This document shows, piece after piece, positions 1-64,000 of a DNA stretch of 64,000 bases; the stretch's first letter is position 1, and each line of letters starts with the position of its first letter. A model generated the notes under the pieces. It ran no database searches, was not told the origin of the DNA, and was given only the letters and a program-made list of their open reading frames with translations. Both the position numbers and the translations under genes were made by a program. Source of the stretch: a bacterium (GTDB lineage Bacteria; Joyebacterota; Joyebacteria; Joyebacterales; Joyebacteraceae); NCBI GenBank assembly GCA_025782395.1, contig JALGZD010000211.1:2111-66110 (forward strand). Reading direction: 5' to 3'.

Positions 1-447
1 GAGCCGAAGGACATAGACCGTGTCGTCGGTTTCCTCTCGAACGGCTTCGATATCACGACAATGGCTTACGGCGACGACGACCCGGCGGGCTACTTGAGTC
101 GTGATGTGGTAAAGGTCGTGAAAGACGCGGCAGGGCGTGCCCTCTACTTCTCGAGAGCTCCGATCCCTTCCTCAAGGACTCAGGAGAGCGGCAATCCACA
201 AGCTGTTGCCGACGATCCCGGGAAGCCGTCGTATCTGCATCACGTTGGGATATATTGCTTCCGGCGCCGGACGCTCGAAAGATTCTCGTGTCTTCCCCGA
301 GGGGAACTCGAAACAAGGGAGAATCTCGAACAGCTTCGCGCGCTGGAGAACGGGATGTCAATCGGCGTTGTCGTGAGCGAGCACGAGACGCCCAGCGTCG
401 ATCGTCCGTCCGATATTGCTGCGATAGGGCGATTGCTCGAAGCCTGA
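1..447 (+). CDS. kdsB: 3-deoxy-manno-octulosonate cytidylyltransferase (5' truncated by window edge)
   Basis: VKVV..ALYFSRAPIP, HVGIY, LE.RENLEQLRALENG and SVD motifs; frame open from base 1; upstream of pyrG-kdsA. Confidence 0.93.
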   Translation, partial: EPKDIDRVVGFLSNGFDITTMAYGDDDPAGYLSRDVVKVVKDAAGRALYFSRAPIPSSRTQESGNPQAVADDPGKPSYLHHVGIYCFRRRTLERFSCLPRGELETRENLEQLRALENGMSIGVVVSEHETPSVDRPSDIAAIGRLLEA

Positions 448-450
448 TGA

Positions 451-2251
<1,801 letters not shown>

Positions 2252-2275
2252 GAGGACAGAGAAAAGGAACAGCAG

Positions 2276-3103
2276 ATGGCAGAGAACCCGATAGCCATCG
2301 GTGGAGTGGAGATAGGCCGCGGACGACCGCTGGCCCTGATAGCGGGTCCGTGCGCGCTCGAGAGCGAGGAGATGGTCCTGGATGTGGCGAAGGCGCTCGT
2401 CGGCATCGGGGAACAGCTCGGGGTCGACATTGTCTTCAAGTCCTCGTATCTCAAGGACAACAGGATGTCTCCCGGTTCGTACGCAGGGCCGGGACTCGAT
2501 GAGGGACTGGCCATGCTCTCGCGGGTCAAGGAGGAGACCGGTCTTGCCGTGATCACGGACATTCACACTGTGGAGGAGGCACGAAGAGCGGCGGATGTGG
2601 TGGACGCGCTCCAGATCCCGGCCTTCCTGTGCAGGCAGACGCGACTTCTCGAGGCGGCCGCGCGGACGGGTAAGCCCCTGAATATCAAGAAAGGGCAGTT
2701 CATGGCGCCCGAGGACATGGGGAGGATCGCCGCCAAGGCGGTCGCGGCTGGAAATCCGAAGGTGCTTCTGACAGAGCGTGGAGCATCGTTTGGATATCAC
2801 AACCTCGTTGTCGACATGCGGGCAGTACCGATAATGCAGGGCCTGGGCTGCCCGGTCGTGTTCGACGCGACGCACAGCGTGCAGCTCCCAGGAGCGGCGG
2901 GAGGCGTGTCCGGTGGGCAGCCGGAGTTCGTGCCGGTGCTGGCCAAGGCAGCCTGCGCGGCAGGGTGCGATGCGCTCTTCATCGAGACTCACCCCGACCC
3001 GCCCTCGGCGCTTTCGGACGGGCAATCGATGCTCTCCCTGGCGGAGTTGCCGAAGGTACTTGAAGAGGTGTTGGCTGTGGCCCGTGTCGTTCGGACCGGA
3101 TAG
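2276..3103 (+). CDS. kdsA: KDO 8-phosphate synthase
   Basis: IAGPCALE, QIPAFLCRQT, NIKKGQF, ERGASFGY.NLVVDMR, DATHSVQ.PG. Confidence 0.97.
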   Translation: MAENPIAIGGVEIGRGRPLALIAGPCALESEEMVLDVAKALVGIGEQLGVDIVFKSSYLKDNRMSPGSYAGPGLDEGLAMLSRVKEETGLAVITDIHTVEEARRAADVVDALQIPAFLCRQTRLLEAAARTGKPLNIKKGQFMAPEDMGRIAAKAVAAGNPKVLLTERGASFGYHNLVVDMRAVPIMQGLGCPVVFDATHSVQLPGAAGGVSGGQPEFVPVLAKAACAAGCDALFIETHPDPPSALSDGQSMLSLAELPKVLEEVLAVARVVRTG

Positions 3104-3112
3104 GGGGCGGGA

Positions 3113-3649
3113 TTGATTACGCTTGAGCCTTCGGCGGCGGAGAAAGTCCGTGTGCTTGTTCTCGACATCGATGGTGTGCTCACGAGACCCGAACTCGTAC
3201 TCGGAAGGGATGGAGAGGAGCTCAAGGTCTTCTCGGTAAAGGACGGTGTGGCAATCAAATTCGCGCAGCACGCGGGAATCGATGTGGTTTTTCTGTCGGC
3301 ACGAAGTTCGTTGATCGTCGAGCACAGGGCAACGATGCTGGGTGTAACGGAGGTCTATCAGGGAGAGCACGCGAAACTGTCCCGCATCCGGAGAATCGCC
3401 GAGGAACACGGGATTGGACTTGAAGCTATTGCCTATGTCGGAGATGACATCGTGGACATCGAACCGCTGATGGCGGCGGGAGTCGGTATCGCCGTGGCAG
3501 ACGCGTGCGCCGATGTTCTCGCCGTCGTTAGTCACGTGACGGACGCGCTCGGTGGGCGGGGCGCAGTCAGGGAGACAGTTGAGGCGATTCTCAAGGCTCG
3601 GGGTGATTGGGAGAGGGTCGTCAAGGACTACATCGCGAACGCAAGTTGA
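3113..3649 (+). CDS. kdsC: KDO 8-phosphate phosphatase (HAD family)
   Basis: LDIDGVLT, K.FSVKDG, YVGDDIVD, GGRGAVRE. Confidence 0.93.
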   Translation: MITLEPSAAEKVRVLVLDIDGVLTRPELVLGRDGEELKVFSVKDGVAIKFAQHAGIDVVFLSARSSLIVEHRATMLGVTEVYQGEHAKLSRIRRIAEEHGIGLEAIAYVGDDIVDIEPLMAAGVGIAVADACADVLAVVSHVTDALGGRGAVRETVEAILKARGDWERVVKDYIANAS

Positions 3650-3711
3650 CGGTGCGGCCGGCGCGGTAGCGGAGGAGGTCGGAGGGCGACAGTTGTCCCG
3701 GTCCGTGTGGA

Positions 3712-4731
3712 ATGGAGAAAACAGTGAGCGGCTTGTCGGATGGAGAACGGGACGTTCTTGAGAATCGCCTGATAGCGCATGGGTGCGAGGTCCTGGCGAT
3801 CGAGCAGGACGGCATAGCCAGGCTCGCTTCCGGCCTCGGCGCCGAGTTCGCCAGAGCGGCCCGAACGATCATTGAAACGAAGGGCAGGCTCGTCGTCTGC
3901 GGAGTGGGCAAGTCCGGCATCGTCGCCCGGAAGATAGCGGCAACGTTCGCCAGCACCGGGACACCCGCATTCTTCCTGCATTCGTCGGAGGCCGTGCACG
4001 GTGACCTTGGGACGGTAGAGGGGGGTGATGTTGTGCTCGCCGTGTCCAAGAGCGGGGAAGGGCAGGAACTTCTCGCAATGATCCCCGTTTTCAGAGACAT
4101 AGGCGTGCCCCTCATAGCGATCACAGGCTCTGTCGCATCGACGCTTGCGGAGCGCGCCGACCTGGTTCTTGACGCTTCGGTCGAGAAGGAAGCGTGCCCG
4201 ATGGACCTCGTGCCGACAGCAAGCACAACGGTGGCGCTCGCTCTGGGCGATGCTCTCGCGATGGTGGTCATGAGGGAGAAAGATATCGACGCCAACCGCT
4301 TCGCGGTTTTTCATCCCGGCGGAGCACTGGGACGTCGGCTGCTCCTGAGGGTACGTGACGCCATGCACACCGGCGCCGAGCTTCCGGTGGTCCGTGATGG
4401 GGCCTTGATGCATGAGGCAATCGTTGAAATAGTAAACAAGCGTCTCGGTATGACAACCATCGTGGACGACACGGGTCGACTTGTGGGCATTATCTCTGAC
4501 GGGGATCTGAAGCGGATCCTCATGGATCGCTCCGACGTCCTGGAAGTGCCGGTTGAAGAGGTAATGATACGGACCCCGAAAACGATCGCAGAGGACGTCC
4601 TGCTCGCGGAAGCCCTTGAGCGAATGGAGACGGCCACCCCAAGCCCGATCACATCCCTTATCATTCTGAATGACGACGGATCTCCCAAGGGCGTCATACA
4701 CATCCATGACTGTCTCAAGGCAGTAAGATAG
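3712..4731 (+). CDS. kdsD: Arabinose 5-phosphate isomerase (KpsF/GutQ; SIS plus two CBS domains)
   Basis: GVGKSG, STGTPAFFLH..EA.HGDLG, PTAST, FHPGGALG, C-terminal CBS pair. Confidence 0.95.
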   Translation: MEKTVSGLSDGERDVLENRLIAHGCEVLAIEQDGIARLASGLGAEFARAARTIIETKGRLVVCGVGKSGIVARKIAATFASTGTPAFFLHSSEAVHGDLGTVEGGDVVLAVSKSGEGQELLAMIPVFRDIGVPLIAITGSVASTLAERADLVLDASVEKEACPMDLVPTASTTVALALGDALAMVVMREKDIDANRFAVFHPGGALGRRLLLRVRDAMHTGAELPVVRDGALMHEAIVEIVNKRLGMTTIVDDTGRLVGIISDGDLKRILMDRSDVLEVPVEEVMIRTPKTIAEDVLLAEALERMETATPSPITSLIILNDDGSPKGVIHIHDCLKAVR

Positions 4732-4740
4732 CCTCCCCCG

Positions 4741-4770
4741 TTGACCCCAGGGAACCCCTTCTGCTATTCT
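4741..4770 (+). promoter_or_regulatory. Putative sigma70 promoter upstream of lptC
   Basis: TTGACC-N18-TATTCT with TG extension. Confidence 0.5.
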
Positions 4771-4911
4771 ACATCGCGTTGCTGAGGTTGGATCGAAAAG
4801 ACCACGGTCGGCGCTGTGTGCGGCTTGTAAGCGGAACCGAACCTGCGTATATTGGGGGTGAGGGATTCGCGATGCTGCCGTCTCTACGGATGGTTTCGCT
4901 CAGGAGGGGCA

Positions 4912-5475
4912 TTGTCTAGGAGATGTCTGAAGGTCGTCCTCGCCGTGCTGCTGACCGTGCTGGTTGCGCTCTCCGGGTGCGATCGCGGGACCGGGGGTGA
5001 TGCGGGTGGTGGGACGGTGCTTCCCGACCAGGAAATAAGCAGCTTCAAGCTCACGCAGACGAGTGATGGACGCATTGTGTGGACGCTCTCGGCAACTCTG
5101 GCGCTCGTGTTCGAAAAGGCGGACCGGGTCGAGACCACTTCACCCCGGATCGAGTTCTTTGACGAGGACGGGGAACTCAGGTCAACGTTGACAGCGCGCA
5201 CGGGCCTCCTGCGGCAGCGCACGAGCGACATGGAAGTGCTCGGGAACGTCGTTGTCACATCGGCGGACGGGACCGTGCTGGAGACAGAGAGACTTCTGTG
5301 GTGCGAACTGAAGGGCAAGATCGAGACCGACAGAGCCGTCCGCGTCACGAAGGACGGTGATGTCATGACAGGCACCGGGGCGGAGGCGGACCCGGATCTC
5401 AGGAATCTGAGGATTCTGAGCGACTTCAGGGCCTACGTCCGCTCGGCGAGCGGTGAACTCGAGGAAGAGCAGTAG
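4912..5475 (+). CDS. lptC: LPS export periplasmic bridge protein LptC (lipoprotein-like signal)
   Basis: TTG start after AGGAGG; hydrophobic signal ending LSGC; GNVVV...L.TE.L.W...I.TD..V beta-jellyroll pattern; synteny. Confidence 0.85.
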   Translation: MSRRCLKVVLAVLLTVLVALSGCDRGTGGDAGGGTVLPDQEISSFKLTQTSDGRIVWTLSATLALVFEKADRVETTSPRIEFFDEDGELRSTLTARTGLLRQRTSDMEVLGNVVVTSADGTVLETERLLWCELKGKIETDRAVRVTKDGDVMTGTGAEADPDLRNLRILSDFRAYVRSASGELEEEQ

Positions 5476-5478
5476 CGA

Positions 5479-6249
5479 ATGAGCGACAAACCTGCTTCAG
5501 GACGCGAGGGAGAACGAGGTTCAGTGCCGCGCGAACTCAGGGCGTCGGGGCTCGTGAAGAGCTACGGGCGTCGCAGGGTGGTGAATGAAGTCGAGCTCAC
5601 GCTCGCACGCGGCGAAGTGGTAGGTCTGCTGGGACCGAACGGCGCCGGCAAGACCACGACCTTCCACATGATAGTCGGGCTTCTGAAACCGGACTCCGGC
5701 AGCGTGTACCTTGACGATGAAGAGATCACGCGACTTCCGATGTACAAGCGTGCGACAAGAGGTGTCGGCTATCTGTCACAGGAATCATCAATCTTCCGTG
5801 GTCTTTCTGTCGGACAGAACATAATGGCCATTTTGGAAACACTGGATCTCTCACGAACGGAGCGGCGAGAGAGGCTGGCCGACCTGTTGAGAGAACTTGG
5901 CATAGAGGATCTAGTTGACCAGTCGGCGGCAACGCTGTCCGGAGGAGAGAGACGGAGGGTGGAAATAACGAGAGCCCTCGTCACGAACCCGGCGTTTCTC
6001 CTGCTCGATGAGCCTTTCGTGGGAATAGACCCGATTGTCGTTCAGGACATTCAGGCAATCATCAGGCGGCTGAAGAAGCGCGACATCGGGATTCTGATCA
6101 CCGACCACAGTGTACGGGAGACGTTGTCGGTAACCGATCGCGCGTATATCATGTATGAGGGGAAGATACTCCTTTCAGGGGGAGCGCACGAGCTGGCGAC
6201 CAACGAGGAAGCCAGACGACTCTATCTCGGTGAACGGTTCCAGCTCTAA
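5479..6249 (+). CDS. lptB: LPS export ABC transporter ATPase
   Basis: GLLGPNGAGKTT, LSGGERRRVEI, LLDEPF, GILITDH.VRETL, YLGERF. Confidence 0.97.
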   Translation: MSDKPASGREGERGSVPRELRASGLVKSYGRRRVVNEVELTLARGEVVGLLGPNGAGKTTTFHMIVGLLKPDSGSVYLDDEEITRLPMYKRATRGVGYLSQESSIFRGLSVGQNIMAILETLDLSRTERRERLADLLRELGIEDLVDQSAATLSGGERRRVEITRALVTNPAFLLLDEPFVGIDPIVVQDIQAIIRRLKKRDIGILITDHSVRETLSVTDRAYIMYEGKILLSGGAHELATNEEARRLYLGERFQL

Positions 6250-6275
6250 CGGGGACAGGCAAGGAGACGAGCACG

Positions 6276-7754
6276 ATGGACATGAGACCAGGCCTTCACC
6301 TGAGGATGTCGCAGCAGCTGGTCATGACGCCCAGACTGCAGATGGCTCTCAAGATACTGCAGGTTTCGACTATGGAACTGGAGCAGTTCCTCAAGCAGGA
6401 ACTGTTGCAGAATCCTCTGCTCGAGCGGGCGGACGAGGAAGAAGAGGCTGAGACTGAGGCGTCGGACGGGTCGGATGAGTCGGAGGAGGCGGGGAAGTCG
6501 GAGAGGGAGGCTGAGAGCGCGCCGGCTGAGAAGGACGAGGCGGCTGATGAGCCCGTGAAGACCGAAGAAGCCGACACTGCCGCCGAGGATCTGGACTGGG
6601 ACGACTACCTGGATGACGTCTACGCACATGCGTACGGGCAGAACCTTGAGCGCGAAGAGGATGAGCGGCTCGAACGCGTTCCCGTTGCGGTCGCGACTTT
6701 CGAAGATCAACTCAAACATCAGTTACACGTCGAATGCGACGAGGATGGACTCATCGGCATCGCCGAGTACATAATTGATGAGCTCGGCAGGGACGGGTAC
6801 GTCAAGGACACCGTGGAGGGGATCGCGTCGGCGCTGCACGCTCCGCTCTCCGCAGTGGAGCGTGCACTCAAGATAGTCCAGTCGCTCGATCCCGCGGGAA
6901 TCGCGGCGCGCGACATAAGGGAATGCCTTCTTCTTCAGCTTGAGCGCAAGGGAATGAGCGACAGCGTAGCCGCGAAGGTCGTAACCACCTGCTTCGAGGA
7001 ACTGAAGGCGTGCAAGTACGATCAGATACGCCGCAAGCTCGGAGTCACGGTGGACGAGCTGAGAAGCGCCATCGCCGAGATCTCCAAACTGGATCCGAGG
7101 CCCAGAATCGATCCCGGGGGGGGCGACCCGGGCTACATCACCCCGGATCTCATCGTGGAAGAGGTTGATGGTGAGTATGTGGTCTACCTGAACGATCAGG
7201 ACGTGCCGCGTGTTCGGATCAATCCCACGTACCGGCGCATTCTACGCTCTGGAGGCGATTCGGAGGAGAAGGAATTCATCGTCAAGAAGCTCAAAGCCGC
7301 GCGTTGGATCGTCCAGAGCATAGAGAATCGACGCCGCACGATGGTCCGTGTGATGGAGAGCATCTCAAGGGCGCAGTCCGGGTTCTTCGAGAAGGGCATT
7401 GCGGCCATGAAGCCTCTCACCCTCCAGCAGATCGCTGATGATGTGAGCATGCATGAATCGACGATCAGCAGGGTAACGAGAGGCAAGTACGTTCAGACGC
7501 CTCGCGGGACGTTCGAGCTCAAGTACTTTTTCTCGAGCGGCATCCGCACGAGCGACGGAACGGAAATCGCAGCGAAGGCGGTGCAGGACGCGATGCGCGG
7601 CATCATGAGCCGTGAGGACAAGAAGAGACCGTTGTCGGACCAGAAGATTGCGGAGGAGCTCAGGAGGATGGGCCTCAGGATCTCAAGACGTGCGGTTGCG
7701 AAATACAGAGACCAGATGGGCATTCTCCGGGCAGGGCTCCGCAAGGAGATATGA
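6276..7754 (+). CDS. rpoN: RNA polymerase sigma-54 factor
   Basis: Q-rich region I (QQLVMTPRLQ), HESTISR, ELKYFFS, RpoN box SRRAVAKYR. Confidence 0.98.
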   Translation: MDMRPGLHLRMSQQLVMTPRLQMALKILQVSTMELEQFLKQELLQNPLLERADEEEEAETEASDGSDESEEAGKSEREAESAPAEKDEAADEPVKTEEADTAAEDLDWDDYLDDVYAHAYGQNLEREEDERLERVPVAVATFEDQLKHQLHVECDEDGLIGIAEYIIDELGRDGYVKDTVEGIASALHAPLSAVERALKIVQSLDPAGIAARDIRECLLLQLERKGMSDSVAAKVVTTCFEELKACKYDQIRRKLGVTVDELRSAIAEISKLDPRPRIDPGGGDPGYITPDLIVEEVDGEYVVYLNDQDVPRVRINPTYRRILRSGGDSEEKEFIVKKLKAARWIVQSIENRRRTMVRVMESISRAQSGFFEKGIAAMKPLTLQQIADDVSMHESTISRVTRGKYVQTPRGTFELKYFFSSGIRTSDGTEIAAKAVQDAMRGIMSREDKKRPLSDQKIAEELRRMGLRISRRAVAKYRDQMGILRAGLRKEI

Positions 7755-7782
7755 GGTTTTCCAAGAGTGGGGGGAGAGCGCA

Positions 7783-8028
7783 TTGATCAGGGACGTGATT
7801 CTGCAACGGACGGACTCCAACGCCGAGCGCTTCACTGTTCTGTACTGGAAAGCTGATCTCGGAGCGACGGTCGAAGAAGGGGACGAGCTTCTGATAGTTG
7901 AAGCCGAAGAGGAGAAGACGGCGCTGACGGTCCAGGCACCGTGTTCGGGTGTTCTGGTGGAGAGAGTGGTGAACGAAGATCAGCAGGTTGCAGCGGGCGA
8001 CATTCTGGGGAGAATCGAATCCAAGTGA
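7783..8028 (+). CDS. Stand-alone lipoyl/biotinyl-attachment domain protein (81 aa)
   Basis: W...G..V.EGD.L..VE....K....V.AP.SG.L....V..GD.LG.I pattern; TTG after GGAG; stop overlaps lipA start (GTGA). Confidence 0.8.
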   Translation: MIRDVILQRTDSNAERFTVLYWKADLGATVEEGDELLIVEAEEEKTALTVQAPCSGVLVERVVNEDQQVAAGDILGRIESK

Positions 8029-8903
8029 ACGAAGATCTGCGTTTACCGCCGTGGTTGACCAAACCGATCGCAGACCCGGCTCGCACACGGCGCGTGAAGG
8101 AGACGATTGCCGAGTTCGGACTTACCACGGTGTGTGACGAGGCGAGATGTCCCAATAGAGTTGATTGCTTCAGCCGAGGGACTGCGACGTTCATGATCCT
8201 TGGAGACCGCTGTACGCGTGACTGCAGGTTCTGTGCGGTCTCGCACGGCGCGCCGGAGGCGCCCGACCCCGATGAACCTCGGAGACTCGCGGAGGCGGTG
8301 AAGCGCCTCGGACTCGAGTACGTCGTCATCACATCGGTGACCAGGGACGATCTTCCGGACCAAGGAGCAGAGCAGTTTGCCCGGACGATACGCTCCGTCC
8401 GTTGTGAGCTGCCGGGCGTCGGTGTCGAGGTGCTGGTTCCGGATTTCGGCGGGCGGTTGGAGCTGGTAGACGTTGTTCTTCACGCAGGGCCGGATGTGTT
8501 CTCACACAACGTCGAGACGGTACGGCGTCTGTATGAGACAGTGCGGCCGCAGGCCGACCTGAATAGATCGCTGAAGGTACTCAAGCACGCGGCGGACGCG
8601 CGATACGACGGCCTCGTCAAGTCCTCCCTGATGCTGGGGCTTGGTGAAACGCGGCTTGAAGTGGACGCAGCTCTGAGGGACCTCCGGTGCGCCGGGACGG
8701 ATATCGCCTATGTCGGGCAGTATCTGAGACCATCCCGCAACCATCTCAAGGTTCAGCGATTCATTCCACCGGAGGAGTTCGACGATATCAGAGAGACAGC
8801 TCTCGGAATGGGCTTCGGTTGGGTATCAGCGGGACCATTCGTGAGGAGTTCGTATGAGGCGGAGCGTGCAGTGCAGGCGCTCGTGGGGAACGTGTGCTCG
8901 TGA
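8025..8903 (+). CDS. lipA: Lipoyl synthase
   Basis: CDEARCPNRVDC (CX4CX5C), CTRDCRFC radical-SAM motif, TSVTRDDL, HNVETV, GQYLRP, RSSY. Confidence 0.96.
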   Translation: MNEDLRLPPWLTKPIADPARTRRVKETIAEFGLTTVCDEARCPNRVDCFSRGTATFMILGDRCTRDCRFCAVSHGAPEAPDPDEPRRLAEAVKRLGLEYVVITSVTRDDLPDQGAEQFARTIRSVRCELPGVGVEVLVPDFGGRLELVDVVLHAGPDVFSHNVETVRRLYETVRPQADLNRSLKVLKHAADARYDGLVKSSLMLGLGETRLEVDAALRDLRCAGTDIAYVGQYLRPSRNHLKVQRFIPPEEFDDIRETALGMGFGWVSAGPFVRSSYEAERAVQALVGNVCS

Positions 8904-8928
8904 TTGTTTGCTGTCGAAGGGAGGGGCG

Positions 8929-9450
8929 ATGAATATCAGGATCACGGCAAGGCACTTCGACCTCGAAGACGGCCTGCGAGATCACATTGAATCCAAAGTG
9001 GAGCATCTCGCACACTACTTCGACCGTGTGGATGAGGCGAACGTGGTCCTCGAGAAAGAGGGGCGCCGTCACATCGTGGATCTCACAGTGCACGCGTCGA
9101 GGGTCATCATCTCAAGCGAGCAGTCGGCCGACGACTTCAGAGCTGCATTCGACAGGGCCGTAGACAAAGTGGAACGGCAGGTGCGGAGACACAAGGAGCG
9201 CATTCGGAGTCGCAAGGGCAGAGAAACCAGGGCTGGTGTGGCTGCCGCTGCCGGCGGGGTCGCTCCGGAAGAAGTGGGCATACTGCCGGAGGAACTGGCA
9301 AGCACGAGAATGAGTCCCGAGGATGCTTTCCACGAGCTGGAGGAGTTGGGCGCGAGGTTCCTGGTATTCTGGAATACGGAGACTGAAGAGGTCAACGTCA
9401 TGTACCGCCGGGACGATGGGGATTACGGGCTGGTGGAACCGAGCGCGTAG
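8929..9450 (+). CDS. hpf: Ribosome hibernation promoting factor (long HPF)
   Basis: MNIRITARHF, AFD.AVDK.ERQ.RRHK, C-terminal S30AE_C-like NV.YRR.DG.YGLVEP. Confidence 0.93.
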   Translation: MNIRITARHFDLEDGLRDHIESKVEHLAHYFDRVDEANVVLEKEGRRHIVDLTVHASRVIISSEQSADDFRAAFDRAVDKVERQVRRHKERIRSRKGRETRAGVAAAAGGVAPEEVGILPEELASTRMSPEDAFHELEELGARFLVFWNTETEEVNVMYRRDDGDYGLVEPSA

Positions 9451-9516
9451 CCGATGTGAGCATCTCTGGACAGAGGCATGCGGCAGCACGGTGTAGCGAC
9501 GCAACGGAGCACTCTC

Positions 9517-10485
9517 ATGAGCAGATTGACGGTTCGGCAGATTCTGGGTGAACTCAGCGAGGAGTTGCCATTCGATGTGGCAACTTCCGGGGATGCTCTC
9601 GACAGCATCATTGGGACAAGTGAGTTATGCAAACCGGGACTCTTCCTTGCGGGATTCGAACAGGGCTTTGTGGCAGAGCGAATCCAGATACTCGGAGAGG
9701 CCGAACTCGCCTTCCTGAGGACACTGGACTCCGACGGAAAAAGGCGAACGCTGGCGAGACTCGTTGTGGCCTCCGTCCCCTGCGTCATTGTCACGGATGG
9801 GCGTGAACCCCCTGCCGAGTTGGTCGAGCTGTGCAATGATGCGGGCATTCCCGTGCTGAGGACGGGGTCTGGGTCGAATCAGGTGGTGCGGGAGGTGGGC
9901 GCTGCGATCGATAGAGCGCTGTCTCCACGGACGTCGGTTCACGGCACGCTCGTAGACGTCTACGGCATGGGGTTGCTCTTTACCGGCCCAAGCGGCATAG
10001 GCAAGAGCGAGTGTGGTCTTGATCTCGTCGAGCACGGACACAGGCTTGTTGCGGACGACATTGTGATAGTCACGCGGACGCCTCAGGATAATCTGATAGG
10101 GGCTGGGAGTGACCTTCTTCGTCACAACATGGAGATTCGCGGGATCGGTATCATCGATGTGCAGGCGGTCTTTGGAATTCGCGCTATCCGTCAACAGAAG
10201 CGAATCGAGGTCGAGGTACAGCTGGTTCACTGGTCCGATCTCGATGACTACGAGCGGCTGGGTCTGGACGAGAAGACAACCGAGATCCTCGGAGTTGAGA
10301 TCCCCATAGTGACGCTGCCGCTGGTGCCGGGCAAGAACGTCACTGTGATTGCGGAGATTATCGCTCTGCACCAGCTTCTGAAGCTGCACGGAACCAACCC
10401 CGCAAGAGAACTGGACAAGCGGCTCAGAGATCTGGAATCGGACAAGTCGAGAGCCCGGAGAACCCTCAGGAGCGAAACGGAATGA
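9517..10485 (+). CDS. hprK: HPr kinase/phosphorylase
   Basis: HGTLVDVYG.G, G.SGIGKSE, HRLVADD, MEIRGIGII. Confidence 0.96.
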   Translation: MSRLTVRQILGELSEELPFDVATSGDALDSIIGTSELCKPGLFLAGFEQGFVAERIQILGEAELAFLRTLDSDGKRRTLARLVVASVPCVIVTDGREPPAELVELCNDAGIPVLRTGSGSNQVVREVGAAIDRALSPRTSVHGTLVDVYGMGLLFTGPSGIGKSECGLDLVEHGHRLVADDIVIVTRTPQDNLIGAGSDLLRHNMEIRGIGIIDVQAVFGIRAIRQQKRIEVEVQLVHWSDLDDYERLGLDEKTTEILGVEIPIVTLPLVPGKNVTVIAEIIALHQLLKLHGTNPARELDKRLRDLESDKSRARRTLRSETE

Positions 10486-10880
10486 CGAAGCTGGGCCGGG
10501 GAATCGGTTGCGTAATCGTCGCGCACGGTGAAGTCGGTGAGGGTCTGATGGGTGCGGTGCGGGGAATCCTGGGCACGCAGAGCGGGTGGAGGGCAGTGAC
10601 GAACACGGGTCTGGGGCTTCCGGAGCTTGAGACGGCCGTTCGTACGGCCATCAAGGAGCTGGCAGGAATGCGCATGGTTGTTCTTTTCACAGACATGCCG
10701 GGTGGCAGTTGTCACCACGCTTGCCGGAACATCATCAGGAACTCCGAGGGTATCAGAATGCTCACAGGCTTGAATCTCATGATGCTTCTGGAATTCTTTG
10801 TGAAGCGTGAGCGAGTCCCGATCGAAGAGCTTCTGTCTCTTGTGCAGGAACGAGGCAAGGACTCGGTCAGGCTCTCATAG
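10482..10880 (+). CDS. PTS mannose/fructose/sorbose family IIA
   Basis: IVAHG phospho-His motif, TDMPGGS, GLNLMML. Confidence 0.88.
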   Translation: MTKLGRGIGCVIVAHGEVGEGLMGAVRGILGTQSGWRAVTNTGLGLPELETAVRTAIKELAGMRMVVLFTDMPGGSCHHACRNIIRNSEGIRMLTGLNLMMLLEFFVKRERVPIEELLSLVQERGKDSVRLS

Positions 10881-10888
10881 GAGGACGC

Positions 10889-11386
10889 TTGGCTTTCGTG
10901 CTGGTCCGGATAGACGATCGCCTGATTCACGGACAGGTGACACTGGCGTGGGGATCCTCGCTGAATCCCGATGTAATGGTTCTGGTCAACAATGACGTTG
11001 CGTCAACGGAGTGGAAACGCGAGTTGTATTCCACCACGGATACGATGGGGGTTCGGATAGACGTGCTCGGAATAGACTCGTTCCTCGATCATCTGGCGAA
11101 GGGTCGCTGGCAGAGTGAAGATGCCATTCTGGTGGTGAACTCGGCAGCCGATCTCCTTGCGCTCGTGCGAGGTGGACTATCCATCAAGCAAATCAATGTC
11201 GGCGGCATGCACTTCAGTGATGGGAAACGCGAGGTGCTTGCATACGTCTACGTGGACGATGACGATATCAGGGATCTTCTCGATATCTCGGATCTAGGCA
11301 TTGCAGTAGAGGCGCGCGACGTCCCACAGTCCGAGCCGGTGGATCTCGTGCCGAAGCTGCTGAAACTCCGTGAGAAGAGCACGTAG
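10889..11386 (+). CDS. PTS mannose family IIB
   Basis: RIDDRLIHGQV, INVGGM. Confidence 0.93.
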   Translation: MAFVLVRIDDRLIHGQVTLAWGSSLNPDVMVLVNNDVASTEWKRELYSTTDTMGVRIDVLGIDSFLDHLAKGRWQSEDAILVVNSAADLLALVRGGLSIKQINVGGMHFSDGKREVLAYVYVDDDDIRDLLDISDLGIAVEARDVPQSEPVDLVPKLLKLREKST

Positions 11387-11405
11387 AAGAGGAGCGCCAC
11401 CGACC

Positions 11406-13586
11406 TTGAGCTGCGTCACTCTTATCCTCTGCATTCACGACCACCAACCCGTCGGGAATCTGGACGGGGTTTTCGAGCACGCATACAGATCCTCGTACCT
11501 GCCCTTTCTGGACAGGATCGAGAACTACCCGGAAATCAAGTTCGTCCTTCACACGACAGGTCCACTTCTGGAATGGCTCGACGCGAACGCACCGGAGTAT
11601 GTCGAGAGAGTGAGCGCGCTGGTCGCAAGGGGACAGGTCGAGATTCTGACGGGCGCTTTCTACGAGCCGATTCTCCCAGGTATCCCGGAGAGAGATGCGA
11701 AAGGGCAGATCGAGCTCTCGACGGACTACATCGAGCGCCGTTTCGGTGTGCGTCCTCGAGGAATGTGGCTTGCGGAACGCGTCTGGGAGCCCGGGATCGC
11801 CGAAGTGATCGCCGAGAGTGGCGTCGAGTATGTTGCGCTCGATGACTATGAATTCCGCTTGGCAGGTCTTCCGGATGACGATCTCGGAGGCTATTTCATG
11901 ACTGAGGACCACGGCGTCCCTCTCAAGGTCTTTCCGATCAGCAAACGCCTGAGGTACCTCATCCCGTTCGCGGAACCTTCGGAGACGCTGGATCATCTGC
12001 GATTGCTCGCTGAGCGAGGCGATGATCTCGTGGCAGTCTTCGGCGACGACGGTGAGAAGTTCGGTGTCTGGCCCGGAACGCACAAGCATGTCTACGTCGA
12101 TGGTTGGCTCGACCGGTTTCTCCAGGCGCTGGGGGAGAATTCAGACTGGCTGGAGCTTTCTACCTTCGCCGAGTTCATTGACTCAGTGCCTGCACGGGGG
12201 CGGGTCTACCTGCCGAGCTCATCGTATCCGGAGATGATGGAGTGGGCACTTCCGACGGTTGCGCGGCGAGAGTACCATCTGTTCATCGGTCGGCTGAAAC
12301 GCCAGGGATGGGAAGAGCGTTGGGGGGCCTTCGTCAGCGGCGGAACGTGGAAGGGTTTCCTCTCGAAGTACGATGAAGCAAACCACATGGCGCGGAAGAT
12401 GTACCGCGTGAGCGGGAAGGTGGAGAACGCCGCTTCGGATGCCGTGACCCGTGGGAGGGCGGATGCAGGAAACCAGGGGGTCGCCGATCACAGTGCCAAA
12501 GCAGTAGTTGCTGCGGCTAAGGAGGCTTTGTGGAAGGGGCAGTGTAACTGCGCCTACTGGCACGGTGTCTTTGGGGGAATCTACCTTCCGCATCTGAGAG
12601 CGGCCATCTACCAGCACCTCATCAGAGCTGAGAATCTTCTCGATGCCGGTCGGGAGAGTAAGCTTGAGGTCAGCGCGGAGGTGGTTGATCACGACCTCGA
12701 CGGAAACCAGGAAGTCCTCCTGGAATCGAAGGAGGTCAATGCATACGTACATCCCTCGAGAGGCGGAATGGTCTTCGAACTCGACCTGAGGAGGGCCGAG
12801 TGGAATGTCTTGGCGACCATGGCACGGCACGAAGAGGCCTATCATCATGCGCTTGAGAACTCCTCACTTGGGGAGCGAAATGACGAAACGGTCAGCATCC
12901 ATGACGCGATGGTTGCGAAGGAAACAGGGTTGTCGGAGCTCGTGCACCCCGATGCCTACCCAAGGGTGGGAGCGATCGATCACATCCTCCCGGTTGGTGT
13001 CGGCCTGAGCGAAATGAGAGATCCGGCCGGAAGCGATCTTGTTCCGCTGGGGGGCGAGCGGTACGAGTTTGAAGTCGTGCGCTGCGAAGGGAGCGCCGGC
13101 GTCAAGCTGGTCGTACGCGCGGGTGTCCCGAACGGAAGCGGAACCGTTCCGATCGAACTGACCAAGACCGTCAGGCTCGATACTGCCGGGAGACTTCGAG
13201 TCTCTTGGTCATTGAGAGCCGAGGGTACGCTCGACGCGGTCTTTGCCAGCGAATGGACGCTGGCGCTATTGACGGGACACCCGGACTACGCCGAGCTCGT
13301 TCAGGATGATGACTGCATGATTCGCGCGGATTCATCGCACGAACTCGAGTCCTGCCGGCATCTTGCCGTCAAGGACCGAATCCGGCGAGAGGTCGTCAGG
13401 ATGGACTTCGGAGGCGAGGTGGGAGTCTGGATCCATCCTCTCGAGACTGCTTCGCAGTCTGAAAGCGGGTTTGAGAAAGTGTACCAAGGCATCACGATAC
13501 TGCCGCACTGGAGAGTCTCATTGGCCGCAGGTGAGACGGCTGCCTTCGAGATGACGCTCGATTCTGCGGCTCTGGGGGAGGAGTAA
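11406..13586 (+). CDS. GH57 alpha-amylase / 4-alpha-glucanotransferase
   Basis: H.HQPVGN, GMWLAERVW (nucleophile Glu), GDDGEKFG (acid/base Asp), SY.EMMEWAL, QCNCAYWHGVFGG.YLPHLR, SQSE.GFE..YQG. Confidence 0.93.
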   Translation: MSCVTLILCIHDHQPVGNLDGVFEHAYRSSYLPFLDRIENYPEIKFVLHTTGPLLEWLDANAPEYVERVSALVARGQVEILTGAFYEPILPGIPERDAKGQIELSTDYIERRFGVRPRGMWLAERVWEPGIAEVIAESGVEYVALDDYEFRLAGLPDDDLGGYFMTEDHGVPLKVFPISKRLRYLIPFAEPSETLDHLRLLAERGDDLVAVFGDDGEKFGVWPGTHKHVYVDGWLDRFLQALGENSDWLELSTFAEFIDSVPARGRVYLPSSSYPEMMEWALPTVARREYHLFIGRLKRQGWEERWGAFVSGGTWKGFLSKYDEANHMARKMYRVSGKVENAASDAVTRGRADAGNQGVADHSAKAVVAAAKEALWKGQCNCAYWHGVFGGIYLPHLRAAIYQHLIRAENLLDAGRESKLEVSAEVVDHDLDGNQEVLLESKEVNAYVHPSRGGMVFELDLRRAEWNVLATMARHEEAYHHALENSSLGERNDETVSIHDAMVAKETGLSELVHPDAYPRVGAIDHILPVGVGLSEMRDPAGSDLVPLGGERYEFEVVRCEGSAGVKLVVRAGVPNGSGTVPIELTKTVRLDTAGRLRVSWSLRAEGTLDAVFASEWTLALLTGHPDYAELVQDDDCMIRADSSHELESCRHLAVKDRIRREVVRMDFGGEVGVWIHPLETASQSESGFEKVYQGITILPHWRVSLAAGETAAFEMTLDSAALGEE

Positions 13587-13588
13587 CG

Positions 13589-14269
13589 TTGACGGAACCG
13601 CTTGCCATCGTTCTCCTGTCGATTCTGGCTGGCGCAGTCGCGCTCGATACGACTGCGGTGCTGCAGATGATGTTCTCACAGCCGCTCGTGGCAGGAACAT
13701 GTGCCGGGCTGATCCTGGGACAGCCTGAGACGGGGCTCCTGATCGGGACCGCCCTGGAGCTTGTCTGGGTGGGGGTGCTTCCGGTTGGAGGTGCGGTGTT
13801 TCCTGACACGGGACCGGCGTCTGTAGTGGGGGTTGGGCTCGCAGGGCTTCTGATCTCGCAGGGAACCGCCGGCGGGTGGGCGATTTCCTCCGGCCTCTTC
13901 GTAGCTCTTGGCGTCGCGGCGCTTGGGCGGCTGCTGACTGTGAAGCTGCGGAGGCTCAACGTCCGTTTGGCCGAGGAAGCCCTATCGTCGGTCGAGAGGG
14001 GCGATCTCGGAGGTGTGCGTCGCGCCATCCTTCGAGCAGTCGGATTCAGATTCACGTCCGTGGCGGTCTTGTCGGCTGCCGTACTGGCGCTCACGGTCCC
14101 GTTTCTGGGCAGGGTCTTCGAGGGGGTTGCGGTCGGTGAGTTCCCGGCGCTGCTCTGGGCCGCGCCGATAGCGGCTGGGACGATCCTGGCGGTTGGTCGT
14201 GGCAGATTTGAGCGAGTTCTTCTCGGGGCAGGATTTCTGGCAGGCGTTCTCGTGGTGGCGGTGAGGTAG
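13589..14269 (+). CDS. PTS mannose family IIC
   Basis: Q.MFSQPLV, G..LELVW.G.LPVG; polytopic hydrophobic. Confidence 0.85.
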   Translation: MTEPLAIVLLSILAGAVALDTTAVLQMMFSQPLVAGTCAGLILGQPETGLLIGTALELVWVGVLPVGGAVFPDTGPASVVGVGLAGLLISQGTAGGWAISSGLFVALGVAALGRLLTVKLRRLNVRLAEEALSSVERGDLGGVRRAILRAVGFRFTSVAVLSAAVLALTVPFLGRVFEGVAVGEFPALLWAAPIAAGTILAVGRGRFERVLLGAGFLAGVLVVAVR

Positions 14270-14272
14270 AGC

Positions 14273-15067
14273 GTGGCGACTGAAGTGGAAAAGAGCAGAA
14301 CGGTCAAACGATCGAGGCAGAATGGGCTGGCCTTTCGCCTCTCGCTGCTCGCACGATCGTTCTTGCTGCAAGCCGTGTGGAACCCAAGGGGGATGCAGAA
14401 CGTGGGTTTCTGTTTCGCTCTGATGCCGCTTGCACGCTCGCTGTCGGTGCTGGAGAAACAGAAGTTCATGATCCGGCACCTCGGCTTTTTCAACACCAAC
14501 GCGACCATGGCATCGTATGTCATCGGCGCGGTAGCAAGGCTAGAGGCCGAGGGTCGTGGGATGCTGGAGTCGGATGACATCAAACTGACCATGGGCGGGT
14601 CGCTCGGTATGGCGGGGGACTCACTCATGTGGGGGGCAGTTCGTCCTGCCGCCAGTTTGGCTGCCGCTCTGATTGCCATCTCTGTTCTCCACGACGGAGC
14701 TTGGAGCATCTGGCTGGCTCCTGTTAGCCTACTGGCCATATACAATGTTCCACATCTGTATCTGAGGGCCCGGGGTATCTGGGCGGGCAGCAGGCTGGGT
14801 CCCGCGGCAGCGCGGGAAGTGATCGGGCCCGGTTTCAAGAGGGTAGTGACCGTTGCGCGAGCATTCGCAGCCTTTGGCGCGGGTGTGGTTCTGGCGCAGG
14901 CTGTGATTCGCGGACGTGGCATGGATCCCGTTCCACTCGTGGGAGCGCTGCTTCTTCTTGTCCTGGCTTCTTTTGCAGCACGATTGAGGCTTTCGCCGAG
15001 CGTGGTTGGGTTGGCGGGGGGTTTGGCGTGGTTTCTTCTGTTGCTGTTGGGTGGAAACGGGGGGTAG
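14273..15067 (+). CDS. PTS mannose family IID
   Basis: RSFLLQAVWN..GMQN.GF, RHL.FFNT, GDSLMWG..RP. Confidence 0.9.
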   Translation: MATEVEKSRTVKRSRQNGLAFRLSLLARSFLLQAVWNPRGMQNVGFCFALMPLARSLSVLEKQKFMIRHLGFFNTNATMASYVIGAVARLEAEGRGMLESDDIKLTMGGSLGMAGDSLMWGAVRPAASLAAALIAISVLHDGAWSIWLAPVSLLAIYNVPHLYLRARGIWAGSRLGPAAAREVIGPGFKRVVTVARAFAAFGAGVVLAQAVIRGRGMDPVPLVGALLLLVLASFAARLRLSPSVVGLAGGLAWFLLLLLGGNGG

Positions 15068-15068
15068 A

Positions 15069-15335
15069 TTGATCGAGAGAGTGGTCACGATAGCCAATCG
15101 CGTCGGTCTTCATGCGCGCCCTGCAGCGGAGTTCGTGAAGCTCGCCGGTCGCTTCAGAGCGGATGTGAAACTGAGCAAAGACGATCTGACCGTCGATGGA
15201 AAGAGCATCATGGGAGTCATGATGCTTGCCGCCGAGCACGGTAGTTCGATCATCATTACTACGGAAGGATCGGACGAGGAGGAGGCCATGGCGGCGCTTG
15301 CCGGCTTCCTTGAGACCGACTCTGACGAGGAGTAA
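15069..15335 (+). CDS. ptsH: Phosphocarrier protein HPr
   Basis: GLHARPAA (His15) and DGKSIMGVMML (Ser46); TTG start at 15069. Confidence 0.95.
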   Translation: MIERVVTIANRVGLHARPAAEFVKLAGRFRADVKLSKDDLTVDGKSIMGVMMLAAEHGSSIIITTEGSDEEEAMAALAGFLETDSDEE

Positions 15336-15371
15336 GTTTTGCGCCTGGATCTGTCGGAAATTGGTAGGGCA

Positions 15372-17126
15372 ATGGTCATCGAGGGCATCCCGGCTTCTCC
15401 GGGGATCGTCATCGGCAAGGCCTTTATCATGGACACCCAGCGACCGCACGTATCTCACGAGACGATCTCTCCTGGGAACGTCGAGCGCGAGGTCGAGGAC
15501 TTCATGGCGGCCGTGGCCGACACACGTGGGCTCTTGGAGCGGTTGCGCGCGAAGCTGAAGGATGAGCTGGGTGAGAACCACGCCAGGATGTTCGACGCCC
15601 ATCTCATGATGCTCGAGGACTCCATGATTCTCGACGGCACTGTCAAGCGGATTCGGGAGAAGAGGTGCAGAGCGTCGCTGGCCTTGACCGAGACCATGGG
15701 CCAGATCATCAAGGTCATGGGGCGTACTGATGATGAGTACCTTCGCGATCGGATCTACGACATCAAGGATATCGAGCGCAGGCTCCTCATGCAGTTGCTT
15801 GGGCGGAAGGACGGATGTCTGGATGATCTGGATGCGGAGGTCATCATCGTTGCACACGATCTCCCAGCTACGGTTACCGCATCGATGCGCCGAGAGCGCG
15901 TGAAGGGTTTTGTCACAGAGGTGGGAGGACGTACGTCGCACGCGTCGATTATGGCGAGATCGTTGGAGATACCTGCCGTCGTTGGGACGCACTCGGTAAC
16001 AGACGCTGTGGATCAGGGAGAGACGGTCATCGTCGACGGTATCATGGGGGTCTTCGTACACGGTTTCGACGACGCAGTACTCGAGTACTACCGTGACCGG
16101 CAGAAAGAGTATGAGGAGTTCGAAGAGCAGCTACTGCTCGTCAAGGATTACCCGGCAGTGACACGCGACGGACACAAGTTCGAGCTCGGGGCGAACATCG
16201 AGCTTCCTGAGGAGGCGGATTCGGCCAAGAGGCATGGCGCAGAGGGGATCGGGCTTTTCAGGACTGAGTATCTGTTCATAGCGAGAGATGACATTCCATC
16301 AGAGGACGAGCAGTACGAGGCATACCGGGGAGTTGTAGAAACGATGGCTCCGGGATCGGTGATCATCAGGACGCTCGACGTAGGTGGCGACAAATTCGTC
16401 GCCGGGGGCGAGCACGAGCGTGAGGCGAACCCGTACCTTGGCTGGAGGGGTATCCGCTACTCTCTCGGGCAACCGAATCTCTTCATCCGACAACTCAAAG
16501 CCATTCTCCGGGCGAGCGCGCACGGCAAGGCCCGGATTATGTTCCCGATGGTATCGTCGCTGAACGAAATCAGGGACGCCAAACAGGTGCTCGAAGCGGC
16601 GCGTCAACAGCTGATCATTGAGGGTAAGCAATTCGCGGATCCGATCGACATCGGCATAATGGTAGAAACACCGGCCGCAGTCGTTCTTGCCGAAGCGTTC
16701 GCGACGGAGGTGGATTTTTTCAGCATCGGCTCGAACGATCTCATCCAGTACACGCTTGCCGTGGACCGCGGGAACGACCGCGTCGCGTACCTCTACGACC
16801 AGTACCATCCGGCAGTCCTCAGGCTGATTCGGGACACCGTCCGGGCCGCGAGGAAGCACAAGATCTGGGTTGGAATATGCGGGGAGATGGCCGGGGACCC
16901 ACTCGCGGTCCTGCTGCTCATCGGAATGGGGCTGGATGAGCTATCGACAAGTCCCCTGATGCTTCCCGAGGTGAAAAGCATCATTCGCTCCACCAGTTAC
17001 CGGTCTGCGAGGAAGACTCTGGCAAAGGCACTCGAGATGACGACCGGATCGGAAGTGAGACGCCATCTCGAGCAGATATTCAAGAAAAGATACCCTGAGA
17101 TAAGCGCGACGGAGATGATCTCATGA
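15372..17126 (+). CDS. ptsI: PTS enzyme I
   Basis: GIPASPG, GGRTSH, GIGLFRTE, RTLDVGGDK, NPYLGWRGIR, SIGSNDLIQY, GICGEMAG. Confidence 0.97.
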   Translation: MVIEGIPASPGIVIGKAFIMDTQRPHVSHETISPGNVEREVEDFMAAVADTRGLLERLRAKLKDELGENHARMFDAHLMMLEDSMILDGTVKRIREKRCRASLALTETMGQIIKVMGRTDDEYLRDRIYDIKDIERRLLMQLLGRKDGCLDDLDAEVIIVAHDLPATVTASMRRERVKGFVTEVGGRTSHASIMARSLEIPAVVGTHSVTDAVDQGETVIVDGIMGVFVHGFDDAVLEYYRDRQKEYEEFEEQLLLVKDYPAVTRDGHKFELGANIELPEEADSAKRHGAEGIGLFRTEYLFIARDDIPSEDEQYEAYRGVVETMAPGSVIIRTLDVGGDKFVAGGEHEREANPYLGWRGIRYSLGQPNLFIRQLKAILRASAHGKARIMFPMVSSLNEIRDAKQVLEAARQQLIIEGKQFADPIDIGIMVETPAAVVLAEAFATEVDFFSIGSNDLIQYTLAVDRGNDRVAYLYDQYHPAVLRLIRDTVRAARKHKIWVGICGEMAGDPLAVLLLIGMGLDELSTSPLMLPEVKSIIRSTSYRSARKTLAKALEMTTGSEVRRHLEQIFKKRYPEISATEMIS

Positions 17127-18187
17127 GCCTGCTCAACGATCCAGAAGTGATTGCTGCTGGTGATCCGGGAGGGATGCGGGCGCACCTGGAGGGTTTTTCC
17201 AGTCAACTGCGGAAGGCCGCTGGAATCGGAGAGAGCTGCGCCATCTCACGAAGCGGCAGTGGGATCTCGTCTGTTGCAGTGCTCGGCATGGGCGGTTCCG
17301 CCATCGGAGGGGAGTTCGCTCAAGGGTACCTCTACGATAGACTGCGCGTACCGATCCAGGTAGTCAGGAACTACTGTCTCCCGGCTTACGTAGGTCCGGA
17401 CACACTGGTCATTACGTCGAGCTACTCAGGCAACACTGAGGAGACCCTCGCGAGCTACTCGGAAGCCGTGTCGAGAGGTGCGAAGCCGATCTGCTTTACC
17501 ACAGGCGGTGAGCTGGCTCGCAGGGCCAATGAGGCCGGGCACGACGTCGTCACCATCCCGCCGGGGCTTCCTCCAAGGGCAGCGCTCGGCTACAGCCTTG
17601 TGCCGCTGCTCAGGATCCTCGGGAGGCTGGGTCTCGCGCCCGATCCGATCTCGGAGATCGATGAGGGAATCGAGATGGCGGCGAAGCTGGCCGATGAGTA
17701 CGGCATGGCCGGGGATTTGGACAGCAATCCCGCGAAGGACCTTGCGGAGTGGTTGCACGGGTACGTACCTGTGATCTACGGATCGGTTCCGTGGACATCG
17801 GTGATCGCGACGAGGTGGTGCGGGCAGTTCTCAGAGAATTCCAAGGTCGTAGCTCATGCGAACGAACTGCCGGAGATGAACCACAACGAGATCGTCGGTT
17901 GGGGTGCTCACAGTCCGCTGACGGAGATGGCGCGGGTCGTGTTCCTGTGCGACAGCGAGGATCACACGCGGGTGGCGAGGCGGATCGAGATCACCAGAGA
18001 GTCCATTGCCTCAACCGGGGCTGAGGTTCGCTCGTTCGGGAGCAGGGGAGCGTCACGACTGGCAAGACTGCTTTCACTGGTCATTCTCGGTGATTTCGCG
18101 AGCCTCTACCTGGCTGTTCTGAGCGGAGCAGATCCGACGCCCGTTCGGCCGATAGACAAGCTGAAGGCAGCGCTGGCCGAGAGCTAG
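17123..18187 (+). CDS. Bifunctional phosphoglucose/phosphomannose isomerase
   Basis: GMGGSAIGG, SSYSGNTEET, PRAA, ENSK, PEMNHNEI. Confidence 0.92.
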   Translation: MSLLNDPEVIAAGDPGGMRAHLEGFSSQLRKAAGIGESCAISRSGSGISSVAVLGMGGSAIGGEFAQGYLYDRLRVPIQVVRNYCLPAYVGPDTLVITSSYSGNTEETLASYSEAVSRGAKPICFTTGGELARRANEAGHDVVTIPPGLPPRAALGYSLVPLLRILGRLGLAPDPISEIDEGIEMAAKLADEYGMAGDLDSNPAKDLAEWLHGYVPVIYGSVPWTSVIATRWCGQFSENSKVVAHANELPEMNHNEIVGWGAHSPLTEMARVVFLCDSEDHTRVARRIEITRESIASTGAEVRSFGSRGASRLARLLSLVILGDFASLYLAVLSGADPTPVRPIDKLKAALAES

Positions 18188-18250
18188 CCAACGAGATGTC
18201 ACTCTGCCCGGCGTGGTGTTGCGGCAGGGTGCGGCACGAAAGGAATCTAC

Positions 18251-19234
18251 ATGAAGGCGATCATCCCGGCCGCCGGGATCGGTACGAGACTGAGACCACA
18301 CACCCACACGGTTCCAAAGGCGCTCGTACAGGTGGCTGGCAAACCAATACTGGGGCACATTCTGGACGAGATCATCGGGATCGGCGTGGTGGAGGTGGTG
18401 CTTGTAACAGGCTACATGGGCGAGAGAATCCAGGAGTATGTGAGGAGTGCCTACCCGGGTCTAAGTGTCCGCTACATCCATCAGGAGGAGCGGAAGGGGC
18501 TGGGACATGCTATCTACATGGCGCGTGAGTGCACGAGCGATGAACCGAGCCTGATAGTTCTGGGCGACACGATTGTGACAGCGGACTTCTCGAGTCTGGT
18601 CAATGGAGATCGAACGCTCATTGGCGTCAAGGAGGTGGACAACCCCAGCCTGTTCGGCGTTGTCGAGGTTGACGGTCGGATAGTGACGAGCATGGTCGAG
18701 AAACCCGACGTTCCGCGCAGCAATCTGGCCATCGTGGGTCTCTACTACATCGCGAACACACCTCTTCTCATGGAGTGCCTTACAGAGATCGTTGACCGTG
18801 ACCTGAGGACAAAGGGAGAGTACCAGCTGACGGACGCCCTCAGGATGATGCTCGACCGGGGGGAAGAGATGGGGACGTTCCTGGTCGAGGGTTGGTACGA
18901 CTGCGGACGGCCGGAAACGCTCCTTGAAACGAACAGGTTTCTGCTCTCGCGTTCCGGGGGGAACGGAGCGGAGCGAGAGGGGGCTATACTGATTCAGCCT
19001 GTGTCCGTAGACGAGAGCGCAGTGATAGAGCACTCCATCGTTGGTCCGTATGTCTCGGTGGCTGCGGGAGCCATCATCAGGGAATCGATCATCCGCGACA
19101 GCATCTTGAACGCAAATGCGCTTGTTGAGAAGAGCGTTCTGCGGGAGTCGCTGATCGGTGAGGGCGCCGTGGTTAAGGGACACTACAGGAGGTTCAACGT
19201 CGGCGACTCATCGGAGATAGATATCGGCTCCTAG
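18251..19234 (+). CDS. Sugar-1-phosphate nucleotidyltransferase with C-terminal beta-helix
   Basis: [14 protein letters not shown]...[23 protein letters not shown]. Confidence 0.9.
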
Positions 19235-19314
19235 AGAGGGGTGACACGGACGTCAAGCCGGCAGCGAGCTGCCCCGTGGCTGCGGGTCAAAGCGAATCGG
19301 GAATGGAGGATCAC

Positions 19315-20451
19315 TTGAACAAACATCTATTTACATCGGAGTCGGTCACGGAGGGGCATCCCGACAAGGTTGCTGATCAGATATCGGATGCGATACTCGA
19401 CGCGATCCTCGCGGATGATCCGGTGGGACGTGTCGCGTGTGAGACGCTCGTGACTACAGGGCTGGCGTTTGTCTCTGGTGAGATAAATACGGAAGCCTAT
19501 GCAGACGTGCCGGCGATCATCCGTGAGACGATAAGGGAGATCGGCTACACGGATGCCAAGTATGGTTTCGACGCCGAGACGTGCGCTGTCGTGACGGCGA
19601 TAGACAAGCAGTCGCCCGATATCGCCAGGGGTGTCGACACGGGAGGGGCCGGTGACCAGGGGATGATGTTCGGGTACGCGACGGTGGAGACCGAGGATTA
19701 CATGCCGGTGCCGATCCACCTAGCACACGCGTTGGCCCGCAGGCTGGCGAGGGTGCGAAAGGACGGGGAGATGGACTACCTCGGTCCGGACGGCAAGACG
19801 CAGGTGACGGTGGAGTATGAGAACCACCGCCCGGTTCGCATCGATACGGTTGTCGTCGCGGCACAGCACGCTGAGGGTTGTGACATGAAAGAGCTCACGG
19901 AGGAGATCCGGGCAAAGGTTGTGGACCCCGTTCTGCCTGCCGAGCTTCTCCACGGTGCCGAATACAAGCTCCTGGTGAATCCGACGGGCGCCTTCGTCAA
20001 GGGCGGTCCACACGCCGACTGCGGCCTGACGGGCAGGAAGATAATCGTGGATACGTACGGCGGGGTTGGGAGTCACGGGGGAGGGTGCTTCTCCGGCAAG
20101 GATCCAACGAAGGTAGATCGTTCAGCCTCGTATGCTGCACGCCATATGGCGAAGAACCTGGTGGCGGCGGGTCTCGCCAAGCGCTGTGAGATCCAGCTGG
20201 CCTACGCGATCGGTAAGAAGAAACCTGTCTCCGTGATGATTGACTCATTCAAGACAGGTCTCGTGCCGGACGAGGAGCTTAACGAACTCGTCGTGAAGCA
20301 CTTTGATCTTACTCCGGGGGCCATAATCGAACGTCTGGATCTGAGAAGGCCGATCTACAAGAAAACGGCGGCGTATGGGCACTTCGGCCGACGCGAGCCT
20401 GAATTCACATGGGAACGGCTCGACATGGTCGACGAACTGAAACAGGGATGA
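19315..20451 (+). CDS. metK: S-adenosylmethionine synthetase
   Basis: [47 protein letters not shown]. Confidence 0.98.
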
Positions 20452-20469
20452 AATTCCTCGGGAGGCCTC

Positions 20470-21723
20470 ATGCGGCACGATATCGCAGACATTGACCTTG
20501 CCCGGAAGGGGCGAGACAGGACCGAGTGGGCGGCGCAGACGATGCCGGTTCTCAGAAGCATCCGGGAACGCTTCGCCAAGGAGCGGCCGCTTGAGGGACG
20601 CGTTGTGGGCGCGTGTCTTCACGTGACCACGGAGACCGCGAATCTGATGATCGCCTTGGCAGCGGGTGGGGCGGAGGTGTGGCTGACCGCTTCAAATCCG
20701 CTCAGCACGCAGGACGATGTTGCCGCCCATCTGGTGAAGGACCATGGGATGCCGGTCTTCGCGGTTCGCGGAGAGGACAACGACCGGTACTACAGCCACA
20801 TCCGCGCGATCCTCCATGCCTCCCCGACGATAACGCTGGACGATGGTGCAGATCTCATTTCTACGATTCATGAGGAGAGAGACGATCTGATTCCGGGTCT
20901 CATCGGGAGCATGGAGGAGACGACGACGGGTGTGATCCGTCTGAAGGCCATGGAGAAGGACGGCAAGCTCCGGGTTCCGGTCATCGCAGTGAACGACGCC
21001 GACACGAAGCACATGTTTGACAACAGATACGGAACGGGCCAGAGCACGATTGACGGGATTCTGCGAGCCACCAACGCGCTGATTGCGGGATCGACATTCG
21101 TGGTGGCGGGCTACGGATGGTGCGGGCGTGGGCTCGCCAACAGGGCACGCGGGATGGGGGCCAGCGTGATAATTACCGAGGTGGATCCACTCAAGGCGCT
21201 GGAGGCCGTGATGGACGGTTTCCGTGTGATGCCGATGGATCAGGCGGCCCCGCTGGGTGATATCTTCGTTACGTTGACCGGCGATATCCGTGTTCTGACG
21301 GTCCGGCACTTTGAGGCGATGAAGGATGGAGTCTTGATTGCCAACTCGGGGCACTTCGATGTCGAGATCGACAAGGAGGCTCTCGTCGCTCTGGCGAGCG
21401 AGACAGGTCATCCAAGGGAGTCCGTCGATACCTACATGATCAAAGGGAAGCGTATCAACCTCCTGGGGGAGGGTCGCCTTGTGAACCTGTCAGCTGCGGA
21501 GGGACACCCAGCGGCTGTCATGGACATGAGTTTTGCCAATCAGGCTCTCTGCTGCGAGTATCTGGCCAAACTGGATGATAGGCTGAAGGCAGGCGTCTAC
21601 CGAGTGCCGGCCGAGATCGACGCGGATGTGTCGCGACTCAAGCTCGCCTCGATGGGAACCGAGATCGACACGCTGACCGCCGAGCAGAGAGAGTATCTGG
21701 CTTCGTGGAAGCTCGGCACGTAA
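20470..21723 (+). CDS. ahcY: Adenosylhomocysteinase
   Basis: [51 protein letters not shown]. Confidence 0.97.
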
Positions 21724-21756
21724 GCCGGTCAGGTATTGTGAAGCGACAACGATGCA

Positions 21757-21793
21757 TCGGGCGGGCAGCCTTTTCCCGCCCGACGCGCTTTTC
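21757..21793. terminator. Hairpin between convergent ahcY and lptG
   Basis: TCGGGCGGG...CCCGCCCGA stem followed by CTTTTCT. Confidence 0.55.
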
Positions 21794-21814
21794 TACCGCT
21801 GCTGTCGCTCAGAG

Positions 21815-22891
21815 CTACTTTGGGGCTCGCGCGGCTATCCACAACCCAATGCCTGCGAAGAGGATGTTCGCACTCCAGGCGGCGAGCAAGGGATGGAGCA
21901 CACCCCGGCCGCCGAGAACCTGGGCAACCCGAATAAGACCGTAGTAAAGAAACGAGGTGGAGAGGGCAAGGGTGAATGCAAGGGCGAAACCGGTTCTTCG
22001 GCTTCCCATTGCCAACGGCGCACCGATGAGAGTCATGATGAATGTGACAAAGGGGAACGCGATCTTCAGATTCAGTGCCACCCGGAGCGCGCGCGGATCG
22101 TTTCCGGTTGCCTGCAGCTTTGCGATATAGTCTCTCAGCTCAAAAAACCCACGCTCTTCGGGTTCCAGATCGCGACGCACGAGGTCGTCCGGCGTGGGTT
22201 CAGAATACGAGAGCACATACGTATCAAACGGATCTGTCTGTTCGCCGGTCGCCGTGAATGTCCGTAGCCTCCCGGATGAGAGGACCCAGTGATCGGTCTC
22301 CCATCTCGCGGACTCGGCGTCGATCCGCATCGTAGGTCGCAGGTTATCATCGAACTCCTCGACGGTGACATCTTCCATGAGCCGGCGGCGTGTGTTGTAG
22401 CGTCTGGTCAAAAGCATGCTGCCGTCCGGCCGCACATAGATGAGATCCACCCGAGTCGTGGGGTCGCTCCTGCTTCTTTTGATGTAGTCGTCTTCAATGG
22501 CGATCCGGTGTCGCGTGGCAGGCGGCAGAATCGTCTCGCCCATCACCATCGTGACAAGGCTGACCAGGAGCGCAAGACCCAGGACCGGAGAGAGGATTTT
22601 CCTCAGGCTCAGCCCCGCGCCTTTCATGGCGATCAGCTCATTCGAGCGTGCCATGCCGCCGACGGAAAGGAGAGTTGCGAGAAGCACGGCGACAGGCGCG
22701 GTCAGAACGAAGATGAGTGGAGTTGAGTAGAAGTAGTACAAGAAGACGATCCTGAGCGGAACGCGATTGTCAATGAAGGTATGCGCGTGGTCGAAGAGAT
22801 CGACAAGGACATAGATGACCACAAAAGACGCAAAGACAAGAACCAGTGGCTTCAGAACCCTGCGGCAGATATAGGCGCGGAGTATTCTCAC
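21815..22891 (-). CDS. lptG: LPS export ABC permease LptG
   Basis: RIL.AYI.R, SNELIAMKGAG.S, KIAFPF, P.LAAW.AN; GTG start overlaps lptF stop. Confidence 0.88.
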   Translation of the reverse strand: MRILRAYICRRVLKPLVLVFASFVVIYVLVDLFDHAHTFIDNRVPLRIVFLYYFYSTPLIFVLTAPVAVLLATLLSVGGMARSNELIAMKGAGLSLRKILSPVLGLALLVSLVTMVMGETILPPATRHRIAIEDDYIKRSRSDPTTRVDLIYVRPDGSMLLTRRYNTRRRLMEDVTVEEFDDNLRPTMRIDAESARWETDHWVLSSGRLRTFTATGEQTDPFDTYVLSYSEPTPDDLVRRDLEPEERGFFELRDYIAKLQATGNDPRALRVALNLKIAFPFVTFIMTLIGAPLAMGSRRTGFALAFTLALSTSFLYYGLIRVAQVLGGRGVLHPLLAAWSANILFAGIGLWIAARAPK

Positions 22892-24237
22892 TTGGCGTTG
22901 CTCCGGCTTGGAACCGGCACTCTGACAATGAAATCGACGATTCTCGTGATGGGTGCAGCGCGCCACTCGAGACACGTTGAGAACGTAAGGAAGAGCCCTA
23001 TTGCGCCGAAGAACAGGTTCGGTGCCCACATCGCAAGTGCGGGGTCGACATAGCCCCGATCCCCAAGCTGTTCCCCACCCATCAGGAAGAGATAGTACAC
23101 AAGAAAGACCAGGATGCCTATCCCTGCTCCGATACCGATTCCCCCTCGGCGGCTTCTGAGGCCGAGTGGAGCACCAAGGAGAACGAAAACCATGCACGAG
23201 AAGGGTATCGATAGTTTCTTGTGGAACTCAACGTCCAATCGCCTCGCCTTCTTGGAGCTGCCTGCGATGCCTCTGAGTTCCCCTTGCGCTTTGCGCATGA
23301 GCTCTGAGCGCGCATCCCGAAGCTCGCGGTTGGATTGAAACTCGATCTCTCCACGGCTCATCGCCAGCAGGTCGTCCGTGTGTGACGAGAGGAGAGACCG
23401 AAGATCGTCGATCCCCGTGGCGGCTTCAGCCCGGTTGGCATCTCTGCGAGATGCGAGTTCAGCAACGGAGAGTTCCCGGTCGCCTCGTCTGCTACGCTCA
23501 CTTCTGATCAGGGAACTTCCGCCCTGCGCTATGTTTATGACGTGCTTGTCGAATAGCAGGCGATGGAATTTCGTCGGGTCATCAGCATCCGCCTCCAGGA
23601 TTTCGCCGTTCAGGAGTTCCACGCGGAGGACATCATTGGCGCTATCCATGCTCAGCACGCCGCTCTCTGCGACGATTGTCTGAGGCGGTTCGTCAGCGGA
23701 AACGCGGTGTATCTTCACCGAGAACACTTCAGAGGTTTCGGAATCCATGCTATCGATGAAGACGCTGTAGCCGCCGGGCAGTTCGGTCAGGACGCGGGGC
23801 TCGATCGTAGCAAGTGGCTTGATGTGGTGGATGTCGACGAGGAGGCCCTTGAGGCGGTAGTTGGCTGCCGGCAGCAAACGGTCGCCGAATTCAAACAGAC
23901 CAAACGTAATCAAGAGAGCAGCAAACAGCACGGGAAGCATGAGTGAGAAGACATTGACGCCGGACGCCTTGGCGGCCGTTATCTCGTTGTCTCCGGCGAG
24001 TCGGCCGAATGCCGTCAGGACCGCCACCATGACGGCCATCGGCACGGCGAGAAGCGTCATCCACGCGAGACTCAAACCGAAGGCTTCCAATACAAAGAGC
24101 CCCGGTACGCCCTTCGCGATGAAGAGATTGAGGTAATCGACCAGGAAGTCCATCGAGAGGACGAAATAGAAGATAGCAAGTCCAGCAGAAGCAGGGATGA
24201 GATGCTGGCGAAGCACGTAGCGCGCGAGGATACTCAT
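22888..24237 (-). CDS. lptF: LPS export ABC permease LptF
   Basis: MSILARYV, FGRLAGDNEITA.KASG, VEFHKKLSIPF, MWAPN. Confidence 0.9.
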   Translation of the reverse strand: MSILARYVLRQHLIPASAGLAIFYFVLSMDFLVDYLNLFIAKGVPGLFVLEAFGLSLAWMTLLAVPMAVMVAVLTAFGRLAGDNEITAAKASGVNVFSLMLPVLFAALLITFGLFEFGDRLLPAANYRLKGLLVDIHHIKPLATIEPRVLTELPGGYSVFIDSMDSETSEVFSVKIHRVSADEPPQTIVAESGVLSMDSANDVLRVELLNGEILEADADDPTKFHRLLFDKHVINIAQGGSSLIRSERSRRGDRELSVAELASRRDANRAEAATGIDDLRSLLSSHTDDLLAMSRGEIEFQSNRELRDARSELMRKAQGELRGIAGSSKKARRLDVEFHKKLSIPFSCMVFVLLGAPLGLRSRRGGIGIGAGIGILVFLVYYLFLMGGEQLGDRGYVDPALAMWAPNLFFGAIGLFLTFSTCLEWRAAPITRIVDFIVRVPVPSRSNAK

Positions 24238-24331
24238 ACCTTTGCCTGCTCCGGGCCAATCGTGACAAGGATGCAATTCACTAGCTGACTGCGAGAACAA
24301 GATATACTACTATTCCGGAACGGGCCGCAAC

Positions 24332-27300
24332 ATGATTGTGGTCTGTCAAAAGAGAGGAGGGCCGAAGACATGGAGTCCTCCTGTTGGTGGGTACGTGTGT
24401 TCAGCGTGTGTTACATGGAGCAAGATGATACGCGGATCTCTCGGTGTGTTCCGACATACCTCGAAGAATGAAGGGCCTTCCGATCTGTCGGAGCCCGGAT
24501 CATCCGCCGTACGCGTGCCCAGCCGCGGTTGGGCTGTTTCCGCGCGGTTTCTGGTTCTGACGCTCATTCTCCTCGGGGTCTTCACCCAGTTTGAGAGCGT
24601 TGTCCGTGCCGACTCGGGTTCTCCGGAGCGGGAGGACACGGTCGCTGTGGTGCCGGGGGTGCCGCCGGCTGACACGCTTGCTCTCACGCCGGCTGACACG
24701 CTTGCTCTCACGCCGGCTGACACGCTTGCTCTCACGCCGGCTGACACGCTTGCTCTCACGCCGGCTGACACGCTTGCTCCCGCTCCGGCTGACACGCTTG
24801 CTCCCGCTCCGGCTGACACGTTTGTTTCCGCTCTGCCTGAGACACTTGCGCAGGCGCTACGTGACAGCACGGTTCCGCCCGATCCCTTCGCAATAGGCTT
24901 GTCGCTCGAGCCGGAGACCAAGGGCGAGTTCGCCCGTCCCTGGAGCTACAAACCGCGCGTCCCTCTCTTCGAATCAACCGTTGTGGCGGCGGCTCTGCCG
25001 AAGTTCGTGCTGACGGGCGTACCACTAAGGAACACCCTCCACGTCGATCTCGAGACGGGATTGGTCTGGGTCGAGTCGCGAAGCGGTGACGTCCTGGCCT
25101 TCCCGGCCTACGCAGCTCCGCTTGATGAGTTCCAGGGTCAGGTTGGGAAGCGTTCGGTGAAGGCAGCCTGGCTGGCCGCGGTGCACAGGGAGCTTGCCGC
25201 GTCGAGAGAAAGACAGGCGGGCGGTCTCCTGGATATTGACATTCCGATGCCACTCCCTGGGCCTTTCGTCAAGGCGATCGGACCCGGCGCCAATCTTAAG
25301 GTGCGCGGGAGCGAACGGATCACATTCGGAGGACAGACGAGCTATACGGTGGAGGCACTGGAATCGGAATCGGGACCGGCGTCGCGGTGGCCTCAGCTGG
25401 ACATGGAGCAGCAGTTGACCGTCAACCTTGAAGGGACGATCGGGCGCAAGATCCACGTCTACGTCGACCACAGAAGCGGTGGAGATACTTTCGGGGGAGG
25501 GAAGGCAAACCAGATACGGGTTCACTACGACGGCGATGAGGATGAAATACTCCAGAAGATCGAGCTGGGCGAGGTCAACCTGTCGTTGCCCGGAACGGAG
25601 TTCGTGAGCTACAGCGGGCATCACGAAGGGCTCTTCGGAGCGAAGATGACCGCAAGGGTCGGCAAGCTGGATCTCGTCTTGATCGCCAGCAAGGAGGAAG
25701 GCGAGTCTGCTGGAGCGGGTTTCACAGGGAGTTCGGAATCCGATTCCCTCCATATCGATGACATCTCATACAAGGCCAGGAGCTTCTTCGCTGTGGATGG
25801 TGACGTCCTCAAGTACTCCAACAGCGAGTTCTCTATTCAGGAGATTCACGTCTACGTGGATGACCGGAATGGCTCGAACAACATCGAGACGGGTGCCGCG
25901 CCCGGCCGCACATATCTGGACGATCCCGTCGACGGATTGCCTCCTTCGGGCGGCCCGAGCCAGCGCGGGGACTTCGACGAGCTGATTGAGCTTGAAGACT
26001 ATCTCTTCGATTACCAGAGCGGTGTTATTGAGTTTGTGAGACCCGTTTCGACAACTGGGGTGCTTGCCGTGAGCTACGTTCGCTTCGACGGCTATACAGT
26101 TGGGGGTGTGGACGGCGACAGTCTCCGACTGAAAATGCTCAAGAGAGAGGAACGCGTGGGTGGCACGGATTGGGAGCCGATCCAACGCTACGAGCTGAAG
26201 CACATCTATGATCTTGGAGCCGACACCATCCCCGAAGAGGGTTTTGAGCTTACCATCAAGAAGCGAGCATCATCAGGAGAGGACCCTGAATCGGAGAACG
26301 GTGTGCCGTTCATCGAGATCCTGGGACTCGACACGCATGGCCTGGGCGCAGATGCTGATCCTGACGGTGTGGTCGATCTGGAGTGGATAGATTTCGAGAA
26401 GGGTTACCTGGTCTTCCCGCATCTCACGCCGTTCTGTCCGGACTACGACACGACGGCTTTCTACTATCCGGAAGGCGGAGGCCCCGACGCTATCTATGTG
26501 GCGGACGAGCTGGAAGAAAAGAACTGCAGCGTCTATTCGAAGGAGAGTTTCAGCGCTGACGATGACATCTACTACATCGAAGTGTCCTACAACCGTCCGC
26601 AGACGACGTTCTATCTCGGACACATCAATATCATCGAGAACAGCGAGGTTGTTCGACTCAACGGCGTCCGGCTCACGCGCGGCATTGACTATACGATCTA
26701 CTATCCGGCAGGTCAGTTGACACTCCTTACGGAGGAAGCGAAGGAGCTGGACGCCAAGATAGCAGTGGACTACGACTACAAGCCGTTCGGCATCGGCGGA
26801 GAGAAGACCCTGCTGGGGACGCGTGCTGTCTACAACTGGCAGCAGAACATCAGCGTCGGCTCGACTTGGATGTACCAGAGCAAGGGGACGCCGGACGATC
26901 AGCCGAGACTGGGTGAGGAACCGTCCCGCACGGTGGTGGGCGATGTCAACCTCAGCGCGGAGTTCAGGCCCGAGCTCATGACCAGGATCGCGGACGCGGT
27001 CCCGTTCATCGACACGGATACGGAATCCTCGCTCAAGATCGCAGCAGAGGTCGCGGTCTCGATTCCGGAACCCAACACGAAAGGGTTCGTTGCCATCGAC
27101 GACATGGAAGGAACCGAGAATGTGAGCCGGCTGGGTGTGACCAGGCGTCTGTGGGTTCCCTCAAGTGTTCCCGTTGAGCCGATGGGAATTTCTGCGGCGG
27201 ACCGGGTGAACGTCGACTGGTTCAACCCGGACCGGAAGGTACGTGAAGGCGATCTTCATCCGGACCTCCCGTCCCAGGAGGCCAACGACACGCACACGGT

Positions 27301-30300
27301 GCTTGAGATCGACCACGACACGACAGGATCGTCGTCCTGGGCCGGTCTGATGCGGCTTCTGGCGAAGACCGGCAATGACTACTCGAAGTACGAATTCCTC
27401 GAGGTCTGGATTCACGACAACGGTGATCGACAAGGCACGGTGCACATAGATCTGGGTACGATCAGCGAGGATTATTACCCGCTCACGGACCCGAACGGGG
27501 AATTGGACAGTGAGGATGAGGATCAGAATGGGTTCGACTACTACGAAGACACCGGTCTGGATCTCGTCGCCGGCGACGATGAGGATTCGATTCCGGGCGA
27601 CGACGAAGACGATGACTACTCGTTTACCTATGGGTCGGACGACTACACAAGGATCAATGGGACGGAGAACAACGAACGGCTTGACACCGAGGACCTGAAC
27701 GGAAACTGGTACCTCGACACGGACAGCAAGTACTGGGAACTCGCCATCGGCCTATCCGACAGCACCTATCTTGTGCAGGATAACAGCCTCATCGAGAGCG
27801 GGAATCACTGGCGTCTCTACCGCATCCCGCTCAGAAAAGCGGTCTCCGTCAACGGCATGACGGATTGGACTGTGGTCAAGTCAGCCAGAGTGTGGCTCGA
27901 GGGGCTGCTGATCGGGGGCGACCCGTTGATGATCGGCGGCATGGACATAGTGGGAAGCCAATGGGAACCGGGGCGGATCCGCGATGCGGCAGGGGCCGTG
28001 ATCCCGGAGGACGAGCTGGAACTTTTCGGTGAGACATTCGGTGTGACTTCCAAGAACACAAAGGAGGACTTGGACTACGAGCCCCCGTACGATCCGGGGA
28101 CCGACGAAGACACGAATATCCCGAAGCGGGAGCAGTCACTCGTACTTCTCTTCGATGAGCTTGGGAGTGAGCATACGGCTGCCGCTCGGAAGGTCTTCTA
28201 CGCGGACCAGGACTACACCGGCTACCAGTCCCTGGAGCTCTACGTCCACGGAGCCAGTGATGTAGAAGATGGCACGCAGTTCTTTGTTCGTCTGGGTGCC
28301 GACTCGCTCAACTACTACGAGTACCGCTTCGACGTGCGGCCAGGGTGGCGACAGAGGACGGGCAGTGAGACGAACAGACTCGAGATTCCGTTTGTGCTCT
28401 TCACCGATCTCAAACTAGAGGGGCTTGCAGAGGCCGACACGGTCTCAGTCGTGGGAAGCACGAGCGGGATCGATGGAGAGACTATCACCAGGGTCGGTTG
28501 GCCATCACTCTCGAGAGTGAAGCGGATCACGATCGGTGTTCGAAACGGGAATGAAGACTCCATATCGAGCCGGATATCAGGAGAAATATGGCTGGACGAT
28601 ATGCGCCTGAGCGATGTCCGGAAGGAGATAGGCCTTGCGCAGAGGCTCACAATAGGGGCGGATTTCGCGGACCTGCTGGGCGTGGATTTCGACCTCAGGC
28701 ACGTCGACGGCGAGTTCCATTCTCTGAAACGGATCCACGGCTCGGGCCAGGACAACCTGACCTACAATGTGAATACCACACTCAGCGCTGGAAGATTCAT
28801 AAGCGCGCTCGGCGTTTCTGCTCCAGTGAACGCGTCGATGAAGAGGTCCGTGACGCGACCCAAGTTCTCGACCGGTTCAGACATTGTGCTGTCCGATGAA
28901 CAAAGCGATGCCGAGCAGACGACGGTTCTTGACAGAAGCGTGAGCATGTCTCTTTCACGGAAGCGACAGTCGCCCGATTTCTGGACGCACCTGCTCGTTG
29001 ATGGTCTTTCGCTCAGAGGTTCTGTGGCGTCCCACGAGAAGCTGGCACCGACGCGAGCGGACACCTCTACAACGATGCGCGGGCGGGTATCGTATAAGTA
29101 CGCGCCACAGAAGGCGGGAATCCGCCTCTTCGGGGAGACGAAGGTTTTCCTCAAGCCGACCAGCATTCGCTTCAATGCGGACACGCACCTGATCCACAGC
29201 GAGAGCTACGATATCGCATCCGACGCCGTGAAGACGAAGAGAAGTGAAACCTTCGACAAGAAGCTGAACGGTGACGTCAACGTGGATTTCCAATTCCTGG
29301 AGAATCTGAGGACATCCCACACGGTAGCGGTCAGACGTGATCTGGCCGACGACAACCGGCCGTGGGCAGGACTCAATATCGGGTACGAGACCGAACGCCG
29401 GTACGCCAACAGCATGAGCTTCAACCCGAAATTCGGCAAGTGGCTGTCACCACAGTACAGTTTTTCGTCGAGCTACACAGACAATCACGGTCCGGAAGTC
29501 AGGAGGACCGGAGACCCGCCGGGCGTGCGGAATATCAGAGCCCAGAGCAATCACCAGGTGAGGATAACCTTCGATCTCAAGAAGCTGGTCGGGTCGGGAT
29601 CTCCTGCCGCAGGAAAAAGACCTCCGCCGCGCAGGGAACCTACCGATGGAGAAAAGGGTGAGGAGGGGAGTGAAGGAGGGAAGGAACCTGAGGCAAGCAG
29701 TGAGGGGCCCGGATTCGGGGTGCTCCTGGACCCTGTCCTCGTGTTCATCAGGAGTATGGACGCGATTGACGGCCGGTACTCGATGAAGCGAAGTTCCCGA
29801 TTCGACAGGGTTGCCTGGGACGAAGTTCCTGGTTGGACTTACAGGCTGGGACTGGTCGAGGCGGAATCGGCAGATGATCGAACCGAGGAGCGAACGATCG
29901 ATCTGGGGACCGGGGTCAAGCTGACGAACCAGATTCGTCTCAAGGGGAACTACAAGCGAACCACAAGCGGCAGATGGTACAAGAACGCTATCTCAGATTC
30001 TCAGTTCCTGCTCACGAGAACGGAATCAATGAACGAGATTACGAAAGGATCTCTTTCGTGGTCCGGTCTCGAGAGGGTCGGTCCACTCTCAGACATCTGC
30101 AAGTCTGTGCGGGCTCGAAGTGGCCTTGAATACAGGCGGTCCTACTCCGGACCGTTTGGTGAGCCCTCTACCAGAGGGAACTTGCTCTCACTCAACCCTG
30201 TGTTTTCGGTGGACACGTCCTTCAAGAACGGTGTGACCGGGAGTTTCTCCTGGGACAAGAAGAGAGTCCGCACCTTCAGTCTCGGTGGAGTCGGTTCGGT

Positions 30301-30658
30301 TACGGAGGACCTTACGAGTTCAACGAGTTTCACCGTCAAGTACAGGTTTTCGGCGCCCCAGGGCCTCAAACTGCCTTTCTTCGGTCAGAAGCTCAGGTTC
30401 ACAAGCAACCTCGACACGTCGCTGACCGTGCGGACTTCTTCGAAGGATTCGCGGACCGCGCAGGACGAAGGGATTCTGGCGAACGTGGATGCGACATCTT
30501 CAAGCAGGGATTTCTCCGTGATCGGTGATGCCACGTACAGCTTCTCACGGAGCATCTCCGGTGGATTGCAGATGAGCTTCTCGCAGAGCAAGGATCTGAA
30601 GAGGGATCAGACACGCAGGACCATAGGTGTTCACATCAGCGCGGAGTTCAAGTTTTGA
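24332..30658 (+). CDS. sprA: SprA/Sov-family large outer-membrane protein (type IX secretion translocon-like); true start probably downstream, near 24450-24520
   Basis: About 2100 aa; V...GTIG.K..V, YDG.ED.I.Q.IE.G.V.L.LP, GLFG.K, IIENSE.V..NG..L..G.DY, IDDME, DTEDLN, EQSL, W..DMRL; signal-like segment ending VVRA; C-terminal Phe. Confidence 0.85.
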   Translation: MIVVCQKRGGPKTWSPPVGGYVCSACVTWSKMIRGSLGVFRHTSKNEGPSDLSEPGSSAVRVPSRGWAVSARFLVLTLILLGVFTQFESVVRADSGSPEREDTVAVVPGVPPADTLALTPADTLALTPADTLALTPADTLALTPADTLAPAPADTLAPAPADTFVSALPETLAQALRDSTVPPDPFAIGLSLEPETKGEFARPWSYKPRVPLFESTVVAAALPKFVLTGVPLRNTLHVDLETGLVWVESRSGDVLAFPAYAAPLDEFQGQVGKRSVKAAWLAAVHRELAASRERQAGGLLDIDIPMPLPGPFVKAIGPGANLKVRGSERITFGGQTSYTVEALESESGPASRWPQLDMEQQLTVNLEGTIGRKIHVYVDHRSGGDTFGGGKANQIRVHYDGDEDEILQKIELGEVNLSLPGTEFVSYSGHHEGLFGAKMTARVGKLDLVLIASKEEGESAGAGFTGSSESDSLHIDDISYKARSFFAVDGDVLKYSNSEFSIQEIHVYVDDRNGSNNIETGAAPGRTYLDDPVDGLPPSGGPSQRGDFDELIELEDYLFDYQSGVIEFVRPVSTTGVLAVSYVRFDGYTVGGVDGDSLRLKMLKREERVGGTDWEPIQRYELKHIYDLGADTIPEEGFELTIKKRASSGEDPESENGVPFIEILGLDTHGLGADADPDGVVDLEWIDFEKGYLVFPHLTPFCPDYDTTAFYYPEGGGPDAIYVADELEEKNCSVYSKESFSADDDIYYIEVSYNRPQTTFYLGHINIIENSEVVRLNGVRLTRGIDYTIYYPAGQLTLLTEEAKELDAKIAVDYDYKPFGIGGEKTLLGTRAVYNWQQNISVGSTWMYQSKGTPDDQPRLGEEPSRTVVGDVNLSAEFRPELMTRIADAVPFIDTDTESSLKIAAEVAVSIPEPNTKGFVAIDDMEGTENVSRLGVTRRLWVPSSVPVEPMGISAADRVNVDWFNPDRKVREGDLHPDLPSQEANDTHTVLEIDHDTTGSSSWAGLMRLLAKTGNDYSKYEFLEVWIHDNGDRQGTVHIDLGTISEDYYPLTDPNGELDSEDEDQNGFDYYEDTGLDLVAGDDEDSIPGDDEDDDYSFTYGSDDYTRINGTENNERLDTEDLNGNWYLDTDSKYWELAIGLSDSTYLVQDNSLIESGNHWRLYRIPLRKAVSVNGMTDWTVVKSARVWLEGLLIGGDPLMIGGMDIVGSQWEPGRIRDAAGAVIPEDELELFGETFGVTSKNTKEDLDYEPPYDPGTDEDTNIPKREQSLVLLFDELGSEHTAAARKVFYADQDYTGYQSLELYVHGASDVEDGTQFFVRLGADSLNYYEYRFDVRPGWRQRTGSETNRLEIPFVLFTDLKLEGLAEADTVSVVGSTSGIDGETITRVGWPSLSRVKRITIGVRNGNEDSISSRISGEIWLDDMRLSDVRKEIGLAQRLTIGADFADLLGVDFDLRHVDGEFHSLKRIHGSGQDNLTYNVNTTLSAGRFISALGVSAPVNASMKRSVTRPKFSTGSDIVLSDEQSDAEQTTVLDRSVSMSLSRKRQSPDFWTHLLVDGLSLRGSVASHEKLAPTRADTSTTMRGRVSYKYAPQKAGIRLFGETKVFLKPTSIRFNADTHLIHSESYDIASDAVKTKRSETFDKKLNGDVNVDFQFLENLRTSHTVAVRRDLADDNRPWAGLNIGYETERRYANSMSFNPKFGKWLSPQYSFSSSYTDNHGPEVRRTGDPPGVRNIRAQSNHQVRITFDLKKLVGSGSPAAGKRPPPRREPTDGEKGEEGSEGGKEPEASSEGPGFGVLLDPVLVFIRSMDAIDGRYSMKRSSRFDRVAWDEVPGWTYRLGLVEAESADDRTEERTIDLGTGVKLTNQIRLKGNYKRTTSGRWYKNAISDSQFLLTRTESMNEITKGSLSWSGLERVGPLSDICKSVRARSGLEYRRSYSGPFGEPSTRGNLLSLNPVFSVDTSFKNGVTGSFSWDKKRVRTFSLGGVGSVTEDLTSSTSFTVKYRFSAPQGLKLPFFGQKLRFTSNLDTSLTVRTSSKDSRTAQDEGILANVDATSSSRDFSVIGDATYSFSRSISGGLQMSFSQSKDLKRDQTRRTIGVHISAEFKF
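24665..24820 (+). repeat. 24-bp in-frame tandem repeat encoding (PADTLALT)x4 (PADTLAPA)x2 PADT
   Basis: CCGGCTGACACGCTTGCTCTCACG units from 24665. Confidence 0.95.
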
Positions 30659-31563
30659 CGAGGTCAACCGGACGGTCCAAGCAAAGGGTGCTGGGAGGGT
30701 TGCTGCTGAGCGTCGTTGGTCTGGCGACACTTACGGGATGCGGGCGCGTCGAGTTTGACGGTGAGGCAGCACACGGTCTCATCGAGGAGCAGTGTAGCCT
30801 GGGACCGCGATTCCCGGGTAGCCCCGGTCACGCCGGAATGCGTGACTGGCTCGTCGCTGAAGTGAGCCGCCACACGGACACAGTGTCGGTGCAGAGGTTC
30901 GAGGTTGGTGGATCGATGGGGGTGATCGAACTCACAAACGTGATTGCGTCGTTCAGGGTTTCTGAACGGCGGCGTGTGCTTCTGGGCGCCCACTGGGACA
31001 CACGCGCAGTGGCAGAGCATGACCCGGATCCGGCCAATCGGGAAACCCCGATCCTCGGGGCAAACGACGGGGCGTCCGGCGTGGCAGTACTCCTGGAGCT
31101 CGCGAGATTGATGTCCGAGCGGGAGCCGTCGGTCGGAGTCGATCTGGTCTTCTTCGATGGTGAGGATGGAGGAGACGAGGGAGGTCTGGGGGAGTGGTGC
31201 ATCGGATCAACTTACTATGCTGCACACCTTGGGGATTACTGTCCGGAATACGCAGTGGTCATCGACATGATCGGTGACTGTGACCTTTCCATTCCAATAG
31301 AACCCAATTCCTGGGCGGCGTGCCCGCTGGAGGTCGATCGCGTCTGGGCCGCCGCTGAGAGAGCGGAGGCGGGGAGCTTCACCAGATCACCTGGAACGGC
31401 CCTCTATGACGATCATGCGCCGCTCATCCGGGCCGGGATCCCATCGGTGCTTGTGATCGATTTCGACTACCCGTACTGGCACACCCTGGAAGATACCCCC
31501 GACAAGTGCTGTCCGGAAAGCCTTGCCGAGATCGGACGCATGCTTGTCGAGCTGATCTACTAG
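30655..31563 (+). CDS. M28-family zinc lipoprotein, glutaminyl-cyclase-like
   Basis: Lipobox LTGC; AHWDTR, GANDGASG, FFDGED, DMIGD, DDH.P, YWHT. Confidence 0.85.
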   Translation: MTRSTGRSKQRVLGGLLLSVVGLATLTGCGRVEFDGEAAHGLIEEQCSLGPRFPGSPGHAGMRDWLVAEVSRHTDTVSVQRFEVGGSMGVIELTNVIASFRVSERRRVLLGAHWDTRAVAEHDPDPANRETPILGANDGASGVAVLLELARLMSEREPSVGVDLVFFDGEDGGDEGGLGEWCIGSTYYAAHLGDYCPEYAVVIDMIGDCDLSIPIEPNSWAACPLEVDRVWAAAERAEAGSFTRSPGTALYDDHAPLIRAGIPSVLVIDFDYPYWHTLEDTPDKCCPESLAEIGRMLVELIY

Positions 31564-31719
31564 GAGACGAAGGAAAACCGCCACGCCGTGTGGCCACCAC
31601 CAGGGGCAGCTTCCAACGCAGGTGTGGGGTACTACAGGTCTATGCTTCACAGGAGTTCTTGCCGCTGTGTCGAAGTTTTTCCTTGCGCCTGTAGTCAGCT
31701 CGTGCTATTTCTTGTATCG

Positions 31720-31741
31720 AAGTGGGCACGCGGCCCACTTT
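31720..31741 (+). promoter_or_regulatory. rimP-nusA leader hairpin
   Basis: AAGTGGGC-ACGCG-GCCCACTT-T; resembles the hairpin commonly found upstream of rimP. Confidence 0.65.
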
Positions 31742-31772
31742 CTGAGTGTTTGGGCGACGCAACGAGGCAGCA

Positions 31773-32231
31773 ATGCAGAGGATCGAAGACGGACTCTACG
31801 AACTCACATCGGAGTTCGTGTCGGACATGGGCTTCAAGCTTGTGGACGTGCGTGAGGTAAGAGAATACGGCCGCAGGGTGTTCAAGTTTTGCATCGATAG
31901 TGCTCGAGGCATATCGCTTGCCGATTGTGAGTCAGTGAGCCGCGAACTGGCCTACTTCCTGGATGCCGAGGGCGAGATCGAGGGAGCGTACCTGCTTGAG
32001 GTGACCTCTCCCGGACTCGACCGTGATCTGGTGAAGGAACGCGAATACGAACATTTCGCCGGGCAGAGGGTCCGGCTCGTACTGCGAGGCGGAGGCGCTG
32101 ACGGAATCATGGCGGGTACAATCGTGAGTGCGCAGCGGGGAATCCTGACGTTCAGGCCCGACGGCGCTGAGGAAGTGGAGATACCGCTGGCGAGCATCGC
32201 CCGGGCGCGTCTCGAGACTGAGGTTCTCTAG
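31773..32231 (+). CDS. rimP: Ribosome maturation factor RimP
   Basis: GISL.DCE.VSR, Y.LEVTSPGLDR.L, I..ARL; upstream of nusA. Confidence 0.95.
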   Translation: MQRIEDGLYELTSEFVSDMGFKLVDVREVREYGRRVFKFCIDSARGISLADCESVSRELAYFLDAEGEIEGAYLLEVTSPGLDRDLVKEREYEHFAGQRVRLVLRGGGADGIMAGTIVSAQRGILTFRPDGAEEVEIPLASIARARLETEVL

Positions 32232-32330
32232 GAACCACGACAGCTTCGGAAAACACTCGCAGGGAATTGGGAAGAGAATCAAGGGGTGAGCGACCGACGC
32301 CCCGACCTGCGTAGCAGGGGGAGACACCAC

Positions 32331-33842
32331 ATGAACACCGGGGTTCTGGAAGCGCTTCGAAGGGTAGCTCGTACGAAGCAGCTGCACAATGACATCCTCG
32401 TTGAGGCACTGGAGGCGGGCATACTCTCGGCGGCTCGCAAGAAGTTCGGGCCGACCGCCGACATCGAGGTAAGCATCGACGAGGAAAGCGATACGCTGGG
32501 CGTTTTCCTCAACAAGGTCGTGGTGGACGTGCCCGAGGATAGTGTTCTCGAGCTGGATATCGAGGCGGCACAGGAGATTGATCCCACCGCAGAAGTTGGT
32601 CAAACAGTTCAGGTCGAAGTGCCACTTGACGAATTCGGGCGGAACGCAATTCAGGCAGCCAAGCAGATCGTGGTTCAGAGGGTACGAGAGGCAGAAAGGG
32701 AGCACATATACGAGGAGTTCCAGGAGAGGATCGGCGATATCATCACCGGTGACGTCCAGCAGATCGAGCGGGGTGGCATCGTTGTAAACCTGGGACGGAC
32801 CGAGGGACTGCTGCCGCCGAGAGAGCAGATCCGGCGTGAGCGCTACCGACAGGGGGACAGGATACGTGCCTACCTGGTGTCGGTTGAGAAGACCACAAAG
32901 GGACCACAGATCATCCTGTCGAGAACACATCCGAATTTCCTAAAGAAGCTCTTCCGCATGGAAGTGCCGGAGATATACGACTCGGTCGTGGAGATAGCCG
33001 CGATCGCGAGAGAGGCCGGTGGACGTTCGAAGGTCGCGGTAGTCTCTCACGATGAGCGCGTCGATCCTGTTGGAGCGTGTGTAGGGGTGAAGGGTTCCCG
33101 GATCCAGACGATAGTACGGGAACTGGCAGGGGAGAAGATCGACATCGTCGCGTGGAGTGTGGATCCGTCGGTTTTCGTTGGCCGAGCGCTGAATCCAGCC
33201 AAGGTCTCGAAAGCTGTGGTCAATGAGGCAGATCACTCCGTGAGAGCGATTGTGCCGGATGACCAGCTGTCTCTTGCGATTGGGCGAGGCGGGCAGAACG
33301 CGAGGCTTGCCGCGAAACTGACAGGGTGGAAGATCGACATTGTCGGAGAAAAGGAACACGCACGGGATCTGGAAGTTGCTCTGGCGCAGCGTGTTCCCGT
33401 GAGCGGACTGCCCGGTGTGGGACCGAAAATGGCTGATGCTCTCACGCGGGCGGGCTACCGACATGTGCAGGATCTCGATGGTGTCGAGACCGAGGCCCTT
33501 CTGCTGGTCCCCGGCGTGGGAGAGAAGACGGCTGAAAAGATATCGATTGCAGTCGCAGCCGTGCTCGAGGTGCTTGAGGAGGAGAAACAGTCGCTCATCA
33601 GGACGATGGAGGAGCGCGCCCGAGCGGAGGCCATAGAGGCGGAGCTTGCAAGGAACCATGACGAGTGCGAGGATAGTTCCGACGAACCGGATGACAGTCT
33701 GGAGAGCCAGGAGAGCGATGTGGCCGCAGATGATGACGCTGGTGCTGAGGAGACGGTTCTGAGCGACGAAGAGGAGCCGGACACCACCGAGAGCGATGAA
33801 GAGGAACCGGAGATCACCGAGAATGATGAAGAGGAGCGTTAG
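32331..33842 (+). CDS. nusA: Transcription factor NusA with C-terminal HhH motifs and acidic tail
   Basis: FGR.AIQAAKQ, AREAG.RSK.AV, DPVGACVG.KGSRIQ, SLAIGR.GQNARLA. Confidence 0.97.
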   Translation: MNTGVLEALRRVARTKQLHNDILVEALEAGILSAARKKFGPTADIEVSIDEESDTLGVFLNKVVVDVPEDSVLELDIEAAQEIDPTAEVGQTVQVEVPLDEFGRNAIQAAKQIVVQRVREAEREHIYEEFQERIGDIITGDVQQIERGGIVVNLGRTEGLLPPREQIRRERYRQGDRIRAYLVSVEKTTKGPQIILSRTHPNFLKKLFRMEVPEIYDSVVEIAAIAREAGGRSKVAVVSHDERVDPVGACVGVKGSRIQTIVRELAGEKIDIVAWSVDPSVFVGRALNPAKVSKAVVNEADHSVRAIVPDDQLSLAIGRGGQNARLAAKLTGWKIDIVGEKEHARDLEVALAQRVPVSGLPGVGPKMADALTRAGYRHVQDLDGVETEALLLVPGVGEKTAEKISIAVAAVLEVLEEEKQSLIRTMEERARAEAIEAELARNHDECEDSSDEPDDSLESQESDVAADDDAGAEETVLSDEEEPDTTESDEEEPEITENDEEER

Positions 33843-33884
33843 CTCCTTGTCAAGACCTGGTACTGAGAATCAACGGAGGTGCCT

Positions 33885-36233
33885 ATGGGAAAGAAACGAG
33901 TATATCAGGTAGCCAAGGAGTTTCGCATATCGACGGAGGCTCTCATCGGAATGCTCGGGAAACTGGGTGTCGAAGTGAAGAGCCACATGAACACGATAGA
34001 CGAAACCGCCATCGAGCGTGTCCGGGCCGAGTTCGAAAAGGAGAAGGACGCGGTCAAGAAGGAATATGCCAAGAAGGCAAAGAAGGCGGCGCGCGAGCGT
34101 TCGAAGGGCAAGGTGGCTCCACCGAAGGTGGATGCGAAGGGTAAGGGTAGGGGAAAGGCGGCAGCGGTTCACACCAAGGCTGCGTCTCGGGCAAGCGTGG
34201 GTGCTACCGGGGGGGAGAAGACGGCGGGGAGATCTGACGACAAGAGAGCACGGGATCAGCGGCGCGGCGGAGCGGCCCCTACGAGGCGCACGCATACGGG
34301 TCCTCCCGCGACCCGTGGACGCCGGAGGCATAAGCCCCGGGTAGATCAGAAGACGGTCGAGGCGACCGTGAGGCGCACGCTGGCCACTGGGGGTGACAGA
34401 CGACCGACAAAGCGTAGGCGGAGAAAGGAACGAGGAGAAAGCGACCTGACTCAGGTTCCTGAGAGGCTGCAGATCCCTGAGTTTGCCTCCGTCGCAGAAT
34501 TCGCAGAGCAGCTTGAAGTCGCGCCCAATGAGGTAATCAAGAAATGCCTGGATCTGGGTCTCATGGTTACCATCAACCAGCGGCTCGACGAAGACACGCT
34601 GACGCTCCTGGCAGAGGAGTTCGGCGAGGACGTTGAGTTTCTGCGCGAGTACGGTGAGGACTTGCTGGAGGAAGCGCGCGACAGGATCGACTCAGAGATC
34701 GAGGCGACCGAGAGAGCTCCGGTTGTCGTAGTCATGGGACACGTGGATCACGGCAAGACCCTGCTCCTGGACTACATCAGGAAAGCGAATGTAATCGCGG
34801 GGGAAGCCGGAGGAATCACGCAGCACATCGGCGCCTATGAGGTGAGCGTGGACGGGCGCACGATCACTTTCCTTGATACGCCGGGTCACGAGGCCTTCAC
34901 CGCAATGCGTGCGCGAGGCGCGCAGATCACCGATATCGTCGTGCTGGTCGTAGCTGGGGATGACGGCGTCATGCCCCAGACTGTTGAAGCGATCGACCAT
35001 GCTAAGGCCGCGGGCGTTCCAGTGATTGTCGCTATCAACAAGATGGACCTTCAAACGGTGAACCCCGACAAGGTGAAGAGCGAACTCGCCGCAAAGGGGC
35101 TGGTCGTCGAGGAATGGGGAGGCGAGACTGTTGCAGTCGAGACATCAGCCAAGACGGGCGCCGGTGTCGACAAACTGCTCGAGATGGTACTGATCCAGTC
35201 TGAGCTTCTGGAGCTCTCGGCGGTTGCAGAAGGACCAGCGCGAGGCGTTGTTGTGGAAGTCGAGAAGGAGCGGGGGCGCGGTGTTGTTGCGACCGTGCTC
35301 GTTCAGACAGGGATACTCAAGGTTGGTGACTGCTTTGTTGTCGGCACGGTCGACGGCAAGGTCCGCGCTCTGTTTGATGAACGAGGTAACAGTGTCGAAT
35401 CAGCAGGGCCATCACAGCCGGTACAGGTATCCGGTCTGGCGGGGGTTCCACAGTCCGGAGACATCGCGGCTGTGGTCGCGGACGAGCGGCGCGCACGAGA
35501 CATCGGCGCGAAGCGTCGCCAGCAGCAGTGGGAACGCTCAACGCGCTTCCGGCACAGGGTGACGCTGGAGGATCTGCACAGGCAGATCGTCGAGGGCGCT
35601 GTGAAGGATCTGCGAATAGTCATACGTGGCGACGTAGATGGCTCGGTCGGCGCGCTCGCAGATTCACTCGAACGGCTATCGACGTCCGAGGTCAGGATTC
35701 AGGTTATTCGCAAGGCTGTGGGCCCTGTGACTGAGACCGACATACTGCTGGCCGCTGCCTCGAACGCCATCATCGTAGGCTTCCATATCGGAGCGTCGGT
35801 GCGTGTCAGGGAACTGGCTCGTCGAGAGCATGTGGAGATCCGTCTGTACAAGGTGATCTACGAGGCTGTCGAGGACATCCGTGCTGCCATGGAGGGTATG
35901 CTGGAACCGGAACGCCGCGAGGTAGTGGTGGGAACCGCCGAGGTGCGCGAGGTCTTCCGGATTCCGAACAAGGGGCCGGTCGCCGGTTCCTATGTGCTCT
36001 CAGGTGTTGTGAAACGGAATACCAAGGCGAGAGTCATACGCGACGAGATGGTCGTGTGCGATGGCATGATCGAATCCTTGAAGCGTTTCAAGGATGACGT
36101 CCGCGAAGTTCAGACGGGGTTCGAGTGCGGGATCGGCATTACGGGAATGAACGACGTGATGCCCGGCGACCTCATCGAGGTCTATGACATTGAGGAGATC
36201 GCCAGGAGATTGGGAGCGCCGACCAGCGCCTAG
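33885..36233 (+). CDS. infB: Translation initiation factor IF-2
   Basis: [48 protein letters not shown]. Confidence 0.98.
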
Positions 36234-36239
36234 GGAAGC

Positions 36240-36536
36240 GTGAGAGAGGGCATGCTCGTATCCACACTAAAGGTGGATCTCCTCCTTCGGGAGAGCCGTT
36301 CGCTCAAGGATCGGCGGCGTGTCCTGAACAGTCTGAAAGACAGGATTCGTTCGAAGTTCAACGTGTCGATCGCCGATGTCGGCGAGCAGGATTCGTGGCA
36401 TCGAGCAGTTCTGGGCGTGGCGGTCGTCTCGAATGACGGCCGTTTCGCAAATGAGGTGCTTTCAAAGGTGCTCCGATTGGTCGAATCGGAGCCGAGGGTC
36501 GAGATCGTGGAGCAGATACTCGACCTGGGACGATAG
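36240..36536 (+). CDS. DUF503 (YlxP-like) protein
   Basis: SLKDRR.V..SLKDR...FNVSIA.V..QD.W; position between infB and rbfA. Confidence 0.88.
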   Translation: MREGMLVSTLKVDLLLRESRSLKDRRRVLNSLKDRIRSKFNVSIADVGEQDSWHRAVLGVAVVSNDGRFANEVLSKVLRLVESEPRVEIVEQILDLGR

Positions 36537-36564
36537 TGGTGATCAGGAACGGGAGGTCTTGGGA

Positions 36565-36969
36565 GTGGCGCACAAGCGCGTCCTGAGAGTGGCCGAGGCC
36601 ACGAAAAGGGAACTCGGCTTCATTCTGGACCACAAGATCAACGACCCACAGCTTGGCCTCGTGACGGTGACAAGGGTCGACATGTCCGATGATCTTCGCC
36701 ATGCGAAGGTCTATGTGACTACTCTGGGTGATGCCGAGGACAAGACACGGGCTATCAGGCGGCTGGTCCGGGCACGCGGTTTCATTCGATGCGAGCTGGC
36801 TCAGGCACTCCCGTTGCGGGTTGCTCCAGAGCTTGTGTTTGTGCGGGACGATTCGGCCGAGAGGTACCTTGAGATCAAGGGGCTACTCGACGAGATCTGC
36901 ACGGAGGAGGAAAGAGCAGGTGCTGGACACGAACCAGCGAGCGAAGATACAGAAGACGCTGACGAGTGA
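36565..36969 (+). CDS. rbfA: Ribosome-binding factor A
   Basis: R..RVAE, DP.LG.VTVTRV.MS.DLR.AKVY, LR.APEL.F..D. Confidence 0.95.
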   Translation: MAHKRVLRVAEATKRELGFILDHKINDPQLGLVTVTRVDMSDDLRHAKVYVTTLGDAEDKTRAIRRLVRARGFIRCELAQALPLRVAPELVFVRDDSAERYLEIKGLLDEICTEEERAGAGHEPASEDTEDADE

Positions 36970-37900
36970 CGGACCGTTCCTCGTAGTGTCGCACCGGAGA
37001 CCGGACGGCGATGCAATCGGCACCAGCCTTGCGCTTGCCGCATGGCTGCGAGGACAGGGTAAGGAGGTAGCGGTCTGGATGCCGGACCCCGTGCCCGCAA
37101 ACTACCGCTTTATTCGCGCTGTGCAACACATCGTCGCCAGCCTGCCACCGGACCTTTCAGATACAGTCGTGGTCTTTGTGGACTCTCCGGGTATCGACAG
37201 AGCGGGAGATGCAAGCGCCTTGCTGGGCAAGGCGCGGATGATCATCAACATAGACCATCACACTGGGAACACGAGATTCGGTGACCTTAACCTCGTTGAC
37301 ACGAGCGCGGCTGCAGCTGCGCTGATTCTGCTGGAACTGATGGAAGAAGCTGGAATCGATCCGGATCCAGAGGTCGCCTCACTGCTCTACGTTGGACTCC
37401 TTGCGGACACAGGGGGGTTCCGCCACGGCAACACGGATGCGCGCGTTCTGGCGGCAGCCGGCCGTCTTGTGGAGAGGGGCGCAGACCCTGCGGAGCTCTC
37501 CAGGAACGTGTTTGGAGAAGTAGCGGCAGGTCAGATCCATCTCCTGGGACTCGTTCTCAGTTCGTTGGAACTCGAACTCGATGGACGGGTGTCTCTCATG
37601 TTTCTCACCGACGAGATGAGGACCCGGGCGGGTGTGTCCGAAGAAACGCTCGAGGGGCTCCCGACCTATGGGAGGATGATAAGGGGTGTAGCTGTTGCCG
37701 TGCTGTTGAGAGAGGAACCCGGTGCCACCAGAGTTAACCTCAGGTCCAAAGGCGTGGTCGATGTGAATGCCATCGCGGCGACACTCGGAGGTGGCGGTCA
37801 CGCTTCGGCCTCGGGGGCAACAGTTGATGCTCCGATCGATGTAGCGCGCAGGATTGTCCTCTCAGCCATTCGCGATGCCGTGGAGTCGATCAGACCATGA
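36920..37900 (+). CDS. nrnA: DHH/DHHA1 phosphoesterase (NrnA-like)
   Basis: H..PDGDAIG, NIDHH.GN, DTGGF, GGGGH..ASG. Confidence 0.88.
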   Translation: MLDTNQRAKIQKTLTSDGPFLVVSHRRPDGDAIGTSLALAAWLRGQGKEVAVWMPDPVPANYRFIRAVQHIVASLPPDLSDTVVVFVDSPGIDRAGDASALLGKARMIINIDHHTGNTRFGDLNLVDTSAAAAALILLELMEEAGIDPDPEVASLLYVGLLADTGGFRHGNTDARVLAAAGRLVERGADPAELSRNVFGEVAAGQIHLLGLVLSSLELELDGRVSLMFLTDEMRTRAGVSEETLEGLPTYGRMIRGVAVAVLLREEPGATRVNLRSKGVVDVNAIAATLGGGGHASASGATVDAPIDVARRIVLSAIRDAVESIRP

Positions 37901-38802
37901 ACAGGCTCTTCGTCATAGACAAGCCGTCGGGACTCACATCGCACGATGTCGTCGACAGAGTGAGACACGTGCTGCGGATGAGGCGCGTCGGGCACGCCGG
38001 GACATTAGACCCTTCGGCAACGGGTGTTCTACTTATAATGACGGGGTACGCGACACGCCTGGCGCAGTTCCTTGTGGAGACCGAGAAAGAGTACGCGGGA
38101 CAGATGGTTCTGGGCGTTGCGACTGACACGCAGGATGCTGACGGGAAAGTCATCGCGACCGGCGACATCGCCGGAATCGACAGAACCCAGGTGGAGAGCG
38201 CCTGCGCGGCATTCAGAGGCGACATAGAGCAGATCCCTCCGATGATGTCGGCAGTCAAGCGGAATGGGGAACGGCTCTATGTTCTCGCGAGGAAAGGTAT
38301 CGCGGTCGAGCGTGAGCCAAGACCGGTCAGGGTCGAGCGATTCGAAATCATGTCGTTCGCTCCACCGTTGGTGGGGTTCGAGGTCGTCTGTTCGAAGGGC
38401 ACGTATGTTCGCACCCTGGTGGCGGATGTCGGCGAACGGCTTGGCTCGGGCGCGCACGTGAGCGAACTCAGGCGGACCAGAGTCGGGCGTTTCCACTCCG
38501 GGACGGCGATACCTCTTGCGGAGTTTGAGCGTGCGACAGGAAACGTCGAGACGCTTGGATACTCCCTTTTCGAGGCAGTGCAGCATTTCACATCTCTTCA
38601 CCTCAATGGGAGTGAGGCGGACAGGATCTCAGAGGGGGGAGGCATAGAGGTGGAATCCGCACGCCTTGAATCGCCTTCCGAGTATCTCCGCCTGACGCCG
38701 GACGGGCAGCGTCTTCTGGCAATAGCTGCGATGGAGCGCGGAGAGGACGGGGCCGCAGTGACGGTGCGTCCCATCCGGGTCTTTCCCGGGGAGGGTTGTT
38801 GA
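37897..38802 (+). CDS. truB: tRNA pseudouridine(55) synthase
   Basis: DKP.G.TSHDVV, GHAGTLDP.ATGVL, Q.PP..SA.K, CSKGTYVR. Confidence 0.97.
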   Translation: MNRLFVIDKPSGLTSHDVVDRVRHVLRMRRVGHAGTLDPSATGVLLIMTGYATRLAQFLVETEKEYAGQMVLGVATDTQDADGKVIATGDIAGIDRTQVESACAAFRGDIEQIPPMMSAVKRNGERLYVLARKGIAVEREPRPVRVERFEIMSFAPPLVGFEVVCSKGTYVRTLVADVGERLGSGAHVSELRRTRVGRFHSGTAIPLAEFERATGNVETLGYSLFEAVQHFTSLHLNGSEADRISEGGGIEVESARLESPSEYLRLTPDGQRLLAIAAMERGEDGAAVTVRPIRVFPGEGC

Positions 38803-39722
38803 GAATCCTGAGGAGTCCTCGCGAGCTGCCGGCAAATGCAGCCGAGCTTTCGGTGACTGTCGGCAACTTCGATGGTGTTCACAGGGGGCATCGGGCGGTT
38901 TTCGCTGAACTCCTCTCAAGCGGGATCCGGGACTGCCGGACTTCTGTTGCAGTGGCCTTCGTGCCGCACCCGTTGGCCGTTGTCGCACCGGAGCGTGCCC
39001 CGCAACTTCTGAGTCCGGAACAGGAGCGTGAGGAACTCGTTGCTCACTCCGGAATCGACGCTCTTCTGGTAGTCGATTTCACACATGAGATCGGGCGAAT
39101 GACCGCGCAGGAGTTCCTGACCTGGTTAGGGATCGGCAGGGGAGCGCATCTCGTGCTCGGTTATGACTTCCACATGGGTCGCGACAGGGCATGTGGACTT
39201 GAGCGTCTTGGTGAGCTTGGCAAAGACATGGGATATGGGTTTGACGTCGTTCCACCCGTGCTTCAGGACGGAATTCCCATCTCGAGTTCCCGAATACGGA
39301 GGGTTCTGACGGAAGGGGATGTGGCGGCTGCGGGCAAGATGCTCGGCAGGGACTATACGCTTGCCGGTGAAGTTGTGGCAGGCGACGGCATAGGAGCCCG
39401 TCGGTTCGGCACGCCAACCGCTAATCTCCGTCTGCCTGATACGAAGCTCCTCCCGGCTGACGGTGTGTACCTTATCGGGGTGCCCTCATTCGAGGGCCGC
39501 TTCGGGCTTCTGTATATCGGGAGACGGCCGACGTTTGGTCGGGGAGAGCGGCGCGTGGAGGTACATATCTTCGATTGCGACGCCGATCTGTACGGTGGGA
39601 GACTGGTCGTCAGTGTACTGCGACGCCTTCGCGGCGATATCAGATTCGATGAGGATGAGGCTCTGGCGAAGCAGATCCTGCTGGACATCGCTCAAGGTCG
39701 GGCACTCGCGGGCGAGTTCTAG
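38796..39722 (+). CDS. ribF: Bifunctional riboflavin kinase / FAD synthetase
   Basis: [33 protein letters not shown]. Confidence 0.95.
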
Positions 39723-39758
39723 GTAAGGCCGCCGCTGAAGCAGGGGGCGATTTTGTCT

Positions 39759-39787
39759 TTGACATGGGGATATCCGTATGCTACATT
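39759..39787 (+). promoter_or_regulatory. sigma70 promoter for rpsO-pnp
   Basis: TTGACA-N17-TACATT with TG extension. Confidence 0.65.
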
Positions 39788-39841
39788 CCTAAAGTTAGAG
39801 ACGAGTTGGAGCAATCCGGCAAGAAGATGAGGAGTTTGGAT

Positions 39842-40111
39842 TTGTCGCTGTCGAAGGAGAGGAAGCAAGAGATTGTCCATCGGTTTGAGACTCACGCTGG
39901 CGATACTGGGTCGGCGGAGGTTCAGATTGCGCTCTTGACTGAGAGAATTGAGACACTCGCCGAGCACTTCGGCCAGCACAAGAAGGACAACCACTCACGG
40001 CTGGGCCTTCTGAAGATGGTCGGTAAGAGGCGACGTCTCTTGAACTACCTCAAGACAAGCAAGATGAGTAGTTACAAGGCAGTAATCAAGGAACTGGGGT
40101 TGCGCAGGTAG
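39842..40111 (+). CDS. rpsO: 30S ribosomal protein S15 (89 aa from TTG)
   Basis: [17 protein letters not shown]...HKKD.HSR.GLLKMVG.RRRLL.YL. Confidence 0.98.
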
Positions 40112-40218
40112 TGCGAGCATCAAGCAATGGTGCGCATGCCCTCAAGGAGCTGGCCCTCCCGCGAGCAGGTGGGAGGGTTTCGCTTAGTTAGTGGCCCCAG
40201 CATAAGTGGAGGAAAGAG

Positions 40219-42387
40219 ATGCAGTTCAAGTTGGAAAAGGAATGGGCGGGAAGACCGTTCTCGATGGAGACGGGGCGCCTTGCGAAACAGGCAAGTGGAG
40301 CGGTGCTGATCCAGTACGGGGAGTCAGTCATTCTGGCAACCGTTGTGAGTTCACAACACACGACCGAGCGTGACTGGTTGCCGCTCTTCGTCGAATACCG
40401 ACAGAAGTTCTATGCGGCGGGAAAGATCCCCGGGGGCTTTTTCAAGAGGGAAGGCAGGCCGCAGACTAAGGAAATCCTCAGCGCCAGACAGATCGATCGC
40501 CCGCTTCGTCCTCTCGTTCCTTCCCATATGAGGAACGAGATCCAGGTGTTCGTGAACATTCTGTCGGCCGACGGGGAGAACGACCCCGATATCCTCGGCA
40601 TCATCGGTGCAAGTGCTGCGATGTGTCTCTCAAACGTTCCGTTTGCGGGACCGGTTGGAGCTGTGAGAATCGGGCTCATTGAAGGCGACTATGTTGTGAA
40701 CCCGACGTTCGAGGAGCTTGAGACGAGCCGGCTGAATATCGTCGTTGCCGGGACCGACGAGGCGGTGGTCATGGTCGAGGGCTCGGCCCGTGAGATCTCT
40801 GAGGACGAGATGCAGGGCGCTCTCGATCTGGCACACGTCGAGATCCGGAAGGTGGTGGCGTTCCAGAATGAGCTGATTGCGGACCGACAGGCCGAGAAGC
40901 TCGTGATAGCTCCGAAGGAACTCCCCGATGGACTCGATGAGCGCGTTCGCAGAGCATACGGCGAGCGAGTCGGACAGGCGACCGGCATTCGCAACAGGGT
41001 GGAGCGCCGTGAAACGCTTGATGCGCTGTGCGATGAAGCGCTCGAGGCGCTCGGCGAGGAGTATCCGGATGCGAGCCGGGCCATTTCCGATGTGATTCAT
41101 GCTCTCGAGAAGGAAGCAATACGTGGTCGCGTCATCAGAGACCATGTGAGAGTGGATGGACGTGGTCCCGATGACGTGAGGGAGATCACGTGTGAGACGT
41201 CGGTTCTTCCGAGAACTCACGGTTCCGCGGTCTTCACAAGGGGAGAGACACAGGCGCTTTGCGTGACAACGCTCGGCTCGACGAGGGATGAGCAGAAGAT
41301 CGACGCCCTTGAGGGAGAGTCGTGGAGGAGCTACATGCTTCACTACAACTTCCCGTCATTCTCGGTGGGTGAGGTGAGACCGATCAGGGGGCCCGGCCGT
41401 CGCGAGATAGGCCACGGGATGCTCGCAGAGAGATCGATAGAACCCGTGCTTCCGACCACTGAGGTCTTCCCATACACGATCCGCCTTGTCTCCGACATCC
41501 TGGAGTCGAACGGGTCGTCCAGCATGGCCACCGTGTGCGCCGGCTCGCTGGCGCTCATGGACGCAGGCGTGCCGACGAAGTCGGCCGTCGCCGGTGTCGC
41601 CATGGGCCTGATGAAGGAAGGCGATGACTACGTCATCCTGACGGACATCCAGGGCCTGGAGGACCATATCGGCGACATGGACTTCAAATTGGCCGGGACG
41701 GAGACGGGCATTACAGCGTTCCAGTTGGATTCGAAGATCGGTGCGATCCCGTCGCGGCTTCTTTCGGAGGCGCTTGCCAAGGCCAAGGTGGCGCGGTTGC
41801 ACATTCTCGGTATCATGGCTGAGTCGCTCGAAAACGCGAGACCGGATCTGTCGCAGTACGCTCCCAGAATCGTGATGGTGAAGGTGCCGCCGGACAAGAT
41901 CGGGGAGATCATCGGTCCGGGGGGACGCGTCATACGGAAGCTGCAGGAGGAGAGCGCAACCAAGATCGACATCGACGACGAAGGCATCGTCAAGATCTCC
42001 GGTACTGATGCCAGCGGCGTGGAGTCGGCGCGGTCGACGATCGAGCTTATGATCAAGGTGCCCGAGGTTGGAGAGATCTTTGAGGGTCCTGTCCGCAGCA
42101 TCACGGATTTCGGCGCCTTCGTCGAGATCCTGCCCGGGCGGGACGGCCTTGTTCACATCTCAGAGCTTGAGTACCACCGGGTGAACAGTGTCGAGGATGT
42201 CTGCAAGCTGGGTGACATCATGAAGGTAAAGGTCATAGGGGTTGAGGATCACGGCAAAGTTCGCCTGAGTCGGAGAGCTCTTATGGAGAAGCCCGAAGGC
42301 TACGTCGAACGCAGCAGCAGACCTCCCGGCAGGCGCCCATCGAGACCGGGTGGCCGCTCCGGAGGAGACAGAAAGAACCGCAGATAG
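40219..42387 (+). CDS. pnp: Polyribonucleotide nucleotidyltransferase
   Basis: ETG.LAKQA, GKIPGGFFKREG, RREIGHG, ESNGSSSMA, GDMDFK, KH and S1 domains. Confidence 0.98.
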   Translation: MQFKLEKEWAGRPFSMETGRLAKQASGAVLIQYGESVILATVVSSQHTTERDWLPLFVEYRQKFYAAGKIPGGFFKREGRPQTKEILSARQIDRPLRPLVPSHMRNEIQVFVNILSADGENDPDILGIIGASAAMCLSNVPFAGPVGAVRIGLIEGDYVVNPTFEELETSRLNIVVAGTDEAVVMVEGSAREISEDEMQGALDLAHVEIRKVVAFQNELIADRQAEKLVIAPKELPDGLDERVRRAYGERVGQATGIRNRVERRETLDALCDEALEALGEEYPDASRAISDVIHALEKEAIRGRVIRDHVRVDGRGPDDVREITCETSVLPRTHGSAVFTRGETQALCVTTLGSTRDEQKIDALEGESWRSYMLHYNFPSFSVGEVRPIRGPGRREIGHGMLAERSIEPVLPTTEVFPYTIRLVSDILESNGSSSMATVCAGSLALMDAGVPTKSAVAGVAMGLMKEGDDYVILTDIQGLEDHIGDMDFKLAGTETGITAFQLDSKIGAIPSRLLSEALAKAKVARLHILGIMAESLENARPDLSQYAPRIVMVKVPPDKIGEIIGPGGRVIRKLQEESATKIDIDDEGIVKISGTDASGVESARSTIELMIKVPEVGEIFEGPVRSITDFGAFVEILPGRDGLVHISELEYHRVNSVEDVCKLGDIMKVKVIGVEDHGKVRLSRRALMEKPEGYVERSSRPPGRRPSRPGGRSGGDRKNRR

Positions 42388-42396
42388 AGGAGAGAG

Positions 42397-42427
42397 GGCC
42401 CGCCGGTCTCCCGGCGGGCCTTTCCTT
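42397..42427 (+). terminator. Intrinsic terminator after pnp
   Basis: GGCCCGCCGG-TCTC-CCGGCGGGCC followed by TTTCCTT. Confidence 0.8.
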
Positions 42428-42500
42428 ATTGTGGCCGAGCGGTTTCATTGTATGCTGGGTCGCGGTTCGGGTTTGCAGGGTGTTCTCAGGAGGATGTGGG

Positions 42501-42968
42501 TTGGCTGAGAAACTTAGAATAGAGATAGCCCGATTGAGTGGGTCCGACGGCCTGCCGCTTCCCAAGCGAATGAGTGTGGGCGCGTCGGGCGCCGACCTTC
42601 ATGCGGCGCTGGACGAGGCTGTGAGCATCCGGCCGGGGGCCTTTGCTCTGATACCTACGGGAATAGCGATTGCCGTTCCGCGCGGCCACGAGGCTCAGGT
42701 GCGGTCGCGAAGTGGACTGGCCGCCCGAAATGGGGTGTTTGTACTCAACAGCCCGGGAACGATCGATGCGGACTACAGAGGGGAGATAGGAATCATACTG
42801 GCCAATCTGGGATCGGAGCCTTTCACTGTTAAGAGGGGTGATCGAATCGCACAGATCGTCGTATCGCGTGTCTCCGAAGTGGAGTGGGTCGAGACGAAGG
42901 AACTTGCCGGGACCAGGAGACAGGATGGTGGTTTCGGCCACACCGGAGTCGGTGGCGACAGGGAGTAA
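42501..42968 (+). CDS. dut: dUTP diphosphatase
   Basis: GADL, RSGLA, NSPGTIDADYRGE, GDRIAQ, R..GGFGHTG. Confidence 0.96.
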   Translation: MAEKLRIEIARLSGSDGLPLPKRMSVGASGADLHAALDEAVSIRPGAFALIPTGIAIAVPRGHEAQVRSRSGLAARNGVFVLNSPGTIDADYRGEIGIILANLGSEPFTVKRGDRIAQIVVSRVSEVEWVETKELAGTRRQDGGFGHTGVGGDRE

Positions 42969-42973
42969 CCGCT

Positions 42974-43939
42974 TTGACCGAAGCCAGAGAAACAGACTCA
43001 GGGGACATGAAGGGCCGGCCGCTGGACTTCATCTTCCTGCTCCGACCGGCCGTTATGGTGCCACTCTGGCTTTTCCTTGTGCACGGCGCCCGCCTTGCTT
43101 CCAGACCGGAGAGCCTCTGGTCTCCTACTCTGCTGCCGAGCTTGAGAACCACCCTCGCGCTTGTCTCGATGAGCTGCATGCTGGGTGGAGCGTACATACT
43201 GAACCAGATCGCCGACATCGAGAGCGACAGACTCAACGACAAGCTCTTTCTGCTCCCGCGTGGGATCATTTCTGTGCGTGCGGCTCGGCTCGAACTGGTC
43301 GTGGTCTGGATTCTCGCGCTCGTTGCGGCCTTCGCCTTGCCCGTTCGCTTCGCCGTCGTCCTTGCCGCCTCACTGCTCCTATCGCTGACCTATTCAAACA
43401 GACCGGTGCGCGCCAAGGCGAGAGCACCGCTGGATCTCTTGTGGAACGCGATTGGTTTCGGCGCCCTGGGGGCAGCGGGAGGCTGGACGGCGGCCGGGGC
43501 GACCCTCGGGGCACACGCACTTCCGGCTCTCTCGTATGTGCTCGCGGTTGCCGGCATAACCGCATCCACCACAATCCCGGATCTGGAGGGCGACGAGGCG
43601 ACAGGGCTGTCAACGACCGTCTCTCTGTTGGGGAAAAACGCCACGAGTCTCCTGGCGTTGATCCTTCTCACCTCGGCTGCAATCGCAGGCATGATCGCTC
43701 GTGAACCCGTGGCCGTTTTCGGCTCGCTCCTTTCGCTTCCCGGGCTTGCGCGCGCCCACGCGTCGGGTCGTCGGGAAGACCGGACTTCCGCAAATCAGAT
43801 AGCCGTCATCGTGTTTGCGCTCCTCGTCTGCATCTGGTCCCCATACCTCCTGGTGATGCTCGGCGCTGTCTTCGGGGCCTCGCGCGTGTACTACCGTAGG
43901 CGTTTCGGGATCAGCTATCCGGGACCGGGCACTCCCTGA
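42974..43939 (+). CDS. UbiA-family prenyltransferase
   Basis: NQIADIESD.LN and IPDLEGD Asp-rich motifs, YS..P.R.K, polytopic. Confidence 0.85.
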   Translation: MTEARETDSGDMKGRPLDFIFLLRPAVMVPLWLFLVHGARLASRPESLWSPTLLPSLRTTLALVSMSCMLGGAYILNQIADIESDRLNDKLFLLPRGIISVRAARLELVVVWILALVAAFALPVRFAVVLAASLLLSLTYSNRPVRAKARAPLDLLWNAIGFGALGAAGGWTAAGATLGAHALPALSYVLAVAGITASTTIPDLEGDEATGLSTTVSLLGKNATSLLALILLTSAAIAGMIAREPVAVFGSLLSLPGLARAHASGRREDRTSANQIAVIVFALLVCIWSPYLLVMLGAVFGASRVYYRRRFGISYPGPGTP

Positions 43940-43996
43940 CTTCCCCGGCGCGCTAGCGCTATCTTGCCTGAGGGGCTTTTCTGAGGGGCTTTTCGG

Positions 43997-44026
43997 TTGA
44001 CAGCGCTCCGGCGGCCTCCGTATCCT
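43997..44026 (+). promoter_or_regulatory. Putative sigma70 promoter for K+ uptake genes
   Basis: TTGACA-N18-TATCCT. Confidence 0.55.
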
Positions 44027-44063
44027 CGGCACATTCGAGAAGGCTGCCGGAGGAGATCGGTCC

Positions 44064-45815
44064 GTGGATAGGGAACGCATCACAAACAGGCTGTCGCGCG
44101 TCATGTTGGCAGTTGCCGGAGTGGCCGCGGTCTCACTCATCGCGGAATACGGGTTCTACCTGAACCCTTCCCAATTTCGTGTTCTCCATCTCATAGACAT
44201 CGCCGTTGTGGGCCTGTTCCTGATGGACGCCGTCGTGAGGTTCTCCCTCGCGCGCCGCAAGATAGCGTTTCTTCGCGCACGCTGGCCCGGGCTTGTGATA
44301 ATTGTGCTCATAGCTGCTCAGATCGCCCTCGTAGCTATGCTTCGGGGAAAAGGGTGGCTGGCGCCGTTCCTCGAGGTGAGGAGCGTGTTCTCGCTGGCGA
44401 AGGGTTACATCATCGTTCTCCAGGGCTACCTGGTTGTCCTGATCGTCGGCGAAATGGTGAGGCTCAATCGGCGACTGGCCTCCTATCGAATCAAGCCGGC
44501 GAGAACCGTGATCTTCTCCTTCCTGTTCATTATCCTGGTCGGCGCACTGTTGCTTTCTACACCGAGGGCTACCCCAGAGGGTGGGATCCCGGTCGTGGAC
44601 GCGCTCTTCACGGCGACATCATCGGTCTGCGTGACCGGTCTTGTCGTTCGTGACACAGGGCGTGACTTCACGCGGCTCGGGCAGGGGGTGATCCTCGGGC
44701 TCATACAGATTGGGGGACTTGGTCTCATCACCTTGACCGCGTTTTTTGCGATCGTCATGAGACGTGGCCTCGGTGTGCGCGAGAGCCTCGTGCTGCGTGG
44801 GATGATGACATTCGAAGCCATCGGGCGAATCGGCCGCACGCTCAGGTACATGATCGCCATCACCTTCTTCCTCGAGGTTCTTGGTGCAGTCTTGCTCTAT
44901 GCGTTGGGGGGGCGGTCGGGCGGCACGATTGGAGACAGGCTTTTCACATCTGTCTTTCATTCCATATCGGCCTTCTGCAATGCCGGTTTCTCTCTCTTCT
45001 CGACAAGCTTCGAGCGCTACGCGGGCGACATTCCCGTCAATCTCGTGATGACGTCGCTCATCATCATCGGTGGCCTGGGTTTTCCAGTTATCATGAACGC
45101 TTTCGGGCGGCGGCCTCTGGTAGCGGGACGCCGGTCCACGACGTCGAGGTGGTCGCTGCACACCAAGCTCGTTGTCCTCATGACGGTCTCGCTCCTGGTG
45201 CTTGGGACCGTCGGCTTCCTTGCCTTGGAAAGCGACGGCATTCTCGCCGGGAAACCGCTCGGGGAGAAGCTCCTGGCCTCCTACTTCGCATCTGTGACCG
45301 CAAGAACCGCCGGTTTCAACACTGTCAGAACCGCCTGGCTCGGTCTTCCGACCCTGTTCCTTCTGGCCGGGCTCATGTTCATCGGTGGATCGCCCGGTGG
45401 GACTGCGGGTGGCGTCAAAACATCGACATTCGGCGTGGTTTTCGCCTCGATGGCGTCGATGTTCGGTGGTAAGGGTAGAGTAGAACTCTTCAAGAGGAGG
45501 ATACCCGACAGGATCGTTCGCGAGGCTCTGGTCGTGGTTGCGATGGGGATAATGGTCGTCAGCTGCGGGACCTTTGTGCTCGTGATCTTCGAGGATTTGA
45601 CTTTGAGGGAGGTTCTGTTTGAAGTAGTCTCGGCGTTCGGAACGGTCGGGCTGTCTATGGGAATCACGCCAGGCCTTTCTGTGGCGGCCAAGCTTACCCT
45701 GATGATGATAATGCTGACCGGTCGAATCGGTCCCTTGACACTTGCGCTGGCCATCGGGCAGAGACAGGTGCAAAGCCTGTACGATTACCCTGAGGGACGG
45801 GTCGTCATCGGGTAG
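44064..45815 (+). CDS. Ktr/Trk K+ uptake membrane subunit (KtrB/TrkH family) with extra N-terminal helices
   Basis: DALFTATS.VCVTGL, FHSISAFCNAGF, RTAGF, FIGGSPG.T.GG.K, SAFGTVGLS.G. Confidence 0.93.
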   Translation: MDRERITNRLSRVMLAVAGVAAVSLIAEYGFYLNPSQFRVLHLIDIAVVGLFLMDAVVRFSLARRKIAFLRARWPGLVIIVLIAAQIALVAMLRGKGWLAPFLEVRSVFSLAKGYIIVLQGYLVVLIVGEMVRLNRRLASYRIKPARTVIFSFLFIILVGALLLSTPRATPEGGIPVVDALFTATSSVCVTGLVVRDTGRDFTRLGQGVILGLIQIGGLGLITLTAFFAIVMRRGLGVRESLVLRGMMTFEAIGRIGRTLRYMIAITFFLEVLGAVLLYALGGRSGGTIGDRLFTSVFHSISAFCNAGFSLFSTSFERYAGDIPVNLVMTSLIIIGGLGFPVIMNAFGRRPLVAGRRSTTSRWSLHTKLVVLMTVSLLVLGTVGFLALESDGILAGKPLGEKLLASYFASVTARTAGFNTVRTAWLGLPTLFLLAGLMFIGGSPGGTAGGVKTSTFGVVFASMASMFGGKGRVELFKRRIPDRIVREALVVVAMGIMVVSCGTFVLVIFEDLTLREVLFEVVSAFGTVGLSMGITPGLSVAAKLTLMMIMLTGRIGPLTLALAIGQRQVQSLYDYPEGRVVIG

Positions 45816-45847
45816 CGGCGTATCCTGTGGCGTCCGTGGAGGTAACC

Positions 45848-46522
45848 ATGAAGAGATTTGCGGTGATAGGCCTTGGGCTTCTCGGTCGCACCGTAGCACG
45901 GGATCTGGCGGGTCGAGGAGTTGAGGTGATCGCTATCGATCGCGATCAGGAACTCGTTCAGGCGATTGCGGATGAGGTCACGCTGGCGGTCCGCCTGGAT
46001 TCCACAAACCGGGAAGCACTGTTGCGGCAAGGGGTGGACAAGGTGGACGCGGCGCTCGTCGCCATAGGGGAAAACTTCCAGGCAGCAGTGCTTACTACGG
46101 CCATCCTCAAGGAATTCGGGATTGAGCGCGTGATCTCACGCGCCGTCACGGAGGAGGAAGCTCGGATTCTCAAGCTTGTGAATGCGGACGAGGTAGTCCT
46201 CGTTGAGGAGCTCGTGGCGCGCAAGCTCGCCCAGGGGATGACGACGCCGAGCTTGGTCGATATGGTCAAGTTGTCGCCCGGTATCAGTCTTGCCAAGATC
46301 ACGGCGGCGCAGGAGATGTGGGGAAAGACGCTGGCGTCGCTGAGATTCCGGCAGCGGTACAGGCTGAACGTCGTTGCCGTGATCAAGCCGGAGGGCGTGG
46401 ACCGGGGGAGTCCGGAGACGCTTCTGCTCGATCCGGAGGCGGTTATCAACGAGGGGGATGTCCTTCTCGTGAACGGTCCGGATGAGGCCATCGAGCGACT
46501 GGCAGCCAGTGACACCGACTAG
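45848..46522 (+). CDS. Ktr/Trk RCK regulatory subunit (KtrA/TrkA family)
   Basis: FAVIGLG..G Rossmann motif, TrkA_C-like C-terminus. Confidence 0.9.
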   Translation: MKRFAVIGLGLLGRTVARDLAGRGVEVIAIDRDQELVQAIADEVTLAVRLDSTNREALLRQGVDKVDAALVAIGENFQAAVLTTAILKEFGIERVISRAVTEEEARILKLVNADEVVLVEELVARKLAQGMTTPSLVDMVKLSPGISLAKITAAQEMWGKTLASLRFRQRYRLNVVAVIKPEGVDRGSPETLLLDPEAVINEGDVLLVNGPDEAIERLAASDTD

Positions 46523-46574
46523 GACAGGCAGCATCAGCAGAAGGCGACAGCGCTTGGATTCATCCGGAGGTTAG

Positions 46575-47870
46575 ATGAGGCAGCGTTACTACATTGAGGA
46601 TATCGGCGAGTATGTGAACTGTGAGGTCACGCTCGAGGGTTGGCTCACCGGCAAGCGGTCGAGCGGCAAGATACTCTTCCTCCAGTTCCGCGACGGGACC
46701 GGATTCATTCAGTGTGTGGCGAGCAAGACAGACGTTGGAGACGAAGCGTTTGCGTCAGCGGACGGCCTGACTGTGGAATCGTCCCTCATAGTGACCGGAG
46801 TGGTCAAAGAGGACAGGCGCGCTCCTGGAGGCTACGAGCTTTCTGTGACAGGATTCAAAGCCGTGCAGGTTGCGGAGGAGTACCCGATCGGTCGCAAGGA
46901 GCACGGGGACGCTTTCCTTCTCGATCACCGCCACCTCTGGATACGCTCCTCACGACAGTTCGCGATCCTGCGAATCAGGGCGACCGTGATATCGGCAGCG
47001 CGCGACTATTTCGACTCTCGTGGCTACACAATGCTCGACACGCCGATCCTGACTCCCGCGGCGTGCGAGGGAACCACAACGCTCTTTGCGACCGACTATT
47101 TCGGCGAGAGCGCTTACCTCACGCAGAGCGGGCAGCTCTACAACGAGGCGACGGCGATGGCGTTTGGGAAGGTCTACTGTTTCGGGCCGGCGCTCCGGGC
47201 CGAGAAGAGCAAGACCAGGCGTCATCTGACTGAATTCTGGCAGATAGAGCCGGAGATTGCGTACGCCGATCTGGGCGACATCATGGACGTCCAGGAAGAG
47301 CTGCTATCGGAGATTGTGGCTCGGGTTCTGAAGGACCGGGCGCGCGAACTTGGGATGCTGAAACGTGATACTGCCGTGCTGGCGCGTGTCCAGGCGCCGT
47401 TTCCGCGCGTGACCTATACGGAAATGGTGGATCTTCTCAGCAAGAACGGCGTTGAGTTCGAGTGGGGGAACGACTTCGGCGCGGATCACGAGACCGTGAT
47501 GTCGCGGACTTTCGACCGTCCATTCATGGTGACGCATTTCCCGAAGAGCGTGAAGCCGTTCTACATGGAGATCGACCCCGACGATGAGCGCCTGACGCTA
47601 TCTGTCGATATGCTTGCGCCGGAGGGCTACGGTGAGATCGTCGGCGGAGGGCAGCGGGTCACCGATCTCGCCACGCTCGAACGGTCTATCGATGAGGGAG
47701 CCCTGCCGCGGGCCGACTACGAGTGGTACGTAGACTTGAGGCGTTTTGGCTCAGTGCCGCACGCTGGTTTCGGTCTTGGCATTGAACGGGTGGTCGCCTG
47801 GATATGTGGAATCCACCACCTGCGCGAGACGATTCCGTTCCCGCGCATGCTCAACCGGCTTCGCCCATAG
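46575..47870 (+). CDS. asnS: Asparagine--tRNA ligase
   Basis: R.SGKI.F...[57 protein letters not shown]. Confidence 0.93.
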
Positions 47871-47973
47871 CGGCTGCATTCCCCGTAGAGGCGCGTCCCG
47901 TGTTCATGCGCGAAACGCCGCGTCGGCCCTTTGCGCCGCTACCTGCGATCGAAGACCGACGTTTCCGTCATAG

Positions 47974-49428
47974 CTAGCAGTCGAAGAACAGGTCGTACTC
48001 GAACGGGTGAGGCCTCGTGCGGACTTCTTCGGCCTCGCGCCTCTTCAGGTCTATCCAGACTGAGATGAAGTCCTTGGGGAAGATGCCGCTTTCGGTGAGG
48101 AACGCGGAGTCGCGCTCCAGATCGTCGAGTGCCTCCTCGAGTCGTGAAGGGAGCGGGACTATCTTGTTTCGCTCGCTTAGTGGGAGCGAGCTCAGATTGA
48201 CGTCGAATGGGCCGAACCCGTTGTCACGGGGATCGTGGCGCCTCTCCATGCCGTCGAGACCGGCAGCCAGGAGGGCGGCCATGGTGAGATAGGGGTTCCC
48301 TGTGGCGTCGGAGGGGCGGAACTCCACGGTCTTGGAGTCGGGCGTGGTCGCGTATGCCGGGATGCGAATGGCCGCGCTTCTGTTTGCCGCCGAGAAAAAG
48401 AGGTTTGTGGGAGCCTCGAATCCCGGGCGCAAACGCCGGTAGGAGTTCGTGCTCGGGTTGGTGATGGCGGCAAGCGCACGGCCATGATCCAGGATGCCAC
48501 CGATGAAGTAGAGAGCCTTCTCGGAGAGACCCGCGTAACCGGACTCGTCATGAAAGAGCGGACGTCCGTCACGCGTCAGCTTGACGTGGAAATGCATGCC
48601 GCTTCCGCTCTCGGTGGCGAGCGGTTTGGGCATGAACGTGGCCGCCTTGCCCCACTGAGAGGCCGTGTTGCGGACGATGTACTTGGCCAGCATCAGATGG
48701 TCCGCGGCCTCGATGAGCGACTCCGGGAGGACCTCGATCTCCACCTGGCCGGGGGCGCCGTTCTCATGGTGGTGGTACTTGACAGGGATGCCTGCCTTCT
48801 GCATGTGTAGCGTCATCTCGTTTCTGAGATCGAAGCTCATGTCGGACGGCGGAACCACGTGATAACCACAGCCCCGACGGATGCGGTAGCCGGGTTGCTC
48901 ATCGAGTTCCGGGTGCGTCCACGCAGCTTCATCTGAGAAGACCTCGTAGTGAGCTCCGCTCGGTCCCTCAGCATACGAAACTCTGGAGAACAGATAAAAC
49001 TCAAGCTCGGGGCTCCAGAGGCTCACATCGGCGTGGCCGGATGCGGCAAGTACTTCTTCCGCCTTGGCTGCGATGATCCGCGGGTCCCGCGAGAACGGGC
49101 TGCGCGAGTCGGCCTCCGCTGCCGTGGCAACAAGCACGGCCGTCGGATGATCTGCGAACGGATCGATGCTCGCAGTCGTGAAATCAGGGAGGAGCACCAT
49201 GTCTCCCCGCTCGACGGTCTTGAAGCCCGCCACGCTCGAACCGTCGAAACCTACCCCGGATGTGAAAAGCTCCGATCGGACAGAGCTCAAGGGAAGAGTG
49301 ACGTGGTGCCAGCGCCCCGGGAGATCGGTGAACCTGAGATCGAGGAAGGCAACGGGTGAGTCCTCAAGAATCTTCAGCAACTCCTCCGGGTTTCCGGACT
49401 CTCTGAGCTTACGGGTGAGTTCACTCAC
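47974..49428 (-). CDS. glnA: Glutamine synthetase type I
   Basis: DLRFTDL.G, FDGSS, HHHE, ATFMPKP, GSGMH.H, NSYRRL.PGFEAP, NRSAAIRIP; GTG start after GGAGAG. Confidence 0.96.
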   Translation of the reverse strand: MSELTRKLRESGNPEELLKILEDSPVAFLDLRFTDLPGRWHHVTLPLSSVRSELFTSGVGFDGSSVAGFKTVERGDMVLLPDFTTASIDPFADHPTAVLVATAAEADSRSPFSRDPRIIAAKAEEVLAASGHADVSLWSPELEFYLFSRVSYAEGPSGAHYEVFSDEAAWTHPELDEQPGYRIRRGCGYHVVPPSDMSFDLRNEMTLHMQKAGIPVKYHHHENGAPGQVEIEVLPESLIEAADHLMLAKYIVRNTASQWGKAATFMPKPLATESGSGMHFHVKLTRDGRPLFHDESGYAGLSEKALYFIGGILDHGRALAAITNPSTNSYRRLRPGFEAPTNLFFSAANRSAAIRIPAYATTPDSKTVEFRPSDATGNPYLTMAALLAAGLDGMERRHDPRDNGFGPFDVNLSSLPLSERNKIVPLPSRLEEALDDLERDSAFLTESGIFPKDFISVWIDLKRREAEEVRTRPHPFEYDLFFDC

Positions 49429-49518
49429 TGCGGTCTCTCCGATGTTGCGTGGACTGTTTGGGAACAAGAGGGCGTGGCTCAATGAGCCGCGCCCTCGAAG
49501 CAGCTAACTACCAACAAT

Positions 49519-49547
49519 ATTATACCCGGAAACGCGGGGTGGGTCAA
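49519..49547 (-). promoter_or_regulatory. sigma70 promoter for glnA
   Basis: Minus strand TTGACC-N17-TATAAT. Confidence 0.75.
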
Positions 49548-49622
49548 TCTCCAGCAGGAGGAGCGTTCTTCCTCACCATGGGGTCGGGGTGGGCCTTTCC
49601 GGGCTCATTTGGCAGAAGCAGC

Positions 49623-49652
49623 TTGACACTTCGATTCCTGGACGGTTAGATT
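49623..49652 (+). promoter_or_regulatory. Putative sigma70 promoter for the cyclophilin/TPR genes (divergent from glnA)
   Basis: TTGACA-N18-TAGATT. Confidence 0.55.
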
Positions 49653-49706
49653 GGAGTCAGAAAATGGGTGATTATGCGTACCAGAGTGTAGAAGAGGGGG
49701 GATCGA

Positions 49707-50429
49707 ATGTTCCACGCGAGAAGAGTGCTTGGGCTTGCGGTGTTGACGGTGATTCTGCTGGCGGCAAACGGGTGTTCGACGACGGCGGATGGAGAGGATC
49801 AGCCGGGCATCAGCGCTCGGCAAGAGGTAGTGCAAAAGGATGCGCCGATCCAGGAGAGTGCGCATGAGGAGGCTGAGCTGGTGACTGCTACCCTGACTTA
49901 CTTCGATGAGAGCGGAGTCCAGAAGACAATGAAGGTGCCATACCTCCCGGCAGGGCAGAAGATCGCGACGATCGAGACCAGCAAGGGAACGATGAAAGTC
50001 GCCCTCTGGGAGGACAAGGCGCCGAACACAGTGATCAATTTCGCTCATCTCGCAAACAGCGGTCGCTACGACGGCGTGGAATTCCACCGAGTGATAGCAG
50101 GGTTCATGGCACAGACGGGTGACGTTGAGCATAAGGGTGGCTTTGGAGGACCGGGGTACTCCATACCTGCCGAGTTTGACGACAGCCTGACACATGTTCG
50201 GGGCGTTGTCTCGATGGCGCGATCTACTGATCCTGATTCCGCCGGCAGCCAGTTCTTCATCATGCTGGCGGCGGCACCGCACCTCGATGGGAAATACACG
50301 GCGTTCGGCGAGGTCATCGAAGGCCTTGACGTGATCGATGAGATCAAGAAGGGCACCGGCGGTAACGGTGCGCTGGACGATCCCGACACAATCATCAGGC
50401 TGCGCGTCGAAAGCGTAACTGCGGAGTAG
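49707..50429 (+). CDS. Cyclophilin-type peptidyl-prolyl isomerase, lipoprotein
   Basis: Lipobox ANGC; AP.TV.NF, FHRVI.GFMAQ.GD, SMAR..PDSAGSQFFI, HLDGKYT.FG.V. Confidence 0.95.
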   Translation: MFHARRVLGLAVLTVILLAANGCSTTADGEDQPGISARQEVVQKDAPIQESAHEEAELVTATLTYFDESGVQKTMKVPYLPAGQKIATIETSKGTMKVALWEDKAPNTVINFAHLANSGRYDGVEFHRVIAGFMAQTGDVEHKGGFGGPGYSIPAEFDDSLTHVRGVVSMARSTDPDSAGSQFFIMLAAAPHLDGKYTAFGEVIEGLDVIDEIKKGTGGNGALDDPDTIIRLRVESVTAE

Positions 50430-50469
50430 CTACAGCGCCGCCTCCGGCGGTAGCGTGGAGGTCGTCTTG

Positions 50470-51114
50470 ATGATGCGTTTCGCATGTGTGCTGGTTTTCG
50501 CGTTCGCGATAGCTGTTCTGCCCGGCGTCTCCTCCGAAGCAGACGTGATTTCGGATGCCGGAGGAGCTGAGAGTCCGGAGGATGTTCTTCTCAGAATAGG
50601 TGAGCTTACGGGTCGCATCGCGGACAACCCAAAGGATGTCGAGCTTCTGATCGAACTGGGCAACATCTACTACGAGATGAACATGCTTGACGACGCGCTC
50701 GCGACATACATCACGGTGACGGAGATAGACTCGACGCATGCGGGCGCCAGATTGAATCTCGGGACGCTGTACACGGATATGGGCGAGCTCGGAGAGGCTG
50801 TTCACGAACTCGAGCTGGCCCTTGGGTTAGATCCCGAGAATCCCATGATCGTGACAAACCTTGGTAGCGCATACTACGGTCAGCGACGCTATTCCGACGC
50901 GGTCGACATGTACCGTGTCGCGCTTCACATGGATCCTGACAACGTGGAAGCGCACTTCAACCTGGGTGTCGCCTTCGCGGACGGGCAGGTTTTCGATGAG
51001 GCTGTTCGGGAGTGGGAGAAGGTAATAGAGTTGTCTCCCGGAAGTGCGGCAGCCAACATCTGCAAAGAGAATATCCTGATGATCAACGAGTTCCGCGGCG
51101 ACGGGAAACCGTAG
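50470..51114 (+). CDS. Exported TPR-repeat protein
   Basis: Signal peptide; repeated NLG..Y...G...EA...Y..AL..DP helical pattern. Confidence 0.85.
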   Translation: MMRFACVLVFAFAIAVLPGVSSEADVISDAGGAESPEDVLLRIGELTGRIADNPKDVELLIELGNIYYEMNMLDDALATYITVTEIDSTHAGARLNLGTLYTDMGELGEAVHELELALGLDPENPMIVTNLGSAYYGQRRYSDAVDMYRVALHMDPDNVEAHFNLGVAFADGQVFDEAVREWEKVIELSPGSAAANICKENILMINEFRGDGKP

Positions 51115-51153
51115 GCCGGCTGAGTCTTCCTGCGGACCGTGCTGAGAGGGGCA

Positions 51154-52332
51154 ATGATGACAAAGAAACCCATGGTTGTTCGTCTGTTGGTTCTTCTTGT
51201 CGTGGGTTCTGTCTGTCTGGCTCTGGGCGGCTGTATGACCCCGGCGCCGACAACGGACGAGGTCACGATCACCATTGAAGGATCGGGGGGGGCATCTTCT
51301 CCGCAGGCCGCTGTGACACCGGCTGAGAAGGCGTACCACAGTGCTACGGAGTTCTATCGGGTGCGCGAGCTCGGTAAAGCGATTGAGAACTTCGAGAGGG
51401 CGAGGGAACTCGACCCGGGCTATGTGGAGCCTCTCTACGGACTCGGACGCATCTACCTTGTCGACACGCAGGAATTCGAGAAGGCACTGGAGATGTATGA
51501 ACTTGCTCGGGATCTGGCTCTCGACGACCCGTACTCTCATTCATCTTTGGCCTACGCGTACTTCGTGATGGGTAGGTATCAGGAGTCGGTCGATACGTAC
51601 GTCGAAGCAGTGCAGCTGAATCCCGACGATGCCGACGCGTTTCTCAACCTGGGATACGCATACGAGAAGATGCAGATGCACCTGGGAGCGATAGAGGCCT
51701 ATCGCCGCGCTCAGGAACTGATGCCCGACGATACTCGCGCGTCGCAGTCACTGGCCCACCTCTACTACAGGGCGGGAATCTACGACCAGGCGATAGCGGC
51801 TTACGAGAAGGTCCGGATCCGAGGATCGGCCAGCGCGTACACGCTTTCGACGCTGGGCTTCCTCTACATGAAGATCGGCAATCTGGACAGGGCGGAAACC
51901 CTGTTCCTGGCCGTTCTTCAGCAAACGCCCGGAGACGTCACGGCCAGGGCCAACCTCGCCGGCGTGTACAGAGACAAGGGTGATTACGGGAAGACTGTGG
52001 AGCAGTACGAGCTCCTGCTCCAGGAGCGGCCGGACGATGTGTCGTACCTTCTTGCTCTTGCCGACGCGTACAACGAGGCAGGCCAATACGCCTCTGCGAT
52101 CATCACTGCGAAGCATGTACTTGGACTGAGAGCCGGGTCCGGCAGTGCGTACATCGCGTGGGCGAAGGCCCTCGAGAAGCAGGGGAACTACGAGGGTGCG
52201 ATCGCAAAGCTCGAACAGGCGAAGAGCGATCCAGAGTGGCGAAGCCACGCGATCCTGGAGATCGAGCGTCAGCACCAGCTGATCGAGATCAGGGAGCAAA
52301 AAGAGGCCCGCGACCGCTGGAACCAGGGCTAG
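51154..52332 (+). CDS. TPR-repeat lipoprotein
   Basis: Lipobox LGGC; many tandem TPR motifs. Confidence 0.85.
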   Translation: MMTKKPMVVRLLVLLVVGSVCLALGGCMTPAPTTDEVTITIEGSGGASSPQAAVTPAEKAYHSATEFYRVRELGKAIENFERARELDPGYVEPLYGLGRIYLVDTQEFEKALEMYELARDLALDDPYSHSSLAYAYFVMGRYQESVDTYVEAVQLNPDDADAFLNLGYAYEKMQMHLGAIEAYRRAQELMPDDTRASQSLAHLYYRAGIYDQAIAAYEKVRIRGSASAYTLSTLGFLYMKIGNLDRAETLFLAVLQQTPGDVTARANLAGVYRDKGDYGKTVEQYELLLQERPDDVSYLLALADAYNEAGQYASAIITAKHVLGLRAGSGSAYIAWAKALEKQGNYEGAIAKLEQAKSDPEWRSHAILEIERQHQLIEIREQKEARDRWNQG

Positions 52333-52462
52333 CAGATCAGTGGAGTTCGGGGAGTCCACCGGAGCTACGGTGTCCCGAGCGAGGAGATCTGAGAGGCAAC
52401 ATCGGCCGGTCCGGAAGCGGGCTGGCCACTCTCTCGGGGAACAAAGACCCCGGAGGTGCGCG

Positions 52463-53629
52463 ATGGGTGTCATCTACATGGACTACAACGCGACAACGCC
52501 TGCCGATCCCCGGGTCGTGGAGGCGATGCTACCGTATTTCACGGAGAGGTTCGGCAACCCCTCCAGTCCATACGGTCTGGCCCACAAGTCTCGCGCAGCC
52601 GTCGAACGGGCGCGCGAGCAGATGGCTTCCGGTCTTGGCTGCAGATCCTCGGAAGTGGTTTTCACGAGCGGTGGGTCGGAGTCGGACAACAGTGCGATCA
52701 AGGGTGTGGCGTTCGCGCATCTGCCGGAACGCGGACACATCATCACGAGCGCGATCGAGCATCATGCAGTTCTCTTGACATGTGAGTATCTGGAGAAGGA
52801 GTTCGGCTTCTCTGTCACCTATCTGCCCGTGGATGCCGACGGCTTGGTAGATGCAAAGGACGTGAGGCGGGCGGTGCGGGATGACACATGGTTGATAAGT
52901 GTCATGTATGTGAACAACGAAGTCGGAACCATCCAGCCTCTGAAGGAGATAGCCGATATCGCCCGGGAGCACGGGATCACGTTTCACACGGACGCGGTAC
53001 AGGCAATCGGGAAAATCCCTGTGGATGTGGATGCGCTCGGAGTCGACCTTCTCTCACTGTCGGCACACAAGCTCTACGGTCCAAAGGGTGTAGGCGCGCT
53101 CTACGTGCGAGCCGGAACGCGAATGCACCCGCTCGTGCACGGAGGTAGTCACGAGCGCGGGATGCGGGCGGGTACGGAGAATGTTCCCGGCATCGTCGGC
53201 CTCGGCAAGGCAGTTGAACTCGCCGTCGACGAGATGGAGATAGAGACCGCGCGCCTGACGCCCCTCCGCGACCGCCTGGAGAAGACACTCCTGAGTGAGA
53301 TCTCCGGCGTGGCGCTGAATGGTCACAGGGAGAAGCGAATCCCAAGCACCGCGAATCTGTCCTTCCTGTTTGTCGAGGGCGAGAGCATCGTGCTGAGTCT
53401 TGACATGGAGGGGGTAGCGGTCTCTACGGGATCGGCCTGCACGACCGACGCAGCCGGTCCTTCCCATGTCCTAGCGGCAATGGGGATCAAGCCGAACGTG
53501 GCACAGGGCTCTGTCCGCTTCGGCCTGGGGAGACACACCCGTGAAGCAGATGTGGATCGCGTCCTCTCGCTGATGCCGGGTATTGTCGAGCGTCTCAGGG
53601 CGATCTCACCCTTGAGAGACAGAGCCTAG
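52463..53629 (+). CDS. iscS: Cysteine desulfurase (IscS/NifS group I)
   Basis: YMDYNATTP, FGNPSS, FTSGGSE, HTDAVQ, SAHK.YGPKG, GSAC. Confidence 0.92.
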   Translation: MGVIYMDYNATTPADPRVVEAMLPYFTERFGNPSSPYGLAHKSRAAVERAREQMASGLGCRSSEVVFTSGGSESDNSAIKGVAFAHLPERGHIITSAIEHHAVLLTCEYLEKEFGFSVTYLPVDADGLVDAKDVRRAVRDDTWLISVMYVNNEVGTIQPLKEIADIAREHGITFHTDAVQAIGKIPVDVDALGVDLLSLSAHKLYGPKGVGALYVRAGTRMHPLVHGGSHERGMRAGTENVPGIVGLGKAVELAVDEMEIETARLTPLRDRLEKTLLSEISGVALNGHREKRIPSTANLSFLFVEGESIVLSLDMEGVAVSTGSACTTDAAGPSHVLAAMGIKPNVAQGSVRFGLGRHTREADVDRVLSLMPGIVERLRAISPLRDRA

Positions 53630-53635
53630 CCACTG

Positions 53636-54598
53636 ATGAACCGCAGATCACATTCAGGTCTGATTCCCGGGAGGGTGCTCGTCGCCCTCCTGCTGATTCT
53701 AGGTGCGGCTTCAGCAGCTGTGGACGAAGAACGATGGGAGAAGGTCCGGGCTGGTGGAGTGATTGTACTCTTTTCTGAGGCGGATGCTCGAGGGGCTGCG
53801 CGCGCTGGCAAGATCATCGATGCGACAATGCAGCAACTCCTGGAGGACATGTCGCTCGAAGGACTCGGCCCCGTCCGCGTCATCATTGCTGAGAGCGACG
53901 AAGAGTTCGCTGAGCTGACGGATGGAGGAGTCCCCGACTGGGGCGTTGGCTGCGCGATCGCGAATCGAGATCTCATCGTCCTCAAGAGCCCGCGAATCGT
54001 GACCTATCCACTTCAGATGGAGAAGGTGGTGGTTCACGAACTGGCTCACATAGCGACCGCACGAGTCCTTGGATCTGTGCGTGTGCCGCGGTGGTTCGAC
54101 GAGGGAGTTGCGATGACCGTGGCCGGGCAGTGGCGACTCAGTCAGTCGAGTGCGATGGCAAGTGCAGTGCTGTTCAATCGGCTGATTCCTCTGGCAGAAC
54201 TGGAAGGACGATTTCCGGAGGGGATTCAGGAGGCGCGACTCGCATATGCTGAGAGCTTCCGTGCCGTGGAGTTTCTGAGGTCGGCGACAGAACACGAGCA
54301 TGTGGGCGGCCTTGTGAATGCCGTGAGAGTTGCCGGTTCCTTTGATGCGGCGCTCGATGGTCGGATGGGTATGACACGGGCCGGCTTCTACGCTGCGGCC
54401 GATGAGTTCTTCGAAGAGAGGTTCGGAATCGGTCTCTTGCTCACCGGGTGGAATCCAGTCCTTCTGGCGGCGGGGCTTCTGGCTGTTCTTGCTGCCGTAC
54501 TCCGGGTCCGCGGGAGAAGGCGGAAGCTGAGGGAATGGGAGAGAGAGGAACGGGTCGGGACACGGGTCGAGCGTCGGGGCAACCGATCCTGGCAGTAG
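53636..54598 (+). CDS. Peptidase MA-like metalloprotease, exported, with C-terminal membrane anchor
   Basis: Signal peptide; HELAH...PRWFDEG.A; AYAES; C-terminal hydrophobic helix and basic tail. Confidence 0.82.
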   Translation: MNRRSHSGLIPGRVLVALLLILGAASAAVDEERWEKVRAGGVIVLFSEADARGAARAGKIIDATMQQLLEDMSLEGLGPVRVIIAESDEEFAELTDGGVPDWGVGCAIANRDLIVLKSPRIVTYPLQMEKVVVHELAHIATARVLGSVRVPRWFDEGVAMTVAGQWRLSQSSAMASAVLFNRLIPLAELEGRFPEGIQEARLAYAESFRAVEFLRSATEHEHVGGLVNAVRVAGSFDAALDGRMGMTRAGFYAAADEFFEERFGIGLLLTGWNPVLLAAGLLAVLAAVLRVRGRRRKLREWEREERVGTRVERRGNRSWQ

Positions 54599-54602
54599 CG
54601 GT

Positions 54603-54631
54603 TTGACAGCTACACTCCACATTGCTATACT
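54603..54631 (+). promoter_or_regulatory. sigma70 promoter of the tRNA operon
   Basis: TTGACA-N17-TATACT with TG extension, 12 nt before the first tRNA. Confidence 0.85.
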
Positions 54632-54643
54632 GCGTGAGCGAGG

Positions 54644-54730
54644 GGAGGGCTAGTCCTAATTGGTAAGGCAGCGGTCTTGAAAACCGCCGGGTTTGCGCCC
54701 TTGGGGGTTCGAGTCCCTCGCCCTCCGCCA
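54644..54730 (+). tRNA. tRNA-Ser(TGA)
   Basis: GGAGGGC/GCCCTCC acceptor stem, GCGGT-CTTGAAA-ACCGC anticodon arm, long variable arm, TTCGAGT loop, encoded CCA. Confidence 0.95.
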
Positions 54731-54760
54731 TGACAAGTGACATAGGCGAACACGCGCGAT

Positions 54761-54850
<90 letters not shown>

Positions 54851-54860
54851 GACCAGTAGA

Positions 54861-54937
54861 GCGCCCATAGCTCAATTGGATAGAGCATCTGACTACGGAT
54901 CAGAAGGTTGGGGGTTCGAGTCCTCCTGGGCGTACCA
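54861..54937 (+). tRNA. tRNA-Arg(ACG)
   Basis: GCGCCCA/TGGGCGT stem, TCTGA-CTACGGA-TCAGA anticodon arm, TTCGAGT, CCA. Confidence 0.96.
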
Positions 54938-54942
54938 GAGTG

Positions 54943-54980
54943 CATCCCCGAATCGCTTGCGACTCGGGGATGTCTGTCTG
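54943..54980 (+). terminator. Hairpin after the tRNA operon
   Basis: CATCCCCGA...TCGGGGATG stem followed by TCTGTCTG. Confidence 0.6.
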
Positions 54981-55004
54981 TTGGGGTGGTTGCACTGTTC
55001 GGTG

Positions 55005-55033
55005 TTGACTTCTCAGGGGACCTTGGATATGGT
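55005..55033 (+). promoter_or_regulatory. Putative sigma70 promoter for the acidic lipoprotein
   Basis: TTGACT-N17-TATGGT. Confidence 0.45.
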
Positions 55034-55130
55034 GTTCGCGCCGGAGGACTTGTCGATTTGAGACACGAGGGCTATTGTGAGGGATGGAGGCTTGCTCGGA
55101 GGCCGGGTTCCTGAGACTGGAGGTGCGAAG

Positions 55131-56396
55131 ATGAGGATCGCAAGATCTGCAGCAGTCTTGGTGGCGGTGGTATTGCTTGGGCTTACAGGGTACGGTTGCA
55201 GCACAAGTGGCGATGGTGGCGGGCAATCATACTTGTCCTGCAAGACCGCGCTTGAAGAGGATCTTGCGCGCGTAGACATGATGCAAGAGTCCCCTTGGGA
55301 GTGGGATATCGATTTCGCGGAACATCTTGACTGTTTTGAGGGAGTTCTGGAAGACGATCCCAACAATCCCGACGCTCTTCTCATGGCCGCTTTCTGTCGT
55401 CTGATGGTGACGGGCACCAATGAGGAGTTGGGCGACATCATGGACGATCTGTTCGACGATGGCAGCAAGAGCGCGAGACACAACGCCCTCTTCTGGTATC
55501 TCAACCGACCCGACATGGAGACGGTGCGCAACGTGATACAGAAGAACGTGCGGGAGGACTTCATTTTCTCGGATATCCAGGACTTCATCGTGGAAGAGGT
55601 GATTCCCTCACTCGATGAGATTGATGCTTACCTGACTCTCTTCGAGGAGATGGACGTAGTAGTCACACTGGACCCATGGGCGGCGTTGCCCGATTCACTG
55701 GTGCCGCCGGACTCGCTGGGGATCCCGGACTACCTCGAATTCGACGCGACGGACGCGTACTTTGCGCACGTGCCGGTCGATGCCATGCAGTCGATGTGCT
55801 ACATGGTTGTCTCCTACAACGTTGACACGCTGGAGGATGAAACCCTCGAGTATCTCATCGATGAAGACAGCGATTTCCTGACGCTCAACAGCGGCGACCA
55901 CATGAATTCGGCCTACGATGAGCTGATGGAAGCAGCCGACCATCTCGATGATGCCTGTGATGCACTTGAGGGAGAGACCGATGATCAGGCATACGACTTC
56001 ATCACTGTGTCGGAGTCCGGGTGGATTCCTCTGGAGGATGACGATTTGCTCGGTCCCGGAGCGGTCGATTCGCTGCGGAACGCAGCGGATATGCTCAGGG
56101 ATGCGCTGACCGACGAAATGATCATCAATCCTTCCGAGCACGATCCGAGCGCGCCCGACATGGAAATCCACGTCAGTCTCGACTCGATGTTCAACAACCC
56201 GCTGGAGGACTTGCGAGACTATTTCCCGGAACACACCTGGTCCGTGGCGGGTGACACGATGTACGTGACGGAGCCGCTCACGCGTCCTGACCCCACGTTC
56301 AATGGTCCTGACACGTCATACGACGGGATTTTCCCGGGGATGACCAACGAGGACTGGCGCCTTCTCTACGATTGGGAAGAACCGAACTGGCGCTAG
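55131..56396 (+). CDS. Hypothetical, very acidic lipoprotein
   Basis: GGAGG RBS; signal ending GYGC; long open frame rich in D/E; no family recognised. Confidence 0.8.
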   Translation: MRIARSAAVLVAVVLLGLTGYGCSTSGDGGGQSYLSCKTALEEDLARVDMMQESPWEWDIDFAEHLDCFEGVLEDDPNNPDALLMAAFCRLMVTGTNEELGDIMDDLFDDGSKSARHNALFWYLNRPDMETVRNVIQKNVREDFIFSDIQDFIVEEVIPSLDEIDAYLTLFEEMDVVVTLDPWAALPDSLVPPDSLGIPDYLEFDATDAYFAHVPVDAMQSMCYMVVSYNVDTLEDETLEYLIDEDSDFLTLNSGDHMNSAYDELMEAADHLDDACDALEGETDDQAYDFITVSESGWIPLEDDDLLGPGAVDSLRNAADMLRDALTDEMIINPSEHDPSAPDMEIHVSLDSMFNNPLEDLRDYFPEHTWSVAGDTMYVTEPLTRPDPTFNGPDTSYDGIFPGMTNEDWRLLYDWEEPNWR

Positions 56397-56421
56397 ACTA
56401 GGGGTTTGTGCTTTGAGAGAG

Positions 56422-56454
56422 GCGGCACGGGGGCCCTTGGGCCCCCGTGCTGCT
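56422..56454 (+). terminator. GC-rich hairpin after the lipoprotein gene
   Basis: GCGGCACGGGGGCCC-TT-GGGCCCCCGTGCTGC near-perfect inverted repeat. Confidence 0.6.
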
Positions 56455-56594
56455 GTCGGGCGCGGCGGTTTCGGCGCCTGTGGCCCTGCAGGGTGAGTGA
56501 TGCTGTAGGGTGTTACTCCTGTTACATGGCACAGGGCTTGACTAGTAGTCGTGTGGGAAAAAGCATCGGATTGGGTTCTTTGCACGGAGGTTCC

Positions 56595-57737
56595 TTGCCC
56601 ACTGTTATTCATACAGCAGACGTGCATCTCGGCGCGCCGCTAGGTTGGCTTGGAGCACGCGCATCCGATCAACGCGAGCAGCTGCGGCAGACGTTCCGTT
56701 CGATCATCGACCTGACTATCCAGGAAGACGCGGACTGCCTCATCATCGCCGGGGACCTGTTCGACAGCAATCGGCCGCCGGGGTCGGCCGTTCGCTTCGT
56801 GCTCCGCGAGCTGGCGCGGTTGGGCGATTCCTCCGAAACGTACACCGTGATCCTCCCGGGTTCGCACGATCACATGGGGGATGGATCGGTCTTCTCCTGC
56901 TACAGCAACGAGTTCGCCCAGATCGAGCGTGTGCACATTCTCGGGGCGCACGATGTGCGTTCCGTGGTGATTCCACGCGCGAGTCTTGTCGTGCACGGAG
57001 ATCCGCCGCGCTCGAACTCGTCGAGTGAGCACCGGCTGGCAAAGCTCAGGCCGCAGGCCGACCACGAATACAATGTCGCAGTCGCGCACGGCTCGGTGGA
57101 TGTGGTTCCCGTAGAGCCGGAGGATCATCCGATATCGCGCGACGAACTTCTGGCACCGGGTTGGTCGTACTTCGCGCTGGGACACTGGCACTCCTGGAGG
57201 GAGATCGAAGGGAAAGGGGCGCCGGCCGTCTATCCGGGCGCGCCCGAGGTGATTGCCGCTGATCAGGCGGGATCCGGACATGTGGCGCGGATCAGCCTGG
57301 GTGGTGAGGGGGTGGAGGTAACCAAGGTGAGAGTCGGTGCGCGCACGGTATCGAGTGTGCAAATTGACGTAGGCGGGGCGATGGACACCGACGAAGTCGC
57401 GCGCCGGGTGGCGACCGAGCACCCAAAAGATGTGAATGCAATCCTCTCCATGACTCTGACGGGTCTCATGCCGGTCGGTTCAGGATTTGAACCCGAAGCG
57501 TTGCTTGAGGTGCTCAAGCCGGACTACTTCCACGTCAGGTTGCCACGTCTGAACTACGAGGTGCGACTGAGCCACGATGATCTGGAGGCGCTTCCGGAAC
57601 GACTCGTCATAGGACGGTTTGTTCGCCTCATGAAGGAACAGATCGATGCTGCCGAGGACAGCAACGACCGGGAGGATCTGGAGGCTGCTCTTCAGATGGG
57701 AGTTGCATTGCTTCAGGGGAAGGACGTGCTGGCGTGA
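56595..57737 (+). CDS. Mre11/SbcD-like metallophosphoesterase nuclease (YhaO-like)
   Basis: HTADVHLG, IAGDLFD, PGSHD, AHG, ALGHWH, YPG.PE; TTG after GGAGG. Confidence 0.9.
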   Translation: MPTVIHTADVHLGAPLGWLGARASDQREQLRQTFRSIIDLTIQEDADCLIIAGDLFDSNRPPGSAVRFVLRELARLGDSSETYTVILPGSHDHMGDGSVFSCYSNEFAQIERVHILGAHDVRSVVIPRASLVVHGDPPRSNSSSEHRLAKLRPQADHEYNVAVAHGSVDVVPVEPEDHPISRDELLAPGWSYFALGHWHSWREIEGKGAPAVYPGAPEVIAADQAGSGHVARISLGGEGVEVTKVRVGARTVSSVQIDVGGAMDTDEVARRVATEHPKDVNAILSMTLTGLMPVGSGFEPEALLEVLKPDYFHVRLPRLNYEVRLSHDDLEALPERLVIGRFVRLMKEQIDAAEDSNDREDLEAALQMGVALLQGKDVLA

Positions 57738-59863
57738 GACTGGGGCGACTCAAACTCCGCAATTTCAGGGGCTTTGGGGACTACGAGCTCAATTTTGCTC
57801 AAGGTCTCAATCTGCTCATCGGCGCAAACGAGTCAGGAAAGAGCACAATCATTGACGCCCTCGGGGTTGTGCTGTTCGTGGATCCCGGTACGAAGGCCAG
57901 AGCGATCCGTGAGCTTGAGTCGTGGGGATCAACAGGTGGAATGCGTCTGGAACTCACGTTCGAGCACGGTGAAAGCAAGTACGAACTCAGGAAGGACTTC
58001 GGATCCGGGCGCGCTGAGCTCAGTGGCCCGGACATAGGTCTCGTGGCTGAACGAGCCAAGGTGAGCGAACTCATCGGGGAGATGGTCGGTTTCGGGAGCC
58101 GTGAGGCATTCGAGTCGGTTGCCATGGTGCGACAGGGTGAATTGGTTGCGTTCGGCGGCCAGCCCGGCAAGAGCAGGCGGGCCGAGCTTGTCCCGATGAT
58201 AGAACGAAAAATGACCAGTGCGAGCGGGCGAGTGGACGCCGCCGCAGTTGTTTCCGCGCTGGAGGAGCGCATCCGCGACCTGCGCGTGGGCATTGACCGA
58301 CCGGCTGTTCGTCCAGGTCGTCTCAGGAAACTCATGGATGAGGAGAGAACGCTCGCTCAGAAGATCGCGGCAGTCGGCCAGGAGTGGTCGAAGCAGCTGG
58401 CGAGAAAGGCGGCTCACGCGGGCAGACGCGAGGAATGGACGGCCGTGAACGATGACCTAAATCGCCTGGTCAGAATCGTCGAGCAGCAGGAATCCAGTAT
58501 CAGACTGTCTGAGGAGCTTGAGCAGATCCGGGAGAACCTGCTTAAGAGAGAGGCCACGATTGCGAGGATCAGGAAGCTCACGGCGGATCTGGATGACGCT
58601 GGACGGGAGAAGGACAGCGTTCCGCCGGGGGAGTGGGAAGCCGTCAAGTTGGCGCGGAGCGATCTTGAGGCAACCGAACGACTGATCCGCCAGTTCAAGG
58701 AGGAAGCGACAGTCAAGGAGGGTGCGTCCAGTTCGAAGACCGGGGGGATCGCCGCGGTGTTGGTGATCGCAGGGCTTGTGACGGCTTCCATCGCGGTCTT
58801 CATCGTCGGCGACTCGACGCTGCGTCTTGCGGTAGGAGGGATCGCCTTCGCCCTTCTCCTCTGGTCGACCGTGCAGTTCCGCCATCTGGCCCGAATTCTC
58901 GAATACGAGCAAGGTCTCAAGAACCACATGCGGGAGCGGGGGAAGCGAGAACTTGCGTTTCAGTCTGCACTCATGAGGATCGGAGTCCCGAGCTACGCGG
59001 AATTCGCACGCATCACGGAAACCCAGGAGACGCTCTGGCGCCGCGCTGAGGTGTCGAGGGCGCAGCTCAACGAGGTCTGTGACGGCAAGGACCCCGAGGA
59101 GTTCGAGGAGACACTACGCACCGACGCGGTCTCGCTGGGTCGCAGGCGCACCGAACTCGAGGGGCTGGTGGGTGGCCCCGACGTTCCCGAGCTGCTTCTC
59201 GACAGAGCAGCGCTTGCGAAGCTTCGGGAAGAGCGAGACAGCAAGAGGGAGCAAGAGACGCGTCTGCGACGTAGCATCGATGACGATCAGATACGGATGG
59301 AGCGCGATGAGAAGGGAGAAGCTCTTCCGGATCTTGAGGCGAAGCGGGAATCGGTGCTGGCCGGGATCAGTAGGGTAGAGGAACGCATCAGGATCATGCA
59401 ATTGGCGGCACAGGGGCTCGAGGGAGCGCTCACGAGCACGAAGGAGGAGGCCGCCGAGGTACTCGCTCCGATCATCAGCAGGGTCCTTGAGCGGATCACG
59501 GGCAGCAGGTACTCACGCGTGTCGGTCAGCAAGGATCTCGAAGTCTCCCTTGACAACCCATCGCTGATTCCCGGAGCTCCAGAAAATGTTCTCGAGAGCG
59601 ATCTCAGCACCGGCACGGTCGACCAGCTCTACCTCGCCACTCGCTACGCTCTTCTGGAGTTCCTCTCTTCCCAAGACGGCGCGCCCTTCATTCTGGACGA
59701 CTCCCTCGTCAATTGCGACCCCGAGCGCCGGCAGCGGACGTTCGAGCTGATGCGCGAGATATCGGCTGAGCGCCAGGTGATCGCCTGCATGTGCGAGGAT
59801 CACGGCGTCGAGCGTCCAGTCAATCTGATCAAATTGCCATCCATCAGCACGCCATCTTCATGA
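57734..59863 (+). CDS. Rad50/SbcC-like SMC ATPase with central two-helix hydrophobic segment (YhaN-like)
   Basis: Walker A GANESGKST, Q-loop VRQG, coiled coils, signature LSTG..DQLYLA.R, Walker B ILDD.LVN.D; GTGA overlap with the nuclease gene. Confidence 0.88.
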   Translation: MRLGRLKLRNFRGFGDYELNFAQGLNLLIGANESGKSTIIDALGVVLFVDPGTKARAIRELESWGSTGGMRLELTFEHGESKYELRKDFGSGRAELSGPDIGLVAERAKVSELIGEMVGFGSREAFESVAMVRQGELVAFGGQPGKSRRAELVPMIERKMTSASGRVDAAAVVSALEERIRDLRVGIDRPAVRPGRLRKLMDEERTLAQKIAAVGQEWSKQLARKAAHAGRREEWTAVNDDLNRLVRIVEQQESSIRLSEELEQIRENLLKREATIARIRKLTADLDDAGREKDSVPPGEWEAVKLARSDLEATERLIRQFKEEATVKEGASSSKTGGIAAVLVIAGLVTASIAVFIVGDSTLRLAVGGIAFALLLWSTVQFRHLARILEYEQGLKNHMRERGKRELAFQSALMRIGVPSYAEFARITETQETLWRRAEVSRAQLNEVCDGKDPEEFEETLRTDAVSLGRRRTELEGLVGGPDVPELLLDRAALAKLREERDSKREQETRLRRSIDDDQIRMERDEKGEALPDLEAKRESVLAGISRVEERIRIMQLAAQGLEGALTSTKEEAAEVLAPIISRVLERITGSRYSRVSVSKDLEVSLDNPSLIPGAPENVLESDLSTGTVDQLYLATRYALLEFLSSQDGAPFILDDSLVNCDPERRQRTFELMREISAERQVIACMCEDHGVERPVNLIKLPSISTPSS

Positions 59864-60023
59864 CCAACAAGAGCGACGGATATGAGGCTCCGCCGACGCC
59901 TGGTGGTGCGTGGGGTTCTTGCGTCCTGTGCTGTTTCGCTGAGAGCGGGAGACTCGCGGCGAGGTGGGTTCTATCTGCGGCGTTGCGCTTGAGCGCCGGG
60001 AGTGAGAAGATGAGGACAGCCTG

Positions 60024-61499
60024 ATGCCTTCACGGGGGCCGGATATGGAAATGCGCTGTCCGAAGTGTGGTGGTACTACTGTCGTCAAGAGCGAAACGTG
60101 GAGTCGGAGCAGCAGTCGCCTCGTGCGCGTGGCGCAGTGCGAGTCGTGCGGGAGCGAATTCAGGAGAGAGCTACCTTGGGGCGGTGTTTCTCCATCGGAG
60201 ATGCCTCGTAGCCGGCGCGGAATGCTCAGATGGAGTCTGTGGCTTATTGTGTCCTTGACCGTGATCTGGATCGCTCTCAATCTGACCGACTTTGTGGCAA
60301 GATCGCTCATCTACCGGACGGTGACGCGAACGGCTGAGGGCTTTCTTCATCCCGGCTGGATTGTTGCGCTGATCCTGTCGGGAACGCTGCTTTGGTTGGC
60401 TGGCAGGCGGCGCGCAACGCTCCCTATCCGCCCGGCCATACTCGCGCCGGACGTCCACATCAGACTGGAGCCAGGGGGGAAGCTGTCACTGATCTTTACC
60501 GGTAGTCGAGGTGCGATCGCTCACGACTATGTGCTTGGTCGCCGCCACGAGGAAGAGAAGAACCTCCTTCGTGAGCTCGATGACATGGCCAGACGCAGCG
60601 TGACGTTCGAGGACTGTGACGGACTGCCCGGCGCCGACGAGATCGCCGAGGCACATCGCGGTATCTATGCTGTTGGACGGGGATTGGCCTCTATTCTCGG
60701 CGGAGATGAGGACGGTGGAGCAATGGACCAACTGGTGGATCTCCCGGGGGACCACCTTCTCCTGCGGGTTCAGCGCGAGCTGAGCGCCTTTCCGTGGGAA
60801 CTCCTGGTTCCCAAGTCCGGAGGAGAGCCTCTCTGGAAACTCTACTCGCTTTCGCGCCAGATCAGAACAGACGATTCCCGGGACACGCTCTGGCGCAGAC
60901 CTGTGAGGCCGTTGAGAATGCTCCTGATGGCGAATCTGGAGCAGGGGAACGAAGGGCGGGATCTTCCTCAGGCAGAGCGCGAGGCGCAGGAGATCCTCGA
61001 GTTCGGAGCGCTGAGGCCGGAGCTCTTGCGCGTGATCAGGCGATCGCCACGAGACCTCGGGGAGCTGCGGGCCGCGCTTAACGAGCGCTACGACATCGTC
61101 CACTACGCGGGTCACACGGCTCATAATGAAAGTGGTGGAGCGGGTTGGGTACTGCCGAGCGGTGAGATCATTGATGGTCAAGATCTCTTCCTGCCTGCAA
61201 CAACTCCCGTTCTGGTGTTCTCGAATGCATGCGGCGAGGGAACGGGGACCGAGCTCCGGGTGGGTAGGCTTGCTGCGTCGTTCGCCGAAGGTGGAGTACC
61301 CGCCTATCTCGGCACGCTCTGGGAGCTTCATGATACCGGGAGCGCGGCGTTCGCGTTGGCCTTCTACCGCAGCATTCTCGACGGCGACACACTGGGCGCC
61401 TCAGTCCGGAGCGCGCGCGAACAGTCCTTCAGATTCAACGCCTTCTCGTGGGCCAACTACGTCCTCTACGGGGATCCGACTGCGAGACTCATCGAGTAG
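60024..61499 (+). CDS. CHAT-domain (caspase-HetF) cysteine protease with N-terminal C4 zinc ribbon and two TM helices
   Basis: CPKC...CESC; two hydrophobic helices; FPWELL, LP.AE.EA, IVHYAGH, VFSNAC, GTLWE..D, FYR.IL.G, WANYVLYGDP. Confidence 0.9.
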   Translation: MPSRGPDMEMRCPKCGGTTVVKSETWSRSSSRLVRVAQCESCGSEFRRELPWGGVSPSEMPRSRRGMLRWSLWLIVSLTVIWIALNLTDFVARSLIYRTVTRTAEGFLHPGWIVALILSGTLLWLAGRRRATLPIRPAILAPDVHIRLEPGGKLSLIFTGSRGAIAHDYVLGRRHEEEKNLLRELDDMARRSVTFEDCDGLPGADEIAEAHRGIYAVGRGLASILGGDEDGGAMDQLVDLPGDHLLLRVQRELSAFPWELLVPKSGGEPLWKLYSLSRQIRTDDSRDTLWRRPVRPLRMLLMANLEQGNEGRDLPQAEREAQEILEFGALRPELLRVIRRSPRDLGELRAALNERYDIVHYAGHTAHNESGGAGWVLPSGEIIDGQDLFLPATTPVLVFSNACGEGTGTELRVGRLAASFAEGGVPAYLGTLWELHDTGSAAFALAFYRSILDGDTLGASVRSAREQSFRFNAFSWANYVLYGDPTARLIE

Positions 61500-61564
61500 A
61501 ACGAACGGCGCCGCGAAGAAGTCGGCTCTGGGGCGCGTCAGACATATGCAGCGAGGAAGGCCCT

Positions 61565-62179
61565 TTGCGCTCTACCAAGGATCGTGACAACGCGAGCGTG
61601 AAGTTGATTGCGCGTCTGAAGGCGGGCGACGGTGCGGCATGGACGGACTTCATCGAGCGCTACCGCCGGCTCATCTTCAGCGCCATCAACAGGGTGAACG
61701 GGCGCTACGGAGCAGAATGGGACGAGGCTGTGATGGAGAACCTCTTCGCCGAGGTGCTCTTCAAGCTGCTACGCCGCAATGCAGCCGCGCTGACATCGTG
61801 GCAGGGGCGCTGCCGTCTGGAGACCTGGATCTACAGAATCGTGAGGAACGTCTGCATCGACGAACTCCGGAAGGCGGGGCGCAGGGGGGAAGTCGCAGAG
61901 GTCGATCAGGAACGTGGGCCATCGGGAGCTGGTGGGGACGAGAAGAGCTCCCGTCAGGAGCGAGTGGATCTGCGACTGTCTCTTGAACAGGCCATCGATC
62001 AAGTCCTGTCAGCGAAGGAAGCACTGGCCGTTCACCTCATCTATTTCGAGGGTTACACGTACAGAGAGGTGGGGGAACGCTTCGGGATGACGGTTGGAGC
62101 AGTCAGTGGGATGGTTTACAGGGCGCTTGGGAAGATGAAGCAGTACGGGGGGATCGCACGGTACTGGAACACGGAGTAG
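61565..62179 (+). CDS. ECF sigma factor
   Basis: AGD.AAW..F..RY, TWIYRIVRN.CID.LR (region 2), L.YFEG.TY.EVG...GMT.GAV...YRAL.K (region 4); start uncertain (TTG 61565 or GTG 61598). Confidence 0.9.
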   Translation: MRSTKDRDNASVKLIARLKAGDGAAWTDFIERYRRLIFSAINRVNGRYGAEWDEAVMENLFAEVLFKLLRRNAAALTSWQGRCRLETWIYRIVRNVCIDELRKAGRRGEVAEVDQERGPSGAGGDEKSSRQERVDLRLSLEQAIDQVLSAKEALAVHLIYFEGYTYREVGERFGMTVGAVSGMVYRALGKMKQYGGIARYWNTE

Positions 62180-62192
62180 GGGACTAGAGATC

Positions 62193-63011
62193 ATGGCATG
62201 TCCACCACGCGAGCGGCTTCTTGCTCACATTGAGGGTCTTGAATCAGAAGTGGAGCGCAGTGAGATGGAGAGACATCTCCACAACTGTCGGAGCTGCTCA
62301 GAAGAAGTGGCGATTCTAATGGCGATCACGGACGCTCTCAGAGGCGAGGCAGGGACATCCGCAGCCCCGGACACGATCTGCAGCAGGTCAGATGAACTCC
62401 TGGCGTACGCAGACGGGGCACTCGATCCGTCGGTCGCTGCAGAGTTCGAAGAGCACCTCGTTCATTGTCGCAGCTGCTTGCGTGAGCTGGCGGACGTGTG
62501 GGCGATGGGGGGACCGGACGAAGCCGATGCCGGCCCAGAGGCCGTCGCGGGAGTCATGAGGCGACTCGCAGAGGAGCGGCGGACAGTTCTGGTGCGGATC
62601 TCTGAGACGACCCTGATAGCCGTAAGGACTGTGGCAGCTTCGATTGACAACGTGGCAGGCTGGAGCGTTATCCCCGATCTGCCGGCGGCGGCCGCCGCAC
62701 GATCACGACGGCGCATGCTGCGGTTGTTGTGGCGAGAGGAAGGTGGCATTACGGTCGAGTATGTGCTGGAGCGCTCGCGCGGCTTCATAGAACTGACAGG
62801 TCGTGTGAAGAACGCGGAGGGACCGGCGCCGGCGATATCGGTGGCTGTCGCCAACAATGAGAGTGCTCGCGGACCGCAGTCTCCGGATTCAGCAGGACGG
62901 TTCGGGCCGTGGAAACTAGCTCCAGGGCAGAACACGATCTTGCTGTCGGGGACGTCCATAGCGGACGGACTGTCGCACCACGAGATCATGGTGGATGCAG
63001 TTCGCGACTGA
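62193..63011 (+). CDS. Putative soluble anti-sigma factor with two tandem zf-HC2 domains and a C-terminal beta-rich domain
   Basis: HLHNCRSC and HLVHCRSC, each preceded by C....LLA(H/Y)..G; no TM helix evident; 13 bp after the ECF stop. Confidence 0.85.
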   Translation: MACPPRERLLAHIEGLESEVERSEMERHLHNCRSCSEEVAILMAITDALRGEAGTSAAPDTICSRSDELLAYADGALDPSVAAEFEEHLVHCRSCLRELADVWAMGGPDEADAGPEAVAGVMRRLAEERRTVLVRISETTLIAVRTVAASIDNVAGWSVIPDLPAAAAARSRRRMLRLLWREEGGITVEYVLERSRGFIELTGRVKNAEGPAPAISVAVANNESARGPQSPDSAGRFGPWKLAPGQNTILLSGTSIADGLSHHEIMVDAVRD

Positions 63012-63038
63012 GATCAGGGATTTGGTGACGAAGTGCGA

Positions 63039-63066
63039 CGCGGGGCGCCTTTGCAGGCGCCCCGCG
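63039..63066 (+). terminator. Perfect 12-bp hairpin after the anti-sigma gene
   Basis: CGCGGGGCGCCT-TTGC-AGGCGCCCCGCG; weak U-tail. Confidence 0.6.
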
Positions 63067-63157
63067 ATTGCATGTGTCGACCGACGATGCCCGCGGAACG
63101 ATACCGGAAGCAGCCTGTGCATGGTACTCGAGCGAATACCACTCAATCGGCGGAGCG

Positions 63158-63173
63158 TGGCACACCACTTGCA
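63158..63173 (+). promoter_or_regulatory. sigma54 (-24/-12) promoter
   Basis: TGGCAC-ACCAC-TTGCA matches TGGCAC-N5-TTGCW; intergenic; oriented toward the next gene. Confidence 0.75.
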
Positions 63174-63349
63174 CTTATCGAGCAAGATCGGTGTTCCAGG
63201 AGATGGAGCTTCGATGCGGTGAGGCAGAGGGATACCGGGCACAGCGACTGGACGTCCGCAGGCAATGCGTTCGCATGCCGGAACAGCCGGCTTGTGAGCG
63301 GGAGCCGCTTGGCGCAGACGAGACTGCTCATTGGGGGAGGAACCGGGGC

Positions 63350-64000
63350 TTGAGAGTACGCGGTGAGGGCGCAGAGGGCATTGAGATCAAAGATGTCAAT
63401 CCTCTGCACTCAGAGATAGACATTGTTACATTCACAGGCTGGTCGGTCGCCGGCCTCGCCGCAGCTTTTGTGGTCGTAGCCGGCTTCCAGATGGATTGGA
63501 TGGCTTGGGGAGCGGTCGGCATCATGACTGCCATGGCGTTGGGCACCGGCCTGTTCGCGTTCCCGGTGGCGAAGCACCACTATGTCTCCCTTGGCACGGC
63601 CGTCTACGTCGCCACGATTGCGCTTTTCGGCATTCCCGTAGCGGTCGTGGTGGTCACGATCTCAGGCGTGATCCTCGCGGCGCTTGTGCAGAGAGATGAT
63701 GTGACGTACTCAGTGAGGGACACCGGAACTCGTGTGTTCGGGACCGTCGCGGCCGGTGTCTGCTACCTGGCTATCGGTGGCACTATTCCTCTGATTGGAC
63801 TTTCGTTCGGGGACGTTGGCAGGTTCGCCACGATGTTCCTGGCGTTCGGAGCCGTGACAAGCATCCTCCGAATGGTTGTAGGAGATCATCGCAACGAGCC
63901 GGTCGGAGAGTATGTCCGCTGGCTGCGGACACGGGGTGTTGTCGCAGAACTGGCAATGCTTCCGCTCTCAATGCTGATGGTTGCCTCGTACGTTCCAGGT
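63350..64000 (+). CDS. Polytopic membrane protein, possibly a MASE-type sensor N-terminus (3' truncated; absent from the ORF track)
   Basis: GGAGG RBS then TTG; frame open to window end (217 codons) with about six hydrophobic segments; in-frame ATG at 63203 is an alternative start. Confidence 0.75.
   Translation, partial: MRVRGEGAEGIEIKDVNPLHSEIDIVTFTGWSVAGLAAAFVVVAGFQMDWMAWGAVGIMTAMALGTGLFAFPVAKHHYVSLGTAVYVATIALFGIPVAVVVVTISGVILAALVQRDDVTYSVRDTGTRVFGTVAAGVCYLAIGGTIPLIGLSFGDVGRFATMFLAFGAVTSILRMVVGDHRNEPVGEYVRWLRTRGVVAELAMLPLSMLMVASYVPG

Follow-up and report, generated by a model that had tools for sequence, protein, structure and literature searches.

[quoted passage not shown] Trios in which an ECF sigma goes with a soluble ZAS anti-sigma and a membrane CHAT protein are widespread, and the locus is a permuted member of this kind that has no sensor domain. 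The triad suggests a proteolytic sigma switch, in which the protease would cut the anti-sigma to release the sigma, a reading to which we assign a probability of about 50%. Within the window (the whole 64-kb stretch of DNA analyzed), the ORFs occupy positions 60024-61499, 61448-62179 and 62193-63011 of the + strand and are adjoining and co-oriented, as an earlier note on this DNA had described. Their products are a 491-aa protease with a zinc ribbon, two transmembrane (TM) segments and a CHAT domain, the ECF sigma, and an anti-sigma of 272 aa, and a 12-bp hairpin stands at the end of the locus.

The first gene (60024..61499, +) codes for a CHAT (separase/caspase-like) cysteine protease, as identified by Pfam, an AlphaFold model and Foldseek. 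The catalytic domain (residues 239-484; 60738..61475, +) matches Pfam CHAT (PF12770) at 83.2 bits (2.9e-23), the cut-off being 24 bits. With the model (pLDDT 80.3), Foldseek returned 48 PDB matches at E <= 0.001, which indicate a caspase/separase-like fold, and the best of these were separase, Craspase Csx29, DdvA and SAVED-CHAT (E 5e-10 to 4e-8). The catalytic His364 (HYAGH, nt 61113-61115) and Cys403 (SNAC, nt 61230-61232) fall where the earlier note had placed them (about 61113 and 61230), and both are invariant in 25/25 orthologues, as are H360 and N401. Given these invariant His/Cys motifs and a fold like that of separase, Csx29 and DdvA, we consider the protein to be probably an active enzyme. 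N-terminal to the catalytic domain are a zinc ribbon (C12-x2-C15 ... C39-x2-C42; 60057..60152, +), with its four Cys conserved in at least 90% of the orthologue alignment and with weak, sub-cut-off matches to NCBIfam CxxC zinc-binding models, and a transmembrane hairpin (60216..60416, +), modeled as helices 65-87, 90-106 and 110-131 and containing the invariant residues W82, Y97 and P110. By hydropathy, 23 of 25 orthologues carry two hydrophobic segments (67-85 and 107-125), and Arg-rich stretches flank the hairpin on both sides. We infer an in-in topology and expect the CHAT domain on the cytoplasmic side, the same side as the soluble anti-sigma. By Pfam, model and hydropathy, the protease carries no extracytoplasmic or otherwise recognizable sensor domain and nothing after the CHAT domain. 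The zinc ribbon is missing from genus g6 (L036, L043) and, since one genus does without it, is ruled out as an indispensable sensor. ATG 60045 is an alternative start for the protease, and two orthologues of the same genus begin at the M8 position. The public gene call for the protease of the window is 425 aa and does not include the zinc ribbon.

The second gene encodes an ECF sigma of about 204 aa (61565..62179, +), recognized by TIGR02937 (86.3 bits vs. a cut-off of 42.9; 1.7e-24) and by Pfam Sigma70_r2, Sigma70_r4 and Sigma70_ECF. It matches the definition of a group 4 ECF sigma, having sigma-2 and sigma-4 regions only, and its orthologues at 26/26 in-phylum loci show 55-84% identity. The ORF opens at 61448 and the likely start is TTG 61565, with GAGGAAGG just 5' of it and with TTG or GTG at the aligned position in orthologues. 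About 50 nt before this start lies a candidate ECF-type promoter, GAAGAA-N14-GCGTC (61515..61539, +), which is the only match to the motif in the 64-kb window. The general form, GAAGAR-N14-RCGWC, precedes the sigma gene at 23 of 25 loci; of 2500 random 110-nt windows, 30 contain it. Its distance to the sigma start is 48-53 nt in 22 of the 23, the other locus (L044) having it at 27 nt from a start call that is doubtful, and in genus g4 the motif falls within the 3' end of the protease gene. No ECF-type motif was found upstream of the protease start (0/23) or of the anti-sigma start (0/22). Since the motif precedes the sigma and never the protease, the protease looks like an input to the switch and not an output. 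The protease gene has a sigma-70-like promoter candidate of its own, TTGCGC-N17-GAAGAT (59983..60011, +), which is a consensus match and not a mapped start; TTGCGC-N16-18-GAnnAT occurs within 150 nt 5' of the protease start in 9/25 loci, in genera g1 and g5 only.

Conservation was assessed among 31 species genomes of the phylum, which consists of one family. The protease was found in 30 of them, the sigma gene lies directly 3' of the protease gene at all 26 fetched loci, and the anti-sigma comes next at 24 of the 26, both misses being contig ends. In 30/31 species the triad is single-copy and sits at a fixed site between sbcDC and a sigma-54-driven kinase operon. The sole genome in which no protease was found, G006, is complete, and a search for an anti-sigma orthologue in it was likewise negative. 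There, 278 bp separate SbcD-SbcC from histidine kinase-REC/GGDEF; as order and neighbors are unchanged, precisely the three triad genes are missing. In the SbcC tree the genus of G006 is nested among triad-bearing genera, which favors loss of the triad in that genus over a late gain, provided that the root is not on that branch. The flanking sbcD, sbcC, kinase and REC-GGDEF genes show synteny in the phylum as strong as that of the triad, and within the phylum synteny sets the triad apart only through its one joint loss.

A search with only the CHAT protein as query yielded 67 loci outside the phylum, those of its nearest CHAT relatives (29-38% identity over protease residues about 235-491), of which the 52 with at least 1500 nt upstream could be evaluated. 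An ECF sigma and a ZAS anti-sigma lie directly upstream of the CHAT gene, on the same strand, in 35 of the 52, while the remainder have the anti-sigma only (4/52), the sigma only (1/52) or neither (12/52). These trios come from Omnitrophota, Nitrospirota, Desulfobacterota and Myxococcota, and Pfam confirmed three of them as examples. The statement in the earlier note that CHAT/ECF/zf-HC2 neighborhoods exist in other bacteria is therefore correct and understated, the arrangement being the rule among the nearest CHAT relatives. The gene-neighborhood check that it called for also came out in favor of the triad: because the three genes are syntenic in the phylum, were lost together in G006 and recur as a trio elsewhere, protease, sigma and anti-sigma are one conserved module. 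The outside trios resemble the Eisenbacteria locus in having a soluble ZAS anti-sigma, an adjacent ECF sigma and a CHAT protein tethered to the membrane on the cytoplasm side. They differ in gene order, which is sigma, anti-sigma, protease in the outside trios, whereas the Eisenbacteria locus has the protease first. They also differ in the anchor: outside CHAT proteins have the CHAT domain N-terminal, without a leader, followed by one TM segment and then TPR, CsgG-like or other domains, at times with a cyclase domain before, whereas the Eisenbacteria protease has its N-terminal zinc ribbon and TM hairpin and no outward domain. Regarding the architecture, which had been put forward as the possible novelty, the permuted and sensor-less form stands, but the locus is a variant of a widespread trio and the tandem zinc motif is not unique to these anti-sigmas. 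A literature search found no paper on the stand-alone form or on the ECF/soluble ZAS/CHAT-TM-TPR trio.

The sigma tree places 40 of 42 outside-trio sigmas in one group (99/97), whereas the Eisenbacteria sigmas (100/100) fall outside this clade and cluster with five further ECF sigmas from the same genome (98/88). Common descent of the window's sigma with the outside-trio sigmas is thus unsupported by the tree; a profile built from the outside sigmas ranked the window's sigma first in its own genome by a narrow margin (103 vs. 95 bits). The position of the sigma in the tree, the equal synteny of the flanking genes and the promoter-like site of the protease gene, which is not under the ECF-type motif, would all be expected if the three genes were mere neighbors in the frozen gene order of a small phylum and the sigma/anti-sigma pair worked without the protease. 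We consider such a coincidence very improbable, since G006 misses all three genes and only those, since the same three kinds of protein are adjacent in the 35 evaluable loci of other phyla, and since the C-terminal domain and linker motif of the anti-sigma are common to the CHAT-linked anti-sigmas outside.

The third gene (62193..63011, +) codes for the anti-sigma, in which Pfam zf-HC2 (PF13490) matches two stretches (7.4e-11; 42.4 bits vs. a cut-off of 22.2), corresponding to ZAS domain 1 (nt 62199-62297, +) and ZAS domain 2 (nt 62379-62477, +). The zinc motifs are H28xxxC32xxC35 and H88xxxC92xxC95, each with a Cys 25 residues upstream (C3 and C63), and both CHCC motifs are complete, with all eight ligands invariant in 22/22 orthologues. 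Against PDB sequences, the best match for ZAS domain 1 was RsiW (5wuq_C, E 1.8e-5; anti-sigma residues 4-60), and ZAS domain 2 matched the N-terminal domain of DdvA (8rlz_A, E 5e-5; residues 68-108). In agreement with the earlier description of two HxxxCxxC motifs and no TM helix, no 19-residue window at Kyte-Doolittle 1.6 was found in 21/22 orthologues, and the one other reaches 1.62 in the C-terminal strand region. The model consists of two three-helix bundles, a low-confidence stretch (128-173) and a confident Ig-like beta-sandwich (residues 174-268; nt 62712-62996, +). Within a segment modeled at pLDDT below 50 is the motif P-A-x-A-x-A-R-S/G, whose invariant Arg170 (nt 62700-62702, +) is, judging from its conservation and this low-confidence part of the model, a candidate protease cut site. 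The outside anti-sigmas (212-263 aa, TM-free) have one ZAS motif vs. two in Eisenbacteria; their match to the in-phylum profile runs from ZAS domain 2 across the middle region, where a Pro/Ala-rich stretch closes with an Arg aligned to Arg170, and they end in the same beta-sandwich motif.

The HxxxCxxC zinc domain is common to the anti-sigmas of RsrA/SigR and RsiW/SigW, although RsrA and RsiW have a single ZAS domain each and no known CHAT partner. RsrA is small and senses redox state; RsiW sits in the membrane and is cleaved by site-1 and site-2 proteases. Since ZAS proteins can act as redox sensors, it is conceivable that the anti-sigma is itself an RsrA-like sensor of redox or zinc state, its two zinc centers freeing the sigma on thiol oxidation, and that the protease has another role, whether cutting the sigma or another substrate, clearing used anti-sigma or being inhibited in a securin-like manner by the C-terminal domain of the anti-sigma. 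The complete and invariant CHCC motifs are in keeping with this idea, as are a match to the RsrA model TIGR03988 (36.7 bits, sub-threshold at a cut-off of 62.5) and the failure to find a recognizable sensor domain in the protease. The securin-like variant would further accord with separase as the best structural match to the protease, securin being a pseudosubstrate inhibitor of separase (PMC11506125). Nevertheless, we regard a sensing anti-sigma as rather unlikely, since the 35 outside loci combine a soluble ZAS protein with a membrane-bound CHAT protein whose sensor domain points outward, which a relay from protease to anti-sigma fits better, and since a redox switch has no need of a conserved Arg in a flexible linker. 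Moreover, most ZAS anti-sigmas are not known to be redox sensors.

In the proteolytic switch that we prefer, sigma and anti-sigma would share an ECF-type promoter of their own, which the sigma presumably activates itself, and binding by the anti-sigma would keep the sigma inactive. The protease would be produced separately and held in the inner membrane by its N-terminal two-helix hairpin, with the zinc ribbon and the CHAT domain predicted to be cytoplasmic. A signal of some kind at or in the membrane might then cause the protease to cut the anti-sigma, probably after Arg170, in the flexible linker that joins the zinc domains to the Ig-like domain at the C-terminus, and the N-terminal part, freed or destabilized, would release the sigma. 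There are precedents for such a step, as Craspase Csx29 cleaves Csx30, the partner of an ECF-type sigma (PMC10028731), and DdvA has been proposed to self-cleave via its CHAT domain (PMC11506125). More tentatively, a cytoplasm-facing membrane CHAT protein may represent a widespread, hitherto uncharacterized one-step transmembrane signaling route, in which the receptor itself destroys a soluble anti-sigma, with the phylum holding its minimal form. The sole possible sensor in such a route would be the TM hairpin (W82, Y97, P110), plus the zinc ribbon in most genera, and the switch would therefore read membrane or zinc/redox state directly. If so, the two zinc domains of the anti-sigma could integrate two inputs, oxidation and cleavage; alternatively, one could hold the sigma while the other docks the protease. 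DdvA is described as the only anti-sigma with a CHAT domain to have been studied, its cleavage being proposed but unproven and its signal unknown (PMC11506125). In Eisenbacteria, the protease and its candidate substrate are separate cytoplasm-side proteins, the anti-sigma is soluble and the promoter motif offers a read-out; release of an ECF sigma by a CHAT protease is therefore testable with three plasmids in E. coli. Should the proteolytic switch prove true, it would provide a mechanism for a gene trio found in several poorly known phyla, and Craspase logic would exist beyond CRISPR, in ordinary chromosomal signaling.

Several named systems invite comparison. DdvS/DdvA of Myxococcus xanthus likewise combines an ECF sigma, a CHCC zinc anti-sigma domain and a CHAT domain with a His-Cys dyad (PMC11506125, PMC6061681), and the DdvA CHAT domain matches the Eisenbacteria protease in sequence and fold. 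However, DdvA is reported as one 991-aa protein with a single TM segment and a periplasmic TPR-CHAT part, for which a self-cut before RseP acts was proposed (PMC11506125), whereas Eisenbacteria encode protease and anti-sigma separately. Their protease lacks TPR and has a CHAT domain that should be cytoplasmic, their anti-sigma is soluble (21/22 orthologues), has two zinc domains and ends in an Ig-like domain, and the locus has no defense island attached to it. In type III-E Craspase (Csx29 TPR-CHAT, Csx30, RpoE), as in our proposal, the target of a cytoplasmic CHAT protease is a soluble protein controlling an ECF-type sigma (PMC10028731), and Csx29 is among the best structural matches to our protease (8d9f_A, 7y85_D, 8eex_B; E about 1e-9). 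Unlike Craspase, the triad has no Cas7-11, crRNA or TPR, its anti-sigma is a ZAS protein and not Csx30, and no CRISPR-like array was found in the window; the triad cannot be activated by RNA guidance. CalpL-CalpT-CalpS of type III CRISPR is, as described, also a three-part relay of protease, anti-sigma and ECF-like sigma, but CalpL is a SAVED-Lon protein activated by cyclic oligoadenylate, and Pfam and PADLOC found no SAVED or Lon domain in the Eisenbacteria triad. CHAT or caspase genes lie beside ECF sigmas, with proteolytic control proposed, in ECF54 (PMC8999054) and in EACC2-caspase systems (PMC8195603). According to these accounts, ECF54 has no anti-sigma and has CHAT, subtilase or carboxypeptidase neighbors (PMC8999054), whereas the Eisenbacteria locus has an anti-sigma, and in EACC2 systems the partner of the ECF sigma is a DUF1822 TPR protein instead of a ZAS anti-sigma (PMC8195603). 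The main texts of both papers do not mention a pairing of membrane CHAT with soluble ZAS, although their supplements may list more.

The known systems in which a protease goes together with an ECF sigma regulator, namely Craspase, CalpL/T/S and, through its regulon, DdvA/DdvS (PMC11506125), are linked to defense, and PADLOC gave a weak SAVED_CHAT match to the protease (CHAT domain only, E 2e-4). The module might thus be an anti-phage system signaling in the manner of abortive infection. It would then be the equivalent of Craspase or CalpL-CalpT-CalpS without CRISPR, triggered by infection and switching on a defense regulon. We judge this improbable: the single copy at a fixed chromosomal site in 30/31 species is unlike a variable defense island, sigma and anti-sigma have no PADLOC matches, no array was detected in the window, and no defense or mobile-element genes were found among the annotated neighbors. 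Pfam and PADLOC searches of the three proteins found no cas-like, SAVED or TPR domains, upholding the earlier view of a module free of all three. On our preferred reading, the locus is a core chromosomal stress or signaling module rather than a mobile defense island.

The hairpin that had been reported to close the gene cluster was recovered at 63039..63066 (+), 3' of the anti-sigma gene, as a GC-rich 12-bp stem with a TTGC loop, and it is likely the operon end. The 51-nt region folds at -35.6 kcal/mol (z = -6.06), and none of 200 shuffles folded equally well. A U-run is absent and a terminator scan made no call there. Among 22 loci, 8 have a perfect GC-rich stem of at least 8 bp within 130 nt of the anti-sigma stop codon, with sequences that differ between genera.

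The three genes lie close together on the + strand, with a frame of 491 aa for a CHAT protease (60024-61499) followed by one for an ECF sigma factor (61448-62179) and one of 272 aa for a zinc anti-sigma factor (62193-63011). All three were delimited by open reading frame and Pfam, with TIGR02937 for the sigma and two zf-HC2 stretches in the anti-sigma, and a hairpin with a 12-bp stem and a TTGC loop follows the last gene at 63039-63066. This is the arrangement that an earlier note had described from the sequence, and the catalytic His and Cys that it placed near 61113 and 61230 are His364 (nt 61113) and Cys403 (nt 61230) in the translation. The hairpin region folds at -35.6 kcal/mol (z = -6.06) and was not called by the terminator scan because it lacks a U-run. 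Pfam CHAT matches protease residues 239-484 with 83.2 bits (cut-off 24), alongside a weaker Peptidase_C25 match, and the sigma scores 86.3 bits against 42.9 with TIGR02937 and matches Pfam Sigma70_r2, r4 and Sigma70_ECF. Translation of the sigma likely begins at TTG 61565, behind GAGGAAGG, with 65 nt separating it from the protease gene. Farther upstream lie an sbcD/sbcC (Mre11/Rad50-like) pair (56406-59863) and three tRNA genes, Ser-TGA, Ser-GCT and Arg-ACG (54644-54937).

Among 31 species genomes of the phylum (one family, eight genera in the collection), 30 possess the protease. When the gene-neighbourhood search proposed in the earlier note was run there, the sigma directly followed the protease in 26 of 26 fetched loci and the anti-sigma came next in 24, both misses being contig ends. 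SbcC preceded the protease in 24 of the 26 as well, again with contig ends as the two misses; since the flanking genes are as syntenic as the triad, synteny alone proves little. More telling is G006, a 100% complete genome that lacks the protease and in which the search for an anti-sigma orthologue turned up nothing beyond zinc-motif matches, the strongest at E 0.003. Its locus reads SbcD-SbcC-[278 bp]-kinase-REC/GGDEF, so that the triad was gained or lost in one piece. In a midpoint-rooted FastTree phylogeny of the single gene SbcC, the genus of G006 is nested among triad-bearing genera (support of the key branch, 0.79), which favours loss over gain. The sbcC frame of G006 contains one in-frame TGA.

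Relatives were also found beyond the phylum. Searching the protease alignment against one genome per species gave 80 loci. Other phyla, among them Nitrospirota, Omnitrophota, Desulfobacterota and Myxococcota, account for 67, and the matches there are confined to the CHAT domain at 29-38% identity. These loci were searched with the sigma and anti-sigma profiles of the window's phylum (Candidatus Eisenbacteria), iterated once; 52 of the 67 were evaluable, having at least 1500 nt upstream of the CHAT frame. Directly upstream on the same strand, 35/52 carry both sigma and anti-sigma, 4/52 the anti-sigma only, 1/52 the sigma only and 12/52 neither. It is very improbable that the triad genes are merely adjacent, given that they are absent together from G006, probably through loss, and that the trio recurs in other phyla; the triad is a real, conserved module.

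The outside proteins are built differently. By Pfam, one of three examples consists of Sigma70_r2, zf-HC2 and then CHAT(76-352)-TPR(410-716), and the other two loci encode Guanylate_cyc-CHAT followed by TPR and CsgG-like or LpoB-like regions. Outside CHAT proteins have one hydrophobic segment, located after the CHAT domain. Their anti-sigmas (212-263 aa, one zinc motif, no membrane segment) match the Eisenbacteria profile from zinc domain 2 through the middle region and share a terminal G-x-v-F...G-x-Y beta-sandwich signature. Orthology of the sigmas was supported by neither profile nor tree: the outside-sigma profile picked out the window's sigma in its own genome by a small margin (103 vs 95 bits), 40 of 42 outside-trio sigmas formed one group (99/97), and the Eisenbacteria sigmas (100/100) grouped with five further ECF sigmas from the same genome (98/88). 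Either replacement of the Eisenbacteria sigma or divergence past the point of recognition could account for this. In the window's sigma, C83 and C97 (region 2; gene at 61565-62179) are conserved in at least 95% of 25 orthologues. The cyclase-bearing membrane CHAT proteins, with an N-terminal adenylate/guanylate cyclase domain and a CsgG-like/LpoB-like C-terminus (L099:4885-8331 and L064:5044-7836; Desulfobacterota, Nitrospirota), might be receptors with two outputs, one a nucleotide and the other proteolytic.

In an alignment of 25 protease orthologues, H360, H364, N401 and C403 are invariant, and C12, C15, C39 and C42 of an N-terminal CxxC...CxxC ribbon are kept in at least 90%. Hydrophobic segments at 67-85 and 107-125 are present in 23 of the 25, and W82, Y97 and P110, which lie within these segments or between them, are invariant. 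In the AlphaFold model (pLDDT 80.3), a beta ribbon precedes three helices (65-131) and the CHAT core. The PDB structures that it matches best are separase, Craspase Csx29, DdvA and SAVED-CHAT (E 5e-10 to 4e-8); gingipain R is also among the structural relatives. From the two membrane passes and the Arg-rich flanks at both of their outer ends, as read from the translation, we infer that ribbon and CHAT domain are both cytoplasmic. The public gene call is of 425 aa from Met67 and omits the ribbon (60024-60221). At the protein level, six of seven genera conserve the ribbon, and the 428- and 432-aa proteins of the remaining genus (g6) are entirely without it. This conservation supports a longer protease than that call, although the true start may be ATG 60045.

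The anti-sigma carries two complete CHCC motifs, C3...H28xxxC32xxC35 and C63...H88xxxC92xxC95, invariant in 22 aligned orthologues, of which 21 have no predicted membrane segment; the earlier note had likewise read two HxxxCxxC motifs and no TM helix. The linker between the two motifs varies by 0-30 residues. Domain 1 is similar in sequence to RsiW, and domain 2 to the N-terminal domain of DdvA. In the predicted structure (pLDDT 70.5), two three-helix bundles are followed by a helix at 115-127; residues 128-173 are modelled with low confidence, and the beta-sandwich spanning 175-267 with high confidence. A fold search with this model gave no PDB match at E <= 0.001, with generic Ig-like or macroglobulin-like matches only for the beta-sandwich, and an Atlas feature search with residues 110-272 returned unnamed clusters only (best score 0.92). 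In the outside anti-sigmas, a Pro/Ala-rich stretch with a terminal Arg aligns to the invariant Arg170, within the segment that the model left unplaced. Separase and gingipain R cut after Arg, and Arg170 is a candidate scissile site. Complex prediction with protease residues 128-491 and the anti-sigma, both as alignments and without controls, gave 0.27, 0.40 and 0.01 against a mark of 0.32, scores that speak neither for binding nor against it.

The earlier note, aware that CHAT/ECF/zf-HC2 neighbourhoods exist in other bacteria, had regarded this architecture and mechanism as possibly novel. The permuted, sensor-less form is distinctive, but the tandem zinc motif is found in other proteins too: the anti-sigma profile matched 17264 representatives at E <= 0.001, of which 875 remained at 1e-10 and 41 at 1e-30, and all 10 sequences read had two or more motifs. 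Five combined two motifs with a C-terminal end of the same kind, three had two motifs and a hydrophobic stretch, and two had four or five motifs. Some membrane anti-sigma-like proteins (P0119, P0120) carry four or five tandem HxxxCxxC repeats, of which we know of no studied example.

ECF promoters have a GAAC-like -35 and a CGTC-like -10 element, and the motif GAAGAR-N14-RCGWC resembles them. Its single match in the 64-kb window is at 61515-61539. Of 25 loci, 23 have the motif ahead of the sigma start, 48-53 nt away in 22 of these and 27 nt away in L044, a locus with a doubtful start call; in one genus (g4) it falls within the 3' end of the protease gene. By contrast, 0/23 protease and 0/22 anti-sigma starts are preceded by the motif, and 30/2500 random windows contain it. 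We read it as the putative auto-regulated promoter of a two-gene sigma/anti-sigma operon. A sigma-70-like TTGCGC-N17-GAnnAT precedes the protease gene in 9 of 25 loci, from two genera only. A sigma-54 type site, TGGCAC-N5-TTGCA, stands before the GAF-HisKA-HATPase kinase and REC-GGDEF genes (63158-63173; also L049:6301-6316). It lies between the anti-sigma and kinase genes in 21 of 22 loci and is present too in the triad-less genome; because of this site, the 829-aa frame from 63068 probably starts much later. The neighbours are therefore units of their own, with the protease outside the sigma's own promoter. A look-up of sequencing data sets that contain the stretch listed DNA sets with small shares and none of RNA. 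No regulon was drawn from motif scans of the window's genome, in which surviving matches were unconvincing: the strict motif gave 12 matches, mostly within reading frames, with a crude intergenic filter losing even the true site, and the refined N14 motif gave 44, of which 2 passed the filters, neither convincing.

We put at about one in two the probability that the triad is a protease-gated sigma switch. The sigma/anti-sigma pair would regulate itself, while the protease would be expressed separately, tethered to the membrane and, once activated, would cut the soluble anti-sigma within its linker. We argue that the protease is the input, since it lies outside the ECF promoter, its relatives bear outward sensor domains, and the anti-sigma has no sensor other than zinc. 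Redox could be sensed by the anti-sigma itself, leaving the protease another role, which we consider rather unlikely.

The closest studied system is DdvA/DdvS of Myxococcus xanthus, in which DdvA fuses ZAS, TM and a periplasmic TPR-CHAT and is proposed to cleave itself (PMC11506125; PMC6061681). Closest in logic to the protease-gated switch is Craspase, the type III-E CRISPR system whose cytoplasmic CHAT protein is described as cutting a soluble sigma regulator, with Cas7-11 required. That the triad is itself a defence relay is improbable, as it is single-copy at a fixed chromosomal place; its protease is the only CHAT gene in the window's genome. ECF54 contexts are described as having CHAT neighbours and no anti-sigma, unlike the triad (PMC8999054), and EACC2-caspase systems are reported to pair an ECF with DUF1822 (PMC8195603). 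A literature search found no paper on a trio of stand-alone membrane CHAT with soluble ZAS anti-sigma; the ECF reclassification (PMC7826278) mentions neither 'CHAT' nor 'caspase' in its main text, and its supplementary group descriptions may bear on the point. What sets the triad apart is its permuted order, the lack of a sensor domain, the N-terminal ribbon with a hairpin anchor, and the double-zinc anti-sigma; its value lies in testability and not in a new principle. Elsewhere in the window, at 24663-24849, a 24-nt unit is repeated in tandem about 7 times (92-97% matches).
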